DNA from: Candidatus Thorarchaeota archaeon | GTDB taxonomy: Archaea > Asgardarchaeota > Thorarchaeia > Thorarchaeales > Thorarchaeaceae | NCBI GenBank assembly: GCA_048882385.1 | Contig: JBHLRQ010000007.1 | Location: 1-58,172 of the forward strand | Direction: 5' to 3' | DNA: 58,172 nucleotides | In this document: piece by piece, positions 1 through 58,172 of the stretch | Layout of the letters: each line of letters begins with the position of its first letter | How positions within the stretch are numbered: the first letter of the stretch is position 1 | The notes under the pieces: generated by a model | Told to the model about the DNA's origin: nothing | The model's input: only the letters and a program-made list of their open reading frames with translations | Databases searched by the model: none | Translations under genes and position numbers: made by a program

Positions 1-14
1 ATATGGGAATCGTG

Positions 15-115
15 GTAGGAGGGGGGAGTTTCGTAATTGAGGGCATGTAACGAAAAACTAGCCCACACGCTCGCCTTCTTTCTGTTTAAGATGGTTTATG
101 CCCATCGAATCCTAC
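15..115 (-). ncRNA. Candidate structured RNA or 5' leader at the window edge
   Basis: Closing stem 15-20/110-115 (GTAGGA/TCCTAC), hairpins 29-34/50-55 and 90-94/102-106, complementary GGGCAT 41-46 / ATGCCC 98-103. TTTAAT box on the minus strand at 146-151. Confidence 0.35.
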
Positions 116-319
116 TTAGACTGTTATTAACCCGATATATTACCTATTAAAGTTTGTTTTGGTACTGAGATATTTCACAAAATTAACGGCGTTTAGACGT
201 CGTAAAAGTGCTTTGGAGAGGTTTCGATTTAACGAACAATGTAAGCAAAAAGCGCTTATTTTGGAAGTTAAACCAAAGCAATTCACTATTGATAATAGTT
301 AGAATAAGATAGAGAGAAC

Positions 320-343
320 GTGCGCCTTCATGTGAAAGCGCAC
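320..343 (-). terminator. Hairpin downstream of tes, likely terminator or 3' stabiliser
   Basis: GTGCGC 320-325 / GCGCAC 338-343 inverted repeat just after the tes stop, followed by a pyrimidine-rich tract on the minus strand. Confidence 0.5.
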
Positions 344-352
344 AAATTACAT

Positions 353-2020
353 TTAATCGCTAGAGTATGGCTTTGTGATGCTCTCCTCTTCAACCTGAGT
401 AGGCTTGTGACCTTTTCTCCATTCTTCAATAGGTTTGGAGAACTTCTCCTCAATTCTAGACCTGTGGATTGTATTCATTGCACAGAATGGGATGATCCTT
501 CCATCAGGAACAGAATAGTTGATGTCACAATGTGAAACACGCTCGAGGTCAAAGTTGTAGGGATCCATAAAGTGCATCATTCCAATCATAATGATTCGAC
601 GCATGAATTTAGCCAGCGACTCATAGTCACCTCGATTCAGGAAGGCACCAAGGAGGTCCTTGAGCAGACCTTTCTTCTTGATATGACGAATACCAGCCGC
701 AAGTTTGGCTTTAGCACGCTTACTTGCACCCCTTGCTTCGTCAGCGTAAAGGTTGGCAATCTCTTCAAGTAAGATGAGGAACTTGTCAACATTAATCAAG
801 TCTGTGATGGGCTTATAGGAACCATCATCATCGATGTAGATGAAAGTAGCCATTCCACAAGCGAAGTGTGAGCTGAGTTCTAGGTCAGGACCACCTTTGA
901 TTAGACCAAGTGCACGACCAACTGGCATCATGGAGGGTACAGGATACCACTCTGTTGCGGGAATCTTACCCCCAGTCTGTTCTTCTATTGCGTGAATTGC
1001 ATCAGGAATTGTAATTCGCATATCCCTACGAGCGTTGTGGTCAATACGACCTGTTATGCTCACAGGTTGGAAATTGACGCATCGTACAACATCACGATTT
1101 TCAACAGCAAATTCGATTATACCACCAAGTTGGTGGTCATTTACACCACGAACCACAGTTGGAACTAGTACGAGAGATTCCATACCAACTTCCCGTGCAT
1201 TCTGAATAGCCTGCTTCTTTAAGGGAAGAAGGTTTGTTCCTCGGGCCGCTAGATAGGGCTCAGGAGTAACACCATCAAACTGCATATAGATGGTCGAGAG
1301 ACCTGCATCACGGAGCTCTTGCAAGTATTCTTTACTCTTGCCGACGCGGATTACATTGCTAGCTATTTGCACATGTTTGAATCCTAATTGTTTTGCCCAC
1401 TTGATATACTGTGGAAGATGTTTGCTAACAGTTGGCTCACCACCAGCGAACTGTAATGCGGGTGCAGGAACTGGTAGGTTGCTACGGAGGTTTTTCATCA
1501 TATCAAAGACTTCCTGTGGATCAGGTTCATAGACTGTGCCACCTTCTGCAGCTACAGCGAAACAAATCGGACAACGTAGATTGCAACGATTGGTTACATC
1601 TAGAAGAGCTAGAGCTGTGTGAGATTTATGCTCAGGGCACTGGCCACAATCCTCTGGACAACCTTTCACAGTTTCAGTACGGGGATTATCAAGTCCGACG
1701 GATTTATACCACCATTTCTGGGCTTTTTTGAACATCTCAACATCGCCCCAATAAACATCAATAAACTCACCGTGATCTTCACAAGTCTTCTTGTACATTA
1801 CTTTGCCATCTTCCTCATAGAGGGTAGCTTCAATCACGTGGACTTTGTCATCAGTCAAGAAACACTCTGGACATATCGACTCAGTGTTATACGGTAGTTC
1901 CTTGACTGGGTATCTTTCAACACGATACCTAGAGATTGGCCCACCATCTTCATGCTTAATGGGCACCTCTGGAATTGGTTTAACATCATCAGTAGCCATA
2001 ATTATTCTCTCCATGACCAC
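353..2020 (-). CDS. tes: Radical SAM tetraether lipid synthase (Tes/GDGT-MAS, MJ0619 family)
   Basis: N-terminal CPEC...CEDH, GCPEDCGQCPEH, radical SAM motif TNRCNLRCPICFA, GGEPT, C-terminal FMDPYNFDLERV..CDI...IIPFCAMN typical of the family. Confidence 0.85.
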   Translation of the reverse strand: MVMERIIMATDDVKPIPEVPIKHEDGGPISRYRVERYPVKELPYNTESICPECFLTDDKVHVIEATLYEEDGKVMYKKTCEDHGEFIDVYWGDVEMFKKAQKWWYKSVGLDNPRTETVKGCPEDCGQCPEHKSHTALALLDVTNRCNLRCPICFAVAAEGGTVYEPDPQEVFDMMKNLRSNLPVPAPALQFAGGEPTVSKHLPQYIKWAKQLGFKHVQIASNVIRVGKSKEYLQELRDAGLSTIYMQFDGVTPEPYLAARGTNLLPLKKQAIQNAREVGMESLVLVPTVVRGVNDHQLGGIIEFAVENRDVVRCVNFQPVSITGRIDHNARRDMRITIPDAIHAIEEQTGGKIPATEWYPVPSMMPVGRALGLIKGGPDLELSSHFACGMATFIYIDDDGSYKPITDLINVDKFLILLEEIANLYADEARGASKRAKAKLAAGIRHIKKKGLLKDLLGAFLNRGDYESLAKFMRRIIMIGMMHFMDPYNFDLERVSHCDINYSVPDGRIIPFCAMNTIHRSRIEEKFSKPIEEWRKGHKPTQVEEESITKPYSSD

Positions 2021-2121
2021 ATGGCACCACCACTGAACAGGGTGGTATTTACAGGCACAGGGGCAAAAAATCTGAATATAAATTTAATCCGAAGTTTCAG
2101 AGTATGTAGAGTGAGCTTTCC

Positions 2122-2445
2122 TCACTCCGTTTCTTCCTCAATTAGAAGAACATATCCTTCATTGAATCCGCCACGAGCTATAAGTTTCGTATGACGCTGA
2201 AGTTCTAAAAGTGCCGGATCTGCATTCCTAAGCTTGATGAGTGCATCAATGGCTTCTTGGATATCCACCAGTTCTTCAGAATCTCCCGAGAAGAGAAATT
2301 CTTGAGCCTCTTCAACTATTTTCTCACGCAAGAGAACATCGAGCTCATCTTTACTTGCTACGCGTACTTTGGGATTTCCTCCCTGCTCACGAATCATATC
2401 TGGAACCTTGTCACGGACTAACTTGTCTTTCAAAAGTGTCACCAC
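2122..2445 (-). CDS. MazG-like / phosphoribosyl-ATP pyrophosphohydrolase-like NTP pyrophosphohydrolase
   Basis: KLVRDKVP, EKIVEEAQEF, EELVDIQE and RGGF motifs. Confidence 0.75.
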   Translation of the reverse strand: MVTLLKDKLVRDKVPDMIREQGGNPKVRVASKDELDVLLREKIVEEAQEFLFSGDSEELVDIQEAIDALIKLRNADPALLELQRHTKLIARGGFNEGYVLLIEEETE

Positions 2446-2447
2446 GG

Positions 2448-3131
2448 TTATTTGATGGCGAGTGCTACTTCAACCTGATACTTTGCTTCAGAGAGAAATG
2501 CATCAACAGCACTCTGGATTACTCCAGGTAGTTCTGCAGTCCAAGGAGCCTCAGCATCTCGGGGTGTGGAATCTGTCATTGATTCAAATGGAAGAAACTT
2601 TGGCGTTAAGGATTCATCAAAGGAAATCGTTCCAACCCATTGACCATCATTATCAACAAACTCGTAAGTTGGAAGGAATTTCCTATTGCTCTCAGGAACA
2701 ACAGCATTCCAATAGATAGACATTCCATTGAACTGCTGAGGGTTTCCAAGACCAATATTATAGGTGTCCATAGTTGCTGTAGCACTAACTACTTTGTAGA
2801 GTATCCCAATTTTGCAATTCAAACATTGATTAAACTCGAGTCCATCACCACTTGGTTCTACATACGCTATTCCATTCTTCTCTATGTTGTCATCATTACA
2901 ATGAACACATAGATTCATTCCCCACCGAACTTCGAGATGATCTCTGAATGGACCCTTGATGAAACGATCTACAGCTTCCTCAAATGCACTCCTAACAGCG
3001 GCTGCACCTTCATGTTCCATTTTTGTTCTTATAGCTTTGAAAACTTCAAGAATATCCTGCCAGAGAATGTTCATGATCATGTCAGCTAGCTTGTCTAAGG
3101 GTCGTTCTTCAAGAGCACTCATGACAATCAA
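2448..3131 (-). CDS. Hypothetical protein with a possible zinc ribbon
   Basis: 227-aa ORF; CVHC...CLNC pairs; abuts the downstream gene. Confidence 0.7.
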   Translation of the reverse strand: MIVMSALEERPLDKLADMIMNILWQDILEVFKAIRTKMEHEGAAAVRSAFEEAVDRFIKGPFRDHLEVRWGMNLCVHCNDDNIEKNGIAYVEPSGDGLEFNQCLNCKIGILYKVVSATATMDTYNIGLGNPQQFNGMSIYWNAVVPESNRKFLPTYEFVDNDGQWVGTISFDESLTPKFLPFESMTDSTPRDAEAPWTAELPGVIQSAVDAFLSEAKYQVEVALAIK

Positions 3132-3244
3132 CTGAAGACTTGATATTTCTACTATTAAGTAAACATCTGTCAGACCTATTGATGGTCAACTAGGTCTAGC
3201 CTAAGGTTTTTAACTGAGGTTCTCTGAGAAACCAGAGTACGAAT

Positions 3245-3335
3245 AGGTGAGAAAAGGATGGATTGCCAAATTCAATAATTCAAATGACCATCCCTTTAGT
3301 CAGGACCATACAAAACTCTCACCTCAGGGAAACCC
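3245..3335 (+). promoter_or_regulatory. Structured 5' leader of ileS
   Basis: TTTTTAA box 3207-3213. Stems AGGTGAGA 3245-3252 / TCTCACCT 3317-3324 and AAAGGATGG 3253-3261 / CCATCCCTTT 3288-3297. GGGAAACCC hairpin 3327-3335. Confidence 0.45.
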
Positions 3336-3383
3336 GTTAGTGTTTTGTTATTTCTTCCAATTGCATGAAAAGAGGATACTACC

Positions 3384-6300
3384 ATGAGCTCATTACCTAA
3401 ACGATATGAACCGCAATCATTGGAATCAGAAGTATTAGATTTCTGGGAAAAGAATGATGTATATAGAAAGACAGTAGAACTGAGGGAAGCAGGTCCTCGA
3501 TGGAACTTCTTAGAAGGCCCACCCACTACCAATGGGTTCATGCATGTTGGTCATGCTCGTGGTCGCGCGATGAAAGATGCACAGCTACGATATATGACAA
3601 TGAGAGGGTTCAATGTATGGCGTCGTGGTGGCTGGGATATGCAAGGACTTCCCGTTGAGCTTGAAGTAGAGAGGATGGAAGGAATAGACCAGAAGGGACT
3701 CATAGAATCCGACCTTGGGATGGATGTATTTGTTCAGAAATGTAAAGAACTTGTAGACTATTATCTTGAGGGGTGGGTAAATGACTCAGTAAGATTGGGT
3801 CTCTGGTTGGATTATCCCTCAGCATACCAGACGAGAAGAGATGATTATATAGAACATGTCTGGTATTTTCTAAAGATGGCTGATGAGAAAGGTCTTCTTG
3901 GTCGAGGGTACAGAGTCAATCCAATATGTCCTCGATGTGTCACTGCACTCTCTGGACATGAGGTTTCCCAAGGATACCAAACAAAAATAGATCCCTCAAT
4001 ATATGTCAAGTTCAAGCTTGTTGGAAGAGAACACGAGTATTTGGTTATATGGACCACGACACCATTCACGCTGATATCGAACGAGATGGTGTCAGTTCAT
4101 CCAAAGATGAGGTATGTGAAAGTTGACGTTGGTGGCGAATTCTGGTGGTTAGTAGAAGACCTTGTAGAGGAGGTTATGCAAAAAGCAAATGTTGCGACAT
4201 ATGAAGTCGTAGAGTCACTTTCCGGAAAGAAGATGTTAGGATGGAAATACGAACATCCTTTCAAAGACGAAGTACCTTTCCACCGAGAACATGACGAAGA
4301 GTATATGCATGCAGTGGTCACAGGCACCCATGTAACCGTCGAAGATGGTACTGGACTTGTTCACACAGCACCTGGTTTTGGTCCAGATGACTTCAACGTT
4401 GGAAGAGAGTTCAATGTGCCAATATTTGCCCCTGTCACACCATCAGGAAAATTCACTGATGAGGTTCCAATGTTCAAAGGAAGACTTGTGTTTGACACTA
4501 ATCCTGAGGTTCCGAGGTTGTTGGATGACAAAGGACTACTTGTTCATGAGGAAACTCTATCACACGAGTATCCTCACTGTTGGAGATGTGATACACCCCT
4601 CGTCTATCTCGCGGATAATACTCAATGGTTCCTAAAGATGACCGGAGTCAGAGAGCGGTTGGTTGAAGCCAACAAGGAAGTGGACTGGACTCCGGATTGG
4701 GCAGGAACTGGACGGTTTGGAGATTGGTTAGCGAATGCTGACGACTGGTGCATATCTCGGTCTAGAGTGTGGGGGTCACCATTACCAGTTTGGACATGTG
4801 ATGATTGTGATGCAGAAGTAGTCATAGGTTCAAGAAAAGAATTGAAGGAAAAAGCACTCACTTTTCCGGATGACTTTGAAATGCATAGGCCTTGGGCAGA
4901 TGAGGTTGTTTTGAAATGCGAGAAATGTGGCGGCGAGATGCACAGAGAGGAATTTGTGACTGATTGTTGGTTGGATTCTGGTATGGCTCATACTGCAAGT
5001 GTTGATTATCTACGAGACCCTGCATTGCACAAAGAGCTATACCCCTACGATTTCATAACTGAAGCTGTAGATCAATCAAGGGGATGGTTCTATAGTCTAC
5101 TTTACACATCTGTTGTAATGCATGGTAGTACACCATTCAAAGCCTGTGTCAGCCAAGAGCACGTATTGGATGCTGAAGGAGGGAAGATGAGTAAGTCAAG
5201 AGGAAATGTAGTTTGGGCAAAGGATGCCTTCTCAGACATAGGTGCAGACCCATTCAGGGTCTTCGTTCTTACACGATCAGCTTCATGGTCACGTATGAAC
5301 TATGATTCAAAGGAGATAGAACTCACAAGAAAGAAGCTTGATGTTTTGTGGAACGTTGTTCTATTCGCAGAAACATACATGGACCTCGACAAATTCAAGT
5401 ATGATAAGAAAAGGATGACAGAGTTCCTAGATAAGGCGGACCTAGAGGACAAATGGTTGCTCTCTAGGGTACAGAGTGTCGTCAAAGAATACAGGGTCAA
5501 TATGGACAAGTACCTATGGCATCATGCTGGACGAGTATTGCTAGACTTTGTATCCGAAGATCTAAGCAGGGTATATCTTCCTCTAGTGAAGAAAAGGGTC
5601 TGGTTGGACCGTGATGATCCAAAGAAGGTCATGGCTTATGATGTCATGTACTACACCCTACAGACCTTCTTGAGATGTTTCAACGTGTTCACTCCGTTCC
5701 TTGCGGAGAAACTACACACTGATTTCCTAATGCGGTTTTCTGATGGTTTGCCAGAGTCAATAAACATGACAGATATGCCTGAAGCAAATGACAACCTCCT
5801 TGATGAAGAGATGGAGACGACTTTTGAAATACTACAGGAAATGCGGAGTGCAGCAAGTCATGCTCGTAACAAGAAGGGTATGAAATTAAGACATCCAGTG
5901 GCGAAAGTCACACTAATAGCTGAGAATAAGGAAACTGCAAAACGAGCACAGAACCTTTCCGAATTGTTGAAGGATGATCTTAACACAAGATCTTTCGAAG
6001 CTTTACTGACTGATGTTATGGCAGAGTTTACTATGCTCACTGTCAAGCCGAATTACAAGACTCTCGGTCCAAAGTACAAAGACATGATGAAACATCTTGT
6101 TGCTACACTTGAAACTGTTGATGCTGTCAAGTTAAGATCAGACATGGAAAAGGGAAAGGCATCCGTTACTGTAAATGGAAAGAAGCTAACGTTGGAAACA
6201 GGAGATGTAGAATTTGAAGAGAGCCTCCCAGAACATCTAAGCTTTGCAGATTCAAAGGTAGGAAAAGTGTATGTTGATGTGACTAGGACAAAAGAGCTGG

Positions 6301-6581
6301 AAGCTGAAGGGCTTGTACGTGATGTCATAAGAAGAGTTCAAGTAATGCGCAAAGAGCTCGACTTGAAGGTAGAACAATCTGTAGATGTGCTACTATATTT
6401 CTCTGAAGATGATGCAGTCGAGCTTTCAAAGATGTTCGAAGCACATCTGGCAAACGAGATACGTGCAGATTCACTTGACATGATGGGACCAAGTGCTAAG
6501 CCAAAGTGGAAGAACTTTTCTTATGTAAAAGAGTGGGACATAGACGATCTCAAACTCAAAGTTGGAATGAATCCGAAGTAA
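3384..6581 (+). CDS. ileS: Isoleucyl-tRNA synthetase (archaeal/eukaryote type)
   Basis: EGPP..NG..HVGH (HIGH), WTTTP editing domain, DWCISRSRVWG, EAVDQSRGWF, KMSKS; 1065 aa. Confidence 0.96.
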   Translation: MSSLPKRYEPQSLESEVLDFWEKNDVYRKTVELREAGPRWNFLEGPPTTNGFMHVGHARGRAMKDAQLRYMTMRGFNVWRRGGWDMQGLPVELEVERMEGIDQKGLIESDLGMDVFVQKCKELVDYYLEGWVNDSVRLGLWLDYPSAYQTRRDDYIEHVWYFLKMADEKGLLGRGYRVNPICPRCVTALSGHEVSQGYQTKIDPSIYVKFKLVGREHEYLVIWTTTPFTLISNEMVSVHPKMRYVKVDVGGEFWWLVEDLVEEVMQKANVATYEVVESLSGKKMLGWKYEHPFKDEVPFHREHDEEYMHAVVTGTHVTVEDGTGLVHTAPGFGPDDFNVGREFNVPIFAPVTPSGKFTDEVPMFKGRLVFDTNPEVPRLLDDKGLLVHEETLSHEYPHCWRCDTPLVYLADNTQWFLKMTGVRERLVEANKEVDWTPDWAGTGRFGDWLANADDWCISRSRVWGSPLPVWTCDDCDAEVVIGSRKELKEKALTFPDDFEMHRPWADEVVLKCEKCGGEMHREEFVTDCWLDSGMAHTASVDYLRDPALHKELYPYDFITEAVDQSRGWFYSLLYTSVVMHGSTPFKACVSQEHVLDAEGGKMSKSRGNVVWAKDAFSDIGADPFRVFVLTRSASWSRMNYDSKEIELTRKKLDVLWNVVLFAETYMDLDKFKYDKKRMTEFLDKADLEDKWLLSRVQSVVKEYRVNMDKYLWHHAGRVLLDFVSEDLSRVYLPLVKKRVWLDRDDPKKVMAYDVMYYTLQTFLRCFNVFTPFLAEKLHTDFLMRFSDGLPESINMTDMPEANDNLLDEEMETTFEILQEMRSAASHARNKKGMKLRHPVAKVTLIAENKETAKRAQNLSELLKDDLNTRSFEALLTDVMAEFTMLTVKPNYKTLGPKYKDMMKHLVATLETVDAVKLRSDMEKGKASVTVNGKKLTLETGDVEFEESLPEHLSFADSKVGKVYVDVTRTKELEAEGLVRDVIRRVQVMRKELDLKVEQSVDVLLYFSEDDAVELSKMFEAHLANEIRADSLDMMGPSAKPKWKNFSYVKEWDIDDLKLKVGMNPK

Positions 6582-6585
6582 TCAA

Positions 6586-7917
6586 TTAAACTGGACTCTT
6601 ATCCCTAGTGAGGACTTCAAGCAGGGTATAGAAGGCTTCAGCGTTCTCTTTCAGAGAGTCAATAGAAACCCACTCATTTGCTCCATGGACATTGTCACCT
6701 CTTGGACCAAAGTCAAACAGGTCTACACCTTCTGGTGCGAAGTATCTGGAATCAGAACCACCAAAGCCCTCCACAATCCTATAGTGGATACCCTCTTTCT
6801 CAAGTGCCCATCTGAAAGATTTGATGAGATGAGAGTCAGGGTCACAATTCACGTATCCGATTCCAGGACTGACTTTGAGAGAAAAATAATCAACTCGACC
6901 TTTCAAAGAATCTTGAAAAGCTGCATCGACTGCTTCACCATCATTGGTCATAGCACGAACATCCACATAGAGTCGCCACAGGTCTCCCTCTTTTGATAAG
7001 ATATTGGGACATATGTTCGTTCCTTTGTCGGATCGAGCTGTAGGAAATTTCGTCATCGATAATGCAAGAATAGATCGAATCAAGTCAGTCAAATTTGCAT
7101 CATATGTAAATTCTGCGCCTTTTGGATCAGGATGAATTACATCCATCTCCACATAGTCAGGAACCACGTTACTTTTCAAAAATGGACCACGGACATCTTG
7201 GATAACAGCTTGAGAATTGATGTCAAGATATTTCGAAGCGGCAATCATCGCATGTCGATCTACTCCAAAGCGCATGTAGGCACTGTGTCTCGAATCAGTT
7301 CCGTAAGTTTCTGTGGTCACTTTCAAAGTCTTCTTACGACCTTTGATTTTGTGCATTTGTTCTCTTACATGAATTACAGTGGGAAGCATGTTTCTTCTTT
7401 TATGGATGATATCCTGACCATTCCCATCAGCCACCACGACATAATCTGGGAAGAGTCCTTGCTTGATGAGGTGTTCCTTCAGTACTCCAGCACCCTTCCG
7501 TCCTCCAATCTCCTCATCTCCAGATACTGCAATCATTACCATGCATGAAAAATCCGACTCCGCGAGCTTATCAGCCATTAAAAGAAGTGAAACGATGTTT
7601 CCTTTGTCATCACACGTCCCTCTTCCGTAAGCCCGGTCTCCATCAACATGCAACTTCAGAGGATCGGTTTTCCATTTCTCTCGGTCAAAAGGAACGACAT
7701 CAAAGTGGGCCAGAAAAAGTATCTTGAACTCCCCATGACCTCGACGACCAAATGCAGTTGTGTATCCATTCTCCTCGATGATCTCTGTAAGAAATCCAAA
7801 ATCACCGAGTACCTTGTTGATATACTCAGGACACTTTCTGGTAGCTTTCATCTCATCATTATTCCTTGTATCAAATGCAACTAAGGTTTCCAGAAGTGAA
7901 ACTGGGTCTAATGTCAT
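6586..7917 (-). CDS. M20/M25/M40 metallopeptidase (ArgE/DapE-like)
   Basis: AHFDVVP, YGRGTCDDKG, DEEIGG, GGSDSR, HGANE motifs. Confidence 0.85.
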   Translation of the reverse strand: MTLDPVSLLETLVAFDTRNNDEMKATRKCPEYINKVLGDFGFLTEIIEENGYTTAFGRRGHGEFKILFLAHFDVVPFDREKWKTDPLKLHVDGDRAYGRGTCDDKGNIVSLLLMADKLAESDFSCMVMIAVSGDEEIGGRKGAGVLKEHLIKQGLFPDYVVVADGNGQDIIHKRRNMLPTVIHVREQMHKIKGRKKTLKVTTETYGTDSRHSAYMRFGVDRHAMIAASKYLDINSQAVIQDVRGPFLKSNVVPDYVEMDVIHPDPKGAEFTYDANLTDLIRSILALSMTKFPTARSDKGTNICPNILSKEGDLWRLYVDVRAMTNDGEAVDAAFQDSLKGRVDYFSLKVSPGIGYVNCDPDSHLIKSFRWALEKEGIHYRIVEGFGGSDSRYFAPEGVDLFDFGPRGDNVHGANEWVSIDSLKENAEAFYTLLEVLTRDKSPV

Positions 7918-8063
7918 CTCTATCGAAGATACACGATACGAAGTGAGTCAAAAGTCTATCCACTCAAGTTGACAATGCAGGAAGAGAAAGCTGTGATAAG
8001 GGACAATCTTCTCATCATGAGGTCCTAGATTCTCACCTCATGTCCAAAGACCAGTAGAGAATC

Positions 8064-9206
8064 TCATTTTCTTCTGTAGTAGACTGCAATACCTAGTAGT
8101 ACCGCTGTAACTCCAACTCCAGCTACAATGATCTGAGGTAGATTATTCTCGAGAAGACTTCGCGAACTCGTTACATTGACAAGAACCCAATCACTCCCAG
8201 TTCTACCCACAGTATTAGTGACAACGCAAGTGAAGTTGTGGAGCCCTACTTCAAGTCCATCTATGTTTATCTCAATATGGTCATCAGCTCGATTGCGAGT
8301 GAGATTCATTAGCCCTGAGGTAAAGATTGCATCATTATCATAGATAACATAATCAACAGGATAGTCTTCCATCACATTCCAATAGATTGCGTAGCCAGTA
8401 TCACCTACGGTATAGTTGAGATGTTCAGTTGCTTGTCGTCCACCATCTTCCGGATAGATGATGAATGAGTGGTCAAACACAAATGGTGGTGATGGATCAC
8501 AGATAAGTTGAAAGAAATTCATTATTTCTTCAGATGTAGCATCTTCTCCGGTTATCGTCACATTCTGCAAAAGACCACTGTTAGAAGCGGAGGGAGGCCA
8601 TGAAGGGAACAACCAATAGGACACCATTACATCATAGAAAACACCCTCATAGGTAAAGTTGTACTCAATAGCCCAGAATGTCTGATCCCAAAGAGAATAA
8701 ACCTCATAATATGGGTCTGGTAATATAGTTACGTTGATATCAAGTCCCCATGGACCAGTCCAAGATTTCATAAGATCCTCATAGACTGCATTCCATGTGC
8801 TTTCATCTATACCCCAGTAGGATATCGCTGGCTTGAACCAATCATACCCAGTCCATATGAGCCCTGCATCTTGGATGATGTATTTGAAGAATTCTGGTTC
8901 AGTGACAATCCCCAGGGAGCTAAACATCGATACGTTAACATTGGGTATCTCATCCCAAGTCGTAATATTATGGACATAAGATGGTTCATTCTCTATTCGT
9001 AGGAAAGCCTCTTTCTCCACGATATCAAGTGTGCCGGTTTCATTGGTTCCAGTGATATATCTACAAGGAAAAAGAACCCCATCTTCTAAGTCCCAAATCA
9101 AATCATATTCGAATGCAGGTGTTTGAGGAACGGTTGATAACAAAGCAACACCAAGTAGTAGAGTAAGGAAAATGAGAATTCGATTATGATGACTCACGAA
9201 ACTCAC
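8064..9206 (-). CDS. Secreted, C-terminally membrane-anchored surface protein with an Ig-like domain
   Basis: N-terminal signal-like hydrophobic stretch, many N-x-S/T sequons, beta-rich C-terminal module, TM helix followed by YYRRK. Confidence 0.7.
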   Translation of the reverse strand: MSFVSHHNRILIFLTLLLGVALLSTVPQTPAFEYDLIWDLEDGVLFPCRYITGTNETGTLDIVEKEAFLRIENEPSYVHNITTWDEIPNVNVSMFSSLGIVTEPEFFKYIIQDAGLIWTGYDWFKPAISYWGIDESTWNAVYEDLMKSWTGPWGLDINVTILPDPYYEVYSLWDQTFWAIEYNFTYEGVFYDVMVSYWLFPSWPPSASNSGLLQNVTITGEDATSEEIMNFFQLICDPSPPFVFDHSFIIYPEDGGRQATEHLNYTVGDTGYAIYWNVMEDYPVDYVIYDNDAIFTSGLMNLTRNRADDHIEINIDGLEVGLHNFTCVVTNTVGRTGSDWVLVNVTSSRSLLENNLPQIIVAGVGVTAVLLGIAVYYRRK

Positions 9207-9387
9207 CCTGCTGCTTCAGGCATATCATGAGTATTAAGAATTTCTAAGTTTCTTCATAATTCATCTTCGAAATTCCAAAAGTCCAACAATCATAATTCGT
9301 AATTATTCATGAGAATGAAGATTCGTATGTCAAATGAAAAAGCTTTGACAAGGGACAGTAAAGTTGCCCCTTGCATCTCTGAACCAA

Positions 9388-11601
9388 TCAGGTTCTTTTG
9401 TAGATCCATCTGTTCCAGGAGCTCAGACTTGGCAGTTCTTCAGGCATTTCCTTTCTCTTCCGGATTTCGAGTATGATCTCTTCTTGAAGGTTAGATGGGA
9501 GAGGTTCGAAGCCCCGGAACTCATAGCCAAAGAAGCTGCGTCCAGCTGTAGCGCTTCGGAATTCATCAGCAATTCCTATTGTTTCAGCAGTGGGGAGTGT
9601 GCCTTTCACCGTGACAGCGTCTTCCTCGCCTTCTATTGTGACAATTTGACCTCTGTGACCAGTTAAGACTTTGATCACGGATCCCTGTGTATCGGTTGGT
9701 GTCTTTATGTCAGTATTCAGAACAGGCTCGTAGAGACCTGGTCTCCCTGTAAGGAAACCCATATTCAATCCTGCACTCACCATTGTGGCAACCTCGTTGT
9801 AGCCGGTATGAGCAGGATCAGTATGGACAGTAGCATCGGTAAGGACTACCTTGACACCCATAACTGGTTCTTTTGCAATTGGACCGCTTTCAATGAATTC
9901 TCTGAAGGTTGTCTGCAAATAGGAGAAGATTCTATCAAATCTCTGCACACCACTCATTGCATCAACTAGCATTGAAGATTCATAGATGTCGAGAATCTTT
10001 CGAGCTTCCTTTGCATCCCATCCAGCTTCATCTCGAAGAATTGCTGCACGCTCTCTGTCAGGCATTTCAGCTGTAATTCTCTTCTTCTTGATGAGTTCAA
10101 CAGTTTTCTCGTCGAGTGGTTCAAGGTACATACGAATCCTGTTGTGTCCGTTTGGTGACTTTGTATGGAATTCATCACCACGTTCAGTCATCTTCTCTCG
10201 GTATACAATAATGGGTTCGGATACCTTAATCTTGACTTGCTCATTGATTCGTTTTGTAAGAATCTCAATCTGGAGAGGATCGATTCCATCCAGTCGGTAC
10301 TCACCAGACTCCTTGTCATGAAAGAATCTTGCAGTAGGATCAGCCATGATCCACTTTGAAACAACCTCACCAAGTTTAGCAATCTCTTGCGGGTCAATTG
10401 GTTTAATACTTCGACTTACAACAGGTTCGCTGACATACTCGATTGCCTCAAAGCCTTTCATATCGGAACCAGGAGCTACAAATGATTCTCCGCTTGGACA
10501 CATAAAACCAAAGACCGAGAACAGGTTGCCTGCTGGAACTTCGTCCATGTCCAGGATATCAGTGATCTCCTGAACACCAAGTCGCTTCACCTTAGCATTC
10601 TGCCTCATGTTGACAAGAGCAATCTCCTGGCCAGATTTTATTGTGCCAGAGAATACTCTCCCAATCAGAGTAGGTCTCTTGCTCTTTGGGTCTACGAAAA
10701 TTTTTGTAATCATCCCACAGAGCGGTCCCTTCGGATCAACATCAAGAAGCGCTTTGCCCTCAGGACTATCAAGCTCACCCTTCCAAATCCGGGGAATCTT
10801 GTACTTCTGGGCTTCCCTAGGATTTGGCAGGTGCTTCACAATCATCTCGAGGAGTGCATCATCAAGTGGCAGATTTTCTCGTAGCCATTTCTCATCACCC
10901 TCATTGTATTTCTCAAATACAACAATGGGCTTGATGTCCTTCTTCTCTAGTGTCTTCATTGTGAATGCCCATCCAGTCTTTGCGCTCCCTATTGCGACGC
11001 TTCCATCCTGGAAATTGACTTTCCAGTCTTTCCCGTAACCCTCAGGTGCGACCTTCTTGATCAGCTGGTTGACTTTTGCAATGATAATGTCAATACGCTC
11101 ATAGACCTTGGCTGGTGGAAGTTTGAGCTCGTTGATAAGTCGGTCAACCTTGTTGATGAACAAGACAGGTTTGCATGCCTCGCCACCAACTGCTAGACGA
11201 ATATTCGTTTCAGTCTGGGTCATGACTCCCTCAAGAGCATCCACTAGAATGACTGCACCATCACTGGCACGTAGTGCCCTTGATACCTCACCTGTGAAGG
11301 AGAGATGTCCGGGAGTATCAGATAATTGGACTAGGTATTCTTCACCCTCGACCTCAAAGTTAAGCAGCACGACTGAAGTAAAGATTGTGATACCTCGCTC
11401 CTGCTCCTCTTCATCAGAGTCAGTCATCAATGCCTGTCCAGCAGCTGCGTCGGACATAAGACCAGCACGACGCATCAGATAGTCTGTTGTCGTGGTCTTT
11501 CCATGGTCAATATGCGCACTGATCGATATGATCCTCTTATGATCGTAATCGTCTGATAGGATGAGCCTCTTGATTGCATCTGGCTCTTTGATTTTAACCA
11601 T
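9388..11601 (-). CDS. fusA: Translation elongation factor 2 (aEF-2 family) with a variant diphthamide loop
   Basis: AHIDHGKTT, ERGITI, DTPGH, NKVD, GSA; KSPNGHNR; domain IV loop HTDPAHTG; 737 aa. Confidence 0.93.
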   Translation of the reverse strand: MVKIKEPDAIKRLILSDDYDHKRIISISAHIDHGKTTTTDYLMRRAGLMSDAAAGQALMTDSDEEEQERGITIFTSVVLLNFEVEGEEYLVQLSDTPGHLSFTGEVSRALRASDGAVILVDALEGVMTQTETNIRLAVGGEACKPVLFINKVDRLINELKLPPAKVYERIDIIIAKVNQLIKKVAPEGYGKDWKVNFQDGSVAIGSAKTGWAFTMKTLEKKDIKPIVVFEKYNEGDEKWLRENLPLDDALLEMIVKHLPNPREAQKYKIPRIWKGELDSPEGKALLDVDPKGPLCGMITKIFVDPKSKRPTLIGRVFSGTIKSGQEIALVNMRQNAKVKRLGVQEITDILDMDEVPAGNLFSVFGFMCPSGESFVAPGSDMKGFEAIEYVSEPVVSRSIKPIDPQEIAKLGEVVSKWIMADPTARFFHDKESGEYRLDGIDPLQIEILTKRINEQVKIKVSEPIIVYREKMTERGDEFHTKSPNGHNRIRMYLEPLDEKTVELIKKKRITAEMPDRERAAILRDEAGWDAKEARKILDIYESSMLVDAMSGVQRFDRIFSYLQTTFREFIESGPIAKEPVMGVKVVLTDATVHTDPAHTGYNEVATMVSAGLNMGFLTGRPGLYEPVLNTDIKTPTDTQGSVIKVLTGHRGQIVTIEGEEDAVTVKGTLPTAETIGIADEFRSATAGRSFFGYEFRGFEPLPSNLQEEIILEIRKRKEMPEELPSLSSWNRWIYKRT

Positions 11602-11659
11602 CAGGATGTCTCCTTGTTATTGAATTTGTGTTCCCTCATCTTATTGTACGATAGCATAT

Positions 11660-11722
11660 CCCCAACTGCGAATATTAACACGAGAGAACTCGTCGGGGTC
11701 ACCAGCGGCCTCACCGGTGGCT
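11660..11722 (-). promoter_or_regulatory. GC-rich structured 5' leader of EF-2
   Basis: TTTTAAT box at 11745-11751 (minus). Hairpins CACCGG/CTGGTG (11719-11700) and ACGAG/CTCGT (11693-11680); CCCC/GGGG pairing 11698-11660. Confidence 0.45.
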
Positions 11723-11847
11723 TGCGCGACCTCGCGAATGGATGATTAAAAGTATTTCGTCATGGACTCTCTTTACTCAAAAATAGGAGAACTGGATTCA
11801 CAAAGACCAGTTTTCATAGGATTCTTTGTTCTTCAATAGAAGACACA

Positions 11848-12636
11848 TCAGCGTTTCGCAATGACTATCATCCGCTCCGAGTTTGCGGCATAAGGAAGTC
11901 TTGGTAGCTTGGCGTGACCATAGAGTTCAATCTTCTTGAATCCGACTTCTTCAAGCATCTCTCGAATCTCAAGAGCAGTGTACATCCGAATATCATTATT
12001 TGAGAGAGCATCTTGGTCCATCAATACTATGCGATCATTCTCAGTGTCGATGAAAATTGCAGGTCGACCAGTTAGAACACCTGCAGGTGCGTCAAGCACA
12101 TGGGGTTCATTAAGTAGATATCCACCTTCAAGGGGCGTCCATGTCCGCTGAAACTTTGGCAAGTTGTATGGATTCATTAGGTCGATGAGAAAATGTCCAC
12201 CTTTTTTCAGAGAGTGATGGGCGCCTTTTAGAACACTCTTGTTTTCATCATGATTGAAGAAGCCAAAGCTGTGGCTGAGTAGAACAGCAGCGTCGAACTG
12301 AGAGTCGAACTTCATTTTCCTCATATCACCAGTGTGGAAATTAACCGATACATTGTTTGATTTCGCTTGATCCTTTCCTGCTTCGATAAGAATAGGGGCG
12401 ATGTCAAATGCAGTAACCTTGAGACCACGTTTTGCGAATTCAACTGATTGGTCGCCAGCTCCACAGGCGATGTCAAGAATCTCATCACCTTTCTTTAAGC
12501 CAAGAGCCTCCATACAGAATTCGCCAATCAGACTATCATAGTGTTCAATGCCGGGGATTGCCCGTCGATGTCGAATCCTGAAAATCTCAGCCCAGAACTC
12601 GTTCCAACCAAGCTCGACCTTTTCCATTGTTGGCAC
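11848..12636 (-). CDS. Class I SAM-dependent methyltransferase
   Basis: ILDIACGAG motif I, VTAFD, GDMRKM, SFGFF, LKKGG. Confidence 0.9.
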   Translation of the reverse strand: MPTMEKVELGWNEFWAEIFRIRHRRAIPGIEHYDSLIGEFCMEALGLKKGDEILDIACGAGDQSVEFAKRGLKVTAFDIAPILIEAGKDQAKSNNVSVNFHTGDMRKMKFDSQFDAAVLLSHSFGFFNHDENKSVLKGAHHSLKKGGHFLIDLMNPYNLPKFQRTWTPLEGGYLLNEPHVLDAPAGVLTGRPAIFIDTENDRIVLMDQDALSNNDIRMYTALEIREMLEEVGFKKIELYGHAKLPRLPYAANSERMIVIAKR

Positions 12637-12770
12637 GTCCTGATGTTGTGGAGTTTCTCTCGGATATGAAGATTGTCATATTATTCTGAAAGCTTCTAAA
12701 GCTGAACAGTTCCGCAACTCAGGATCAACTAGGGTTCAAGATAGTATCTGAATAGAGGATAATGAGAATT

Positions 12771-12866
12771 TGGAGAGAGTCCGCAGAAATTTCCTTCTCC
12801 GCCGGGAGGGACGCAGTAAAACAGGAAAACTCGAAATGAGCATAACCTGCGGATTCTTTCTCCACC
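12771..12866 (-). ncRNA. Candidate ~95 nt stand-alone small RNA with a long terminal stem
   Basis: 12771-12786 pairs imperfectly with 12847-12864. Two internal mini-hairpins and a U-rich linker. TTTATA box (12888-12893, minus) lies ~24 nt upstream of the stem start. Confidence 0.5.
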
Positions 12867-13158
12867 TGAAGTGGAGGTAAGTTCACCTATAAATGTATAG
12901 GTCCCAGTAAAAAAGTACAAGCTTTAGCAATTATCGCAATTTTTTTCGATATTTCGATTTTACATTGCTAAGCATGTTTTTTTGAGCGAAGTTTCGATTT
13001 TGACTCCGATTTTTCGAAGTCAAGACGACAATTTGTGTATAAGCCCATAGTTTTCAGATGACGAACCCAAGGAAATAAACACACCAAGCAATTTGAGCTT
13101 GCAACTTTGAAAAATCCACATTTTTAATAGACGGATTTCTGCTGATTAAAATGGGGAA

Positions 13159-13806
13159 GTGATACTGACGCTTGAGGATTCAATTACTGATGAGTCAGGA
13201 ATCCATCACAGAGAATTGATTATGGTTGGAATTGTTGGTATTGTAGGTCAAATAGTGTGGCACAACTTGTATTGGCTCACAGCCATCCTGTACGGGGATA
13301 TAGCTAGTATGATATGGATTTCAACACCTCTGTTTTATCCTCTTACCATATCATTGGATCTGTTATTTGGTTTGGGTCTGATGGGGGTTTTGTGGAAGTA
13401 CAAGAGCAGATTGGCATTTCCAATACTCATCATACAGATTTCACCATCCCTCCTTCTGTTGCCAATTACTTTTTTCTTTGGACTTCTTGCAAGATTGGTT
13501 TTTCAATATACAATAACACTTGTTGTTGCTTTCCTTTTGTATACAGTTAGAGATCAGGCTGAAATTCAAGGGCTCTTAGTCAGCTCATGTGTCATGATGG
13601 TTCTCAGTTCTTTCATACCTTCAATGATCAATTCAATGCTGTATATGTTGAATCCCTTTTACGCCTACGTAGTCATCTGGGATTTTTACTGGATACTGGT
13701 TCTCCTTTTCTTCCTATCAGAGCTAGGTGTTAATGTCCTGAGGAAAATTGAAGTGATAGATGATTATCCGAGATCACCAACATATGGAAAAGGAGATGAG
13801 TGGTAG
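13159..13806 (+). CDS. Hypothetical multi-pass membrane protein
   Basis: About 6 hydrophobic segments; the last two codons overlap the 3' end of tRNA-Gln on the opposite strand. Confidence 0.7.
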   Translation: MILTLEDSITDESGIHHRELIMVGIVGIVGQIVWHNLYWLTAILYGDIASMIWISTPLFYPLTISLDLLFGLGLMGVLWKYKSRLAFPILIIQISPSLLLLPITFFFGLLARLVFQYTITLVVAFLLYTVRDQAEIQGLLVSSCVMMVLSSFIPSMINSMLYMLNPFYAYVVIWDFYWILVLLFFLSELGVNVLRKIEVIDDYPRSPTYGKGDEW

Positions 13807-13876
13807 TCCCGCCAGGATTTGAACCTAGGTCCGGTGGGCCAGAACCACCGATGCTTGGCCACTACACCACGGGACT
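13801..13876 (-). tRNA. tRNA-Gln (anticodon CTG), CCA encoded, no intron
   Basis: Reverse complement AGTCCCG-TGGTGTAGTGGCCAAGCATC-GGTGG-TT-CTG-GC-CCACC-GGAC-CTAGG-TTCAAAT-CCTGG-CGGGACT-A-CCA folds as a cloverleaf. Confidence 0.97.
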
Positions 13877-13983
13877 ATCAGTGTGACCCCGGAAATGCTC
13901 AGTGCATTTTTCATCTTTTCGGTCCTCTGATGCATGACGGCTTGTTTATTAGACTGCATGTATCTTGCCAATCCGAGCAAGCT

Positions 13984-14718
13984 ATGCCATTTTGGTCGGA
14001 ATTGACTCATGAAGGTTTCAAGAAAACAGCAAGAGAAACCGAGATTGTTGTCATGGTCACCGGAGCTGTTGAAGCACATGGAAAACACCTACCGCTTGGT
14101 ACGGATATCATTCTTCCCACCTTTTTAGCTGAGAAGGTTGCTAATAAGACAAAGGCTCTTGTCTTACCTACAATTCCGTTTGGCGAGAGTTGGGATTTCA
14201 ACAAATTTGAGGGGACAATTTCAATTCATCCAGGAGCACTGGTTGACTTCTATGTTTCAGTTTTGAAAGGCATTTTCAAACACGGATTTAGATACATAGT
14301 TGTCCTCAATGGACATGGGGGAAATGCTCCAATTATCGAACAAGCTGCAAAGACTGCTACGAAGAAAGGTCAGAGAGTCGTTATCATTGTGAATTGGTGG
14401 AGAGATCTTGCTAAAACAGCAAGAAAGTTAGTAGAAGAAACTCCTGGTGGACATGGGGCGGAGGATGAAACTTCGGAGGTCCTGTTTGTACGACCTGATC
14501 TTGTTGATATGTCCGTTGCAGAAGCACACCGAGTCGAAACACGATTCGAAATTATATCTGGAACCTATCACGAGGAACTCCTTCCTTCAGCAATGTTTGG
14601 AGATCCAAAGAGAGCAACTGAAGAAAAAGGGAAACTAATCATGGAACGAGCTGAAGAGGAAATCATTGAACTAATCAAACAGCTAGAGCGTGGTCAGCTT
14701 CCTATCGAGAAGAGCTAG
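13984..14718 (+). CDS. Creatininase / creatinine amidohydrolase family protein (start corrected to ATG 13984)
   Basis: GAVEAHGKHLPLGTD, NGHGGN, HGAEDETS. The longer listed ORF overlaps the tRNA and is not credible. Confidence 0.88.
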   Translation: MPFWSELTHEGFKKTARETEIVVMVTGAVEAHGKHLPLGTDIILPTFLAEKVANKTKALVLPTIPFGESWDFNKFEGTISIHPGALVDFYVSVLKGIFKHGFRYIVVLNGHGGNAPIIEQAAKTATKKGQRVVIIVNWWRDLAKTARKLVEETPGGHGAEDETSEVLFVRPDLVDMSVAEAHRVETRFEIISGTYHEELLPSAMFGDPKRATEEKGKLIMERAEEEIIELIKQLERGQLPIEKS

Positions 14719-15539
14719 ATACCCACCTTGAAAATAAGGGCGTCTCTAAGCACTCGTTGGAACATTCTCAACAGATTCTTACCTTCAGTAGATATAGTAT
14801 CAAAAACAGGATAGCCTTCAAGATCAAGCATCTGAATCATGTAATCAACAGGTAATGCGTTTGGAAGGTCTCTCTTGTTTAATGAAATGATTATTGGTAA
14901 TGTAGCCATTCGATCTGTACCCAAAGCAATCCTCAGTTCCTGAATAGATGCCAGGTTTTCGTTCATCTGCTCAGGTGTAGAATCGGCCATGAAGATGATT
15001 CCATCACAGTCACGAAGTACTTTGATTCGCTGGCTAGCGTGTCGTCGCTGTCCTGCAACAGTGAAGACATCGAATACAATTCTCTCACTTGCTGTTACAG
15101 GTACAAAGTCGAAGAAGGTTGTTCGACCAAGTTCATCAGAGATTTCAATAATCTTGCCCTTTGCCAGAGATCTAACGTTGGCAAATAACCATCGGAGTGC
15201 GGTGGTCTTTCCTCCGAGTGATGGACCATAGAATACAATTTTGATGTGGACTCGACCAAGCTCATCTCGTTTGAGAACATGGCCAGGAACGATTTCAGAA
15301 GCCTTCTGTGGCTTGATAAGGGCTTTTCTTGCAAGGTCAGCAGTTGTTTGAGGATCAATACGGACCTCTTCAGTCGATGCGACCAGCCGACCCATTGATA
15401 CTGCACCGGGTTCAGTACCTAGAGGTCTCTCAGGAGGGACAGTGATATCCTCACTCACTCTGACTGGGAGCTCCTCTTCCTCTTTCGGCTTCTTCCTACG
15501 TCCGGTTAATCTGCGGAACACAGACAAACGCCTCTCCAA
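14715..15539 (-). CDS. MglA-like small GTPase with an N-terminal extension
   Basis: KIVFYGPSLGGKTT, RTTFFDF, TVAGQ, NKRDL, characteristic of the MglA family. Confidence 0.85.
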   Translation of the reverse strand: MERRLSVFRRLTGRRKKPKEEEELPVRVSEDITVPPERPLGTEPGAVSMGRLVASTEEVRIDPQTTADLARKALIKPQKASEIVPGHVLKRDELGRVHIKIVFYGPSLGGKTTALRWLFANVRSLAKGKIIEISDELGRTTFFDFVPVTASERIVFDVFTVAGQRRHASQRIKVLRDCDGIIFMADSTPEQMNENLASIQELRIALGTDRMATLPIIISLNKRDLPNALPVDYMIQMLDLEGYPVFDTISTEGKNLLRMFQRVLRDALIFKVGI

Positions 15540-15638
15540 AACTTACGACGCGTATACTGGTCTTAAATCTTCGGGGGACTTTATCCTCAGGTTCTGGACA
15601 CGAACTTTATCTGTTGGAGGCATCTCGAAATAGGTATT

Positions 15639-16763
15639 ATGACTGAATTGATTGACCCGGAATTTGTCGCAAAGCTATGGCCCACTCTTTGTGAGATGAC
15701 ATACATCAATAATGCTGCGACAGGAATCCCACCACTGAACACATTCGATGTGATGAGGGAGTACCTGGATAATAAAGCAAGATCAATTGGCACATTCAAG
15801 GAAACTCTAGAGAACCTCAAAGAAATCCGACAACTCCTGGCACAGCTCCTTGGAGGAGATTACAGCCAGTATGCTTTCGTGCCCAGTACAAGTTCTGGCA
15901 TCAACTCCTTAGCTCACAGTATCAATTATCCAGCGGGGTCAAACATTGTGCTATGCGACTTGGAGTTTCCAGCAAACTATGTTCCATGGCAGAATGTCAG
16001 CAAACTCTATGACGTTGAGTTACGAGTTGTGAAGTCTGTTGAGGGAGCTGTTTCGCTTGATGCCTTCAAAGAGCAGATTGACGAGAATACTAAGGTTGTT
16101 GCAGTGAGTCAAATTCAGTTTGGAACAGGATTCCGTGCAGACTTAGAGGGGTTGGTCAAAGTTACTCATGATAGTGGTGCAATATTATTAGTTGACATCA
16201 TTCAAGCTGCGGGTTGCTTCGAAACTGATCTTGCCAAACTAGGAGTTGACTTTGCTACAGGTCAGTCTGCGAAGTGGTTACTTGGACCAATTGGTGCTGG
16301 ATATATTTTCGTCAGTAGTTCAATAATGGATAAAGTACAACCTCGTTTTTTGGGTTGGTGGGGTGTTGAACAGATCATGGAGTTCGGATATTTTGAGAGA
16401 ATTCCCCTTTCTGATGCAAGAAAGTTCCAAGTTGGTTCTCCAGCCATGATATCGTATGTAGGACTCTTGGAATCGCTGAAGACACTGCTTAAGATTCCTG
16501 GGAAGAAACGTGAACAGGTTGCTATGAACAATGCAGATTATCTGAGAAAGAGATTGGTAGAAATTGATATTCCATTTTATGAGTTTGGTCCAAATCATAA
16601 TTCTGCGACAGTATCTTGTGAACCGCCTGATGTTGAGAAACTACATGAAGAACTGGTCAAGAAGAAAGTCTTTTGTTCAGTGCGAAATGGACGCCTAAGA
16701 GTTTCGCCGCATTTCTATAACAGTCATGAGGACATCGATACCCTAATCAAATTCATGGAGTGA
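15639..16763 (+). CDS. Class V PLP aminotransferase (cysteine desulfurase / selenocysteine lyase-like)
   Basis: YINNAATG, EFPAN, VDIIQAAG, SAKWLLGP (PLP Lys), RVSPHFYN. Confidence 0.85.
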   Translation: MTELIDPEFVAKLWPTLCEMTYINNAATGIPPLNTFDVMREYLDNKARSIGTFKETLENLKEIRQLLAQLLGGDYSQYAFVPSTSSGINSLAHSINYPAGSNIVLCDLEFPANYVPWQNVSKLYDVELRVVKSVEGAVSLDAFKEQIDENTKVVAVSQIQFGTGFRADLEGLVKVTHDSGAILLVDIIQAAGCFETDLAKLGVDFATGQSAKWLLGPIGAGYIFVSSSIMDKVQPRFLGWWGVEQIMEFGYFERIPLSDARKFQVGSPAMISYVGLLESLKTLLKIPGKKREQVAMNNADYLRKRLVEIDIPFYEFGPNHNSATVSCEPPDVEKLHEELVKKKVFCSVRNGRLRVSPHFYNSHEDIDTLIKFME

Positions 16764-16767
16764 TTCT

Positions 16768-17448
16768 ATGTTAGACAAAATAACAGACAATGTCTATTTC
16801 ATTATGAGCCGATCTTTTGATTCAAATATCATTTACATCAAATCAGGAGACTACGAGGTATTAGTAGATGCAGGTACTGGTTTGTATTCCTCCAATCTGG
16901 ACAAGGATCTTCAAACTCAGGAATCATCGATTCACGAAATTACTGATATTGTCCTAACTCATTGTCATATTGACCATATCGGAGGGGTCATTCCCATCCT
17001 CGAAACAGGCTCTCCAAAGTTGTATCTGCATAAGGCAGAAGCTGAAAACATCAATAGTGGAGATATGTCTCAAACACTTGGAGATACATTTGGTGCCGAC
17101 CTGCCTCCCTTCAAGATTGATACTATGCTAAATGAGGGAGATGTGATTGATTTTGGTGATGTGAAACTGAAAGTGTTTCACACCCCTGGACATTCTTCAG
17201 GAAGTATAACGATGGAAATCATAGATACCGGGATTCTGATAACCGGTGACACCCTCTTTCCGGGAGGAAGTTTCGGAAGAACAGACTTTCCTGACGGAGA
17301 TTCATCGAAACTTGTTGATTCACTCAAAAGAATCTCCGAAATGGATTTTGAGATTGGTCTACCAGGACATATGAATGCAATGAAGTTTAATGCAAAACGC
17401 TCAGCTTTGTCATCATACAATATGGCAAAGAATTGGTTCAGGATGTAG
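16768..17448 (+). CDS. MBL-fold metallo-hydrolase (glyoxalase II-like)
   Basis: THCHIDHIG, HTPGHS, TGDTLF, PGH. Confidence 0.9.
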   Translation: MLDKITDNVYFIMSRSFDSNIIYIKSGDYEVLVDAGTGLYSSNLDKDLQTQESSIHEITDIVLTHCHIDHIGGVIPILETGSPKLYLHKAEAENINSGDMSQTLGDTFGADLPPFKIDTMLNEGDVIDFGDVKLKVFHTPGHSSGSITMEIIDTGILITGDTLFPGGSFGRTDFPDGDSSKLVDSLKRISEMDFEIGLPGHMNAMKFNAKRSALSSYNMAKNWFRM

Positions 17449-18427
17449 TAATAGTTTGAACTAATTCTTCTACCTCAAGTATGTCAGAATCTGAAACCGT
17501 TCCTCCAGTGGAGAGATATTTGGCTTCAATCGCTTTGACTAGCGCATAGACTGACTCGCTAGAAGGTGTATCAATTCCAAGCTCCTTGGCAAGACGAATC
17601 ACTTCACCAGTAATCGAATCTATTTCGGTCCTTTTGCCAGCCCTAAGATCTTGGAGCATTGAATTGATATTATCACCTGTTGCTTTTGCAGTTCCTAGTG
17701 CATATCTGACTGGATCATCAGTTGTAAGTTCAATTCCTAGAGCCTCGACTACTTGTACCGCCTCTTTAACTAACCGCACTACTAGGCCACGAAGTGCTTT
17801 ATTTCCATAGACCTCACCATTGCTAAATCCAGTGAGCGCACCAACTGGATTAATACCACAGTTAACGAGAGTCTTTGTCCAGACTACTCCCTCGATGTTG
17901 TCACTGGACCGCACATCAAAACCAACATCTCGAAGCATATCAACAAGTTGTTCGACAAATGGATAATTTTCAGGATATCGAGACCCAATCTCTGTAAGTC
18001 CACATCCTGTTGCTTGAACAAGTCCAGGTGTTTCCTGCAGTGCGCCCATGCATGTTGTTGCTCTCAGGACTTTTGTTGTATTTAGGTTATCAGCGACAAG
18101 CTGCTCAGTTCCAAGTCCGTTTTGAATGAGCAAGACGTAGGCACCTGTATCAATCAGATGTTTTGCACTGCGTGCGGCTGTTATAGTATCATAAGTCTTC
18201 GTTGTGATAATAACAAGGTCAGCTTTCAAAACCTCTTGAGCACGGCTTATTGCTTTTAGATGGAATAGGTGGCTTCCCAGAACACCTTCAATCTTCAGAC
18301 CATGAGATTGGATAGCAGCAATGTGAGGATTTCTACCAACTAGAATGACCTCGTTGTCCCTGTACTTACTCAAGAAGGCACCGTACAAGCTTCCTATTGC
18401 TCCTGATCCCACAATCACTATTTTCAC
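17438..18427 (-). CDS. panE: Ketopantoate reductase
   Basis: GSGAIG, QNGLG, WTKTLVN, NSMLQD, TEIDSITG; clustered with PoK and PPS. Confidence 0.92.
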   Translation of the reverse strand: MKIVIVGSGAIGSLYGAFLSKYRDNEVILVGRNPHIAAIQSHGLKIEGVLGSHLFHLKAISRAQEVLKADLVIITTKTYDTITAARSAKHLIDTGAYVLLIQNGLGTEQLVADNLNTTKVLRATTCMGALQETPGLVQATGCGLTEIGSRYPENYPFVEQLVDMLRDVGFDVRSSDNIEGVVWTKTLVNCGINPVGALTGFSNGEVYGNKALRGLVVRLVKEAVQVVEALGIELTTDDPVRYALGTAKATGDNINSMLQDLRAGKRTEIDSITGEVIRLAKELGIDTPSSESVYALVKAIEAKYLSTGGTVSDSDILEVEELVQTITTS

Positions 18428-19239
18428 TGTTCATCCACCTTGAAATCGTTCTTCTTTGTTCTCAGACTGCCGACATCATTAGCTATCGCGTCAAGATGTT
18501 GCATTATTATACGTACTGACATGGCAAGATTCTCATCATTGTTGAAATCATCCACAATCTTGCGAAGCTCTTCCTTTGGTAGTTCCTTCATCTCCTTGGA
18601 AAATTTGACCATGAGAGGAAGAGCCCGAGTTATATTGTCTACAAGAGTCACGTCAGAAAATACTGCGGTCCTACTCATTGGATTCAAGTCAATTGTAATA
18701 ACAAACTTATCCATAGCCTTCAGAGCCTCTGTTCTGTCTCCATCCTCCAGTGGGACTAGTACAACATCAGCAGCCCCAATACCATCTGGGTCGACCTTTC
18801 TTCGATTGCTACTCAACTCAGGAATTTGAGTAGATGGTCTATCATGTGTTCCCAACAATATCTTCATACCTGACTTGGCGAGCATGTCCCTTATGGCATC
18901 TTCACGTTCCTTCCGATAATAGAAAAGATTAACCTCCAATGGAGCATTTGCAAGTTCAGAAAGTTCGACAAGTTCGTCAGGAACTAGAGCGCATGCATTC
19001 CCATTGACACTAATAACGGGATGCTCCGCTAATAACATAGCAGCAACTGCAGCTTGAGCTGCTTTTTCAGCTAGCTCAGTTGTCCGTTCTCCTATAAGAT
19101 AATCAAAAGCTTCTCCTCGACCATGTGCTAATAGTCCAGCAGTAGCCACGACATTTAGTTCATGACCTTCAATGATTGCTTCTCGAGTTTCAAGCGATAC
19201 TCTGCGAGGATGATCAGGTGGTACATCAATCTTCACCAT
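18424..19239 (-). CDS. Phosphopantothenate synthetase (4-phosphopantoate--beta-alanine ligase, PPS)
   Basis: HPRRVSL, AHGRGEAFDYLIGE, ISVNGN, VPLEDGDR, IDLNPMSRT. Confidence 0.93.
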   Translation of the reverse strand: MVKIDVPPDHPRRVSLETREAIIEGHELNVVATAGLLAHGRGEAFDYLIGERTTELAEKAAQAAVAAMLLAEHPVISVNGNACALVPDELVELSELANAPLEVNLFYYRKEREDAIRDMLAKSGMKILLGTHDRPSTQIPELSSNRRKVDPDGIGAADVVLVPLEDGDRTEALKAMDKFVITIDLNPMSRTAVFSDVTLVDNITRALPLMVKFSKEMKELPKEELRKIVDDFNNDENLAMSVRIIMQHLDAIANDVGSLRTKKNDFKVDEQ

Positions 19240-20162
19240 CAGAGTAACCTCCCACCCGAATCAGATATTTCTGTCACAAATACCTCAGTCGCGTCCCAAT
19301 AATTTGCGAGAATGTCTTTGACCTCTGATGTTTCTGATTTGTCACAGAAACAGAACACAGAGTCACCTAGCATCACCATACTAGAGTTTGAAAACCCGTT
19401 AGATTCTAGATCAATTAGAGCGGTCTTTACCCTCCAAGTCTTTAGTCCAATAGCCTCTGAGAATTCGCGCGAACATTGAATGAATGTTTCCATTTTCAAT
19501 TCATCAATGATTCGAGAAACAAGATCATCCCCAACTGTGTTGATTAATTCTCGACAGTATTGATTTGACAGAATTTCAGAGGTTTCTAAGCCAGGAGCAC
19601 CAGCAAGGACAACTCTGAGTGAATCATCATGAGCAATGTTCAAAGTCTCTCCTATTCCTGGACTTCCAGGTGTTTTTCGGACTTCAATGCCACCGACAGT
19701 CTGGGAGATTACATCACCAAGACCTGTTCGATTGACGACTTCAGCAAAGTGTGCATAACTAGCAGATTTTACTGGGGATATCTCATTGTCAAGCAGATAT
19801 CCAAGGGCATAAGCAGTACCAAGAGCACCAGCTCCTGATGCTCCAAAACCAGCCCCTGAAATTAGAGAGGAGTCATGTTTTACATGAACCTTGAGTGTCC
19901 TCTCATAATCGTCTGTCAATCTCCGTACCACCGTCTTTGTAACCTTTGCATCGATGCGCTCATTGTTGTAATCTGTTGTAATCTCTGATGACGAGTGTTC
20001 CATTACGGATACAGTTGTTTCTGTTCCGATGGCCACTGAGAAACCTGCACCTATTGACCCGCAACGGAGTGGATCCTCATACTCGTCATAGATACGAAAG
20101 ATCCCTGTGACATGACCAGGCACGAAAGCCTTGGCTGTCAGTGCTGTATCCTGTTGTGTCAT
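19239..20162 (-). CDS. Pantoate kinase (PoK, GHMP family); probable start ATG 20162
   Basis: AFVPGHVTG, GSIGAG, GAGFGASGAG, TGLGDV, MVMLGDSVF. Confidence 0.9.
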   Translation of the reverse strand: MTQQDTALTAKAFVPGHVTGIFRIYDEYEDPLRCGSIGAGFSVAIGTETTVSVMEHSSSEITTDYNNERIDAKVTKTVVRRLTDDYERTLKVHVKHDSSLISGAGFGASGAGALGTAYALGYLLDNEISPVKSASYAHFAEVVNRTGLGDVISQTVGGIEVRKTPGSPGIGETLNIAHDDSLRVVLAGAPGLETSEILSNQYCRELINTVGDDLVSRIIDELKMETFIQCSREFSEAIGLKTWRVKTALIDLESNGFSNSSMVMLGDSVFCFCDKSETSEVKDILANYWDATEVFVTEISDSGGRLL

Positions 20163-20264
20163 CAAGGTGTCAGCCAAAATTCTCTCAACCAAGTCGTGTA
20201 TTAAATATTCTTTATACATTCATCTATGGGGATATACATGTATATACATTGCTAAAAAGTAGAG

Positions 20265-21098
20265 TTATTTCAGTGGTACAATCCGGGTATACTGCTTCAC
20301 ACGAGGATCATCCGATGGAGGAGCAGGATACGCCCATCGAGCATCAATGTCACGACCACTTAGGTCGAAGACCCTGAAACTTCCAGAAGACCACGTGAGT
20401 GGACTGAATCCAAGAAGAAGCGTTTGTGTCCGCCAGCTTGTGACGCATAGGTGCCTATTCATTCCAGCAGTGGGAACAACAAGAAAAACATTGGAAAGTT
20501 CCATCAAAAGAGAAGTGCTGATTCTATAGAAGAAACTATACATTTTTCTATGCTCCTCAGTGCCCTGTTCTCGCAGATCATTGAGATAGCGAATGATAGT
20601 GTCATCATGAACTGAAGGATCCATCACATCTGAAAGCTCTTCCACATCAACAACAACTGCTGTTTCGAAGTAATAGGCTAGTGGAAATTCAGTCACATGA
20701 AACATGATGAATTTCTCTTTTGTAATGGTCTGGTACAGATGCTGGAAGATTGCCTGTTTGGAGTAGAGCATGTTAACGTCAAGTGTAGCTGGATTGAAGT
20801 TATCGGATTCGTCTGACACGACTATTCTGAACATGTCATCAAGCATGTCTCCATCATATCCAATTCGGATCGTATAGTAGGGAAGTTCTCCGCCCTCTTC
20901 CATCTGTCCAGTCGAAACAAGATATTGATTGAAGTCCCTTTGGAAAGTATCAACCTCATTGTCATTATCAGTGACGAACATTGATTGGCTTGGAGAATCA
21001 AATGCTCGGACTACTTTATCATAGGCTTCAAAACGGGCCCTCTTATCAGGCTCGAACTCTTTCAGGAGTTCATCCAAGTCACGAGAAGAGTCAGCCAC
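20265..21098 (-). CDS. Hypothetical protein
   Basis: 277-aa ORF with protein-like composition; no motif recognised. Confidence 0.65.
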   Translation of the reverse strand: MADSSRDLDELLKEFEPDKRARFEAYDKVVRAFDSPSQSMFVTDNDNEVDTFQRDFNQYLVSTGQMEEGGELPYYTIRIGYDGDMLDDMFRIVVSDESDNFNPATLDVNMLYSKQAIFQHLYQTITKEKFIMFHVTEFPLAYYFETAVVVDVEELSDVMDPSVHDDTIIRYLNDLREQGTEEHRKMYSFFYRISTSLLMELSNVFLVVPTAGMNRHLCVTSWRTQTLLLGFSPLTWSSGSFRVFDLSGRDIDARWAYPAPPSDDPRVKQYTRIVPLK

Positions 21099-21349
21099 TT
21101 ATCAGCACCAACCGAGGTATTTGTTGAAGTTTTATGTTTCCAAGTATCAAAATCGTGGATTTATTTTACACGATTCATTGACGGTTTTTCCACTAATATA
21201 ACCGTTACCGGTAATAACGCTCAAACTCATCATCTCATATATTCTTTGCCTAGCAATATACCAATGATACACTGAGACATATACTCACTTTTCAGGCATT
21301 CCCACAAGTCTTATCCGGATTCTAGTGTGAAATACAATAGTCAAGAGAG

Positions 21350-22600
21350 GTGACAAAACCGATGGAGCACACATCAAAGCTCATCAAGGGAAGCCTGAGT
21401 GACTCATTGAAAGGCAAGTCAATTGCTCTGTGCATAACCGGCAGTGTCGGAGCTGTTGAGTGTGTTGCGATTGCTAGGAAATTGATGCGTCACGGTGCTG
21501 AAATCTATACTGTCATGAGTACTGCCGCACAGGAGATAATTCATCCCTATTTAATGGAATGGGCTACGGGAAATGCAGTTATCACCAAGCTCACGGGGCA
21601 GATTGAACATGTCACTCTAGCAGGAAAGCACAAAGGACACGTTGATCTTGTGATGATTGCACCAGCCACTGCGAACACTATTGGAAAGGTCGCAAATGGA
21701 ATTGATGACACACCCGTTACGACAACCGTTTCTTCTGCGATTGGTGCAGGAATCCCCTTGATTATCGTACCAGCAATGCACGAGTCAATGTATGACCATC
21801 CTGCAGTAATTGAGAATATTGAGAAGTTAAAATCCATGGGAGTAATCATTGTTTCTCCTAGAATGGAAGAGGCAAAGGCAAAGATACCATCAGTTGACAC
21901 AATCGTAGAGCAGGTTCTGACTGTGTTGGGACCCAAAGACCTAGAGGGGAAACGTTTCGTGGTCACAGCGGGACCAACAAGAGGTTGGATAGACAGAGTA
22001 TGGTATATGTCGAATCCGTCCTCTGGCAAGATGGGTATTGCGTTAGCAGAGAATCTACTACTTAGGGGAGCTGCAGTCACACTGATCACAGGGCAGATTT
22101 CAGAGAGTGTGCCAGCTCAAGCAGAAGTACGCAGAGTCAATACTACCCAAGAGATGTTGGACACTGTGCTGGATGAGATATCCATACACAATGCAGATGT
22201 CTTCATTTCTGCTGCGGCAGTCCTCGACTATGAGCCCTCAGAGAAAGAAGACAGGAAAATTGGTTCTGGGTCGGAGGATTTGAGTGTTAAACTAGTCCCC
22301 ACGAAGAAGATAATCGACGAAGCGAGAAAGAAGTACAAGGACCTGTTCATCGTTGGATTCAAGGTGGAGTCAGGGGTATCAGACAAGGAACTCGAGGAAA
22401 GGGCACGTGCAAAGGTTAAGTCAGGCATTTGTGACTTGGTTGTGGCTAATGATTCAGAGAAGAAAGGAGTCGCCTTTGGTACAGACACGAATGAGGTCCT
22501 GATTGTAGGTGGAAAGGACTACAAGAAGCATGTACCACTTGCACCTAAGAGTGAGATAGCACGTCAGATAGTTGACGTCATCATTGAGAGGATGAAGTAG
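21350..22600 (+). CDS. coaBC: Bifunctional phosphopantothenoylcysteine decarboxylase/synthetase
   Basis: TGSVGA, APATANTIGK, PAMHESMY, TAGPT, SNPSSGKMG, VGFKVE, VVAND. Confidence 0.95.
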   Translation: MTKPMEHTSKLIKGSLSDSLKGKSIALCITGSVGAVECVAIARKLMRHGAEIYTVMSTAAQEIIHPYLMEWATGNAVITKLTGQIEHVTLAGKHKGHVDLVMIAPATANTIGKVANGIDDTPVTTTVSSAIGAGIPLIIVPAMHESMYDHPAVIENIEKLKSMGVIIVSPRMEEAKAKIPSVDTIVEQVLTVLGPKDLEGKRFVVTAGPTRGWIDRVWYMSNPSSGKMGIALAENLLLRGAAVTLITGQISESVPAQAEVRRVNTTQEMLDTVLDEISIHNADVFISAAAVLDYEPSEKEDRKIGSGSEDLSVKLVPTKKIIDEARKKYKDLFIVGFKVESGVSDKELEERARAKVKSGICDLVVANDSEKKGVAFGTDTNEVLIVGGKDYKKHVPLAPKSEIARQIVDVIIERMK

Positions 22601-22601
22601 G

Positions 22602-22964
22602 TTAGAGTATCTCAAGAAGAGATTCAGCCATTCTTTTCATGTCTACGAAAATCAGTCCAATTTGAGCGTCAGCCTTAGCCAATACGAGAAACAGTGCATT
22701 TTCGCCAACAGAAGTGAGCAAAGTGTAGCCACGATCACTCTTTACATAGATTTCCATTAGAGTTCCACGGTCAAGCTCATTTGTTGCTTTCTCTCCTAGA
22801 GATAGCATAGCAGCACTGATTGCCGCCACACTCTCCTGTTCAGCTTCGGGAAGTGCTGATGAAATCATCAAACCATCTGCAGAAACAAGAGCGGCTCCTT
22901 CAACTCCAGGCACTGTTTCAAAATCACGAATTATCTTGTTGATGCTATCGACACGGCTTGACAT
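22602..22964 (-). CDS. Roadblock/LC7 (MglB-like) domain protein; probable start ATG 22964
   Basis: GVEGAALVSADGLMISSALP, AAISAAMLSLG, GLIFVDMK. Confidence 0.92.
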   Translation of the reverse strand: MSSRVDSINKIIRDFETVPGVEGAALVSADGLMISSALPEAEQESVAAISAAMLSLGEKATNELDRGTLMEIYVKSDRGYTLLTSVGENALFLVLAKADAQIGLIFVDMKRMAESLLEIL

Positions 22965-23047
22965 ACTTGCACCCTCGACCAATCCGAACAAACGCTAGTC
23001 TGTGGCCACTCTATAATAACTTATTGCATCTATGGAATTCAAAGGTA

Positions 23048-26000
23048 TTATACTCCAAAATACTCCTTCACATCAGCTTTTCCGTCTTCATTCTCTCTTC
23101 TCTTCTGTTCTTCCTTGGTCATTTTTCTCTCTCGAGAGGATTTGTCACGGGACCATGGCATGTCATCCCCACGCCGCTTTTTGAAGTACAACCATCCTCC
23201 AACTATAGCAACGACACCTCCTCCGAGCACTCCAATAATCAACCATGGGAATGGACGAACTAGTAGATATCGTTCCAGTGTAAGAGATAGAGTATCGTAG
23301 CCAGCTTTTGATGCAACAATTTGCAAGTCAAAATCACCAATGTTACTAGAAGTCCATTCGCCTGACAATTCAACCCGGAATATTCCAGGCGCGGATTCCG
23401 TTGCAACTAGTTGGCTGGAGTTAATCCAAGTCGTGACTTCAGCACCCGTAATTTCTGTTCCAACGAGGTCCTTGAGTTCAAGAAAGATGGTTACTGTATC
23501 ACCAGCCCAGATTATCTGATTACTGAGAGAGATTCCTGTCAAAAGTATGGATGGCGCGTCGCTCCATGCCACTGCATTCTCAACAGTTTCGTTCCAAACA
23601 AGACCTGTAGGTGAGGTAGTAGTCAGAGCAATCTTACCAGAACCTATAGCTCCAGCTACTATTACTGGATTCGTACCATCAGTTGCGAGGATTGAAAGAT
23701 TTGCCCAAACAGATGAGAAATGACCTTGAAAATCTACAGAAGAATTCAATGTATTGGGAATACTAAGAAGCGGATGAGAATCATCAAGGAGAGATATCGA
23801 TGTCCCACTACTGGAAGAACTGTAAGTGACTTCCCATGGCATCCAATCAAGATTGTCTGTTACACCGAAGAGTACAAACACTCCACCATACCGAACATAG
23901 TTTGCTATATCAGTACTGGAAGCTGAGAAACTAGGTCCAAGGTCAGGTAGTGTTTCTGGTTCTACAAGTACAATTTTTCTCAATGGGAGAAGTTGAGTGA
24001 AACTTGTATAGTTAGTAGATTCATAATAATCAAAATCAAAACCAAGTGACGTGAGTACATCGGGAAGAGCACTGGAAGCACCTAATGCAGCAATGGCAGG
24101 TATACCGCGACCTGGCACGTGACTTCCATATGTTTCAGCTAGTGGATTATGAGAAACAACATGAAGAGAAGTACTTGGCTCATATAGACGAACTGAAGGG
24201 TCTCCAAACAGAATCTGTTGGTTAGCATAGTCACGAGGGTCTCTATCAGTAAGGGGATCGGTGTAGTCCGCAGATATTGATTTCAGACTACTAGTAAGTG
24301 CCTCACCGATTGTATTTCCAGCACAAAGGGATTCAGCTAAAAGTACTGAGAGCATTCCAGCAGGCTGGAAGTATACAGTTCTTGGAGCTGCAGTGATTCC
24401 AACAGCACCGTGCTCCATAAGCATTAGTGGCATTCCTGTACCTCCAAGTAGACAGGCGGTCAGTATTATAATTGGAGAGCCAATATTGCTAATAGCTGCT
24501 TCAAGGTCAGATGTTGATCGTGTAACATGATTTGCATTTTCAGCTGGATAGATTACCGGATTGACTAAGCTATCTGAATCTTGACTACTTTCGCGCACAC
24601 TTTCGCTTTCCTCAAAACCCCAAGAAGCATCAGAAATCCTCATTGAAAAGTAACCAGGTCCTGCAGGTCTGTTAGGTGGGTCTCTCGGCACTAACGTAAG
24701 TGTACCATGCGTACTGAGAGACCAAAGCGCAACCTGAGAGTCGATCATATCAAAGACTTCGTTCTGGCCAACATGAAGCTCAATTGTGAATCCTGCAGAT
24801 TCAAGTGCATCTGTTGTATTCTCAATTTGATAGAGTGCGTAATAGTTGTAGTCATTATCTATGAAAAGTGCTCCATCTGTATAGGCGTACATACTCACTA
24901 GAGTAGTATCTGCAGATTCTGCTGTCATGAATAAGAACCTATGAAGAAGTCCTCGATTGATGAGAACTGAGGCCATTGCTGCATCCGTAGCTGGAATGCG
25001 TCCAGGCATGAAATGAGTTTGGAGAGACCTATCAAAGCTCAGTGGAAGAAGAGAATCAGGAGCAACTACAACAACTGGTTGAGGATCTGAAGAATTGTAT
25101 GCACCTCTGGCAGATAGAAATGACTCAAAGCTGTCCACTGATTCCATCATCGAATACTTATTGGGAATCCGTTCATCATACCAACCATTCTCAGCACGAT
25201 TCTCATACTTGTTGATAACATAGATATTGTTAATCTCAGGACCAATCAAATATGGAGCCCACGTTTCTTGTGCACGCGTAGTGATTGAGTTGTCAGTTCC
25301 AGTTAGAGAGAATATTGGAGCGCCATGCACAGCCGCTGAAAATGCTGCAGGTGCAAAGAACTCGTTTCCATCACCTACTGGAACTGTTACTACAATATCA
25401 GTAGATTCTGATAGAGAGGTTATCGTTGAGGAAACCATAGAATGACTTTGGAGGTTGGTAACACTTGTGGATACATTTAGGAGTCCTTCAAGTCCAGAGC
25501 CTTGGATATTGGAAGGATCAACAAGCCAAGTATCGGTGACGCCAAGTTTCGCTAGCGCCCATTGAGTTTCTATAGGAATCTGATTAGCATATACATAAAG
25601 AAGAGGAGCATTAAGAAGTGATGCTAAGACTGCTGCATTCGATGCCGCTTCAAAATATGATTGCAAATTAGTTGGTAACATTGATATTTCCCAGGATAAG
25701 TCAATATTGTTCTGCTCAGTAGTTGCATCCATCCAGGCAGCAATTACTGTCCATTCTCCAGACATCGGATAAGGTAACTCTATAGACTCGGTACCAGGAT
25801 TGGATAGAATACTTCCAGCTGGTGCCCACATCGTCATACGACCAGTTGGATCCACAAGAGCCAGATTCAGATCAGTCGCTGCATTATCCCAGTTCAAAGA
25901 TACACTCAACTCTCTAGCGTTAGATGGAACATCGATGGTCTGTGTAAAACCAGGATGTGAGATAAGATCACAAATTATGCTAGTAATACCTTCACTATGG

Positions 26001-26911
26001 CGCGTCACATTCATGGTCCACTGACCATCATCAGTTTTTGGAAACCAAAAGTTGAGAGGCACTGGGGACTCCACATATCTCAAATCTCGTGAGAAGTAAA
26101 TCTGATTCCACACAGAATAATCTACAATCGCTCCATTTGGATCAATGAGCTCATGGGTAAGAATCTCATTTCCTGTCCAATTGAAAGCCCCCTCAATCCA
26201 GCCAGCCCATGACGAAGGTGTGAAAGTTATGCTAGAAGGAGCTCCGTATGTAGCTATACCGGTAAACTCGGATAGTTCCGATGTTCTATCTTGGAATGTA
26301 TGGGTTGCATTCCCTATGATTGTTGAAGGAGTATTGAAGTCATCAATTGCCAAAGCAATAATGGCTGTGTTACTTGCACTCCATTCTGAAACAGCTATCT
26401 TGGCAGCAATATCAGCCGCATTTTCACCGGTAATTCGTGGATACACTTTGAAGCCAATATTATGCTGTAGCATAGTGATATGGTCTTCTGAAAAATCACC
26501 AACACCAAATGCCTGAGTGATTCCACCATCGACATCAAGATACTCAGTCCAATCCTCAAGAAGCCATTCCTCACTCTGTGAACCCTCACTATAGATCAGA
26601 GGGGATATGTACTGTGTATCATTGTGATAAAAGATGGATGTTGGAACTGATGCTATGTATGCAAACTCATCCAAGTAAGAGTTTGGATCTGATGCAACAA
26701 AAGCTACTCTACGAAGTGGAACTTGGTTGGAGGGAACATCGCTTGGCAAGAACGGTGAGAAAGGACTACTCATCCAAGACATACTCATGAAGGTGCCAGT
26801 TATGGAATAGGCGGACCCAAATATGAGTAGGACAGCAAGTATCGAGAGAAGCTTGTTTCTATGATTAGTCATCATGGCGCACTCCGATAAAGGCACCTTC
26901 GATGTTCTCAA
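23048..26911 (-). CDS. Large secreted, membrane-anchored protein with a C25 (gingipain-like) peptidase-like region and PPC-like domains
   Basis: Signal peptide; WDNAATDLNLALVDP; STHG ... TACLLG ... LFGDP; C-terminal TM helix plus basic tail; 1287 aa. Confidence 0.7.
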   Translation of the reverse strand: MRTSKVPLSECAMMTNHRNKLLSILAVLLIFGSAYSITGTFMSMSWMSSPFSPFLPSDVPSNQVPLRRVAFVASDPNSYLDEFAYIASVPTSIFYHNDTQYISPLIYSEGSQSEEWLLEDWTEYLDVDGGITQAFGVGDFSEDHITMLQHNIGFKVYPRITGENAADIAAKIAVSEWSASNTAIIALAIDDFNTPSTIIGNATHTFQDRTSELSEFTGIATYGAPSSITFTPSSWAGWIEGAFNWTGNEILTHELIDPNGAIVDYSVWNQIYFSRDLRYVESPVPLNFWFPKTDDGQWTMNVTRHSEGITSIICDLISHPGFTQTIDVPSNARELSVSLNWDNAATDLNLALVDPTGRMTMWAPAGSILSNPGTESIELPYPMSGEWTVIAAWMDATTEQNNIDLSWEISMLPTNLQSYFEAASNAAVLASLLNAPLLYVYANQIPIETQWALAKLGVTDTWLVDPSNIQGSGLEGLLNVSTSVTNLQSHSMVSSTITSLSESTDIVVTVPVGDGNEFFAPAAFSAAVHGAPIFSLTGTDNSITTRAQETWAPYLIGPEINNIYVINKYENRAENGWYDERIPNKYSMMESVDSFESFLSARGAYNSSDPQPVVVVAPDSLLPLSFDRSLQTHFMPGRIPATDAAMASVLINRGLLHRFLFMTAESADTTLVSMYAYTDGALFIDNDYNYYALYQIENTTDALESAGFTIELHVGQNEVFDMIDSQVALWSLSTHGTLTLVPRDPPNRPAGPGYFSMRISDASWGFEESESVRESSQDSDSLVNPVIYPAENANHVTRSTSDLEAAISNIGSPIIILTACLLGGTGMPLMLMEHGAVGITAAPRTVYFQPAGMLSVLLAESLCAGNTIGEALTSSLKSISADYTDPLTDRDPRDYANQQILFGDPSVRLYEPSTSLHVVSHNPLAETYGSHVPGRGIPAIAALGASSALPDVLTSLGFDFDYYESTNYTSFTQLLPLRKIVLVEPETLPDLGPSFSASSTDIANYVRYGGVFVLFGVTDNLDWMPWEVTYSSSSSGTSISLLDDSHPLLSIPNTLNSSVDFQGHFSSVWANLSILATDGTNPVIVAGAIGSGKIALTTTSPTGLVWNETVENAVAWSDAPSILLTGISLSNQIIWAGDTVTIFLELKDLVGTEITGAEVTTWINSSQLVATESAPGIFRVELSGEWTSSNIGDFDLQIVASKAGYDTLSLTLERYLLVRPFPWLIIGVLGGGVVAIVGGWLYFKKRRGDDMPWSRDKSSRERKMTKEEQKRRENEDGKADVKEYFGV

Positions 26912-26966
26912 CTTGCTAAATAGAGTTTTCTTGTGGAAGCACTCGAATTTAAGGAATCAGGAAAGA

Positions 26967-27839
26967 TTATTCATCCTCACTGAATTCAAGCAAATCTTCG
27001 TCAAAATCGTCGTCCCCATCATCTGACTCTTCTTCATCAGGAAGAGCATCAATGAGATCATCAATGATTCGTCTTAACCGACGGCGAGTGCTCTTAGGAA
27101 CATCCCACATTTTCTGTTCAGCACGTTCTACTACTTCTCTAGCAATGTCGTAGATCTCAGCCTCATAATAATTCTGAGCAGCCTCAACAAAGTGCTCAGC
27201 AGCTTTCTTCTGATTGCCGCCAGTTTCAGCAATATCACCGAGTAAAGAGAGCGCGTCTGCGATTCCAGCTTTGTCTTCAATTTCTCTATAGACTTTGAGT
27301 GCCTTCTTGATGGTTGTGTCAGCCAGTGTCCAGTCTTCTTTATCGACATAGGCTGCACCCATATCCATAATTACACTAGCAACACCCTGTTGATTGTCAA
27401 GCGCTTTGTATGCTTTCTGTGCTTGCTTAAAATGATTCATTGCAATATCTAAACTGCCTTGACCAAGATTTGCGAGAGCAAGTCCGTAAATTGTGTCAGC
27501 TGCACCACCATCATTGGAGGTTTTTTCAAACATCTTCTTTGCTGCCTCAAGAGTGCTTATCGCCTCATCCCAGCGTTCGAGATTGATTTGAGCCACTCCA
27601 AGATTGTACATTGTATCGCACACACCAGTTTCATCTTTCAATTTCTTGTATATTTCCAATGAATCACTGAAACACTTGTGAGCCTCTTCGAATTCAGCAA
27701 CGGACATATAGATATTACCAACTGCATTGAACATCTTAGCAGCAGTTTCGTTGTCTCCGGCTTCTTTAGCTTCTGCGGCTTGTTCCAAAAGCTCAGCAGG
27801 GTCCATGTCTTCTATGTCTTCAGTCATAAGGCTCACCAT
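26967..27839 (-). CDS. TPR-repeat protein with an acidic C-terminus
   Basis: Repeated ~40-aa helical units (GNIY..EFEEA, NLGVAQ..WDEA, DMGAAY..DWTLA). Confidence 0.88.
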   Translation of the reverse strand: MVSLMTEDIEDMDPAELLEQAAEAKEAGDNETAAKMFNAVGNIYMSVAEFEEAHKCFSDSLEIYKKLKDETGVCDTMYNLGVAQINLERWDEAISTLEAAKKMFEKTSNDGGAADTIYGLALANLGQGSLDIAMNHFKQAQKAYKALDNQQGVASVIMDMGAAYVDKEDWTLADTTIKKALKVYREIEDKAGIADALSLLGDIAETGGNQKKAAEHFVEAAQNYYEAEIYDIAREVVERAEQKMWDVPKSTRRRLRRIIDDLIDALPDEEESDDGDDDFDEDLLEFSEDE

Positions 27840-27952
27840 GCAATTATCATCGGTTCCGGGCTATATCGCTTTTGATTCTTTCTGAACGACCTCATTGACT
27901 ACAAATTTTGATGACAAAGGGCGGGTTTTTGAATTATGTCATCGTATTGATA

Positions 27953-28666
27953 CTATTTCTTCATTAGGAGTACAGGATTTTCTAGTAGGGCTCTTACTGA
28001 ATCTTTCACAACGAATTGTTCATCGCCTACTTGTACCTCAAGGAGTTTTCTGAGCTCAAATCTCCTGAGATATCCTACAGCTTGATCGCGTTCCAGATTC
28101 AGGTCTTTCATCAAGTTTTGAAGCCCTTTCTTATTCCCGCTAAATTCTGCAAACTTGCTAAAGACTGAACTCCATTGCATCATAACGAGGTAGAGTAAAG
28201 TCCTGAGCATACTGTCAACGTTCTCTCCGGTTTTAGCAGATACTGGAAAAACCGGTAATCCAGCTAGGAATCTAAGATTCTTTCTTAGTTGATCTACTGG
28301 CCGTGATTTTTTCAAATCTTGTTTGTTTGCCGCCACAACACAGGGTACGCCGGGTAGAAAGAACGCGATCTCTCTGAAGAAGAGCTTTGCACGAGCGTCA
28401 GATTCAGGATCAACTGAGTCAACAACAAAGATGATTCCATCTGCACCCTCACTGAGAATCTTACGCATTGTTCGGAACCGGAGCAATCCTGGAGTACCAA
28501 ACATGAAAACATTCATTCCATCCACATTGGCAAGTCCATGATCCATTGCAATGGTGGTTCCACCTCTTTCAACATTGATACAAGCACCATTTGTGATATG
28601 ATGAATCATCTGGCTCTTGCCAGCTTCATATGGACCTGTCACAACTATCTTCATTCTACCACCCAT
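27953..28666 (-). CDS. Small GTPase (ATP_bind_1/MglA-related) with a possible C-terminal wHTH
   Basis: GPYEAGKS, TTIAMDHG, FGTPG, NKQD, SAK. Confidence 0.85.
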   Translation of the reverse strand: MGGRMKIVVTGPYEAGKSQMIHHITNGACINVERGGTTIAMDHGLANVDGMNVFMFGTPGLLRFRTMRKILSEGADGIIFVVDSVDPESDARAKLFFREIAFFLPGVPCVVAANKQDLKKSRPVDQLRKNLRFLAGLPVFPVSAKTGENVDSMLRTLLYLVMMQWSSVFSKFAEFSGNKKGLQNLMKDLNLERDQAVGYLRRFELRKLLEVQVGDEQFVVKDSVRALLENPVLLMKK

Positions 28667-28818
28667 GCTCTGACTCTGAATCGTTATGTTTCCAATATTC
28701 TGATGCTCATTATAAGGTTTGTAGTGCTATTATCGGTCTAACAAGTTCGGGCGCCAGATGCATTATCCACAGGTCTAAATCATTGAATTGCGCAAAATAG
28801 AAAACAGATTCGTAGTGG

Positions 28819-28898
28819 GAGACCGGCTGCTCGCAGCAGCAATCCTCAAACATGGAGCCCATAGGGTTTTTCCATCGTTATCATGGGAACTCGGTCTC
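28819..28898 (-). promoter_or_regulatory. Eukaryote-type (type II-like) SECIS element overlapping the selD stop codon
   Basis: Minus strand reads AUGA-UAACGAUGGA-AA-AA-CCC-UAU-GGG-C-UCCAU-GUU-U-GA-G, i.e. AUGA N10 AA N21 GA. Helix AAC(G)AUGGA/UCCAUGUU; outer stem GAGACCG/CGGUCUC. Confidence 0.85.
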
Positions 28899-29915
28899 GA
28901 TAAATTGAACATCTTGTGCAAGACACGCACAAGGTGATCCTTTAGCTTTCACGACTCTGCCTACAGGCCAACAGGGTAATTTCTTCTCTTCAAGGAATTC
29001 TTGAAACGTTTCTTCCTTCTTCGAATCTAGAAACACAAGCATTCCACCTGCTGTTTCAGCTCCGAAACCACTTGAGAGTTTATGATCAAAATGCTCTGCT
29101 AATTGGAGAGTACCACGAATCACAGGTATCGCATCGATGACAACATCAACTCCACTTAGAGAGCTGACGTTCCCAGCATGACCGAGTATGCCAAATCCTG
29201 TGACATCAGTTGCCGCGTTTACTCCAACCTTTTGCATTGCTTGAGCAACCTCGAGATTACTGAATGTCATGATTCTTACTGCAACATCCTGTATTCGTTT
29301 AAGATTGGCTTCCTTGAACTCAGACAAGAGCGCGTCACGTTTCTCGTCCTTGAGGTCTCTATAGGATCTCATCGCAGATTGGATACCCAATGGTTTTGTC
29401 AGGAGAACCACATCACCGACCTTTGCACCACGTGAGTAGATAATGTCGCGGGGGTGCGCAGTACCAAGTGCAATTCCTCCAAACACAGGTTCAGGATTAT
29501 TGATTGTTTGACCACCTGAGAGCTTTGCATGATGACGTTCCATGAAGTCCTTCATACCTTTGAGGACTCCTACAACAATCTCTTCAGGCAATTGCATAGG
29601 ATATGCGAGAAATGCCTGAAGTGAGAGAAGATTTGTCACACCCATTGCAAAGACATCATTGGTCGCATTACAAGCAACAATCTCGCCCTGAATATGGGGA
29701 TCATCATGGATTGGTGTGAAGATATCCACATTCTCTACAATAGCGACATTATCGTTGATTATGCGGACCACAGCATCATCACCGATTTCCTCGGTTGTGG
29801 TAGAACCTGAAGGAAGTAAGTTCGCTTTTTGTAGAAGACGAGTGAGATCATCCTGTGTGACCTTACAACTTCAGCCGTGAGTATTAACCATTGCAGTCAA
29901 TCGTACTTCAGGCAC
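28881..29915 (-). CDS. selD: Selenophosphate synthetase, selenoprotein (Sec15), 344 aa
   Basis: GTG start at 29915 preceded by AGGAGG. Reads MPEVRLTAMVNTHG-U(TGA 29873-29871)-SCKV..., in frame with the listed ORF. GDDA, DIFTPI, NDVFAMG, GGQT, LTKPLG, TDVTGFG, ETAGG. Confidence 0.95.
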
Positions 29916-30066
29916 CTAGTGACTCAGCCTCCTGTTAACTTTAGGGCAATCATGCCCAACCCATTTCTGTATAGACTGAGTAATAAGATTCTGGGTCAAG
30001 CATACTTCATAAGCCTTATAGCAGGTTTCACGAAGCAGTGCACCGTAATCAGAGAGCGTGATTTAG

Positions 30067-31512
30067 TTGGACATCAAGAAAGTATCAGAGAACATTCACA
30101 AAATATCGGAAGACACGCAACCATGTATGAAAGTCCCAGTAACAGTTTTTGCATCAGATCTACTTGTGCGGAAAATGAAACAAGACAAGACCTTCACACA
30201 AGCCACAAACGCAGCCTGCCTTCCTGGTATTTACAAACATAGCATTGTATTGCCTGATGGCCATCAAGGGTATGGATTCCCCATAGGTGGAGTCGCAGCT
30301 ACCGACTATGAAAGTGGGGTAATATCTCCTGGAGGTGTTGGATATGACATCAACTGTGGTGTTCGAGTACTAAGAACAAATCTTGATGAGAAAGATGTTC
30401 GACCAAAACTCCGAACTCTTATTGATGCTCTCTTTGAAGAAGTTCCAACAGGAGTTGGTCGACAGGGCAGGATAAACCTGCGCGATTTCAGAGGTGTGGA
30501 TGAAGTACTTTCTAATGGTGCCCAGTGGGCTGTCGAGAAAGGATATGGATGGCAAGAAGATCTCAATCATCAAGAAGCCAACGGAAAACTGGATATTGCT
30601 AATCCAGATGATGTACAGGATTCAGCAAAAAGCCGCGGTCTCAAACAGAGTGGTACTCTAGGATCAGGAAATCATTTTCTTGAGATACAACTCGTTGACG
30701 AAATTTATGATGAGCAAGCAGCCAAAGCGATGGGTATAACCAGAGAGAAACAAGTAATGGTGATGATTCATAGTGGGTCAAGAGGTCTCGGTCACCAGGT
30801 CTGTTCCGAGTACATTAAGGTAATGACTCAAGCCATGAGGAAATATAAAATCGACCTACCTGATCGAGAGCTTTGTAGTGCGCCCACAACTTCACCAGAA
30901 GGGCAGTCCTATCTCGGAGCGATGAGTGCAGCGGCAAACTATGCTTTTGCCAACAGACAAGTCATGATGCATTGGACAAGAGAAACATTTGCAAAGGTCA
31001 TGGGACAATCAGCAGAAGATTTGGATATGGGACTCATCTATGATGTGGCTCACAATATGGGGAAGGTAGAGGAGCACGATATTGAGGGAAAGAAAACCAA
31101 AGTAGTTGTCCATCGAAAAGGAGCTACACGCGCATTTCCTCCCAGACATCCCGAAGTTCCGAGTAAGTATCGCAACATTGGACAACCAGTCCTGATACCT
31201 GGAACAATGGGAACAGCATCGTATATTCTGATTGGAAATGAGAAAGGAATGGATTTGACTTGGGGATCAACTGCTCACGGTGCAGGTCGATTCATGAGTA
31301 GATCCAAGGCCAAAAAGCAGTTCTTTGGAAAAGAAGTACAAAGTAAACTCGCTGAAGAAGGAATAATTGTGAGAGCTACCAAGGGTATTGTGATAGCAGA
31401 AGAAGCCCCTGGAGCATACAAGGATGTAGATGAGGTTGTCAAAGTATCAGATGCTGTTGGGATTGCTACCAAGGCAGTGAGATTACGACCCATTGGCGTC
31501 ATCAAGGGTTGA
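30067..31512 (+). CDS. rtcB: tRNA-splicing ligase RtcB
   Basis: PDGHQGYGFPIGG, VGYDINCG, GSGNHFLE, HSGSRG, HRKGATR, HGAGR, EEAPGAYKD. Confidence 0.97.
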   Translation: MDIKKVSENIHKISEDTQPCMKVPVTVFASDLLVRKMKQDKTFTQATNAACLPGIYKHSIVLPDGHQGYGFPIGGVAATDYESGVISPGGVGYDINCGVRVLRTNLDEKDVRPKLRTLIDALFEEVPTGVGRQGRINLRDFRGVDEVLSNGAQWAVEKGYGWQEDLNHQEANGKLDIANPDDVQDSAKSRGLKQSGTLGSGNHFLEIQLVDEIYDEQAAKAMGITREKQVMVMIHSGSRGLGHQVCSEYIKVMTQAMRKYKIDLPDRELCSAPTTSPEGQSYLGAMSAAANYAFANRQVMMHWTRETFAKVMGQSAEDLDMGLIYDVAHNMGKVEEHDIEGKKTKVVVHRKGATRAFPPRHPEVPSKYRNIGQPVLIPGTMGTASYILIGNEKGMDLTWGSTAHGAGRFMSRSKAKKQFFGKEVQSKLAEEGIIVRATKGIVIAEEAPGAYKDVDEVVKVSDAVGIATKAVRLRPIGVIKG

Positions 31513-32430
31513 TTCTTTCAATTTCTCTCGAGCAGCAATATCTGCAAGGACGAGTGCGATTCCAAACAGAATCACAACAAACCCGATGATAGTTGTTACT
31601 TCAGGTATCTGCGTAAAGATTAGGACTGCTAGAAGTGCTGCACCTATTGGTTCGCCGAGTACCGCTGATGAAACCACATACGCAGGAACTTTCGTCAAGA
31701 GATAGTTATTGACAGAATGACCCAATACCGTAGGAAAGATTGCCAATGCAAGGAAGATGGCAACTTCTGCTGGTTCAAAAACAAGGACGCTTAGATTGAA
31801 TGGCACACAAATTGCTAAGGTCGTAATTGCGGCAATCATGTAAACTACGGTAGTATACACTGTGATTGGCATCTCCTTTGCAATTCGCCGCCCACCTATG
31901 AAATACAAAGCCAAAAAGACAGCTCCTGCTAGTGCAAGTAAATCTCCACTTAGCGCCACCAAACCACTGCCTCCGAAATCGCCCCAAGCCAAGAAAACAG
32001 CACCTACCAGAGCTATAAGGATTCCAGCCCACGACCGCCTTCGTAGGGCTTCACCAAGGAAAATCGTTGAAAGAATAGAAGTGAAAATTGGTGAGGAGTC
32101 CACAAGGACCACACTTGCTGCAACTGTTGTCATGAAAAGGGATTGAAACCAAGTGCAGAAGTGAAGTGAGAGAGTTATTCCTATCGCTACAAGCCAATAC
32201 CAATTTTGGCGAATAACTGTGCTCTTGAATGATTTATGATCCTTCCTAGCAAGACCAATTGTTGCCATAAAAATTGCCCCATAGAGTGTTCTCCAAAAGA
32301 CAATCACAAAAGGATGGGAGGAGCTAAACAGGATGAGAATACTGGCGCTGGATACCATCGAAACTGACAGAATAAGTAGAGGAATGATTTGGCGTCTGCT
32401 ACTTGATGGATCGATAAGAGATTCAGTCAT
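31483..32430 (-). CDS. DMT/EamA family transporter
   Basis: About 10 TM segments, two EamA-like repeats, LGEPIGA. Confidence 0.88.
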   Translation of the reverse strand: MTESLIDPSSSRRQIIPLLILSVSMVSSASILILFSSSHPFVIVFWRTLYGAIFMATIGLARKDHKSFKSTVIRQNWYWLVAIGITLSLHFCTWFQSLFMTTVAASVVLVDSSPIFTSILSTIFLGEALRRRSWAGILIALVGAVFLAWGDFGGSGLVALSGDLLALAGAVFLALYFIGGRRIAKEMPITVYTTVVYMIAAITTLAICVPFNLSVLVFEPAEVAIFLALAIFPTVLGHSVNNYLLTKVPAYVVSSAVLGEPIGAALLAVLIFTQIPEVTTIIGFVVILFGIALVLADIAAREKLKESTLDDANGS

Positions 32431-32433
32431 TAT

Positions 32434-32934
32434 CTACACCGATGCATGATGTATACTAAAGCCACATCCAACACATTTCAAGTCTTCATTATCAACTTCA
32501 GCCACATGAGATTCACACGCTGGGCATTCCTGTACGATTAGATTCTCCAAGTTGTGAGAATGCAGGATTCTCACGACATCTTCAAGAGATTCATATTCAA
32601 TCAAAACCTTTCCATCAGCGCCTAGAACCATCTTTGATATGTTTCCAACGTCAGACTCGTAAAACATCAGAATGGGTTTAACAAGTTCTATAGCGAGCAT
32701 GATTTCCATTCCTACACCTAGAGAGGGATTTGAAACCTCTGCAATTACAAAGTCACTCATTCTAAGGTTGTCAACGTCTCTTCGGTAGATTTCATCAGAA
32801 CTCGCAGGACCAAGAAATTGAGGAGCAAAGATATTGTGTCCAAGTTCCTCAATGACCTTTACAACAGTACTACAGAATTCATCTTTTCGTAGACCTTTCT
32901 TTATTATTGGAGCAGACAGATAGACAAGTACCAT
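32434..32934 (-). CDS. Nucleoside 2-deoxyribosyltransferase / RCL-like N-glycosidase with a C-terminal zinc ribbon
   Basis: VYLSAP, IYRRD, SDFVIAEVSNPSLGVGMEI; CPAC...CVGC. Confidence 0.8.
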   Translation of the reverse strand: MVLVYLSAPIIKKGLRKDEFCSTVVKVIEELGHNIFAPQFLGPASSDEIYRRDVDNLRMSDFVIAEVSNPSLGVGMEIMLAIELVKPILMFYESDVGNISKMVLGADGKVLIEYESLEDVVRILHSHNLENLIVQECPACESHVAEVDNEDLKCVGCGFSIHHASV

Positions 32935-32943
32935 GAGATGACC

Positions 32944-33306
32944 TCACATGTCAGAAGCACTAGAGCCTGTAGAAGAACCAAGCTCTTTGATTGATGGAAT
33001 TGTACCATCATCAACAAGTTCTTCATACCTGCCTGACCTACCTAGGGATAGCTGGATGTTTCCACGCCACTCCTTTGCCCAGCCATCAATAATCTTGATC
33101 ACTTTTCCAGCTGAGAGATCAGCACCTTCACCAAATCCCCAGAGTGATAGAATCGCACTAGAACCAGGCTCATCAGACACTAGGACCTCCGTGAGTTGAG
33201 TCTTTTTCCCATACTTGGTCATAATCATCCTAGGTGGTGCGACAGACATAATCCGGACAACGAGCTCTGTCACATTCTTATCGGGTTCTACTTCTGATAG
33301 TTTCAA
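32944..33306 (-). CDS. Single OB-fold ssDNA-binding protein (crenarchaeal SSB/RPA-like)
   Basis: KLSEV...VRIM...SD...LSLWG...GKVIKIIDGWAKEWRGNIQLSLGRSG. Confidence 0.8.
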   Translation of the reverse strand: MKLSEVEPDKNVTELVVRIMSVAPPRMIMTKYGKKTQLTEVLVSDEPGSSAILSLWGFGEGADLSAGKVIKIIDGWAKEWRGNIQLSLGRSGRYEELVDDGTIPSIKELGSSTGSSASDM

Positions 33307-33375
33307 CTGGATTCCCCAAGATTTGCAGAATCAAACAAGCAAATCAGTCTTTCCGAGTGACGAAACAAGACCAAA

Positions 33376-35076
33376 TCATTCATCATTGTCTTCGCTGGTA
33401 GTGGAATCAAAAAGGCGATCTAACTCAGCTATCGTTTCTCCATTTATTGGTAGATGGTCATCACTCTGGTCTTCATCGCTTTTATTTACGTCACCCAAGC
33501 CTCCTACGGACCTGTCTAGAGGACCAAGAAATTTCTCTAGCTCAAGAAGAGATTCTTCGTCAATTTGATCAGTAGCTTCTGTTTCGTCTTCAATTGGAAT
33601 CGCCTCATCGCTACCAATAGCTTCTAGAGCAGTATCTATCTCCTCATCAGACACTTGCTCAATTTCCGCGACAATAATGTCATCTGCTTCAAGAGCTTCG
33701 AAAATTAGGTCTTTTGCCATTTTAATGGCTTCTGAATTTTCAGAAACGACTAGTGGAGGGCCATCTTCAAAGTATGTAGATTCAGCAGGAATAGCCTCTG
33801 GCTTTTGAACTTCTACAAGAGGTTCTTCTTCGGTCTCAATTTCAACAGAAATTTCCTCTGCTTCATCCACATCAATAGTAGAAACCTCAAGTCCTTCAGC
33901 TTCTTCCACCTCAACAGGCGCTATCTCTGTGGGTTCCTCCTCGATGATCAGTTCTTCTTCTATTTCAGGAATCTCGATTTCTTCTTCTTCCTCTTCTACA
34001 ATCTCTTCGATTTCTTCTTCAACAATCTCGTAATCCTCAATATCCTCAATGATTTGTCCATCCTCATCTACATAGATTTCCTCATACTCTTCTTCTTCAG
34101 CTTCTTCTTCCTCTCGCAACTCTTCAATTGCGTCTACTTCTGCAATAGCTTCTTCTGTTGCAGCGTCTGTGAATTTCAAAAGTTCTGAGGCGGGGAGGTC
34201 TGGAAGAGCAACTCCAACGTATTGTGAAGCAGCTGTCATTAGAATTCTAAGCATTTCATCGCGTCGTTCTTTGTCAATAGCCACCATAGGATAGGTCGGA
34301 ATACCGAGAATCTTCTGTACGACCTCGGGTTTCATGGCTGTCGGTTTATCCTGTTTGTTTGCCATGGCAAAAACAGGCACCTTGGGAGCATCGCGTTTAA
34401 TCAGTTTCAGGATATCTTTGCTAATTATTACATTTCTCAGAGTTGAGTCACAAACAAGGAAAATCACATCAGCACCATGGAAGTAGAATCTCCAAAGTGT
34501 ACGGAAACGCTCCTGTCCTGCGAAGTCCCAGAGAACTAGTGAGTAGTTACCAAAACGAATGTTCTCTACTGTTTCAAGATTGAGAGCAATCGTAGGAACA
34601 TATTGTAGAGGGGGGGTGTCTCCAAGTAACAAATGGAGTGTTGTAGTTTTACCAACACCACCTTCTCCAACAAGAGCAATTTTCAGTCTAGTAGTGACTG
34701 AGGGTTCTATTAATGACGGATAAGTTTCCACTACACCTTCAATTCCATGCTTTTTGAATTTCCATCGGAGAGCCTTTAGAGCTTGGTCAATTTTTTCAAA
34801 GACACTCCCTTCATCCTCTCCCTTGTCAGTTACAAATACTAGAACAGAATCTTCAATCCAGTCTTTTCCGAGGAATTTGTGATCTCCAATTATTAATGGT
34901 AGCTCAGCAACCTCATTATGTTCAGATCTCAAGTCTTCTCTTGTTGAGATGAACTCATTTAGTGCATCTTCAGCTACTTTTACTGGCCAGTACTGAGTCC
35001 GAGCAATTATCTGCCGGGTAGATATTCGTACGAGGAAGGTATTATGGATCAATTCAATATCACCAGATTTGTTCAA
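33376..35076 (-). CDS. Arf/Rab-like small GTPase with an N-terminal longin-like region and a long acidic tail
   Basis: GEGGVGKTT, YVPTI, WDFAGQERFRTLWRFYF, NKQD; about 260 C-terminal residues are very Glu-rich. Confidence 0.88.
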   Translation of the reverse strand: MNKSGDIELIHNTFLVRISTRQIIARTQYWPVKVAEDALNEFISTREDLRSEHNEVAELPLIIGDHKFLGKDWIEDSVLVFVTDKGEDEGSVFEKIDQALKALRWKFKKHGIEGVVETYPSLIEPSVTTRLKIALVGEGGVGKTTTLHLLLGDTPPLQYVPTIALNLETVENIRFGNYSLVLWDFAGQERFRTLWRFYFHGADVIFLVCDSTLRNVIISKDILKLIKRDAPKVPVFAMANKQDKPTAMKPEVVQKILGIPTYPMVAIDKERRDEMLRILMTAASQYVGVALPDLPASELLKFTDAATEEAIAEVDAIEELREEEEAEEEEYEEIYVDEDGQIIEDIEDYEIVEEEIEEIVEEEEEEIEIPEIEEELIIEEEPTEIAPVEVEEAEGLEVSTIDVDEAEEISVEIETEEEPLVEVQKPEAIPAESTYFEDGPPLVVSENSEAIKMAKDLIFEALEADDIIVAEIEQVSDEEIDTALEAIGSDEAIPIEDETEATDQIDEESLLELEKFLGPLDRSVGGLGDVNKSDEDQSDDHLPINGETIAELDRLFDSTTSEDNDE

Positions 35077-35192
35077 GTGTAGATTTCAGTTTCGCAGGCC
35101 GAGTCACTATTGAATTAAGCCTTTAGGAATAGATTAAGTTGTTCCGTGTGTGTATTTTGATGTTCTTTGTACAAAGTATTCTAATGAAATAG

Positions 35193-35385
35193 AAAAATGT
35201 TGGAGCGGGGGCTCGCCAAGGCGAACCTTCCGCATCCGTGGAGCTCTTTCCAACAGGATGCATGGAAAATCAATTACATGCGCAAGACTTGCCCACCTAG
35301 GGCAAATAGGGACCTAGAAACTCACTTTGGGACCGTGTTTGAGTTCCTGACGGGGGAAGCCATGCAAACCTGTCAGTAAGATTTC
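35193..35385 (-). ncRNA. Candidate ~190 nt multi-hairpin non-coding RNA
   Basis: GC-rich island containing at least 5 stems; ends in a T5 tract on the minus strand; TTCATA-like box at 35410-35415. Confidence 0.55.
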
Positions 35386-35579
35386 ACAAGCTCGAACCGC
35401 AAAATACCATATGAAGCTTTCTAGGTTTTTAGTTGAACTATATCTTCTGAAATAATCGCAGAAACATCTAGAGTACGTTGTGGAAATCGCATTAGGTTTA
35501 GGAAACAAACAAACCTTCCGCAACTCTTCTATCACAGTGAACCAAATGAGTTAACCCAAATTGCGAGATGAAATCTGAA

Positions 35580-36719
35580 TTATCTTGGGAAGTTGTCTCG
35601 CAGCAATCGTAAATGGTGATGCACCATTTCCATTTGTTTCGGATCGTCAGGAGTCTTTTCGAGATCTGTTACAAGTGTCTGCAAGAAGTATTCTGGGAAG
35701 AATAATCGTACACGTATGTCGTTCAGTAAGAATAACCACTTGTCATACTCGCCAGAAGCACCTTTTCTTCTCTTCTCGGATATAATTCGGAATTTCTTGA
35801 GAGTTTGAATTGCTTGCTTTAGTTCCTTTGGAGGAATTGCTAGAGTTGCTTCTAATTCAGATATGTTGACAGGTCTTCTCCTCAGTTCACTAAGGGTGTC
35901 ATAACAGTCCGGATCAGCTAGCACTTGAGCAACAGATACAGTGTCTTCAGGCGTCTTTTGCCATTCAGTGAGAAACTCAAGAACCTCAGCTTTGTATTCT
36001 GCAGCCAGTTCAGGATCAAGAACACTACTTGCGGATTCCATCGCCATTAGTGGGGGAGCCCGGAAAACCTCCAGGTCTTTGATCATGAAAACACAAGTCC
36101 GGCCAATCTCGTCAACCCACTCAGTCTTCACAAGTCCGAGTTCTTCGAATGGAGACATGATTGAATCAACACTGACACTCGGTAAACCTGTGACCATTTT
36201 GAGCCATTCTTCGAGTTCTTCCTTAGAGATACCACCTTTCCATAGTTTTGGAAATACAGCACGAGAAACCTCATCTGAGAATAATCTAGCAAGACGAGAT
36301 TCATCTGTCATTCCTGCAAGGCGAATGATTCGACGATAGGTATTATCGAGTTCGGTCTGCAGTTCAGCGTCAGTCATGGCCACGACAGCATTAGTAAGTG
36401 GAGTGACCACAGAGGTAATTGCAGCCTCGTAGGTCTTTGGATCCTCAGAGGTTGTAAGCAGGAGTGATACGCAATACTGTTCCTCTTCTCTTACGATTCC
36501 CGTATAATAGGACGCAACACTATACTCCTCGCCTCCAATTCGTACACTCAATGATGAGAATCCAGCAGTGGCGTCTCCCATGGCGTGTGACGTGAAGATA
36601 CGCATAATTTCTGTATTGAGATCTTCTCTATAATAGTCTGCAAAGTCCCCAGGCACCTTTGCCTTTAAGACAGCTCCTATCTTTGAGTCCCAGTCTATCA
36701 GCAACATCGCTACGGGCAT
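35580..36719 (-). CDS. Longin/uDENN-like domain plus tandem winged-helix protein
   Basis: N-terminal LLIDWDSKIGAVL resembles the F/WDxxxG start of uDENN/NPR2-type longin domains; two wHTH-like segments (ISKEELEEWL...FEELGLV; ISELEATL...LKKFRII). Confidence 0.6.
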   Translation of the reverse strand: MPVAMLLIDWDSKIGAVLKAKVPGDFADYYREDLNTEIMRIFTSHAMGDATAGFSSLSVRIGGEEYSVASYYTGIVREEEQYCVSLLLTTSEDPKTYEAAITSVVTPLTNAVVAMTDAELQTELDNTYRRIIRLAGMTDESRLARLFSDEVSRAVFPKLWKGGISKEELEEWLKMVTGLPSVSVDSIMSPFEELGLVKTEWVDEIGRTCVFMIKDLEVFRAPPLMAMESASSVLDPELAAEYKAEVLEFLTEWQKTPEDTVSVAQVLADPDCYDTLSELRRRPVNISELEATLAIPPKELKQAIQTLKKFRIISEKRRKGASGEYDKWLFLLNDIRVRLFFPEYFLQTLVTDLEKTPDDPKQMEMVHHHLRLLRDNFPR

Positions 36720-36869
36720 TTTACTTCTCTCCCAGTCCCTAAGGGTAGGTCGTGTAAAGCCAGATTATATTACGGTGCAGAGAGCCAGCCTAAAAAACCT
36801 TGTCTTATTTGGATTCGAGAATGAGAAATTTCGACAAATTCAGCGCTTTTTAGATGAGGTTTTCGGCTT

Positions 36870-37556
36870 TCAGAGAGCCTCTGATTCACTAGTTTTCATG
36901 AAATTCATGATGATTTTGAATATCTGTTCAATAACTTGGTCAAGTGGATTTGTGGAATCAATCAATTCGTACGTGGCAGAGTCATTTTCGAGCATCTCGA
37001 GGTATGCCTTTCGGACCTTGACAAGTCTGTCAAGTCTTTCAAACTGGAGATCTGCGACTTTTCCAGTCCTAGCAATCGTGCGTTCCAGACCAATCTCTGC
37101 AGGCACATCAAGAATGAACACGATGTCCGGTTCAGGAGCAGATAATTCGTCACGGTTTTTCGCAAGAATCTTACTCCAATGGAGGTCTAACACTGTTGAC
37201 TGATAAGCTCCTGATGCAAAGAAGTAGCGGTCCATTAGTACTATCTTTCCATCCTTAAGTGCTGGGAGAATCCTATTGGCAATGTGCCACTCTCGATCTC
37301 TGGAATAGAGCTCAAGTTCTTCCTCTGGAGAGAGCTCGCCTCTCGGAGACCTCTCTTTAATCTCCAAGCCCCATTTACTCTCATGTGTGGGTTCTCTGAG
37401 ACGGATTACATCGTATCCTGCAGATTCTAGTCTCTTTTCTAGCTCCTTGCAAGCACATGTCTTACCGGACCCATCTATCCCTTCAAGAACAAAGAGAAAA
37501 CCATTGTATTCCTTAGAAGTTGTTTCAGTCAAGTAGGATTTCTCCTGAACACACAA
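36870..37556 (-). CDS. tmk: Thymidylate kinase
   Basis: LEGIDGSGKT, REPT, DR..H, MDRYF.S..AYQ, PDIVFILD. Confidence 0.93.
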   Translation of the reverse strand: MCVQEKSYLTETTSKEYNGFLFVLEGIDGSGKTCACKELEKRLESAGYDVIRLREPTHESKWGLEIKERSPRGELSPEEELELYSRDREWHIANRILPALKDGKIVLMDRYFFASGAYQSTVLDLHWSKILAKNRDELSAPEPDIVFILDVPAEIGLERTIARTGKVADLQFERLDRLVKVRKAYLEMLENDSATYELIDSTNPLDQVIEQIFKIIMNFMKTSESEAL

Positions 37557-37658
37557 ACGAGATTTCTCAAACTCAAACTTGTATTAGATGCTTCGGTTCA
37601 TTCTCTGTGTGGGAATGCTTAAAAACAAATGACATCGTAGGTTAACTTATCCTAGGAT

Positions 37659-38168
37659 GTGATGAATTTACAGCGTCTGAATTATGGATGGGTTCTTTTG
37701 CTAGTCCCCCTCATTCTCCTAAGTCAGCCAGTCTACTCAGTAGGAGAAAAAGAATCAGATGCAAGTATCGCAGCAGAAAGTATCTCACTTTCAGTAGACT
37801 TTGGAAATGGAACCATAGTTCAATTCACCAACCTCAACGGTTCAACTGTACTCGAAGTGACCTCAGCCCTGCTGGATGTTCAAGTTCAGTGGTATGGACC
37901 AATAGCTTACATCAGAAGCATAGAGGGGATCACTGGTGAGGGACAATACGGTTGGGAATACTGGGTGAACGGTGAGTTCGCGTCAGTAGGTGTTAATCTC
38001 TATATTCTTGAAGATGGTGATTCCATCGAGTGGGTTTACTCAGGACCAGACTCACAACCTCAAACTCGTGAAGACCCAACATTGCTTCCTGGAGCTGCTT
38101 CTGTCGCGATTGCAGGTTTCGGATTCATTGCATTAGTTTACATTCAAACTTCAAGGAGATTGGGATAA
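37659..38168 (+). CDS. DUF4430-like (transcobalamin C-terminal-like) membrane-anchored protein
   Basis: VDFGNG, YIRSIEG, GWEYWVNG..ASVG..Y.LEDGD.IEW; signal peptide and C-terminal TM helix. Confidence 0.75.
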   Translation: MMNLQRLNYGWVLLLVPLILLSQPVYSVGEKESDASIAAESISLSVDFGNGTIVQFTNLNGSTVLEVTSALLDVQVQWYGPIAYIRSIEGITGEGQYGWEYWVNGEFASVGVNLYILEDGDSIEWVYSGPDSQPQTREDPTLLPGAASVAIAGFGFIALVYIQTSRRLG

Positions 38169-38965
38169 TGAAGAGATTTCGTACTATTGTATTGCTTCTT
38201 GGCATTTTAATCATAATCTTTCATGTAACTCCACAATCTGCAGGATTGCCTACAGAATACCAAAATGGCTCGTATGTTACATGGACAGTAAATGTCGCTC
38301 CTCGAAATGTTACCAACATGTACTATTCGGAGGGAGGAAACATGCTCGCTGAAAATCTAAGTACAATGTCATGCGTTATTGATGATGTTTCCGACGATGT
38401 CACTGGAACATACATTATTGGTAATGTATCCGTCACAGCAAATGACACAGAAATTGCGAGAGATTTGGTGCTTGGCGTATGGGGAACACCAACTGAATGG
38501 TGGCCGGGATTGTTTGTTCAAACAGGAGAAAGCAATATCGAAATCTTGAATGCGACAGCATATGCTGCAGCAGAGAGAACTGCAGGCAATTATCTAAATG
38601 GAACAATGATATCCCGGTATGACAATGTCAGTGTGGTTGTGTGGAATAGTACTAGTCAGGTCTATAACCAAATTGAAGTGGAGTGTATCATCTTTGATTA
38701 TGAACAAGATCCAACGGCTTTTGGTGAGCCGCAAATTACTCACTTGGCGTATTCCTTGACCAGTGGCGTTCTCGTAAAAGCTAATACAAGTTACTCATTT
38801 GGAGATCCTTACAATCTTGTTCTTACTCTTGTCGAGTTGGCCCCACCCGTACCAGTTGACTTTACTCCATATCTTGGTGGTTTTATCACGTTTGCTGGAC
38901 TTATTGGGGGTGCAATTCTAGCGATAATAGTCATTGTCTATGTAAAATCAAGTCGGAGCAATTGA
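38168..38965 (+). CDS. Secreted, C-terminally anchored hypothetical protein
   Basis: Signal peptide, many N-glycosylation sequons, C-terminal TM helix; translationally coupled to the upstream gene. Confidence 0.7.
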   Translation: MKRFRTIVLLLGILIIIFHVTPQSAGLPTEYQNGSYVTWTVNVAPRNVTNMYYSEGGNMLAENLSTMSCVIDDVSDDVTGTYIIGNVSVTANDTEIARDLVLGVWGTPTEWWPGLFVQTGESNIEILNATAYAAAERTAGNYLNGTMISRYDNVSVVVWNSTSQVYNQIEVECIIFDYEQDPTAFGEPQITHLAYSLTSGVLVKANTSYSFGDPYNLVLTLVELAPPVPVDFTPYLGGFITFAGLIGGAILAIIVIVYVKSSRSN

Positions 38966-38981
38966 TCGAATAGGATGTGTA

Positions 38982-39626
38982 ATGATGAAAACCCACCTAT
39001 ACAGAAGAGGAATGACTCAGAGTAGATGGGTTTCAATAACAGCAATCATGACAGCACTTGCTCTTGTGGGTAACTATGCACTTGTGGCGGTACCAAATCT
39101 TGAGCTAGGCTCTAGTATTCTATTCCTGACCGCGTACATCTTTGGAATGCATATGGCAATCTGGTCTACACTCATAATGTCGCTACTGTTCGGAATCATA
39201 AATCCATGGGGAGCTTTTATTCCTCAAATCTGGATATCACAGGTAATAGGCTGGTTCTACATCGTGACTATAGGTTCAATCATGGGAAGACTTGGGCCAA
39301 ATGGAGAACGTCCTGAGCCAAGAAAATGGGAACTAGCCTTCACTGGGGCTTTTGTCACCTTCATCTTTGAACAGGTTACGAATATTGGATACTCGGTTAC
39401 TTTTGGTGTACCATTCTATCTTGCTGTAACAGCGGCCATACCATTCACTCTACTACATATTTTTTCCAATTCCATAGTCTTCTCCCAGGTTGTACCTATA
39501 TTGGATGCCACTTTGACACGGCAACTCAAAGGGCTTATCTGGAATACAGAGTATGAACAAGGTGTCAAAGAAGCTGGAACTATATCTGAAGAACTGCCAG
39601 AGGTATATGGAGAGAACCAAATTTGA
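38982..39626 (+). CDS. ECF transporter S-component (CbrT-like)
   Basis: AIMTAL, VPNLEL, about 6 TM segments, IPFTLLHIFSN. Confidence 0.75.
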   Translation: MMKTHLYRRGMTQSRWVSITAIMTALALVGNYALVAVPNLELGSSILFLTAYIFGMHMAIWSTLIMSLLFGIINPWGAFIPQIWISQVIGWFYIVTIGSIMGRLGPNGERPEPRKWELAFTGAFVTFIFEQVTNIGYSVTFGVPFYLAVTAAIPFTLLHIFSNSIVFSQVVPILDATLTRQLKGLIWNTEYEQGVKEAGTISEELPEVYGENQI

Positions 39627-40261
39627 CATGGAAAGATGAGTTCGTTAATCTATCACAACCAGCAGATGGTCGAGTGGCACCTGCATTCAAACCTCATCAT
39701 GCTGCAGTGGCTTTAATCATGATTGGTAGAGAACAGCCCCTTGGAAGGTATGAACTCTGTGGAAAGATGTCTATTGGGGAGGGAAGTGTTCGAACATTGC
39801 TCAAACGTCTTACAGAAGCAGATTATATTGAGCCAGAGGGAAAACAAGGACAAAAACTCACAGTAAAGGGGCACAGACTGTTTGATGAAGTATCGGAGGA
39901 TGTTCCTATTGGTCTTTCATTGGATGTTAGACAACTTGTGATGTATGATTATGCCTTCGCAAACCTAGTGAAGCAAAAAGCATCCAAAGTATCTGATGGA
40001 ATTAGACAGAGAGATGAAGCCATTATACAAGGCGGATATGGCAAAGCGGGAGCATCGACTTTGATTCAAAAGAATGTTAGGTTAGTGATGCCGCCGGATG
40101 ATTTCCACATATTGCTTGAATACGAAGATGAAACCCTACTCATTATTGAAAGTCTGCGACCCGTAGATGGAGATGTAGTAGTCATTGGGTCAGCAGATGA
40201 TCCAAACTTAGCGAGAGAAGTAGCTATGGCTTCGGTTATGACACTATTTGATGAGGGGTGA
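39623..40261 (+). CDS. wHTH protein (DUF4443/DUF2111-like)
   Basis: PLGRYEL...IGEGSVRTLLKRL; GIRQRDEAI..G..GA; GDVVVIG. Confidence 0.7.
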   Translation: MTWKDEFVNLSQPADGRVAPAFKPHHAAVALIMIGREQPLGRYELCGKMSIGEGSVRTLLKRLTEADYIEPEGKQGQKLTVKGHRLFDEVSEDVPIGLSLDVRQLVMYDYAFANLVKQKASKVSDGIRQRDEAIIQGGYGKAGASTLIQKNVRLVMPPDDFHILLEYEDETLLIIESLRPVDGDVVVIGSADDPNLAREVAMASVMTLFDEG

Positions 40262-41094
40262 AAATGCAATCCGACCTTTTCGGAAATGTTCCAGAGATTG
40301 TCATCGATGTGCATGAAACTGGCGGAAAGAAGATGAATGCTGTTAAGCATTTGATGTCTATGTTAGACAAAGAGAAAATTCACTACGTTGTGGAGAAGAT
40401 ACCTATCGGTGACATTTTAGGAATGGAAGGTATCGCGATTGAACGGAAAACAGTCAATGACCTAGTGAACACCCTGAAAGGGAGCAGCTCGGGAGTACCA
40501 CGTTTTACAAGGCAAATGGATGCGCTTCTAGAGTATGAGAAACCATATGTCCTGATAGAGAACATACTAGCAATTCGTAGAGATCCGATGAAGGGATGTG
40601 TCTACATCCCCTTCTCGACAAAGCAAACTAAGGGGAAACCCTACTTTGTAACAATGGAGAGAGCAAGCTACATACATCCAAGCGCTCTCGATGCATTAAT
40701 TGACAGCATTCGCGACAGGGGCATTCAGGTAATTGAAGGTTTCAATGCATTACACTCTGCAGGGCTCATCTATGGGGTACTTGTAGGTGATAATAAGACC
40801 CAGAAAGATAAGGAACAAAGATTGCCAATAATTAGAACGCGAAAAGGATTAGACTCGATGAACGATGAACAGGAGTTCTTCATTGCTGGTTTTCCAGGAG
40901 TCAACGTTGTACGAGCGAGAAGTCTACTTGAAAGATTCAAGACGCCTCATGATGTAATAAATCAAGCAGATGATTGGATAAGAATACCAGGAATAGGACC
41001 GAAGACTATTGCTTCAGCAAAAAGGATGTTATTCTCTGAGTACGAGGTTGACAAATCAAAAGAAGAAACAGATGATGAATCTTCTGAATCATAA
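40258..41094 (+). CDS. xpf: Short XPF/ERCC4 structure-specific endonuclease with HhH2
   Basis: IDVHE, GD...IERKTVNDL nuclease motif; PGVN..RA and IPGIGPK helix-hairpin-helix motifs. Confidence 0.85.
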   Translation: MKMQSDLFGNVPEIVIDVHETGGKKMNAVKHLMSMLDKEKIHYVVEKIPIGDILGMEGIAIERKTVNDLVNTLKGSSSGVPRFTRQMDALLEYEKPYVLIENILAIRRDPMKGCVYIPFSTKQTKGKPYFVTMERASYIHPSALDALIDSIRDRGIQVIEGFNALHSAGLIYGVLVGDNKTQKDKEQRLPIIRTRKGLDSMNDEQEFFIAGFPGVNVVRARSLLERFKTPHDVINQADDWIRIPGIGPKTIASAKRMLFSEYEVDKSKEETDDESSES

Positions 41095-41169
41095 TATTGC
41101 CAGCTCGATAATCTTAAAAGATGTCCTCCTGTGAAAACTAAGATAACTATTATATGACTGGAGAATAGT

Positions 41170-42261
41170 ATGATGGGAGACGTACGAGTAGCAATCGCTG
41201 GACTTGGTAACTGTGCCTCAGCACTTATTCAAGGCACACACTACTACAGAAATGCAAGAACAGATGAAGAAGTACCAGGTCTTATGCATGTAGATTTTGG
41301 CGGTTACTATCCAAAAGATTTCAAGTTCGTAGCAGCTTTTGAAGCGAATAGAAAGAAGATTGGCTTAGATATTGCAGAGGCCATGTGGGTTGAACCAAAT
41401 TGCTGTGTTGCATTTGCTCCAGATGTTCCAAAGACAGGAGTCAAAGTACTTCCAGGTCCAATTTCTGACGGTGTAGCCCCTCACATGAGAGAATCATTCT
41501 TTGCTTATGATGAGAAGGAAATTGAACCAGTGGATATTGTTGAAGAGTTAAAGAAGTCAAAAGCAGACATGTTGGTTTCATACCTTCCTGTGGGAAGTGC
41601 AGAAAGCTCGAGAATTTATGCAAGAGCGGCACTAGAAGCCGGAATAGGATACATCAATGCAATTCCAGAGTTTATTGTTTCAGATCCAAAATCACCAATC
41701 GCACAAGCTTTTGAGAAAGAGGGTATTCCATGTGCAGGTGATGACATCAAGAGCCAGCTAGGTGCAACAATCCTTCATCGGGTTCTCGCGCAGCTATTCG
41801 ACAAGAGAGGGCTGATTCTTCAAAACACCTACCAATTGAATATTGGGGGAAACACAGATTTCGAAAATATGCAGGTAGAGAACCGTCTGAGCTCTAAGAG
41901 AATCAGCAAGACTGAAGCAGTTACAAGCTGTGTGGAATATGAGCTACCTACCAAGATCGGACCAAGCGATTACGTACCTTTCCTAAATGACAATAAAGTG
42001 TGTTACATCAGCATGAGGTCCAAGGCTTTCGGAGACTTACCAATTGACTTGGACTTGAAACTCTCAGTCCAAGACTCACCGAACAGTGGTGGAGTTATAA
42101 TCGATGTTGCCAGAGCTGTTAAAATTGCTTTAGACCGAGGTATTGGAGGAGAACTCTCAAGCATCAGCTCATATAGTTTCAAGCATCCTCGTTACCAGAT
42201 AGATGACTTCGAAGCAAGAAAACGTGTCGATGAATTCATTGAGGGTAAGCGTGAACGCTAG
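41170..42261 (+). CDS. ino1: Myo-inositol-1-phosphate synthase
   Basis: GLGNCASALIQG, YLPVGS, GDDIKSQLGATI, QLNIGGNTDF, SKRISKT, DSPNSGG. Confidence 0.95.
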   Translation: MMGDVRVAIAGLGNCASALIQGTHYYRNARTDEEVPGLMHVDFGGYYPKDFKFVAAFEANRKKIGLDIAEAMWVEPNCCVAFAPDVPKTGVKVLPGPISDGVAPHMRESFFAYDEKEIEPVDIVEELKKSKADMLVSYLPVGSAESSRIYARAALEAGIGYINAIPEFIVSDPKSPIAQAFEKEGIPCAGDDIKSQLGATILHRVLAQLFDKRGLILQNTYQLNIGGNTDFENMQVENRLSSKRISKTEAVTSCVEYELPTKIGPSDYVPFLNDNKVCYISMRSKAFGDLPIDLDLKLSVQDSPNSGGVIIDVARAVKIALDRGIGGELSSISSYSFKHPRYQIDDFEARKRVDEFIEGKRER

Positions 42262-42277
42262 TCTATAAAAAGAAGGT

Positions 42278-42305
42278 GAGTCAGCCTAGTCTACTAGGCT
42301 GATTC
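42278..42305. terminator. Hairpin between the convergent ino1 and M42 peptidase genes
   Basis: GAGTCAGCCTAGT 42278-42290 / ACTAGGCTGATTC 42293-42305. Confidence 0.65.
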
Positions 42306-42309
42306 TCTA

Positions 42310-43464
42310 TCACTCAAGAGATGTGAAGCTCTTGACTACTTTTTCATCAAGTTTCTGTAGCACTTCTACAAGGAGCTGCACTGCAGCCTCAACGTCGCTT
42401 AAGTCAAGAATGCCATTGTGAGAATGGATGTACCTAGTGGGAATTCCAAGGAACAATGAAGGGGCTCCCATTCCAGCAAGATGAATCTGACCTGCATCAG
42501 TTCCGCCACTCTTGAGGAATGCAGGCTGATGACGAATTTCCATCTCCTCAGCTATATTCAGAACAAACCTACGGAATTTTGGATTTGGAATCATAGAGCC
42601 ATCTCCAGCAGAGATTGCTACACCCTTGCCCATTTTCTGAACAAGTCCTTCAGAACCTGGTGAGTCGCCTGATATGTCGACATCAAGAGCGAATCCAATG
42701 TCTGGTTTTATCATCTGAGCAGATGTCTTGGCACCTCTAAGCCCAACCTCTTCTTGGACAGTGGATACAAAATAGACAGTGTTTGGTAGAGAGACGTCTT
42801 TCTCTGATATTCTGCGTAATGCTTCTAAGGCAATGAAAACCCCAATTCGGTCATCAAAGGCTTTTGCTACAGCAAGGGTAACCTCACGCTCCTCTTCCTT
42901 CGCATCCTTGTCATCCTCGTTTTCCTTCTCTTTCCGTATTCGCTTCATAGTACGAAAATCAGCACGTGGAACAGCGGGGTCACCGACACGAATTCCAAGT
43001 TTCTTGACTTCCTCTCTGGACGAACACCCGATGTCTATGTACATCTTCTCTTTTGTTACTACTTTGGTACGCATCTCTGGTGTCAGCACATGCGGTGGTG
43101 GAGCTCCTATTACACCGATAATCTTCTCATTGCTCTCTGAGGGCTGAATGACTACCTCTTGTGTCAGTAAGGTCTGGTCCCACCATCCTCCAAGTTGATG
43201 AAACTGAAGGTATCCATCCTTCTTTATGTTCGTTATGACGAAACCGATTTCATCAACGTGTCCTGCAATCATAATCTTAGGACCACTATCTCCTTTCTTG
43301 AAGATGAGCGAACCTATACCATCTTGGAGAACTTCGACACCGAAATTTTTGGCGTACTCAATTACCACCTTTTGAGCCTCTTGCTCATGACCACTTGGGC
43401 CAAATGCATTACAGAGATTCTCCAGTAGTTTCAAATCTAAATTATAATCTGTCATACAACTCAC
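42310..43464 (-). CDS. M42 family (TET) aminopeptidase
   Basis: GPSGHE, GHVDEIG, KAFDDR, QEEVGLRGA, GGTDA, RYIHS. Confidence 0.93.
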   Translation of the reverse strand: MSCMTDYNLDLKLLENLCNAFGPSGHEQEAQKVVIEYAKNFGVEVLQDGIGSLIFKKGDSGPKIMIAGHVDEIGFVITNIKKDGYLQFHQLGGWWDQTLLTQEVVIQPSESNEKIIGVIGAPPPHVLTPEMRTKVVTKEKMYIDIGCSSREEVKKLGIRVGDPAVPRADFRTMKRIRKEKENEDDKDAKEEEREVTLAVAKAFDDRIGVFIALEALRRISEKDVSLPNTVYFVSTVQEEVGLRGAKTSAQMIKPDIGFALDVDISGDSPGSEGLVQKMGKGVAISAGDGSMIPNPKFRRFVLNIAEEMEIRHQPAFLKSGGTDAGQIHLAGMGAPSLFLGIPTRYIHSHNGILDLSDVEAAVQLLVEVLQKLDEKVVKSFTSLE

Positions 43465-43546
43465 TTCATTTCCCTTGGGATATGTTTTGTTCGATAGAAT
43501 TCGCTCTTTAGTGGTTTTGGTTAGAGCATAAGTTAGGGTAATTCCT

Positions 43547-44089
43547 TCATGACATAGTTAGACTGCTCTTTGCCAGAAGAGTAAATGCCTCTTCTACGTT
43601 CTGACCAGTAAGAGCACTTGTTTCCAAATAACCAGTCAAATTGTTTTCTCTGACAAAATCCATTCCCATTTCACTGGTTATGACTCTGTGCTCATCAAGA
43701 TCAACCTTGTTTGCCAAGAGAATTATTGGTATGCGTTCTCCAAGTGCATCTTCGGTTTCTTTGATCCATTTTGGCAACTCGAGCCAAGTACTTTTGCGGG
43801 TAGTATCGAAAACTAGGAGGGCTCCCTTTGAACCCCGATAATAACTGCCACGAATGAAATCGAAACGTTGCTGCCCAGCCAGGTCCCAAACAAGCATTTT
43901 CACAACAACGCTTTGACCATTTGCAGTTTCAACTGCTACGGTCTTAACAGCAAATTGAGAACCGATAGTAACAATGTATTCTTCGGAGAACTTGTGTGTA
44001 AGAAAACGGTTGACTAGTGCTGTCTTACCACTGCCGCCAGCCCCTATCATGACGACTTTTCGCATGTAGTCAAATCCGCCGCTACTCAA
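43547..44089 (-). CDS. Rab-like small GTPase
   Basis: GAGGSGKT, TIGSQF, WDLAGQQRF, YYRGS, LVFD, NKVD, ETSA; TTG start with a GAGGTGA RBS. Confidence 0.92.
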   Translation of the reverse strand: MSSGGFDYMRKVVMIGAGGSGKTALVNRFLTHKFSEEYIVTIGSQFAVKTVAVETANGQSVVVKMLVWDLAGQQRFDFIRGSYYRGSKGALLVFDTTRKSTWLELPKWIKETEDALGERIPIILLANKVDLDEHRVITSEMGMDFVRENNLTGYLETSALTGQNVEEAFTLLAKSSLTMS

Positions 44090-44285
44090 GTTTTCACCTC
44101 GCCCAATTGACCGGGCAACCTGCTCAGATAAATGGAATCACATAGGAGGGGGATAATGCTTCCACCCGCAAGATTCCGTATTCGAACTTGGCTCCACTCC
44201 TTTTAGCCTTTTATGGGTTCAATGCCGCCAGATGAGTTATCATCTAAAAGCGCACAATGGGTTGGCGCGCTGATAGAATTACTAG

Positions 44286-44310
44286 GTACCGATTTATATT
44301 CGGTATTACC
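44286..44310 (+). promoter_or_regulatory. Promoter/operator of the RHH gene
   Basis: TTTATA 44293-44298 is flanked by inverted repeat GTACCGA/TCGGTAT; palindrome GGTATTACC at 44302-44310. Confidence 0.55.
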
Positions 44311-44339
44311 GGGTTAACACCTGCCATGAGGGATAATCC

Positions 44340-44519
44340 TTGAAGCTGATTACAGTAAAGATGAGTGACATCTACGTGAATGGACTTGACAAATTAGTAG
44401 AGATAGGAATGTATCCCTCAAGGAGTGAGGCTATAAGGGTAGCAATTAGAGACCTTTTGCGACGCGAGCTTTGGCCAGTAGATGGTAGTCCAATCAATAT
44501 GAATAATGAGAATGAATAA
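44340..44519 (+). CDS. Ribbon-helix-helix regulator, CdrS/aCcr1-like (59 aa, not in the ORF track)
   Basis: TTG start; MKLITVKMSDIYVNGLDKLVEIGMYPSRSEAIRVAIRDLLRRELWPVDGSPINMNNENE*. Confidence 0.88.
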   Translation: MKLITVKMSDIYVNGLDKLVEIGMYPSRSEAIRVAIRDLLRRELWPVDGSPINMNNENE

Positions 44520-44587
44520 TCAGGATTTCGTGCCCACAAGACACATTAATACAAATGCGTTGAAAAAGATGTTAACCGCGCTTAAGC

Positions 44588-45118
44588 ATGGAGGACACTG
44601 ATTTGAACTTCAGAGTATTCTTCAAGAGCGTCAAGTTCGCATTCCGAGCAAGAATTCGAGTGTTGGCCTTTATCCTAATCTATGCAATATTATTCATCAT
44701 TGTATCTAAAGGTCTAACAAATGATCCTAGTGGATGGCTCACATATGTTGGAATGGCGTTCATTGTTGCTACAATATATGCAATTTTGATATCACAGTTC
44801 AGGAGAAGGGATATTTCGATCTTCAAGTGTATCGGATGGGACAATAATAACGTAATGCTATTGATGGTTGGAGAAGTTGTATTAGTATCATTCAGTGCAT
44901 TTCTAGTAGTTTTCCAAGTTAGTATAGAGATTATTGGTTTCATAGGATACTTTGGAGCATCTGCACTTCTGACAAGTGTCCAGGATTTGCTCTATATTAG
45001 TCCAGCATCCATGGCAGTGACCTTATTCTGGATCATTCTTGCTCAATTACCAGGTCTAGCATTATCAATGTGGAGAGCAACACAGGTGCCCCCGATGAGG
45101 GCTTTGAGGGAGGAATGA
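44588..45118 (+). CDS. Short FtsX-like ABC permease
   Basis: RRRDISIFKCIGW...GE, about 4 TM segments, PPMRALREE ending. Confidence 0.8.
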   Translation: MEDTDLNFRVFFKSVKFAFRARIRVLAFILIYAILFIIVSKGLTNDPSGWLTYVGMAFIVATIYAILISQFRRRDISIFKCIGWDNNNVMLLMVGEVVLVSFSAFLVVFQVSIEIIGFIGYFGASALLTSVQDLLYISPASMAVTLFWIILAQLPGLALSMWRATQVPPMRALREE

Positions 45119-45120
45119 AA

Positions 45121-45795
45121 ATGGCAGGTAAAATCATTCTTGAAGAAGTTAACAAGGAATATGGAAAGGGCAAGAATACAGTAGCCGCTTTGAAGGATGT
45201 GAATTTAGAAATATCGGATGGAGAATTTATTGCCATTCTTGGTCCAAGTGGCTGTGGAAAATCAACACTCCTTCACGTAATGTCAGGGCTTGAAGCACCT
45301 TCTTCAGGACAGGTCATTGTAGACAAGGTAGATGTGACTTTAATCAGTGAGCGGGACATGCCAAAGGTTCGAGCTAAGAAAATCGGATTTGTCTTTCAGT
45401 CATTTCTATTGGTAGAGCATCTTACCGCATACGAGAATGTAGAGGCTGTTCTCTGGCCTAGAGAGGATATGACAAAAACAGAACAAGAGGAAAGAACTCT
45501 TGCAGTGCTTCGAGAGGTAGATATGCTAGAGAGACGCGACCACTTTCCAAAGCAACTTTCTGGTGGAGAACAACAACGTGTGGCTATTGCCAGAGCATTA
45601 GTCAATTCACCACCAATTTTGTTCTGCGATGAGCCGACTGGGAATCTCGATAGTAAAACTGGTGAGAACATCCTCAAAATAATAGCTCAACTCAATAGAG
45701 AGAAAAACATGACTGTGGTTCTTGTTACTCACAATCACGATATCGCAAAGTTCGCAAAAAGGACACTAAACATGAAAGATGGTGTTATTCGATAG
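45121..45795 (+). CDS. ABC transporter ATP-binding protein (LolD/MacB-like)
   Basis: GPSGCGKST, GFVFQ, LSGGEQQRVAIARAL, DEPTGNLD, VTH. Confidence 0.95.
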   Translation: MAGKIILEEVNKEYGKGKNTVAALKDVNLEISDGEFIAILGPSGCGKSTLLHVMSGLEAPSSGQVIVDKVDVTLISERDMPKVRAKKIGFVFQSFLLVEHLTAYENVEAVLWPREDMTKTEQEERTLAVLREVDMLERRDHFPKQLSGGEQQRVAIARALVNSPPILFCDEPTGNLDSKTGENILKIIAQLNREKNMTVVLVTHNHDIAKFAKRTLNMKDGVIR

Positions 45796-45822
45796 CATGC
45801 ACACTTCCAATGTGGAGCCCTG

Positions 45823-46662
45823 ATGAAATTGCAGCAGTCTGACTGCCAGAAGCAGGAAAAACAAGCTGAAGAACTGGCAGATTCTGGCAAGAATGAAGAA
45901 GCAATGATTCGCTTTCAGAAAGCTGGCGACTGCTGGAACAGATGGGAATCATTCTCAAAAGCAGCTAATGCATACGAGAGAGCGTATGAACACGGGATGC
46001 TAGCACACCAATATGAGAAGGCCGCACGCATAATGACTAGTGCTAGTGCAGCGTGGATAAAATTTGGAGAACATGAGAAGTTTGAGATTGATTGCCAAAT
46101 TGCCGCTCAAGCCTATGTATCTGCTGCTGAAGAGAAGAAGGACCCATATCTACTGCTTGATGGATCATTCTGTGCTATTACAGGTGGAGACATAGACCTC
46201 GCACGACAATTGATTGACGCAGTCATAAAAATAACAAAGGGTGAAGTCACAGGTCTAATTGATCTGGCTCTAATGTTAATGGAGTATCGTTTTGGTGATG
46301 CCAATAAACTAATGGAATCAGTCATAGCAAATGAAATCACAAGGAAGGAACTTGGAAAACTGAGACGTTCATTCGAACTTGTTCTATCAGGTTTCATCCG
46401 CACATCACTTGAGTCTGAAGCTGCTGTGACAATAGCGAGTCTGGAAGAGAGTACTGGGTTAGACCGAAATCAACTGAAGAAATTGATTGTAAGAGCTATT
46501 GAGAACGGGTATATTCCAGCATATCTTGATGAGGTCACTGATGAGCTGATTGTAGATAGTGATCGATATGACATCTCTGTTTTGGAAACTAGAAAAAGAC
46601 CAATACTCAGCAGAGACCTAGAGGATCCAGGTGCGTGGGATATAGACTTAGACGAAAAATGA
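45823..46662 (+). CDS. Helical-repeat (alpha-SNAP/TPR-like) protein with a C-terminal PCI-like winged helix
   Basis: FQKAGDCW...KAANAYERA repeats; C-terminal [11 protein letters not shown]...[25 protein letters not shown]. Confidence 0.65.
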
Positions 46663-46763
46663 GGAAAATTGAAGACCAGCTTCTTAAAGCTCCCCAAGAA
46701 ACCTTTTTAGTACCATTGCTGAAACACTCAATTGCCCGCCCAATATTATAGGTGGAACTACAA

Positions 46764-46979
46764 ATGGCTGAAGGGCTGAAATGGTTGCAGTGTCCCGTCT
46801 GCAAAGAGTCAATCTATTGGGAGATTCCATTAGATGAGCTTAAGAAAGTTAAACGGTTCCCTGCTCCAGTTGTAGTGAAGCACAAGGATCATTATTTAGT
46901 CTGCTATCTCGACAGCCATCATCAGCTTGCTGACACTGAAGTTGCAATTGCAGGTGTTGATGGAAAGGAAAAGAAATAG
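46764..46979 (+). CDS. Small zinc-finger-like protein
   Basis: CPVC ... HKDH..VCYLD; ATG at 46764. Confidence 0.7.
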   Translation: MAEGLKWLQCPVCKESIYWEIPLDELKKVKRFPAPVVVKHKDHYLVCYLDSHHQLADTEVAIAGVDGKEKK

Positions 46980-46994
46980 CAATCAATGATAAAT

Positions 46995-47555
46995 TCATTC
47001 TATCCCGTTATCCATTGCCCACTCGAGTACACGTGCTGCTTGAGCACTTGCCATTCCCCAAGATCTAAGATTCAAAATGAGGTTTCTGATTCCTGTGATC
47101 CAATCAGAGAGAAGCTCCTGTATTCTCACCTTGATGATGGGATCATCTTCTTCTTTGTACACTGGCAGTATCATACCTACAAGGCTCTGAGATAGCACTA
47201 GAATGGTTTCAAGTCTAGCAATCCATTCTTCTCGAGGTAATCCTGTCAATGTTTGTGCAACAGCAAGATGATAGTCGTATTGAGCTGTGAAATACCTAAG
47301 TCTCCAACTCAATACCTCAACAAGTAGTGTCTTGTGAGCAGTACTAGGTGCAGTTTTGATGAGAAGGCTCAAGAAACGTTGTGTCATTTCGTCAGCAGAT
47401 TGACTTGCATCAAAATACAGTGCCATAGCTTGTTGATATTCTTCATTAGAGAGACTTTCGCTTGCACGATCTATGCTTTCCTTGAACCGCTCAATTAAAG
47501 CTCGAGTCGATGCTCCCTCAATGTCTTCCAAGTAGAATATCACCTCTTTTCTCAA
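46995..47555 (-). CDS. Hypothetical alpha-helical protein
   Basis: 186-aa ORF with amphipathic helices; start uncertain. Confidence 0.65.
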   Translation of the reverse strand: MRKEVIFYLEDIEGASTRALIERFKESIDRASESLSNEEYQQAMALYFDASQSADEMTQRFLSLLIKTAPSTAHKTLLVEVLSWRLRYFTAQYDYHLAVAQTLTGLPREEWIARLETILVLSQSLVGMILPVYKEEDDPIIKVRIQELLSDWITGIRNLILNLRSWGMASAQAARVLEWAMDNGIE

Positions 47556-47644
47556 TCTTCAAGACAAACGTCCAAATCCGGATTTTTCTTTTTGTGTAGC
47601 ACTTATCCTGCATTTTTTTACCCCAATATGATACTTTGTAGTTT

Positions 47645-48634
47645 CTATTCAGCTAACTCAGGAATGGGCGGAGGGCAACTAATTTTGTACTCCACCACAG
47701 ATTGTGTCCAATTCATAAACTCATCACTCGGAGGTTTTTGTTGATACAACTGTTTCCTATCAGCTTCGTATGTGCGATTTCTAGTTCCTGCAAATTCAGC
47801 CATTGTTAGTATTCGGTTTCCAGCACGCTCAGATGCTTTAATCACTGGATCAATCCATTTCAACCAATCAGAATCCCTGAGGATATGGTGGTCAATAACA
47901 AGTGTCGGGATTGCTGATGCCAAAGAAATGAGGGAATAGAGAGCATTTTCTTTATCAGATTTAGTGAACTGTGATAAATAGACTGGAGGTCCACCGACGA
48001 TCGCAAGTTCGGGGGTCACAGATAAGATATAATGAAGGGTTTCTCTATCAACCGGACCCTGCACATCGGGTGCAAAGAGAAATCGTTTCTCAGAATACTC
48101 AATTGTTGTTGCAAGAACATACCCAAGACGGGTATTCTTTTCACCATGGGGTAGTGGATGAGAATATGTGATTTTCGTGTTGCCAAACTCAAATACTTGG
48201 CTATCGGCCCATTTTATCTCCTTTACTACATTTTTTACATCGCGCTCCAAGAAGAATCCACGTCGTCTTTGAGATGGGTTGATGTTTTCGCGATTGTCTT
48301 TTGCGAGTACAAATTTGTCCTGAAATAGATCTTTTCTTTCACCTTGTGTACTAAGGTTGTAAAGATAATTTGTCAGTCCAGGACGTACATGGTCATAGTG
48401 GTAATGCGAAATAGATAGAGCGTCAGCTTTCTCTGCACTGATTGTTATTGCGTTTAGAGACTTTTTGAGAGCCACATATTCTAGAGGGTGCGGTTCGAGA
48501 TTGTACCTTTTCGCCAATGCCGCCGATGGATCAAGTAGGATATGAAAATCCGGTGTGACAACTTCTGTACAGAGAGAACGACTTCCTAAGCTTTCAGCTG
48601 CTAATGGAGTGATTTGGAATTTACCGAGTTTCAT
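47645..48634 (-). CDS. MBL-fold hydrolase, UPF0282-like; start corrected to ATG 48634
   Basis: PLAAESLGSRS, ISHYHYDH, NINPSQRRR, PHG, DVQGP, DHHILRD. Confidence 0.85.
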   Translation of the reverse strand: MKLGKFQITPLAAESLGSRSLCTEVVTPDFHILLDPSAALAKRYNLEPHPLEYVALKKSLNAITISAEKADALSISHYHYDHVRPGLTNYLYNLSTQGERKDLFQDKFVLAKDNRENINPSQRRRGFFLERDVKNVVKEIKWADSQVFEFGNTKITYSHPLPHGEKNTRLGYVLATTIEYSEKRFLFAPDVQGPVDRETLHYILSVTPELAIVGGPPVYLSQFTKSDKENALYSLISLASAIPTLVIDHHILRDSDWLKWIDPVIKASERAGNRILTMAEFAGTRNRTYEADRKQLYQQKPPSDEFMNWTQSVVEYKISCPPPIPELAE

Positions 48635-49139
48635 TGTCACACTCTCTGAAATAGACAAGATGGTATCCTTTATCATGGAGTAACTCAGCTTCGTATAGAA
48701 TGGGACCATCTTTCTCTCTGAAACATCTGAACATCTGATAATCTGAAGGTAGAAAATCAGATTCAAGAGAAGCGATCTCCTTCTCTGTGAAAAGAGCGAG
48801 TGTTCCTTCCCTATGATTTTCAACAAAAGAAGAGATTTCTCCAAAGCTCACAAAGATTAGAAAATGAGCTGATAGAGACCCATCTGGTTCAATCAATCGC
48901 TCTGAAACCATTCCACGATATTCGTAGTTAGATAAACTAGGTGCACCTGTTTCCTCAATGACTTCTCTAACTGCCGCAGCTTGAATATGCTCACCCAAAG
49001 CTACCTTTCCTCCAACCATACTCCAGAGATTCTCGTATGGTGGATTTCGCCTTTTAAGAAATAGAAACCTATCGCCATGTCTTAGCATTGTTATGGCTAT
49101 CGGCACCATCTGTGTCATCAAAGTCACCTGATTTGACAT
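48621..49139 (-). CDS. NUDIX hydrolase
   Basis: Nudix box GGKVALGEHIQAAAVREVIEETG. Confidence 0.92.
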   Translation of the reverse strand: MSNQVTLMTQMVPIAITMLRHGDRFLFLKRRNPPYENLWSMVGGKVALGEHIQAAAVREVIEETGAPSLSNYEYRGMVSERLIEPDGSLSAHFLIFVSFGEISSFVENHREGTLALFTEKEIASLESDFLPSDYQMFRCFREKDGPILYEAELLHDKGYHLVYFRECDNETR

Positions 49140-49223
49140 TCGTTCCCGCTGCTTTAAACCTAGAGGGAGGAGGAAGCCAACATTCTTAGCGCAGCAAAAG
49201 AGTGTGTTGAGTGGGTCTGAAAA

Positions 49224-50708
49224 TTGGGTAGACTTGTATCTGATGAGGTCAGAAAAGAAGTTCTGGCCAAGATAACTCCAAGCAAGAAAGAGTTAGAGAA
49301 TCAGAAAGAAGTCATTTCTAGTCTTAAGGAAGTACTTATCGAAAAAGCAGAGTCCATCGAGTTTGCATTCTCCTTCATTGAACCTCAAGGATCAACAGGA
49401 CTAAAACAGACTCAGCTCAGAAATGCCGCTGATATCGACCTGTTTGTAGGATTAAATCCCTCAGAATATTCAGAAATCTTAGAATTACCTCAACAAAAAA
49501 GACACTCAGGTCTTGACAACTTAATGACCAGTCTAGTGAATGATTTGTTGATGCCCGCAGTTACTGAATTAGAGGTGTCAAATGTAAGGAAGACATACTC
49601 TCAACATCCTTACGTATCGTTGGAAATGAACGGACTGGAAGTTGATATTCTCGGTTGTTTTGATATTGATTCAAAATATCTCTCAGAAAAGGGTCCGATT
49701 ACTGCAGTTGATAGGACTGTGCATCACACACGATATGTAGCAGATAATCTGACTGAAGAGAAAAGAGAGAACGCGAGAATTCTGAAATCATTTGTCAGGG
49801 GTTGCCATGCATATGGCGATAGATGCGCTGTAGGGAGAATGGGTCTAACAGGTGTTTCTCTAGAATTGATCTCAATAATTTCTGTGGATCTTAATGATGC
49901 ATTCTACATGTTGGAACATCTTGATGAGAATCCTGTTGACCCAGAAAATCGCACATTAGCAGAACTTAGAAAGACAAAGTCATTTAGGGATAATCATATT
50001 TTCCTCATAGATCCAACAGACCATCGGCGAAACATTGCTTCAAGTTTCACGCCCCGATCATATAGATGGGTAAAATATAGAATTTTAGAGATGAGAAGAA
50101 TTTCCAAGCAAGAAAATTCAAAATCAATTACGAATATTCTCTTGGAAAAACCAATTCCAACCACTACTTTACCAAATTGGTTGAAAAAGTATACTGCGGT
50201 ACTAGAGTTCAAATCAGATGGCTCATCGCATTACACGATTCTACGTGATAAACTCTACAGATTAGCAAGAAAATCTCAGGCGCAATTATTGAATGAGAGA
50301 ACAGGTGAACCGAGGTTTGGATTAAGTCTTGTTGAAGTGTATTTTGAGAAGGACAAATATTCAGTAGGGGTCATAGTTGAAAAACACAAGATTGGAGAGG
50401 AATACCAAAGACGAGGACCCCCAGTAGAATTGCATGATGCATCAGAGGAATTTAGAAAAAGTCATCCTGATTCAAAACTAAAGGATGGATTCTATTGGGT
50501 CATAGAGAAAAGAGACTGGGTGTCTGCATCAGATCTTTTTGAAGACATTCTGCTAAATAATCCTATAGAAGGATTAACTCCAACCAAACTGAGTGATGTT
50601 TCAAAGAAAGTACTCAATGTGCTATGGAGATTTGTACTTCCTATAGAACCTGAATTCAATCAGAGAATAACAACAGTTAAGGACAAAAACCAGGTCAGAA
50701 CTGGGTGA
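49224..50708 (+). CDS. cca: Archaeal class I CCA-adding enzyme
   Basis: GS..K.T.L....DIDLF, YSQHPY, TAVDRT..HT, LIDPTD..RNIAS, GPP. Confidence 0.85.
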   Translation: MGRLVSDEVRKEVLAKITPSKKELENQKEVISSLKEVLIEKAESIEFAFSFIEPQGSTGLKQTQLRNAADIDLFVGLNPSEYSEILELPQQKRHSGLDNLMTSLVNDLLMPAVTELEVSNVRKTYSQHPYVSLEMNGLEVDILGCFDIDSKYLSEKGPITAVDRTVHHTRYVADNLTEEKRENARILKSFVRGCHAYGDRCAVGRMGLTGVSLELISIISVDLNDAFYMLEHLDENPVDPENRTLAELRKTKSFRDNHIFLIDPTDHRRNIASSFTPRSYRWVKYRILEMRRISKQENSKSITNILLEKPIPTTTLPNWLKKYTAVLEFKSDGSSHYTILRDKLYRLARKSQAQLLNERTGEPRFGLSLVEVYFEKDKYSVGVIVEKHKIGEEYQRRGPPVELHDASEEFRKSHPDSKLKDGFYWVIEKRDWVSASDLFEDILLNNPIEGLTPTKLSDVSKKVLNVLWRFVLPIEPEFNQRITTVKDKNQVRTG

Positions 50709-50714
50709 AAGATA

Positions 50715-51788
50715 GTGCCAGACGAAAAGATAGCCTTCATTTCGCATCCAGAGTCAGGATTGCATCGGATGCCCTTTCCAAAACCCCATCTTGAATCATT
50801 TGAGAATCCTCTTCGAACTCAGATTGCTGAACGATATTTGGAAAAAAGTGGTATATTGAACCACACTCAAAGAGTTAAGGCACCCAAGGCGAATTTGAAG
50901 GATGTACGAATTGTTCATTCTGATTATCTTGTAGACACAGTTGAGATTATGAGTGAGATAGGCACTGGGCAACTTGGAGAAGCATCATACGCCAGTCACG
51001 ATTTACTTCATTGTGCACTACTTGCAGTAGGAGGCGCAATGAAAGGATCTGATCTTGTTTCTTCAAAGAGTGTTTCTCATGCATTTGTACTCATGCGCCC
51101 ACCTGGACATCACGCGTCTACATCAAATCCAATGGGATTATGTTATTTCAACAATGTTGCAATCGCAGTACGACATGCTTTGAAACGTGATGATATCAAT
51201 AGGGTTTCAATCGTCGATTTTGACAATCATCACGGGAACGGGTCATCTGAGATATTCTATTCTGATCCAAATGTCCAGTTCATTTCTGTTCATGAGTATG
51301 ACTATGAAAACTTTGGACTTGGTCATTATTCAGAAATTGGATTTGGAAAGGCAAGGGGGACAAATATCAATATTCCACTAATCGAAAATTCTTCTGACAA
51401 GTCGTATGATGATGCAATAAAGCGAATAATTGTTCCAGCTTTGAAGAAGTTTAAGCCAGACATGATCTTTGTTTCTGCAGGATACGATGCCCACTATGCG
51501 GATCCGGTTGGAAATATGGATGTAGACTCTAGAACATTTTGGAATTTTGGATCTAGTTTGAGAAAGGTCATAGACTCCCTTGAAACAAGAGGATCAATCT
51601 GGGTTCTTGAGGGAGGCTATAATGCTATTGTTTTGGGACCGTCGATAGCAGCAAGTTTGCAAGGACTTGTAGGAGATTCATGTCCGGCCTTGGATGATCA
51701 GATTGAACGAGAGAGACACAAACCAATACTCGAAGCAAACAAAGAGATTATTGCTAAGGTTCTAGAAACTATCAAATCCCTCTGGTGA
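50715..51788 (+). CDS. Histone deacetylase family protein
   Basis: RPPGHHA, CYFNNVA, DFDNHHGNG, AGYDAH..DP, LEGGY. Confidence 0.93.
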   Translation: MPDEKIAFISHPESGLHRMPFPKPHLESFENPLRTQIAERYLEKSGILNHTQRVKAPKANLKDVRIVHSDYLVDTVEIMSEIGTGQLGEASYASHDLLHCALLAVGGAMKGSDLVSSKSVSHAFVLMRPPGHHASTSNPMGLCYFNNVAIAVRHALKRDDINRVSIVDFDNHHGNGSSEIFYSDPNVQFISVHEYDYENFGLGHYSEIGFGKARGTNINIPLIENSSDKSYDDAIKRIIVPALKKFKPDMIFVSAGYDAHYADPVGNMDVDSRTFWNFGSSLRKVIDSLETRGSIWVLEGGYNAIVLGPSIAASLQGLVGDSCPALDDQIERERHKPILEANKEIIAKVLETIKSLW

Positions 51789-51852
51789 CATGCACAAGAT
51801 TTTAAGGTCACCCGAGTTGGCGAGCCACAATCAGTTATGGTGGAACTGGAAA

Positions 51853-52149
51853 TTGGGTAAGAAAAGAAAATCCGGCGGTCGAAGTAAAGGCAGTTCGGGC
51901 AAGAGCGGGACAGTTCAATGCACGAAGTGTGGACGTATCGTACCAGCCGACAAAGCAAAGAAATACACGAAGAGAGTATCAGCTGTTGAACCTCAGCTCG
52001 CTCGAGAGCTTAGGCAACAGGGAAGCTATATCCAGACTAGAAGAGTCACATCCTACTATTGTGTGAGCTGTGCAGTTCATTCTGGAAAGGTTCAGATTAG
52101 ACAAGCCACAGAACGAAAAACTGTTCCTAGTCGCGGTCGACGATATTAA
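51853..52149 (+). CDS. rps26e: Ribosomal protein eS26 (S26e); probable TTG start at 51853
   Basis: KKRKSGGR, VQCTKCGRIVPADKA, YCVSCAVH. Confidence 0.93.
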   Translation: MGKKRKSGGRSKGSSGKSGTVQCTKCGRIVPADKAKKYTKRVSAVEPQLARELRQQGSYIQTRRVTSYYCVSCAVHSGKVQIRQATERKTVPSRGRRY

Positions 52150-52220
52150 ACTCACCATGATAGATCTTCAAAAAATATCGAACAACTCATCGGAATAAGC
52201 AAAACTAGCTGGTAAGCCAA

Positions 52221-52820
52221 ATGCAACCAGAATCCACCATACTAAGATTCATCCAGCTCCTACCTCAGGCATCGCCAGTGGGTGATTTCCTTCTCAAAGA
52301 TTTGCCCGGTTCTGGAAAACGCATAGATGTCCTTTGTAGAGACCTTGCAGCTTGCTTTTCATGGGGCCCAATAATTTGGTCTAAGGAGAGACTCGAACTC
52401 ATTGCTGTCATTGCAAATTCCTGCATTCTTACATTTAGTTTTCCAGGCACCAACACTCCAAGGAATGAGGTCCAATGGGCAACTGTAATCAGAGATTCTT
52501 TGAGAAAGCAACCTCCAAATTATGTTCGTATTTCAGAGGGTTCGATCGAAGACATTATGAAGAGGTACAATCTTCCTCCAAAATCCAAACTGTGGGTATT
52601 AGAGGAAGGAGGTCTCCCAATATCTAAAATCTGGGAAGAGCAGTCATTTACTCAGAACAGTTTTATGCTTGGAGACCACAGAGGCTTCGATTCTCAAACG
52701 GATAAGCTCATATCCGAACATGCACTTCTTCGACTCTCTCTAGGGAAGAACAGTTATCTTAGTAGTCACTGTGTGGCTTTAATAATCTCAGAATTCGAGA
52801 GGATAGAAAATGTCGAATGA
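52221..52820 (+). CDS. trmY: tRNA (pseudouridine54-N1)-methyltransferase-like SPOUT protein
   Basis: DLPGSGKRIDVLCR, LEEGG, FMLGDHRGF, LSLG..Y..SHC. Confidence 0.8.
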   Translation: MQPESTILRFIQLLPQASPVGDFLLKDLPGSGKRIDVLCRDLAACFSWGPIIWSKERLELIAVIANSCILTFSFPGTNTPRNEVQWATVIRDSLRKQPPNYVRISEGSIEDIMKRYNLPPKSKLWVLEEGGLPISKIWEEQSFTQNSFMLGDHRGFDSQTDKLISEHALLRLSLGKNSYLSSHCVALIISEFERIENVE

Positions 52821-53160
52821 CGATTCCATGATTGATAGACCAAAGGCGATGACACGACTAGTTAACAAGTTGACAAAGGAGATGCTCTGGATGTATATCT
52901 TGCGTCTTCTTCAAGAACGACCTCATTACGGATATGAGATAAAGGAGCTAATAACCAAGCGTTTTGGCTTTTCCCCAGCAATAGTGAGCGGATATGCAAT
53001 TATCTATCGATTAACCAAGGATGGTCTCATTGAAGAACAAAGAACCGATGATTCTCCGAGAAAATACTATGCAATCACTGAGAAGGGCAGTAGAGCCATG
53101 TCTGAAGCTAAGGCATTTCTCACGAAGACTGTAGGAATGGTTTTCGACCAGACTGATTGA
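52810..53160 (+). CDS. PadR family transcriptional regulator
   Basis: ILRLL...HYGYEI, Y..IYRL..DGLI, RKYYAITEKG. Confidence 0.9.
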   Translation: MSNDDSMIDRPKAMTRLVNKLTKEMLWMYILRLLQERPHYGYEIKELITKRFGFSPAIVSGYAIIYRLTKDGLIEEQRTDDSPRKYYAITEKGSRAMSEAKAFLTKTVGMVFDQTD

Positions 53161-53161
53161 T

Positions 53162-54055
53162 CTAACGGACTTTGATGGCATCTGAAATCTGCTCGTATCT
53201 CTGGTCGATTTCGCTATTATTGATTTTAAAATCAAGACCTTTGTGTTCTACCTTCACACTAGCTATTGAAGACCCATATGCACCGCATTCAGAGAGGTTT
53301 TTTCCATCGAGATACTTTGAAGCAAATCCGGAGAGATAGACAGAACCAGCAAACATCTCATCGACGGAATTTGTTTTGAAAGCAGGAATAATATGAAAGT
53401 CATTCCCATCATAAATGAGACTACCTTTATCTCCCTGCGTTATAACACAGGTTTCAGCAGCCCACTCTACTAAGAGTTCTGCAGCAAGAAAAGGATCCGA
53501 CTCTCCTGTGATTAGAAGAGAGTCTCGTTCATTAGGTTGGATAACATCTAGAACACAGTGAGTTTTCTCCATCAGATTGAGTTCTGAGATGGTTTTCAAT
53601 CTTCCATCCGCAGCTACTGTTTGTAGCTGAGGATTGAGGAATACAATAGAGTCTGACGTGTTGCAAATCCACTCAATAAGTTCTGAATCTATTTCTTGAA
53701 GTGACGGGCACAGAAGAATAGCTCTTGCTTGAAGGAACTCGTCAGGAATGTCACGGATTCTAATCCTTTGTGTAAATCCTAAGAATTCAACTATCTTTTC
53801 GTTCTCTAGACCATACTCTATTCTCCAAGTTTTGCCACCATTGTCTTCTATGAGATAATATTCTGGAATATCCAGAGAATCCAATGTGGTCACAAATTGA
53901 TTTGTCCTTTCTGTATCCAAGGACCCAAGGATGGCTAATTGCTCAATGCCTAGTTTGGCTGCGGCGGTAGCACTGTAAACACTAGGACCTGATAGTGATG
54001 GGATGCCATCCACAAGGAAAAATGAAGGATTCCCAATTACAACGACATCATACAT
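53162..54055 (-). CDS. PfkB/ribokinase family protein with a degenerate catalytic signature
   Basis: GPSVYS, PNERD, ITQGDKGS; the signature reads VDEMFAGS instead of VDxxGAGD. Confidence 0.8.
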   Translation of the reverse strand: MYDVVVIGNPSFFLVDGIPSLSGPSVYSATAAAKLGIEQLAILGSLDTERTNQFVTTLDSLDIPEYYLIEDNGGKTWRIEYGLENEKIVEFLGFTQRIRIRDIPDEFLQARAILLCPSLQEIDSELIEWICNTSDSIVFLNPQLQTVAADGRLKTISELNLMEKTHCVLDVIQPNERDSLLITGESDPFLAAELLVEWAAETCVITQGDKGSLIYDGNDFHIIPAFKTNSVDEMFAGSVYLSGFASKYLDGKNLSECGAYGSSIASVKVEHKGLDFKINNSEIDQRYEQISDAIKVR

Positions 54056-54779
54056 CTACCGATTCTCCTTGTTCCGATGCTGTAATTATCTTACGAGCGT
54101 ATGCAAGTCTCTGAACTACAGTAATGTGAGAAAGAATTCCAACTATCACAATGCAGAGTGTTAGGATATTTGTGATATCTAGTATTATGAAGAAATCAAG
54201 TAACGCAGGAATTGGAGTTAATATATCCTCCCAGATATTGGTTTGTGGAATAATCAGAAGTAAAATCCCTGCAAATTGAAGAATCAGTTTCTCTTGCCTT
54301 TCAGCGATACCAACCGTGCAGCTTTCCATTCCACCAACAGATTCAGCCTTTGCGCGAGTGAAGCTTGCCATTATCATTCCAAAGAGTGTGAAGAATCCCC
54401 AGAACCATGGAATGAAAGTATCACCAGCACTCCACCATGGAATGGTGGTTGTATTGAGAGGACCCATCATGAGTCCCAGCATGAATAGGAACTCAGCATA
54501 CCGATCAAGAGTATGGTCAAAGGTAGCTCCGAACTTTGATGCAAGCCCTGCAGCTCGTGCGACTGCTCCATCAAACATGTCCATAACTACAGTCAGAATC
54601 ATGAATAGGAATCCAGCTACAAGATCACCCATAGCAAAGAACCAAGCACTGACAAGAGCGACAATCACCGTAAGACCGGTAATCATGTTTGGGGTTATTC
54701 CGGTCTTTGCCAGAGCTCTGCCCACGGGCATCATGACACGCTGATACTGTTCTCTGAGCGATCCTAGCATAGATATCAC
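54048..54779 (-). CDS. CDP-alcohol phosphatidyltransferase (archaetidylinositol phosphate synthase-like)
   Basis: ITPNMIT, DMFDGAVAR...SKFGATFDHTLDRY, SFTRAKAE, VGIAERQE. Confidence 0.9.
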   Translation of the reverse strand: MISMLGSLREQYQRVMMPVGRALAKTGITPNMITGLTVIVALVSAWFFAMGDLVAGFLFMILTVVMDMFDGAVARAAGLASKFGATFDHTLDRYAEFLFMLGLMMGPLNTTTIPWWSAGDTFIPWFWGFFTLFGMIMASFTRAKAESVGGMESCTVGIAERQEKLILQFAGILLLIIPQTNIWEDILTPIPALLDFFIILDITNILTLCIVIVGILSHITVVQRLAYARKIITASEQGESVDV

Positions 54780-54844
54780 AGACCATTCCTATTGGTTCGA
54801 GGGTCGCCCACTGGTGGAGTGTTAATAAACGTGTTGAGGGGTGG

Positions 54845-56515
54845 TCATAGGACAGTCATTATTCGATTTAGGACCCATTCATATCCGAGTAGATTCAAGA
54901 ATCCACCAAGTCTGGGACCGGATTTTCGAGAGATTAATATTCGATAGAGAACCACAAATGCTCGTTTGTCTTTTAGACCCACTTCCCGGGCAGTCGAAAA
55001 TACCTTGCCTTGTAATTCCTCATCATCGAGAGGATCACCTTTCAGAATCTCTATGAATTCTCTGAGGAAAGCCTTGTCATCATTTGTTAGAGTATTTATA
55101 ATTTCCTTAGGAACTTGATCAGGAACCTCGACTTTGTCCCGATCACTACCAAATTCCTTGGCCCACGCTAGTGCCCTCGAGAGTCTTATTGGGATCAATG
55201 ATTTTGCGACTGGTGATATTTCTGAAATTTTATGTTGTTTCTTCAAAACATCATAGCATCGCTGCATGATTGTGTCCTCACTCAGAATTCGCTGAAGTTG
55301 CGATGTTAACACAGCGAATTTGAAGGAGAGTTTGGGGATGTATTTTTCACTTACAGGACGTACCTCAGTTAGTGGATACAAAACACGAGCCAGTTCCTGT
55401 TTCTCACTATCTGCATCGTCAAGACCATAGTAAGTACGTTCAAAGGTTTCGTAGATATCCACTAAATCAGGTATGAGGTCTGTTTGAATATTGTTTGCCT
55501 TCTCGGGATCAGTTCTAAGAACCATATACCTGAATAATTCTGGAGGTGCAATATTCAACCATGATCGTGGAGTAAAGACCACGCCTTTCGAAGTCCCCAT
55601 GTCACGCCCACCAAGACGAACCCATTCGAATGGAACTTTTACCGGACCTTCCCAACCAAATACTCGGCGAGACATCTCAAGACCCGTATCGTAAGAGCCG
55701 CCTTTCACAGCATGGTCTTTCCCCGCAGGTTCACATGTTGTTTTCATAACGTACCATTTTGCAGGCCAATCGACTCTCCACGATAGTTTCAGTCTGACTT
55801 CGTCGAGTTTGGCGGTATCGGAATGTCCACAATGTGCACACTCATAGGAAACCTCATCGTTCTCAGAATTATACGATGTCACTCGATTAGGTACGATCGA
55901 TCCTTTTCCACCTGATTGTAATCGACCACACTTTGGACAGACAACTGATGCAGGATACCAGGTCTTCATGGATTCGATATATTCTGCTTTCTGATTCTCA
56001 TCAAAATCTCGAGCCACATATTCAATCAATATCTCTCTGATAGTTTCAGTGTGGTTCAGACAAATACGAACTGCATCCAACATCTCTTTTGTTTCATAGA
56101 GTTTTGATTGATATACAACTTCTGGATCTGCTCCAAATTCAGGAAATGTTTCAACCAACTCACTTACCCAATGTGCACCTAAACTCTCACAGCAACCATA
56201 TGGATCGGGAGCATCTGAGTAGGGGACTCCCATATACTCATCAGGGGAAAGGGTCAAACTTGGAGGGAAGGCTCGAATAGGATCGTAATCGTCTGCGATG
56301 AAAACGGTCTTTGCATCTTTTCCCAATGTCAGGAGTTCTCGTTTGATGACATCTGCGATGATAATCTCTTTCATGAAACCAGTATGTACACTACCGCTCA
56401 TGCTCTTTCCTGTCACAATGAGATATTGATCAGGATCACGTTCCAATACCTCATTTACTACGTCACGAATCCAATGAATTGAGAATTCTTCTTGAGATTC
56501 ATCAGACGACATCAA
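54845..56515 (-). CDS. lysS: Class I lysyl-tRNA synthetase
   Basis: SGSVHTG, DDYD, KLSWRVDWPAKW, EPAGKDH, MGTSKG, GPRLG. Confidence 0.93.
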   Translation of the reverse strand: MMSSDESQEEFSIHWIRDVVNEVLERDPDQYLIVTGKSMSGSVHTGFMKEIIIADVIKRELLTLGKDAKTVFIADDYDPIRAFPPSLTLSPDEYMGVPYSDAPDPYGCCESLGAHWVSELVETFPEFGADPEVVYQSKLYETKEMLDAVRICLNHTETIREILIEYVARDFDENQKAEYIESMKTWYPASVVCPKCGRLQSGGKGSIVPNRVTSYNSENDEVSYECAHCGHSDTAKLDEVRLKLSWRVDWPAKWYVMKTTCEPAGKDHAVKGGSYDTGLEMSRRVFGWEGPVKVPFEWVRLGGRDMGTSKGVVFTPRSWLNIAPPELFRYMVLRTDPEKANNIQTDLIPDLVDIYETFERTYYGLDDADSEKQELARVLYPLTEVRPVSEKYIPKLSFKFAVLTSQLQRILSEDTIMQRCYDVLKKQHKISEISPVAKSLIPIRLSRALAWAKEFGSDRDKVEVPDQVPKEIINTLTNDDKAFLREFIEILKGDPLDDEELQGKVFSTAREVGLKDKRAFVVLYRILISRKSGPRLGGFLNLLGYEWVLNRIMTVL

Positions 56516-56561
56516 TCACTCCTCAGGTATCCCCGAGGCATGACCCTAAAGAACATTATCC

Positions 56562-58172
56562 TCAAGATGAGAATTCTGAAACTCTAAGATCATTTCTTGA
56601 GGCAAAGAAGACATATGTTGGAATTGAAGCAAGGATGATTACAATTAACATCGCAGCAAAGACAGTTCCAATTGTTAATGGAAGGTAAGCAACTGAAGAA
56701 ACAGCAGCTTCTGGTATCAGTGCATATATGCTAAGGATTGTTGCAACAATTAGAGCTGGTATGCCTGCTCTCAGACCAACATCTAATCCTTCTGCGACCA
56801 TTACCTTGGCGATGAAGGAGGGCTTTGCACCAACTGAACGCATTATGACGTAATCTCTCAGCCTCCCAAAAACGGAAACTAGTAGGTAGTTCATTAGACT
56901 TAGAAATGCACTAATTAATGTAACAAAAGCCAAAGGACTCATGAGAGCCCAAATAGCAGAGATTGCCTCCAAGTTTCCTTCAAGTACATCTTGTTGACGA
57001 TAAAGATCAAATCCATAGCTTGCAGCCATCGAGTCTAGTTGTGTTATGATTGATTCATCATAATCCTCTAGCTGCACCAATGCCAGGTTTGTTCCAGTTA
57101 CCCCCCAGTATGTCTGGAGAAGCGATACATCCATGATTGCCATCATACCACCATTGAGAACATCAAATGCTTGTGCTTTAATCTCAAGAGAGAAACCTTG
57201 GACACCCAAGTTTTGAACAAGAGGGTCGACAAAAAAGTCACTTGCCATTTTACCTCCAATCCAGACCTGGTTAGTCCCATCTATTCTTCGGCCTTCATAA
57301 TACCAATCGGAGATTGTATCATCCCAATCAACACCAATCAAAGCAGCTGAAGATACTCTATCAAGACCTATCCGTTCATATTGCTGAAATTCTTCGTTCC
57401 ATATGATTGCAGGTTGCTCTTCAACCGCAGAATAAACTACAAGACGCGTTTCAACATTGACCACGCCTAATACACTTTCCATTTCTGTGACCAATGAATC
57501 ATTTATCATATCAGAGGCTTGTACATAATTGAATGAGTTATTTAGCGGTAAACCATATAGTGAGTATGCGTCATAGTATTGATTTAGCAGGTGCGGGTTT
57601 CCGATAGCTACAACGTTCTCGCCCATTGAACGAGTTACGTAGTCATTTGAGGTTGTGTGTATAACACCCCCACCAATCCAAATCAGTGACGCGATTGTGA
57701 AACTGAGAAATAGAGATAGGACTGTTCTTCGTGTGCCTTTCATTCTTCTGCCTGTTCCTTTTGTAGCAATTCTGAATGAGAGACCAAAACTATCCAGATA
57801 TCCTGCAACTCTTACTCTTGTTCCAACTTCCGGATTTAGGGCAAGCGATGGTGATTCTTGTACAGTGTCGTAAATAGGCTTCTGTGCTGAGAAATATCCT
57901 GCAAAAATCAGAACCGTTGCAAGAATTCCAATTTGCAGATATGGAAAAGATCCAGTTAATGTGATACCCGGCACAACGGAACTCAGCCAGATTAATCCCA
58001 ATAAATAGAGACCAGTACCAATTGATAGTCCAAGGAGGATACTTGCAAGTAGAAGTATTACAGATTGAGCCATGAAGAAATCAAAGATAGTATCTAGGAG
58101 AGTACCTATGGCTTTCATTAGTCCTATATCACGTCTACGAGTGACCATTTCAAGTGATACAGTTGTCGAAAC
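56562..58172 (-). CDS. FtsX-like ABC permease, 5'-truncated by the window edge
   Basis: Two FtsX motifs (RRRDIGLMKAIG; RDYVIMRSVGA). The frame stays open from 58148 to the window end (VSTTVSLE-MVTRRR). Confidence 0.85.
   Translation of the reverse strand, partial: VSTTVSLEMVTRRRDIGLMKAIGTLLDTIFDFFMAQSVILLLASILLGLSIGTGLYLLGLIWLSSVVPGITLTGSFPYLQIGILATVLIFAGYFSAQKPIYDTVQESPSLALNPEVGTRVRVAGYLDSFGLSFRIATKGTGRRMKGTRRTVLSLFLSFTIASLIWIGGGVIHTTSNDYVTRSMGENVVAIGNPHLLNQYYDAYSLYGLPLNNSFNYVQASDMINDSLVTEMESVLGVVNVETRLVVYSAVEEQPAIIWNEEFQQYERIGLDRVSSAALIGVDWDDTISDWYYEGRRIDGTNQVWIGGKMASDFFVDPLVQNLGVQGFSLEIKAQAFDVLNGGMMAIMDVSLLQTYWGVTGTNLALVQLEDYDESIITQLDSMAASYGFDLYRQQDVLEGNLEAISAIWALMSPLAFVTLISAFLSLMNYLLVSVFGRLRDYVIMRSVGAKPSFIAKVMVAEGLDVGLRAGIPALIVATILSIYALIPEAAVSSVAYLPLTIGTVFAAMLIVIILASIPTYVFFASRNDLRVSEFSS

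Follow-up and report, generated by a model that had tools for sequence, protein, structure and literature searches.

The closest described relatives of the element presented here are the eukaryote-like SECIS elements of Asgard archaea. Mariotti et al. 2016 (PMC4989117) describe the lokiSECIS, where the AUGA of the Lokiarchaeota VhuU.1 gene doubles as its stop codon, and a distinct type-II-like SECIS for SPS/selD; many of the stops are UGA, and a minimal-distance argument is offered for why a UGA so close to the SECIS is not recoded. Huang, Xiao & Zhang 2024 (PMC11227280), who covered >400 Asgard genomes, report frequent overlap between UGA stops and the AUGA motif, on account of which their SECIS search began 30 nt upstream of the stop. 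Their text gives selD as mainly type II, with AUGA_GA or GUGA_GA and [U/A][A/G]AA in Thorarchaeia, and with selD lower stems of the form G[A/U]G_C[U/A]C. SBP2 is reported as not found in Asgard archaea (PMC4989117, PMC9723677). For bacteria, a 2026 review (PMC13188914) describes SECIS elements in coding sequence that are melted by every ribosome and must refold. The accessible text of this review and of Sun et al. 2021 (PMC9723677) holds nothing further on the overlap, and our literature search returned no paper proposing a termination-coupled feedback.

The window analysed here, the whole stretch of 58,172 nucleotides from a Candidatus Thorarchaeota contig, carries a selD gene (selenide, water dikinase) whose 3' end very probably forms a functional type II SECIS of the eukaryote-like Asgard kind, with a probable kink-turn at its base and the gene's own stop codon as part of its core. 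The ORF scores above the cut-offs of two NCBIfam equivalogs (NF010705, 302.3 bits with a cut-off of 291; TIGR00476, 220.5 bits with a cut-off of 125), and its product has the Pfam domains AIRS and AIRS_C. Together with the in-frame UGA in the N-terminal HG-U-SCK motif, this places the product among the Sec-containing SelD proteins, and the orthologs likewise carry one in-frame TGA at the same N-terminal catalytic Cys/Sec position. The Sec machinery is present in the same genome (3.7 Mb, 95.3% complete, 256 contigs), including a tRNA-Sec, a SepSecS gene (contig C4:6255-7373, minus strand) and, adjoining it on the same strand, a selB/EFSec match above the curated cut-off (C4:7879-8913). Two genes encode L7Ae domains (C9:47338-47616 and C75:7790-8068). 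The sequencing data examined comprise 19 DNA runs (contigs) and one RNA run, which yielded a single 228-nt contig, ~94% identical and confined to 29648-29875, the SECIS region lying outside it.

Among the aragorn results are also two tRNA-like predictions of 99 nt (tRNA-???), located on two contigs, whose anticodon is called as the four bases 'atat'. The scan produced only 23 tRNA lines for a 95%-complete genome, a low count likely to reflect intron-containing or split tRNAs, which are poorly handled by aragorn.

At its 3' end, selD reads UUC CCA UGA UAA on the minus strand. The stop occupies 28883-28881, the UAA follows at 28880-28878, and every SECIS part listed by the original prediction is found in place (Table 1). 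The AUGA core (28884-28881) is composed of the last A of the Pro codon CCA and the UGA stop, and is followed by 10 nt up to the A-run. The 5' half of the element falls within the last six codons. Along the 5' arm, the coding strand of the lower stem is followed by AGU, UCC, the bulge (C-A/G-U), GA, a U.U-type position and the 8-bp helix. The apex holds the A-run and the 3-bp ministem with its 3-nt loop, and the 3' arm continues with the helix, N-GA-GGA, 2 nt, the side hairpin of 5 bp with its 5-nt loop, and the lower stem. Side hairpin, lower stem and K-turn together make up a three-way junction.

Table 1. Features of the selD locus and its putative SECIS (window positions; RNA letters given 5' to 3' on the strand of the gene).
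Feature	Positions	Strand	Remarks
selD (selenide, water dikinase)	28881..29915	minus	ORF and translation; GTG start, 344 codons plus stop
In-frame Sec UGA of selD	29871..29873	minus	codon 15, motif HGUSCK; 989 nt upstream of SECIS core
Lower stem, 5' strand GAGACCG	28892..28898	minus	in codons Glu-Thr-(Glu); partner 28825-28819
Proposed K-turn canonical (C) stem, 5' strand UCC	28886..28888	minus	codons Phe-Pro; partner GGA 28845-28843
Proposed K-turn 3-nt bulge CAU and G.A/A.G-forming GA	28881..28885	minus	contains stop UGA and AUGA core
In-frame UAA after stop	28878..28880	minus	U.U position of the fold, then the two A-U pairs that open helix 2
Helix 2 (upper stem), 5' strand AACGAUGGA	28871..28879	minus	G 28876 bulged; 8-bp helix
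Unpaired A-run AAAA above helix 2	28867..28870	minus	A-rich bulge kept in relatives
Apical ministem CCC/GGG, loop UAU	28858..28866	minus	type II feature; 97.8% of alignment cells paired
Helix 2, 3' strand UCCAUGUU	28849..28856	minus	pairs with AACGAUGGA
3' GA of core (28847-28846), then C-stem 3' strand GGA	28843..28847	minus	
Side hairpin GCUGC-UGCGA-GCAGC (also GCUGCU-GCG-AGCAGC)	28826..28840	minus	3' strand, between K-turn and lower stem
Lower stem, 3' strand CGGUCUC	28819..28825	minus	partner of coding strand GAGACCG
U-rich tract UGUUUUCUAUUUU	28794..28806	minus	13 nt after SECIS
Ras-like GTPase gene	27953..28666	minus	downstream of selD

The core follows the sequence pattern of a kink-turn, with a UCC/GGA C-stem, a CAU bulge and GA/GA, and its pairs are mostly invariant. 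In box C/D RNAs, L7Ae binds a kink-turn in which strands of the type RUGA...(C/U)UGA carry tandem G.A pairs, with a U.U next to them and a bulge of 3 nt; the sequence of the selD element fits this pattern, whereas the guide function is absent from it. At the K-turn, the consensus register of RNAalifold is shifted by one relative to the register proposed here, and the single-sequence MFE fold places CA/UG pairing across the proposed kink-turn. One relative reads UUU CGA UGA opposite GA-GAA, a C-G to U-A double change that gives a UUC/GAA C-stem and breaks the RNAalifold register. The proposed register is likely to be correct, though not firm, since this sole compensatory variant is a single event and the other pairs are invariant.

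The features of the published type II model (Huang et al. 2024) can be found one by one at this site. The core 5'-GA_[G/A]A-3' is represented by GA 28882-28881 and GA 28847-28846, and the upper stem has 8 pairs and one bulged G (7-15 bp with <=2 mismatches in the model). In the apical part, the ministem has 3 bp (2-8 in the model), the bulge 5 nt, composed of AAAA and C (4-12), and the loop 3 nt (2-6). The element also lies within -30 to +600 at the 3' end of a Sec gene, in a genome with Sec machinery.

Beyond the element, the U-rich tract is possibly an archaeal oligo-U terminator, judging from its composition. A palindrome, TTGCGCAA, is located at window positions 28788-28795, ~25 nt past the SECIS and between selD and the Ras-like GTPase gene. 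By eye, TTG[C/T]GCAA occurs at a comparable place in 7 of 18 genus relatives, and the palindrome could be a regulator site.

For the comparison within the same GTDB family (f1), all matches reaching the C-terminus were taken, giving 60 selD 3' ends (18 + 42); one N-terminal fragment and long SelD-related paralogs, 37-39% identical and without the TGA, were left out. The core UGA is the stop codon in 60/60 of these genes, a count that overstates the independent support because the relatives are kin, and it is part of AUGA in 35, GUGA in 24 and CUGA in one. AUGA and GUGA differ by a synonymous change at the third position of the Pro codon. All seven pairs of the lower stem form in 59 of the 60, with the compensatory variants GAGACUG/CAGUCUC (five times), GAGGCCG/CGGCCUC (three times), GAAACCG/CGGUUUC and GAAACUG/CAGUUUC (twice each). 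The 3' UTR strand matches changes at the third position of the Glu and Thr codons as well as a Thr-to-Ala change; across the 60-sequence alignment, synonymous codon changes are compensated in the 3' UTR. The C-stem UCC/GGA is kept in 54/60 relatives by a fixed-offset parse, which also recovers the 3' GA of the core in 55/60; by eye, three more have the GA with a 1-nt spacing shift, and two differ (AA and UA). The side-hairpin loop is YGCRA in 54 family members.

These results bear out two claims of the original prediction, that the core UGA is the selD stop and that the lower stem is built of coding bases. Its suggestion that the arrangement had not been described is not upheld. The overlap of stop and AUGA in Asgard archaea is already contained in the texts of Mariotti 2016 and Huang 2024, and being common to the relatives and in print, it is ordinary for the group.

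Covariation was assessed on smaller alignments. The RNAalifold consensus of 18 sequences has 23 pairs, 10 of them with a compensatory change. On the 23-sequence alignment A2, the proposed structure pairs in 98.1% of 483 cells and 8/21 pairs change on both sides, several of them at synonymous codon positions. These values overstate the independent support, because the covariance model used to fit A2 came from 18 of the same 23 sequences. None of 500 shuffles reaches the observed values, and partners slid by 1-3 columns pair in 21-47%. Compensatory changes are found at all three outer pairs of helix 2 and at 3/6 pairs of the side hairpin (23 sequences), so that the covarying structure in relatives agrees with the branched, eukaryote-like SECIS originally predicted.

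The bare motif AUGA-N10-AA-N21-GA is weak evidence taken alone, its 12 matches in the window (5.7 +/- 2.4 in shuffles) not exceeding chance, and the 96-nt single-sequence fold is mildly unusual (-28.8 kcal/mol, z -2.28). The comparison with a SECIS model, proposed originally as a check, gave a divided answer: Rfam RF00031 SECIS_1 aligns in exactly the expected register, with its AUGA placed at 28884-28881, but the score of 15.5 bits (E 5.3) stays below the gathering score of 35 and does not reach the membership threshold. It is the covariation across relatives that lifts the element far beyond chance, and on this comparative ground we regard it as a real, selected RNA structure beyond reasonable doubt. 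The other Rfam matches in 28600-29100 (U6atac, snR75, TEV pseudoknot) are chance hits.

A covariance model, R1, was built from 18 selD 3' ends. Its sole match is the selD site, both across the 3.7-Mb genome and, at 94 bits, in the window, and the distant selD loci do not match it at E <= 1. As R1 finds the selD family elements alone, it is family- and gene-specific and unfit to survey other SECIS types. A crude genome scan for RUGA-helix-AAA-GA was noisy (59 hits; reversed control, 27). The bulged G kept selD itself out of the hits, among which were the elements at vhuU and on contig C41. The scan requiring a hairpin with a 5-nt NG[CU]RA loop gave 7 hits against 6 in the control, with selD as the only real one.

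The vhuU gene is a small ORF on contig C10 (~247..95, minus strand) with the sequence ...RCYDC-U-LSCGAH..., split from the [NiFeSe] hydrogenase large subunit. It ends GGA UGA, and a type I SECIS has this UGA in its AUGA core. This layout is found in 25/25 genes, namely in this genome and in 24/24 fetched orthologs. The hairpin after the vhuU SECIS was considered as a SECIS side hairpin and dropped as support, since the same ~55-nt sequence occurs three times on contig C12 without a SECIS. This repeat follows the vhuU SECIS directly (C10 ~15-70, minus strand; C12:48067-48123, 46222-46273 and 49696-49729, minus strand) and consists of a CGCAA-loop hairpin and then a pyrimidine tract containing CACCUCCU and resembling the 16S 3' end. 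It is also present in the relatives G013, G014, G236, G150 and G002, and could represent a module common to 3' ends or terminators or, read from the opposite strand, a conserved start region.

The element on contig C41 belongs to an ORF of 267 codons (C41:10056-10859, plus strand) with C-S-S-U at residues 22-25 (TGA codon 25), referred to here as the CxxU protein, which has no Pfam or NCBIfam match. The ORF ends CGA UGA on the RUGA of a type I SECIS, and so do all the orthologs compared (12/12, its own and 11/11 fetched). In these orthologs the element shows a covarying helix and a side hairpin, and its lower stem lies in coding sequence. Homologs are found in 48/55 family genomes searched, nearly all full-length ones with the in-frame TGA and the one in G280 without it; the other Asgard families have just distant, TGA-free homologs (21-31% identical). 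The AlphaFold model is all-beta with a C-terminal helix at low confidence (pLDDT 61.7), and its fold matches to mutarotase-like beta-sandwich domains (TM 0.4-0.49) are weak leads. The CxxU protein is not obviously among the seven Asgard selenoprotein families in the text of Huang et al. 2024, and may be an unreported selenoprotein family. The nine matches to FlpD/VhuD genes were rejected as Sec genes; they have no TGA, and where two of them end in AUGA, this is not a SECIS but the stop overlapping the start of the following gene.

Outside the family, a sample of 22 selD 3' ends from six other Asgard families (5 + 17 picked to cover families) were compared, and the stop lies inside the SECIS core in 0/22. 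The alignment of Asgard selD 3' ends suggested originally hence sustains the overlap and the covariation within family f1, but not the overlap in these six families. Here, a stop of UAA, UAG or UGA comes after a protein end of ...IEV or a similar sequence, the RUGA core follows 6-17 nt later, and the lower stem starts at the stop or just past it. Judged by eye on MFE folds, most of the 22 have the three-way junction and a side-hairpin loop with GCA, GCGA or GCAA. The selD of family f1 reads four codons further, with T-E-F-P replacing V-stop, into the 5' strand of the SECIS. As the outgroups end ...IEV-stop while family f1 reads on, the overlap appears to be derived, a direction of change suggested by outgroup comparison and not by a tree. 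Most likely it arose by loss of the ancestral stop after ...IEV or by 3'-end compaction.

The copy number and type of selD also vary. Many genomes of family f9 carry tandem pairs of Sec-containing selD (for example, G032:C5:26613-27608 and 27944-28894), each copy with its own SECIS after a UAA stop, which agrees with a remark on multiple copies in PMC11227280. In G001, G003 and G012, which are of the same genus as the genome described here, the only selD-like match is a stretch, 37-39% identical, inside a TGA-free ORF of 743-750 aa (a SelD-related fusion type). The CxxU protein, too, is absent from G001 and G012, yet G001 retains vhuU with its TGA. This may indicate selD loss or replacement, or an assembly gap.

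By analogy with the described systems, the selD element would direct Sec insertion, recruiting EFSec/Sec-tRNA for codon 15, whose UGA stands 989 nt upstream. Because its 5' half sits within the last six codons, the UGA that such a core must have is the first in-frame stop and would end the protein. A ribosome with the core UGA in its A site would by then have pulled apart the lower stem and the C-stem together with the 5' strand of helix 2. From this ribosome geometry we infer that the terminal UGA would not be recoded, since there would be no folded SECIS at that moment and the UGA would be closer than the minimal distance. The double constraint of RNA pairing plus coding would then have frozen the overlap.

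A rather unlikely extension of this reading is that the family-wide overlap in selD, vhuU and the CxxU gene is a selected, self-insulating stop and not a frozen accident. The core UGA would then be a stop that can never be recoded, and termination would be coupled to the remodelling of the SECIS and its bound factors. The side hairpin, seen in the selD of seven Asgard families, could serve as the docking site of an Asgard SECIS-binding factor or as an SBP2-free tertiary contact that stabilises the kink.

The original prediction went further and proposed a regulatory device, where each terminating ribosome unfolds the SECIS and could thereby exert translation-coupled feedback on selD, negative in the form considered here, with the UAA as a fail-safe. 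Melting of the 5' half at each termination seems unavoidable from the geometry of the ribosome mRNA channel, and the overlap is invariant in the family, as this model would have it. However, the RNA constraint alone explains the invariance, since the core needs the UGA and the codons before it are stems. The same overlap in vhuU and in the CxxU gene means that it is not specific to the selenium-donor enzyme, and the selD genes of the other six families do without it. Bacterial SECIS elements are melted by every ribosome as well, yet they are not feedback devices (PMC13188914). The fail-safe does not hold across the family either: the next codon is a stop in just 7/60 relatives (3 UAA, 3 UGA, 1 UAG), and the distance from the core UGA to the next in-frame stop ranges over 1-77 codons. 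In this genome the tandem UAA is incidental; its bases provide two A-U pairs to helix 2 as well as the U.U position. We consider a feedback device unlikely.

Very improbable is the possibility that the element is another 3' structure, such as a terminator, a stability element or an L7Ae-binding kink-turn, with recoding at codon 15 driven from elsewhere. The U-rich tract after the element, the score below threshold with the eukaryotic SECIS model and the lack of a known binding protein would be in line with it. Against it, selD, vhuU and the CxxU gene, which are unrelated selenoprotein genes, and the orthologs of all three have the same RUGA...GA core and A-rich apical bulges at their ends, and the element has the published type II features. 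The search for another SECIS driving recoding, through the flanks and after the Sec codon, also came out empty, in agreement with the original prediction. On the strand of the gene, a crude scan of 28600-30100 for a stem-flanked 5'-GAA/3'-A bulge, the mark of the euryarchaeal GAA_A SECIS, was negative, and there is no bacterial-type hairpin directly 3' of the Sec UGA, where 29873-29810 folds at -9.1 kcal/mol (z 0.17). The fold of the remaining 3' spacer of selD is nothing unusual (z 0.49).

That the terminal UGA is itself read as Sec (C-terminal ...EFP-Sec), with the UAA as the true stop, might be considered as UGA is followed by an in-frame UAA in this genome and a penultimate Sec exists in other proteins. 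It is barely credible, since 53/60 relatives have no stop in the next codon, so that read-through would add 4-77 variable residues, since a SECIS could not stay folded while the ribosome decodes its core, and since the same minimal-distance argument is made by Mariotti 2016 (PMC4989117).

We see the selD SECIS as a clean, strongly covarying example of the Asgard eukaryote-like type and as reference material rather than a discovery. The selD features cited above from Huang 2024 all match the present locus, the lower stem GAG...CUC fitting the published G[A/U]G_C[U/A]C. The model in their main text covers the core, upper stem and apical part only, whereas the present element adds the side hairpin with its three-way junction; the overlap is also not stated there as universal for Thorarchaeia selD, whereas it is found throughout the 60 genes of family f1. 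The lokiSECIS of VhuU.1 shares the eukaryote-like AUGA...GA core, the CDS overlap and the AUGA-supplied stop with the selD element, but it is a type I element without a ministem and belongs to another gene. For SPS/selD, Mariotti 2016 gives the structure as 'downstream of' the gene, whereas the present SECIS overlaps the CDS. The side hairpin is unmentioned in the main texts of both papers, whose figures or supplements may show it and the selD overlap; as a hairpin on the 3' side with a loop of the GCRA type, it is possibly undescribed. Added here are the universal overlap in one family for three genes, the codon compensation, the probable canonical kink-turn and the conserved accessory hairpin. 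If this hairpin were a protein-binding site, it would bear on what replaces SBP2 in archaea.

Compared to more distant systems, bacterial SECIS elements are likewise partly translated and so melted by ribosomes, but they lie directly after the Sec codon and bind SelB, whereas the selD SECIS is 989 nt downstream and at the stop. With the eukaryotic type II SECIS, for example that of SEPHS2, the selD element shares the AUGA/GA non-Watson-Crick core, the A-rich motif, the ministem and the presumed action at a distance, and selD/SEPHS2 is the gene proposed as the bridge to the eukaryotic SECIS. The selD element differs from its eukaryotic counterpart in having a shorter helix 2, a probable canonical kink-turn with a 3-nt bulge, the side hairpin and the overlap with the CDS.

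Follow-up and report, generated by a model that had tools for sequence, protein, structure and literature searches.

The spacer between a longin/winged-helix gene and an Arf-like GTPase gene of a Candidatus Thorarchaeota archaeon holds a real and uncatalogued gene for a structured non-coding RNA, which is family-specific, single-copy and well supported in its fold. We estimate at about 95% the probability that this element is a free-standing minus-strand gene for a ~195-nt non-coding RNA limited to one Thorarchaeota family. The gene was located in a window of 58,172 nucleotides (contig JBHLRQ010000007.1, positions 1 to 58,172), where a 503-nt spacer separates the minus-strand ORFs 35580-36719 and 33376-35076. 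The original prediction, made from the DNA letters, had placed a multi-stem RNA at 35193-35385; the covariance-model match, at 35192-35386, moves each of these limits by one nucleotide. The prediction had also described a GC-rich island, and the GC fraction is indeed 0.44-0.55 in 100-nt windows inside 35150-35399 compared to 0.30-0.41 just outside, a moderate rise. The features of the RNA and its surroundings are collected in Table 1.

Table 1 Features of the RNA gene, its helices and joiners, and the neighbouring genes
Feature	Position	Strand	Description
Upstream neighbour	35580..36719	minus	379-aa protein: longin-type fold, then two winged-helix domains
Candidate target	36729..36739	minus	GGGACU (36734-39) directly before Shine-Dalgarno-like GGGAG (36729-33) of the upstream gene
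BRE/TATA-like motif	35408..35424	minus	CTAGAAAGCTTCATATG; ends 22 nt before the first modelled base of the RNA
RNA gene	35192-35386	minus	195 nt as modelled; model R2 192.8 bits, model positions 1-202/202
P1 5' strand	35360..35381	minus	P1a 35378-81, P1b 35369-76, P1c 35360-66; partner 35245-35265
Joiner J1/2	35348..35359	minus	CUUCCCCCGUCA; single-stranded, nearly invariant
Hairpin P2	35317..35347	minus	GGAACUCA/UGAGUUUC; strands 35340-47 / 35317-24; loop AACACGGUCCCAAAG
Joiner J2/3	35306..35316	minus	UAGGUCCCUAU; second GGUCCC at 35309-35314
Variable hairpin P3	35289..35305	minus	UUGCCC/GGGCAA; strands 35300-05 / 35289-94
Joiner J3/1	35266..35288	minus	Invariant CUUGCGCA, then U-tract (UUGAUUUU)
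P1 3' strand	35245..35265	minus	P1c 35259-65, P1b 35250-57, P1a 35245-48
Linker	35238-44	minus	GCUCCAC
3' hairpin P4	35202-37	minus	GGAUGCGG...CCGCUCC; small internal loop and tetraloop
3' tail	35193..35201	minus	AACAUUUUU: AACA then UUUUU; likely termination site
Downstream neighbour	33376..35076	minus	566 aa; Arf/Roc-type small GTPase, acidic tail; Pfam Arf 4.6e-21, Roc 2.9e-18

The 193 nt of 35193-35385 have a folding energy of -69.1 kcal/mol on either strand. When compared to dinucleotide shuffles, the minus strand gives z = -3.40, with 1 of 200 shuffles equally good, and the plus strand z = -2.62, with 4 of 200 equally good. The conserved G-U pairs are compatible with the minus strand only (pair 61-98, for example, is GU in 22 of the 25 sequences from the genus), and the minus strand, suspected from the start, is thus the correct one. 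Frame-breaking indels among close relatives rule out a short reading frame; they comprise gaps of 1-2 and 5-6 nt, a 17-nt hairpin insert in 5 of 17 sequences and a 25-nt 5' extension in two.

The fold is organised around a three-part helix, P1, formed by the 5' end of the RNA and a stretch that lies ~50 nt short of its 3' end. Inside P1 is a junction with the invariant hairpin P2, the variable hairpin P3 and C-rich single strands that are long and invariant. After P1, the RNA continues into an independent 3' hairpin, P4, and ends in a short tail. The first covariance model was built from 17 sequences with a hand-set structure, to which all 25 sequences of the genus were then refitted. The alignments behind the pair counts were fitted to the model and hence lean towards it, yet the margins are still large: within the genus (25 sequences) 96.7% of cells pair as opposed to 83.0% for the shuffles, both-side changes occur in 25 of 42 pairs, none of 500 shuffles attains the score, and slid partners give at most 51.5% paired cells and 9 both-side-changed pairs, while across 12 genera (30 sequences) the corresponding values are 93.0% versus 75.1%, 34 of 42 pairs, 0 of 500 shuffles, and at most 54.1% and 17 pairs.

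The helices differ in how they carry this signal. In the 30-sequence alignment, all 17 pairs of P1 change on both sides, with 87-91% of cells paired, as do 11 of the 14 pairs of P4, which contains an ACGGAUG stretch that is invariant within the genus. All 4 pairs of P3 change on both sides, and this hairpin is an insertion site in other genera, where its lengths differ widely. In P2, 98-100% of cells pair and 5 of the 7 pairs never vary; its loop contains GGUCCC at 35329-35334. Within J1/2, CCCCGUC is invariant in the 25 genus sequences and is kept across genera. The genus alignment falls into two sequence groups with matching stem changes and long invariant stretches between the stems. Between the groups, whole stems are exchanged: GCAUGG/CCAUGC for GGCGG/CCGCC, GCGG/CCGC for GUUKG/CMAAC, and UUGCCC/GGGCAA for GCAGU/ACUGC. 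RNAalifold, run on a raw MAFFT alignment of both groups, returned only 20 pairs with the groups misaligned, and the model-guided alignment was used instead. The highest-ranking pairs in a mutual-information scan (65 sequences) are those of P1 and P4, and no additional, tertiary or pseudoknot pairs emerged. Two tertiary contacts were considered individually and rejected. Pairing of CCGU in J1/2 with either ACGG shows uncompensated changes, as does pairing of CGCAA in the P2 loop with UUGCG in J3/1, the latter being absent from the source genome itself.

Several stems had been proposed from the single sequence, and those that are kept in relatives map directly onto the comparative fold: AACTCA/TGAGTT is P2, TTGCCC/GGGCAA is P3, the GC hairpin 35205-35233 corresponds to the upper portion of P4, and the 7-bp match between 35360-66 and 35259-65 is the long-range closing helix P1c. 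The GGGACC noted twice on the plus strand corresponds to GGUCCC in the RNA (35329-34 and 35309-14). Three other proposed stems fared differently. As a conserved stem, TGTTGGA/TCCAACA pairs in 74.6% of cells and is equalled by 171 of 500 shuffles; CTGAC/GTCAG pairs in 65.9% with zero both-side changes; and the partner sequence for GCATCC/GGATGC, put forward as an alternative stem, is absent from the 8 group-B relatives. The 5' sides of the first two belong to P1, and TGTTGGA, which sits in the P1 3' strand (35245-35265), pairs there and not with the 3' tail. Because these stems are not conserved, a conformational switch has no comparative support.

The RNA is confined to one family. BLASTN with 35150-35450 against 60 other genomes matched 23 of the 27 from the same genus and 0 of the 33 outside it. 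A second covariance model, R2, reached further within the order and matched 73 of 87 genomes. Besides the source genome, these comprise 72 of the 85 remaining genomes of its family, spread over 12 of 17 genera; the single sister-family genome gave no match. Each matched genome has one full-length match, with a second match on another contig in two genomes. In an even sample of the phylum, R2 matched 21 of the 26 genomes that belong to the family and none of the 124 that represent 26 other families. For genera that gave no R2 score, the unfiltered model applied beside the 379-aa ortholog returned 23.3, 19.8, 8.5, 7.1 and 10.2 bits, with key motifs kept; one further locus ends inside the 379-aa gene and cannot be judged. 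Weaker copies of the RNA occupy the same syntenic site in genera missed by the model. Beyond the family, the single sister-family genome has a 379-aa ortholog that is 65% identical and is followed by an AT-rich spacer of only ~120 nt with no RNA match. Orthologs in Atabeyarchaeia, Odinarchaeia and other Asgard records are 31-32% identical, with no RNA match above 8.3 bits, and in the three loci checked another ORF starts within about 60 nt of the ortholog.

The RNA belongs to no described family. No Rfam family (Rfam 15) reaches its gathering score anywhere in the window. When the threshold was relaxed to E <= 10 over 35000-35620, the sole match was ceN70 at 15.5 bits (cut-off 65), which lies at 35563-35602, outside the element; for 20 diverse homologues the sole match at this threshold was chrB-a, at 18.7 bits versus 43.9, a chance match. 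Two known archaeal RNAs are found elsewhere in the genome: RNase P RNA (RF00373) at C4:50377-50718 with 164.2 bits, and archaeal SRP RNA (RF01857) at C9:50812-51122 with 95.1 bits, just below the 96.5 cut-off (E 5e-22). ARAGORN finds no tRNA at the element, the only tRNA in the window being far off at 13801-13876. A C/D box sRNA was rejected since the 195-nt sequence has no UGAUGA or RUGAUGA box and only a CUGA near the 5' end. An H/ACA sRNA was likewise rejected, as the P4 internal loop is merely 2-by-1-to-3 nt, with no G-A tandem and no pseudouridylation pocket; an ACA follows P4 in the source genome and is not kept in all genera. A literature search found no description of this RNA, and the words "Asgard" and "Thorarchae" are absent from the examined passages of one preprint (bioRxiv 10.64898/2026.10.21.760802).

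It is very unlikely that the RNA is a far-diverged representative of an established class, such as a tRNA gene with several interruptions, a guide RNA of the H/ACA or C/D type, or an additional RNA of the RNase P or SRP kind. A hidden tRNA was considered because Asgard tRNA genes are, according to a preprint, often heavily interrupted and missed by standard tools (bioRxiv 10.64898/2026.10.13.758758). In favour of such a reading, ARAGORN counts only 22 tRNAs in the 95%-complete source genome, and the RNA ends in ...CCAACA after a hairpin. Against it stand the Rfam and ARAGORN results and the separate RNase P and SRP RNAs described above. In addition, P4 covaries as one continuous hairpin without a T-loop, and the ends of the RNA pair as P1 and not as an acceptor stem, which does not fit the cloverleaf of a tRNA, including an intron-bearing one. 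The prediction of a novel stable non-coding RNA is hence borne out by the lack of an Rfam, tRNA, RNase P or SRP identity, by strong compensatory changes and by a promoter-like motif of its own.

This motif, CTAGAAAGCTTCATATG, probably represents a BRE and TATA box acting as promoter. Most of the 28 loci inspected, which come from several genera, have a motif of this type ahead of the RNA; the strict form, GAAAG[CG]TTC[AT]TATG, occurs once in the 3.7-Mb genome, and the motif resembles the promoter-like motif GACAAGGTTTTTTAG of the upstream gene at 36790-36804. The TATA-like box and the TTTTT end described in the original prediction are both present on the minus strand. Conservation of the 3' T-run is not strict across the relatives, and we infer the exact 3' end of the RNA. 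In several genera, the RNA apparently starts earlier than the model, with extra 5' hairpins. A scan for sigma-70 promoters and hairpin terminators, which is not applicable to archaea, found nothing at the element ends. Parts of 34981-35491 are represented in four RNA libraries, from four studies, by contigs that come from relatives (85-95% alike). One piece spans 129 nt (35239-35367) with adapter sequence on its flanks, and the remaining pieces cross the proposed 5' or 3' end; as these contigs give neither strand nor ends and DNA was possibly present, they are no evidence either way on a discrete RNA.

The upstream 379-aa gene is directly adjacent and on the same strand in 23 of 24 loci. Its product is 84-94% identical across genera, and the AlphaFold2 model (pLDDT 86.4) has Foldseek matches in the GATOR1, SEA and FLCN complexes, so that the predicted fold resembles GTPase-regulator subunits and not known RNA binders. 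The downstream side is more variable. Directly after the RNA comes a large same-strand ORF (16 of the 24 loci), an opposite-strand ORF (7) or a 1.1-kb gap (1); in 5 of the 7 loci with an opposite-strand ORF, a large same-strand ORF lies farther along. Two of the opposite-strand ORFs were scanned, one of which matches GNAT acetyltransferases and the other gives only weak TPR matches.

This arrangement bears on the proposal that the RNA is a cis element, either a 5' leader or attenuator of the GTPase gene or a structured 3' UTR of the upstream gene, which we regard as distinctly unlikely. The RNA and both neighbours share a strand, contigs of relatives from the RNA libraries bridge the RNA and the adjoining sequence at either end, and the 3' T-run varies, all of which would fit such an element. 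However, the bridging contigs may derive from DNA in the libraries, relatives retain the BRE/TATA-like motif in front of the RNA at a suitable spacing, and a second conserved promoter-like block precedes the GTPase gene. Moreover, the opposite-strand ORFs and the gap after the RNA argue against a GTPase leader; a riboswitch or 5' leader of this gene was rejected on the count of loci with a same-strand ORF directly next. The "switch/attenuator upstream of the GTPase gene" of the original prediction is therefore not supported, as its mutually exclusive stems are not conserved, the orientation of the downstream gene varies, and the constant neighbour of the RNA is the upstream gene.

A possible role for the RNA is suggested by one short motif. 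GGUCCC is present at least once in all 65 of 65 RNAs, whereas shuffles give 0.07. There is one copy in 20 of these RNAs, two in 34, three in 8 and four in 3. In the source genome, the complement of this motif is found in front of the upstream gene (candidate target, Table 1). Within the 32 nt that precede the start codon of this gene, GGGACC is found in 34 of 64 family loci, GGGACT in 20 and neither in 10, and one or other hexamer lies 0-2 nt before the SD (GGAG or GGGAG) in 54 of 64. When 3650 crude start regions of the source genome were ranked for pairing with single-stranded segments of the RNA, the target fell in the top 1% for the two that contain GGUCCC (P2 loop, 31st; J2/3, 16th); the same site ranked 158th for J1/2 and 2643rd for J3/1. 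Both the RNA and the UTR motif are absent from the one sister-family genome and from 6 distant orthologs outside Thorarchaeota.

We tentatively favour a model in which the RNA acts in trans through GGUCCC pairing at translation start regions, with the longin/winged-helix gene as first candidate. In this model, the GGUCCC motifs, which the P2 loop and joiner J2/3 leave exposed, would bind G-rich stretches where translation starts; the prime candidate is the GGGAC(C/U) that immediately precedes the SD of the longin/winged-helix gene, where a duplex would alter ribosome access or mRNA stability. The evidence for this pairing is mixed. No compensatory loop-UTR changes are found in the 64 loci: of the 10 degenerate UTR motifs, 9 occur with loops that are still GGUCCC. 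In one genome, the UTR reads AGGGAA and the loops have changed to GGUUCC and AAUUCCC. One genus (g36) keeps GGUCCC in 2 of 3 genomes, yet the UTR of one of these two is without GGGACC. Unrestricted duplex energies of the whole RNA with the UTR are no better than with shuffled UTRs (mean z -0.48 in 21 genomes). Since GGGACC and GGTCCC are one and the same site in duplex DNA, the match could also be due to a factor that binds the DNA.

A wider set of targets is not evident. GGGACC occurs in 21 of the 3650 crude start regions compared to a permutation mean of 8.5, a count biased by a start-picking rule that favoured GGGA; GGGACT is not enriched in these regions (rank 44 of 120), and a regulon of GGGACY start regions shows no clear enrichment. 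Perfect complements of the conserved single strands are no more frequent in the source genome than expected, the two longest being found solely at the locus itself.

The invariant parts of the RNA extend well beyond a 6-nt target and include CUUCCCCCGUC, the P2 stem, CUUGCGCA and ACGGAUGCGG. One hexamer target cannot explain this remaining core, and these segments look more like a protein-bound or tertiary core. One alternative is hence a protein-binding scaffold or sponge, in which the invariant single strands and the repeated GGUCCC bind one or more proteins and the RNA works within a ribonucleoprotein; candidate partners are an Sm-like protein at the U-tract and the neighbouring longin/winged-helix protein. 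We consider this only slightly less likely than the pairing model. About 60 of the 195 positions are invariant within the genus, many of them in the junction strands and in the never-varying P2 stem, the number of GGUCCC copies ranges between 1 and 4, a U-tract persists ahead of the P1 3' strand, and the RNA gene is linked to the highly conserved 379-aa gene. For the neighbouring protein as partner, the predicted likeness to GTPase-regulator subunits is unfavourable, as are its orthologs in other Asgard lineages and in the sister family, which have no such RNA alongside.

The same core might instead be that of a ribozyme or ligand-sensing RNA, whose invariant junction would form a compact tertiary structure that is catalytic or binds a small molecule. 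Conserved joiners with freely covarying helices are the typical pattern of ribozymes and aptamers, and here conservation is concentrated in the joiners of the multi-helix junction while the helices covary freely and carry insertions. This reading is nonetheless unlikely, given that the mutual-information scan revealed no tertiary or pseudoknot pair, the candidate CCGU/ACGG contacts change without compensation, none of the known ribozyme or riboswitch models gives a match at E <= 10, and there is no consistently controlled downstream gene. A related reading, which we hold to be rather unlikely, is that Thorarchaeota gave rise to the RNA as a lineage-specific RNP core or as a new class of ribozyme or sensor, with the junction (CUUCCCCCGUC, P2, CUUGCGCA and ACGGAUGCGG) as active or ligand site, the GGUCCC loops as docking points, and the UTR match secondary or coincidental.

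By way of working, the nearest known systems to the favoured trans-acting RNA are RsaE/RoxS and CsrB. RsaE/RoxS and RNAIII (Staphylococcus, UCCC loops) are Firmicutes sRNAs that pair through C-rich motifs. Like them, the Thorarchaeota RNA would present unpaired C-rich motifs in loops and joiners of a stable fold, complementary to a G-rich ribosome-binding region, and would be a single-copy, separately transcribed gene. Unlike them, it is archaeal, about twice as long, built on a closed multi-helix junction and far richer in invariant positions; there is no sequence or model similarity, and its target is predicted only. The CsrB/RsmZ sponges share a short exposed motif, repeated here 1-4 times, with a copy number that varies between lineages, but CsrB has many copies and the large invariant junction is foreign to sponges. 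Within archaea, sRNA162 of Methanosarcina mazei is a trans-encoded regulatory sRNA and provides a further parallel, being intergenic, with its own promoter and a proposed pairing with a translation start region. It is from another lineage and shows no similarity, and the family-wide conservation and rich covariation of the Thorarchaeota RNA are unusual for such sRNAs. In its complex conserved fold, invariant junction and restriction to one lineage, the RNA also recalls the orphan non-coding RNAs OLE, raiA and HEARO; however, their Rfam models do not match, and the RNA is archaeal and much smaller than OLE.

To our knowledge, almost nothing is known of Asgard non-coding RNAs beyond rRNA, tRNA, RNase P RNA and SRP RNA. 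The alignment and model described here are ready for an RNA family database and would improve the annotation of Thorarchaeota genomes. The RNA lies between two eukaryote-like genes, one encoding a longin/winged-helix protein that is GTPase-regulator-like and the other an Arf-like GTPase. Should it prove to be an RNP core or a ribozyme, it would constitute a new RNA class; if it controls the longin gene, it would provide a first case in Asgard archaea of such a module being regulated by RNA.

Among close relatives, J1/2 of the structured RNA carries a 17-nt hairpin insert (AUGUUUCGAAAGAAACA) immediately 3' of CCCCGUC at five loci (L008, L011, L012, L014 and L017), while at L010 and L013 the RNA 5' end is extended by 25 nt that duplicate the initial bases and are capable of forming a hairpin. 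In other genera, P3 and P4 have acquired added hairpins with UUCG-type loops. Two genomes of the same genus, G010 and G018, each harbor the RNA on two contigs, which is more likely to reflect bins that mix strains than a genuine duplicate.

The upstream neighbor encodes a 379-residue protein that shares 84–94% identity between genera in which the RNA has diverged almost past recognition. No Pfam family was found for this protein. Its predicted structure (pLDDT 86.4) combines a longin-type fold with winged-helix domains, and Foldseek searches with the model returned weak matches to chains of the GATOR1, SEA and FLCN-FNIP complexes. Paralogues with 23–32% identity are present in all seven genomes searched, at one or two per genome. 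The downstream neighbor is a small GTPase whose N terminus is extended by ~125 residues and whose C-terminal half is very acidic; the two proteins look like a GTPase-plus-regulator pair. As an anecdotal observation based on rough gene calls, GGGAC(C/U), the candidate pairing target of the GGUCCC loops of the RNA, also lies within 30 nt before the crudely called starts of two further small-GTPase-like ORFs in the same genome.

Features in the RNA neighborhood and two further ORFs (G000, genome of the window)
Feature	Location	Strand	Remarks
379-aa protein gene	window 35580-36719	-	longin-type fold, then two winged-helix domains (predicted structure)
5' UTR of 379-aa gene	window 36720-36810	-	compared with same region of L057-L078 (relatives' loci)
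Arf/Roc-type small GTPase gene	window 33376-35076	-	Pfam Arf, 4.6e-21
Small-GTPase-like ORF	G000 C6:12899	+	GGGAC(C/U) before crude start
Small-GTPase-like ORF	G000 C106:8035	-	GGGAC(C/U) before crude start
ceN70 match, C/D-box-like	window 35563-35602	+	15.5 bits vs cut-off 65; E 2.3

The weak ceN70 match, which takes in the stop codon of the 379-aa gene, is probably due to chance. ARAGORN detected only 22 tRNA genes in this genome, which is rated 95% complete. This count fits with a study describing many Asgard tRNA genes as intron-bearing and missed by standard tools (10.64898/2026.10.13.758758).

In many genera, the 379-aa gene has a 5' UTR that starts with AGCUCC, which is complementary to the UTR's own GGAG ribosome-binding site located ~25 nt downstream, and GGGACC lies between these two elements. 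Such a UTR could act as a self-closing leader that is opened, or locked, by an RNA partner.
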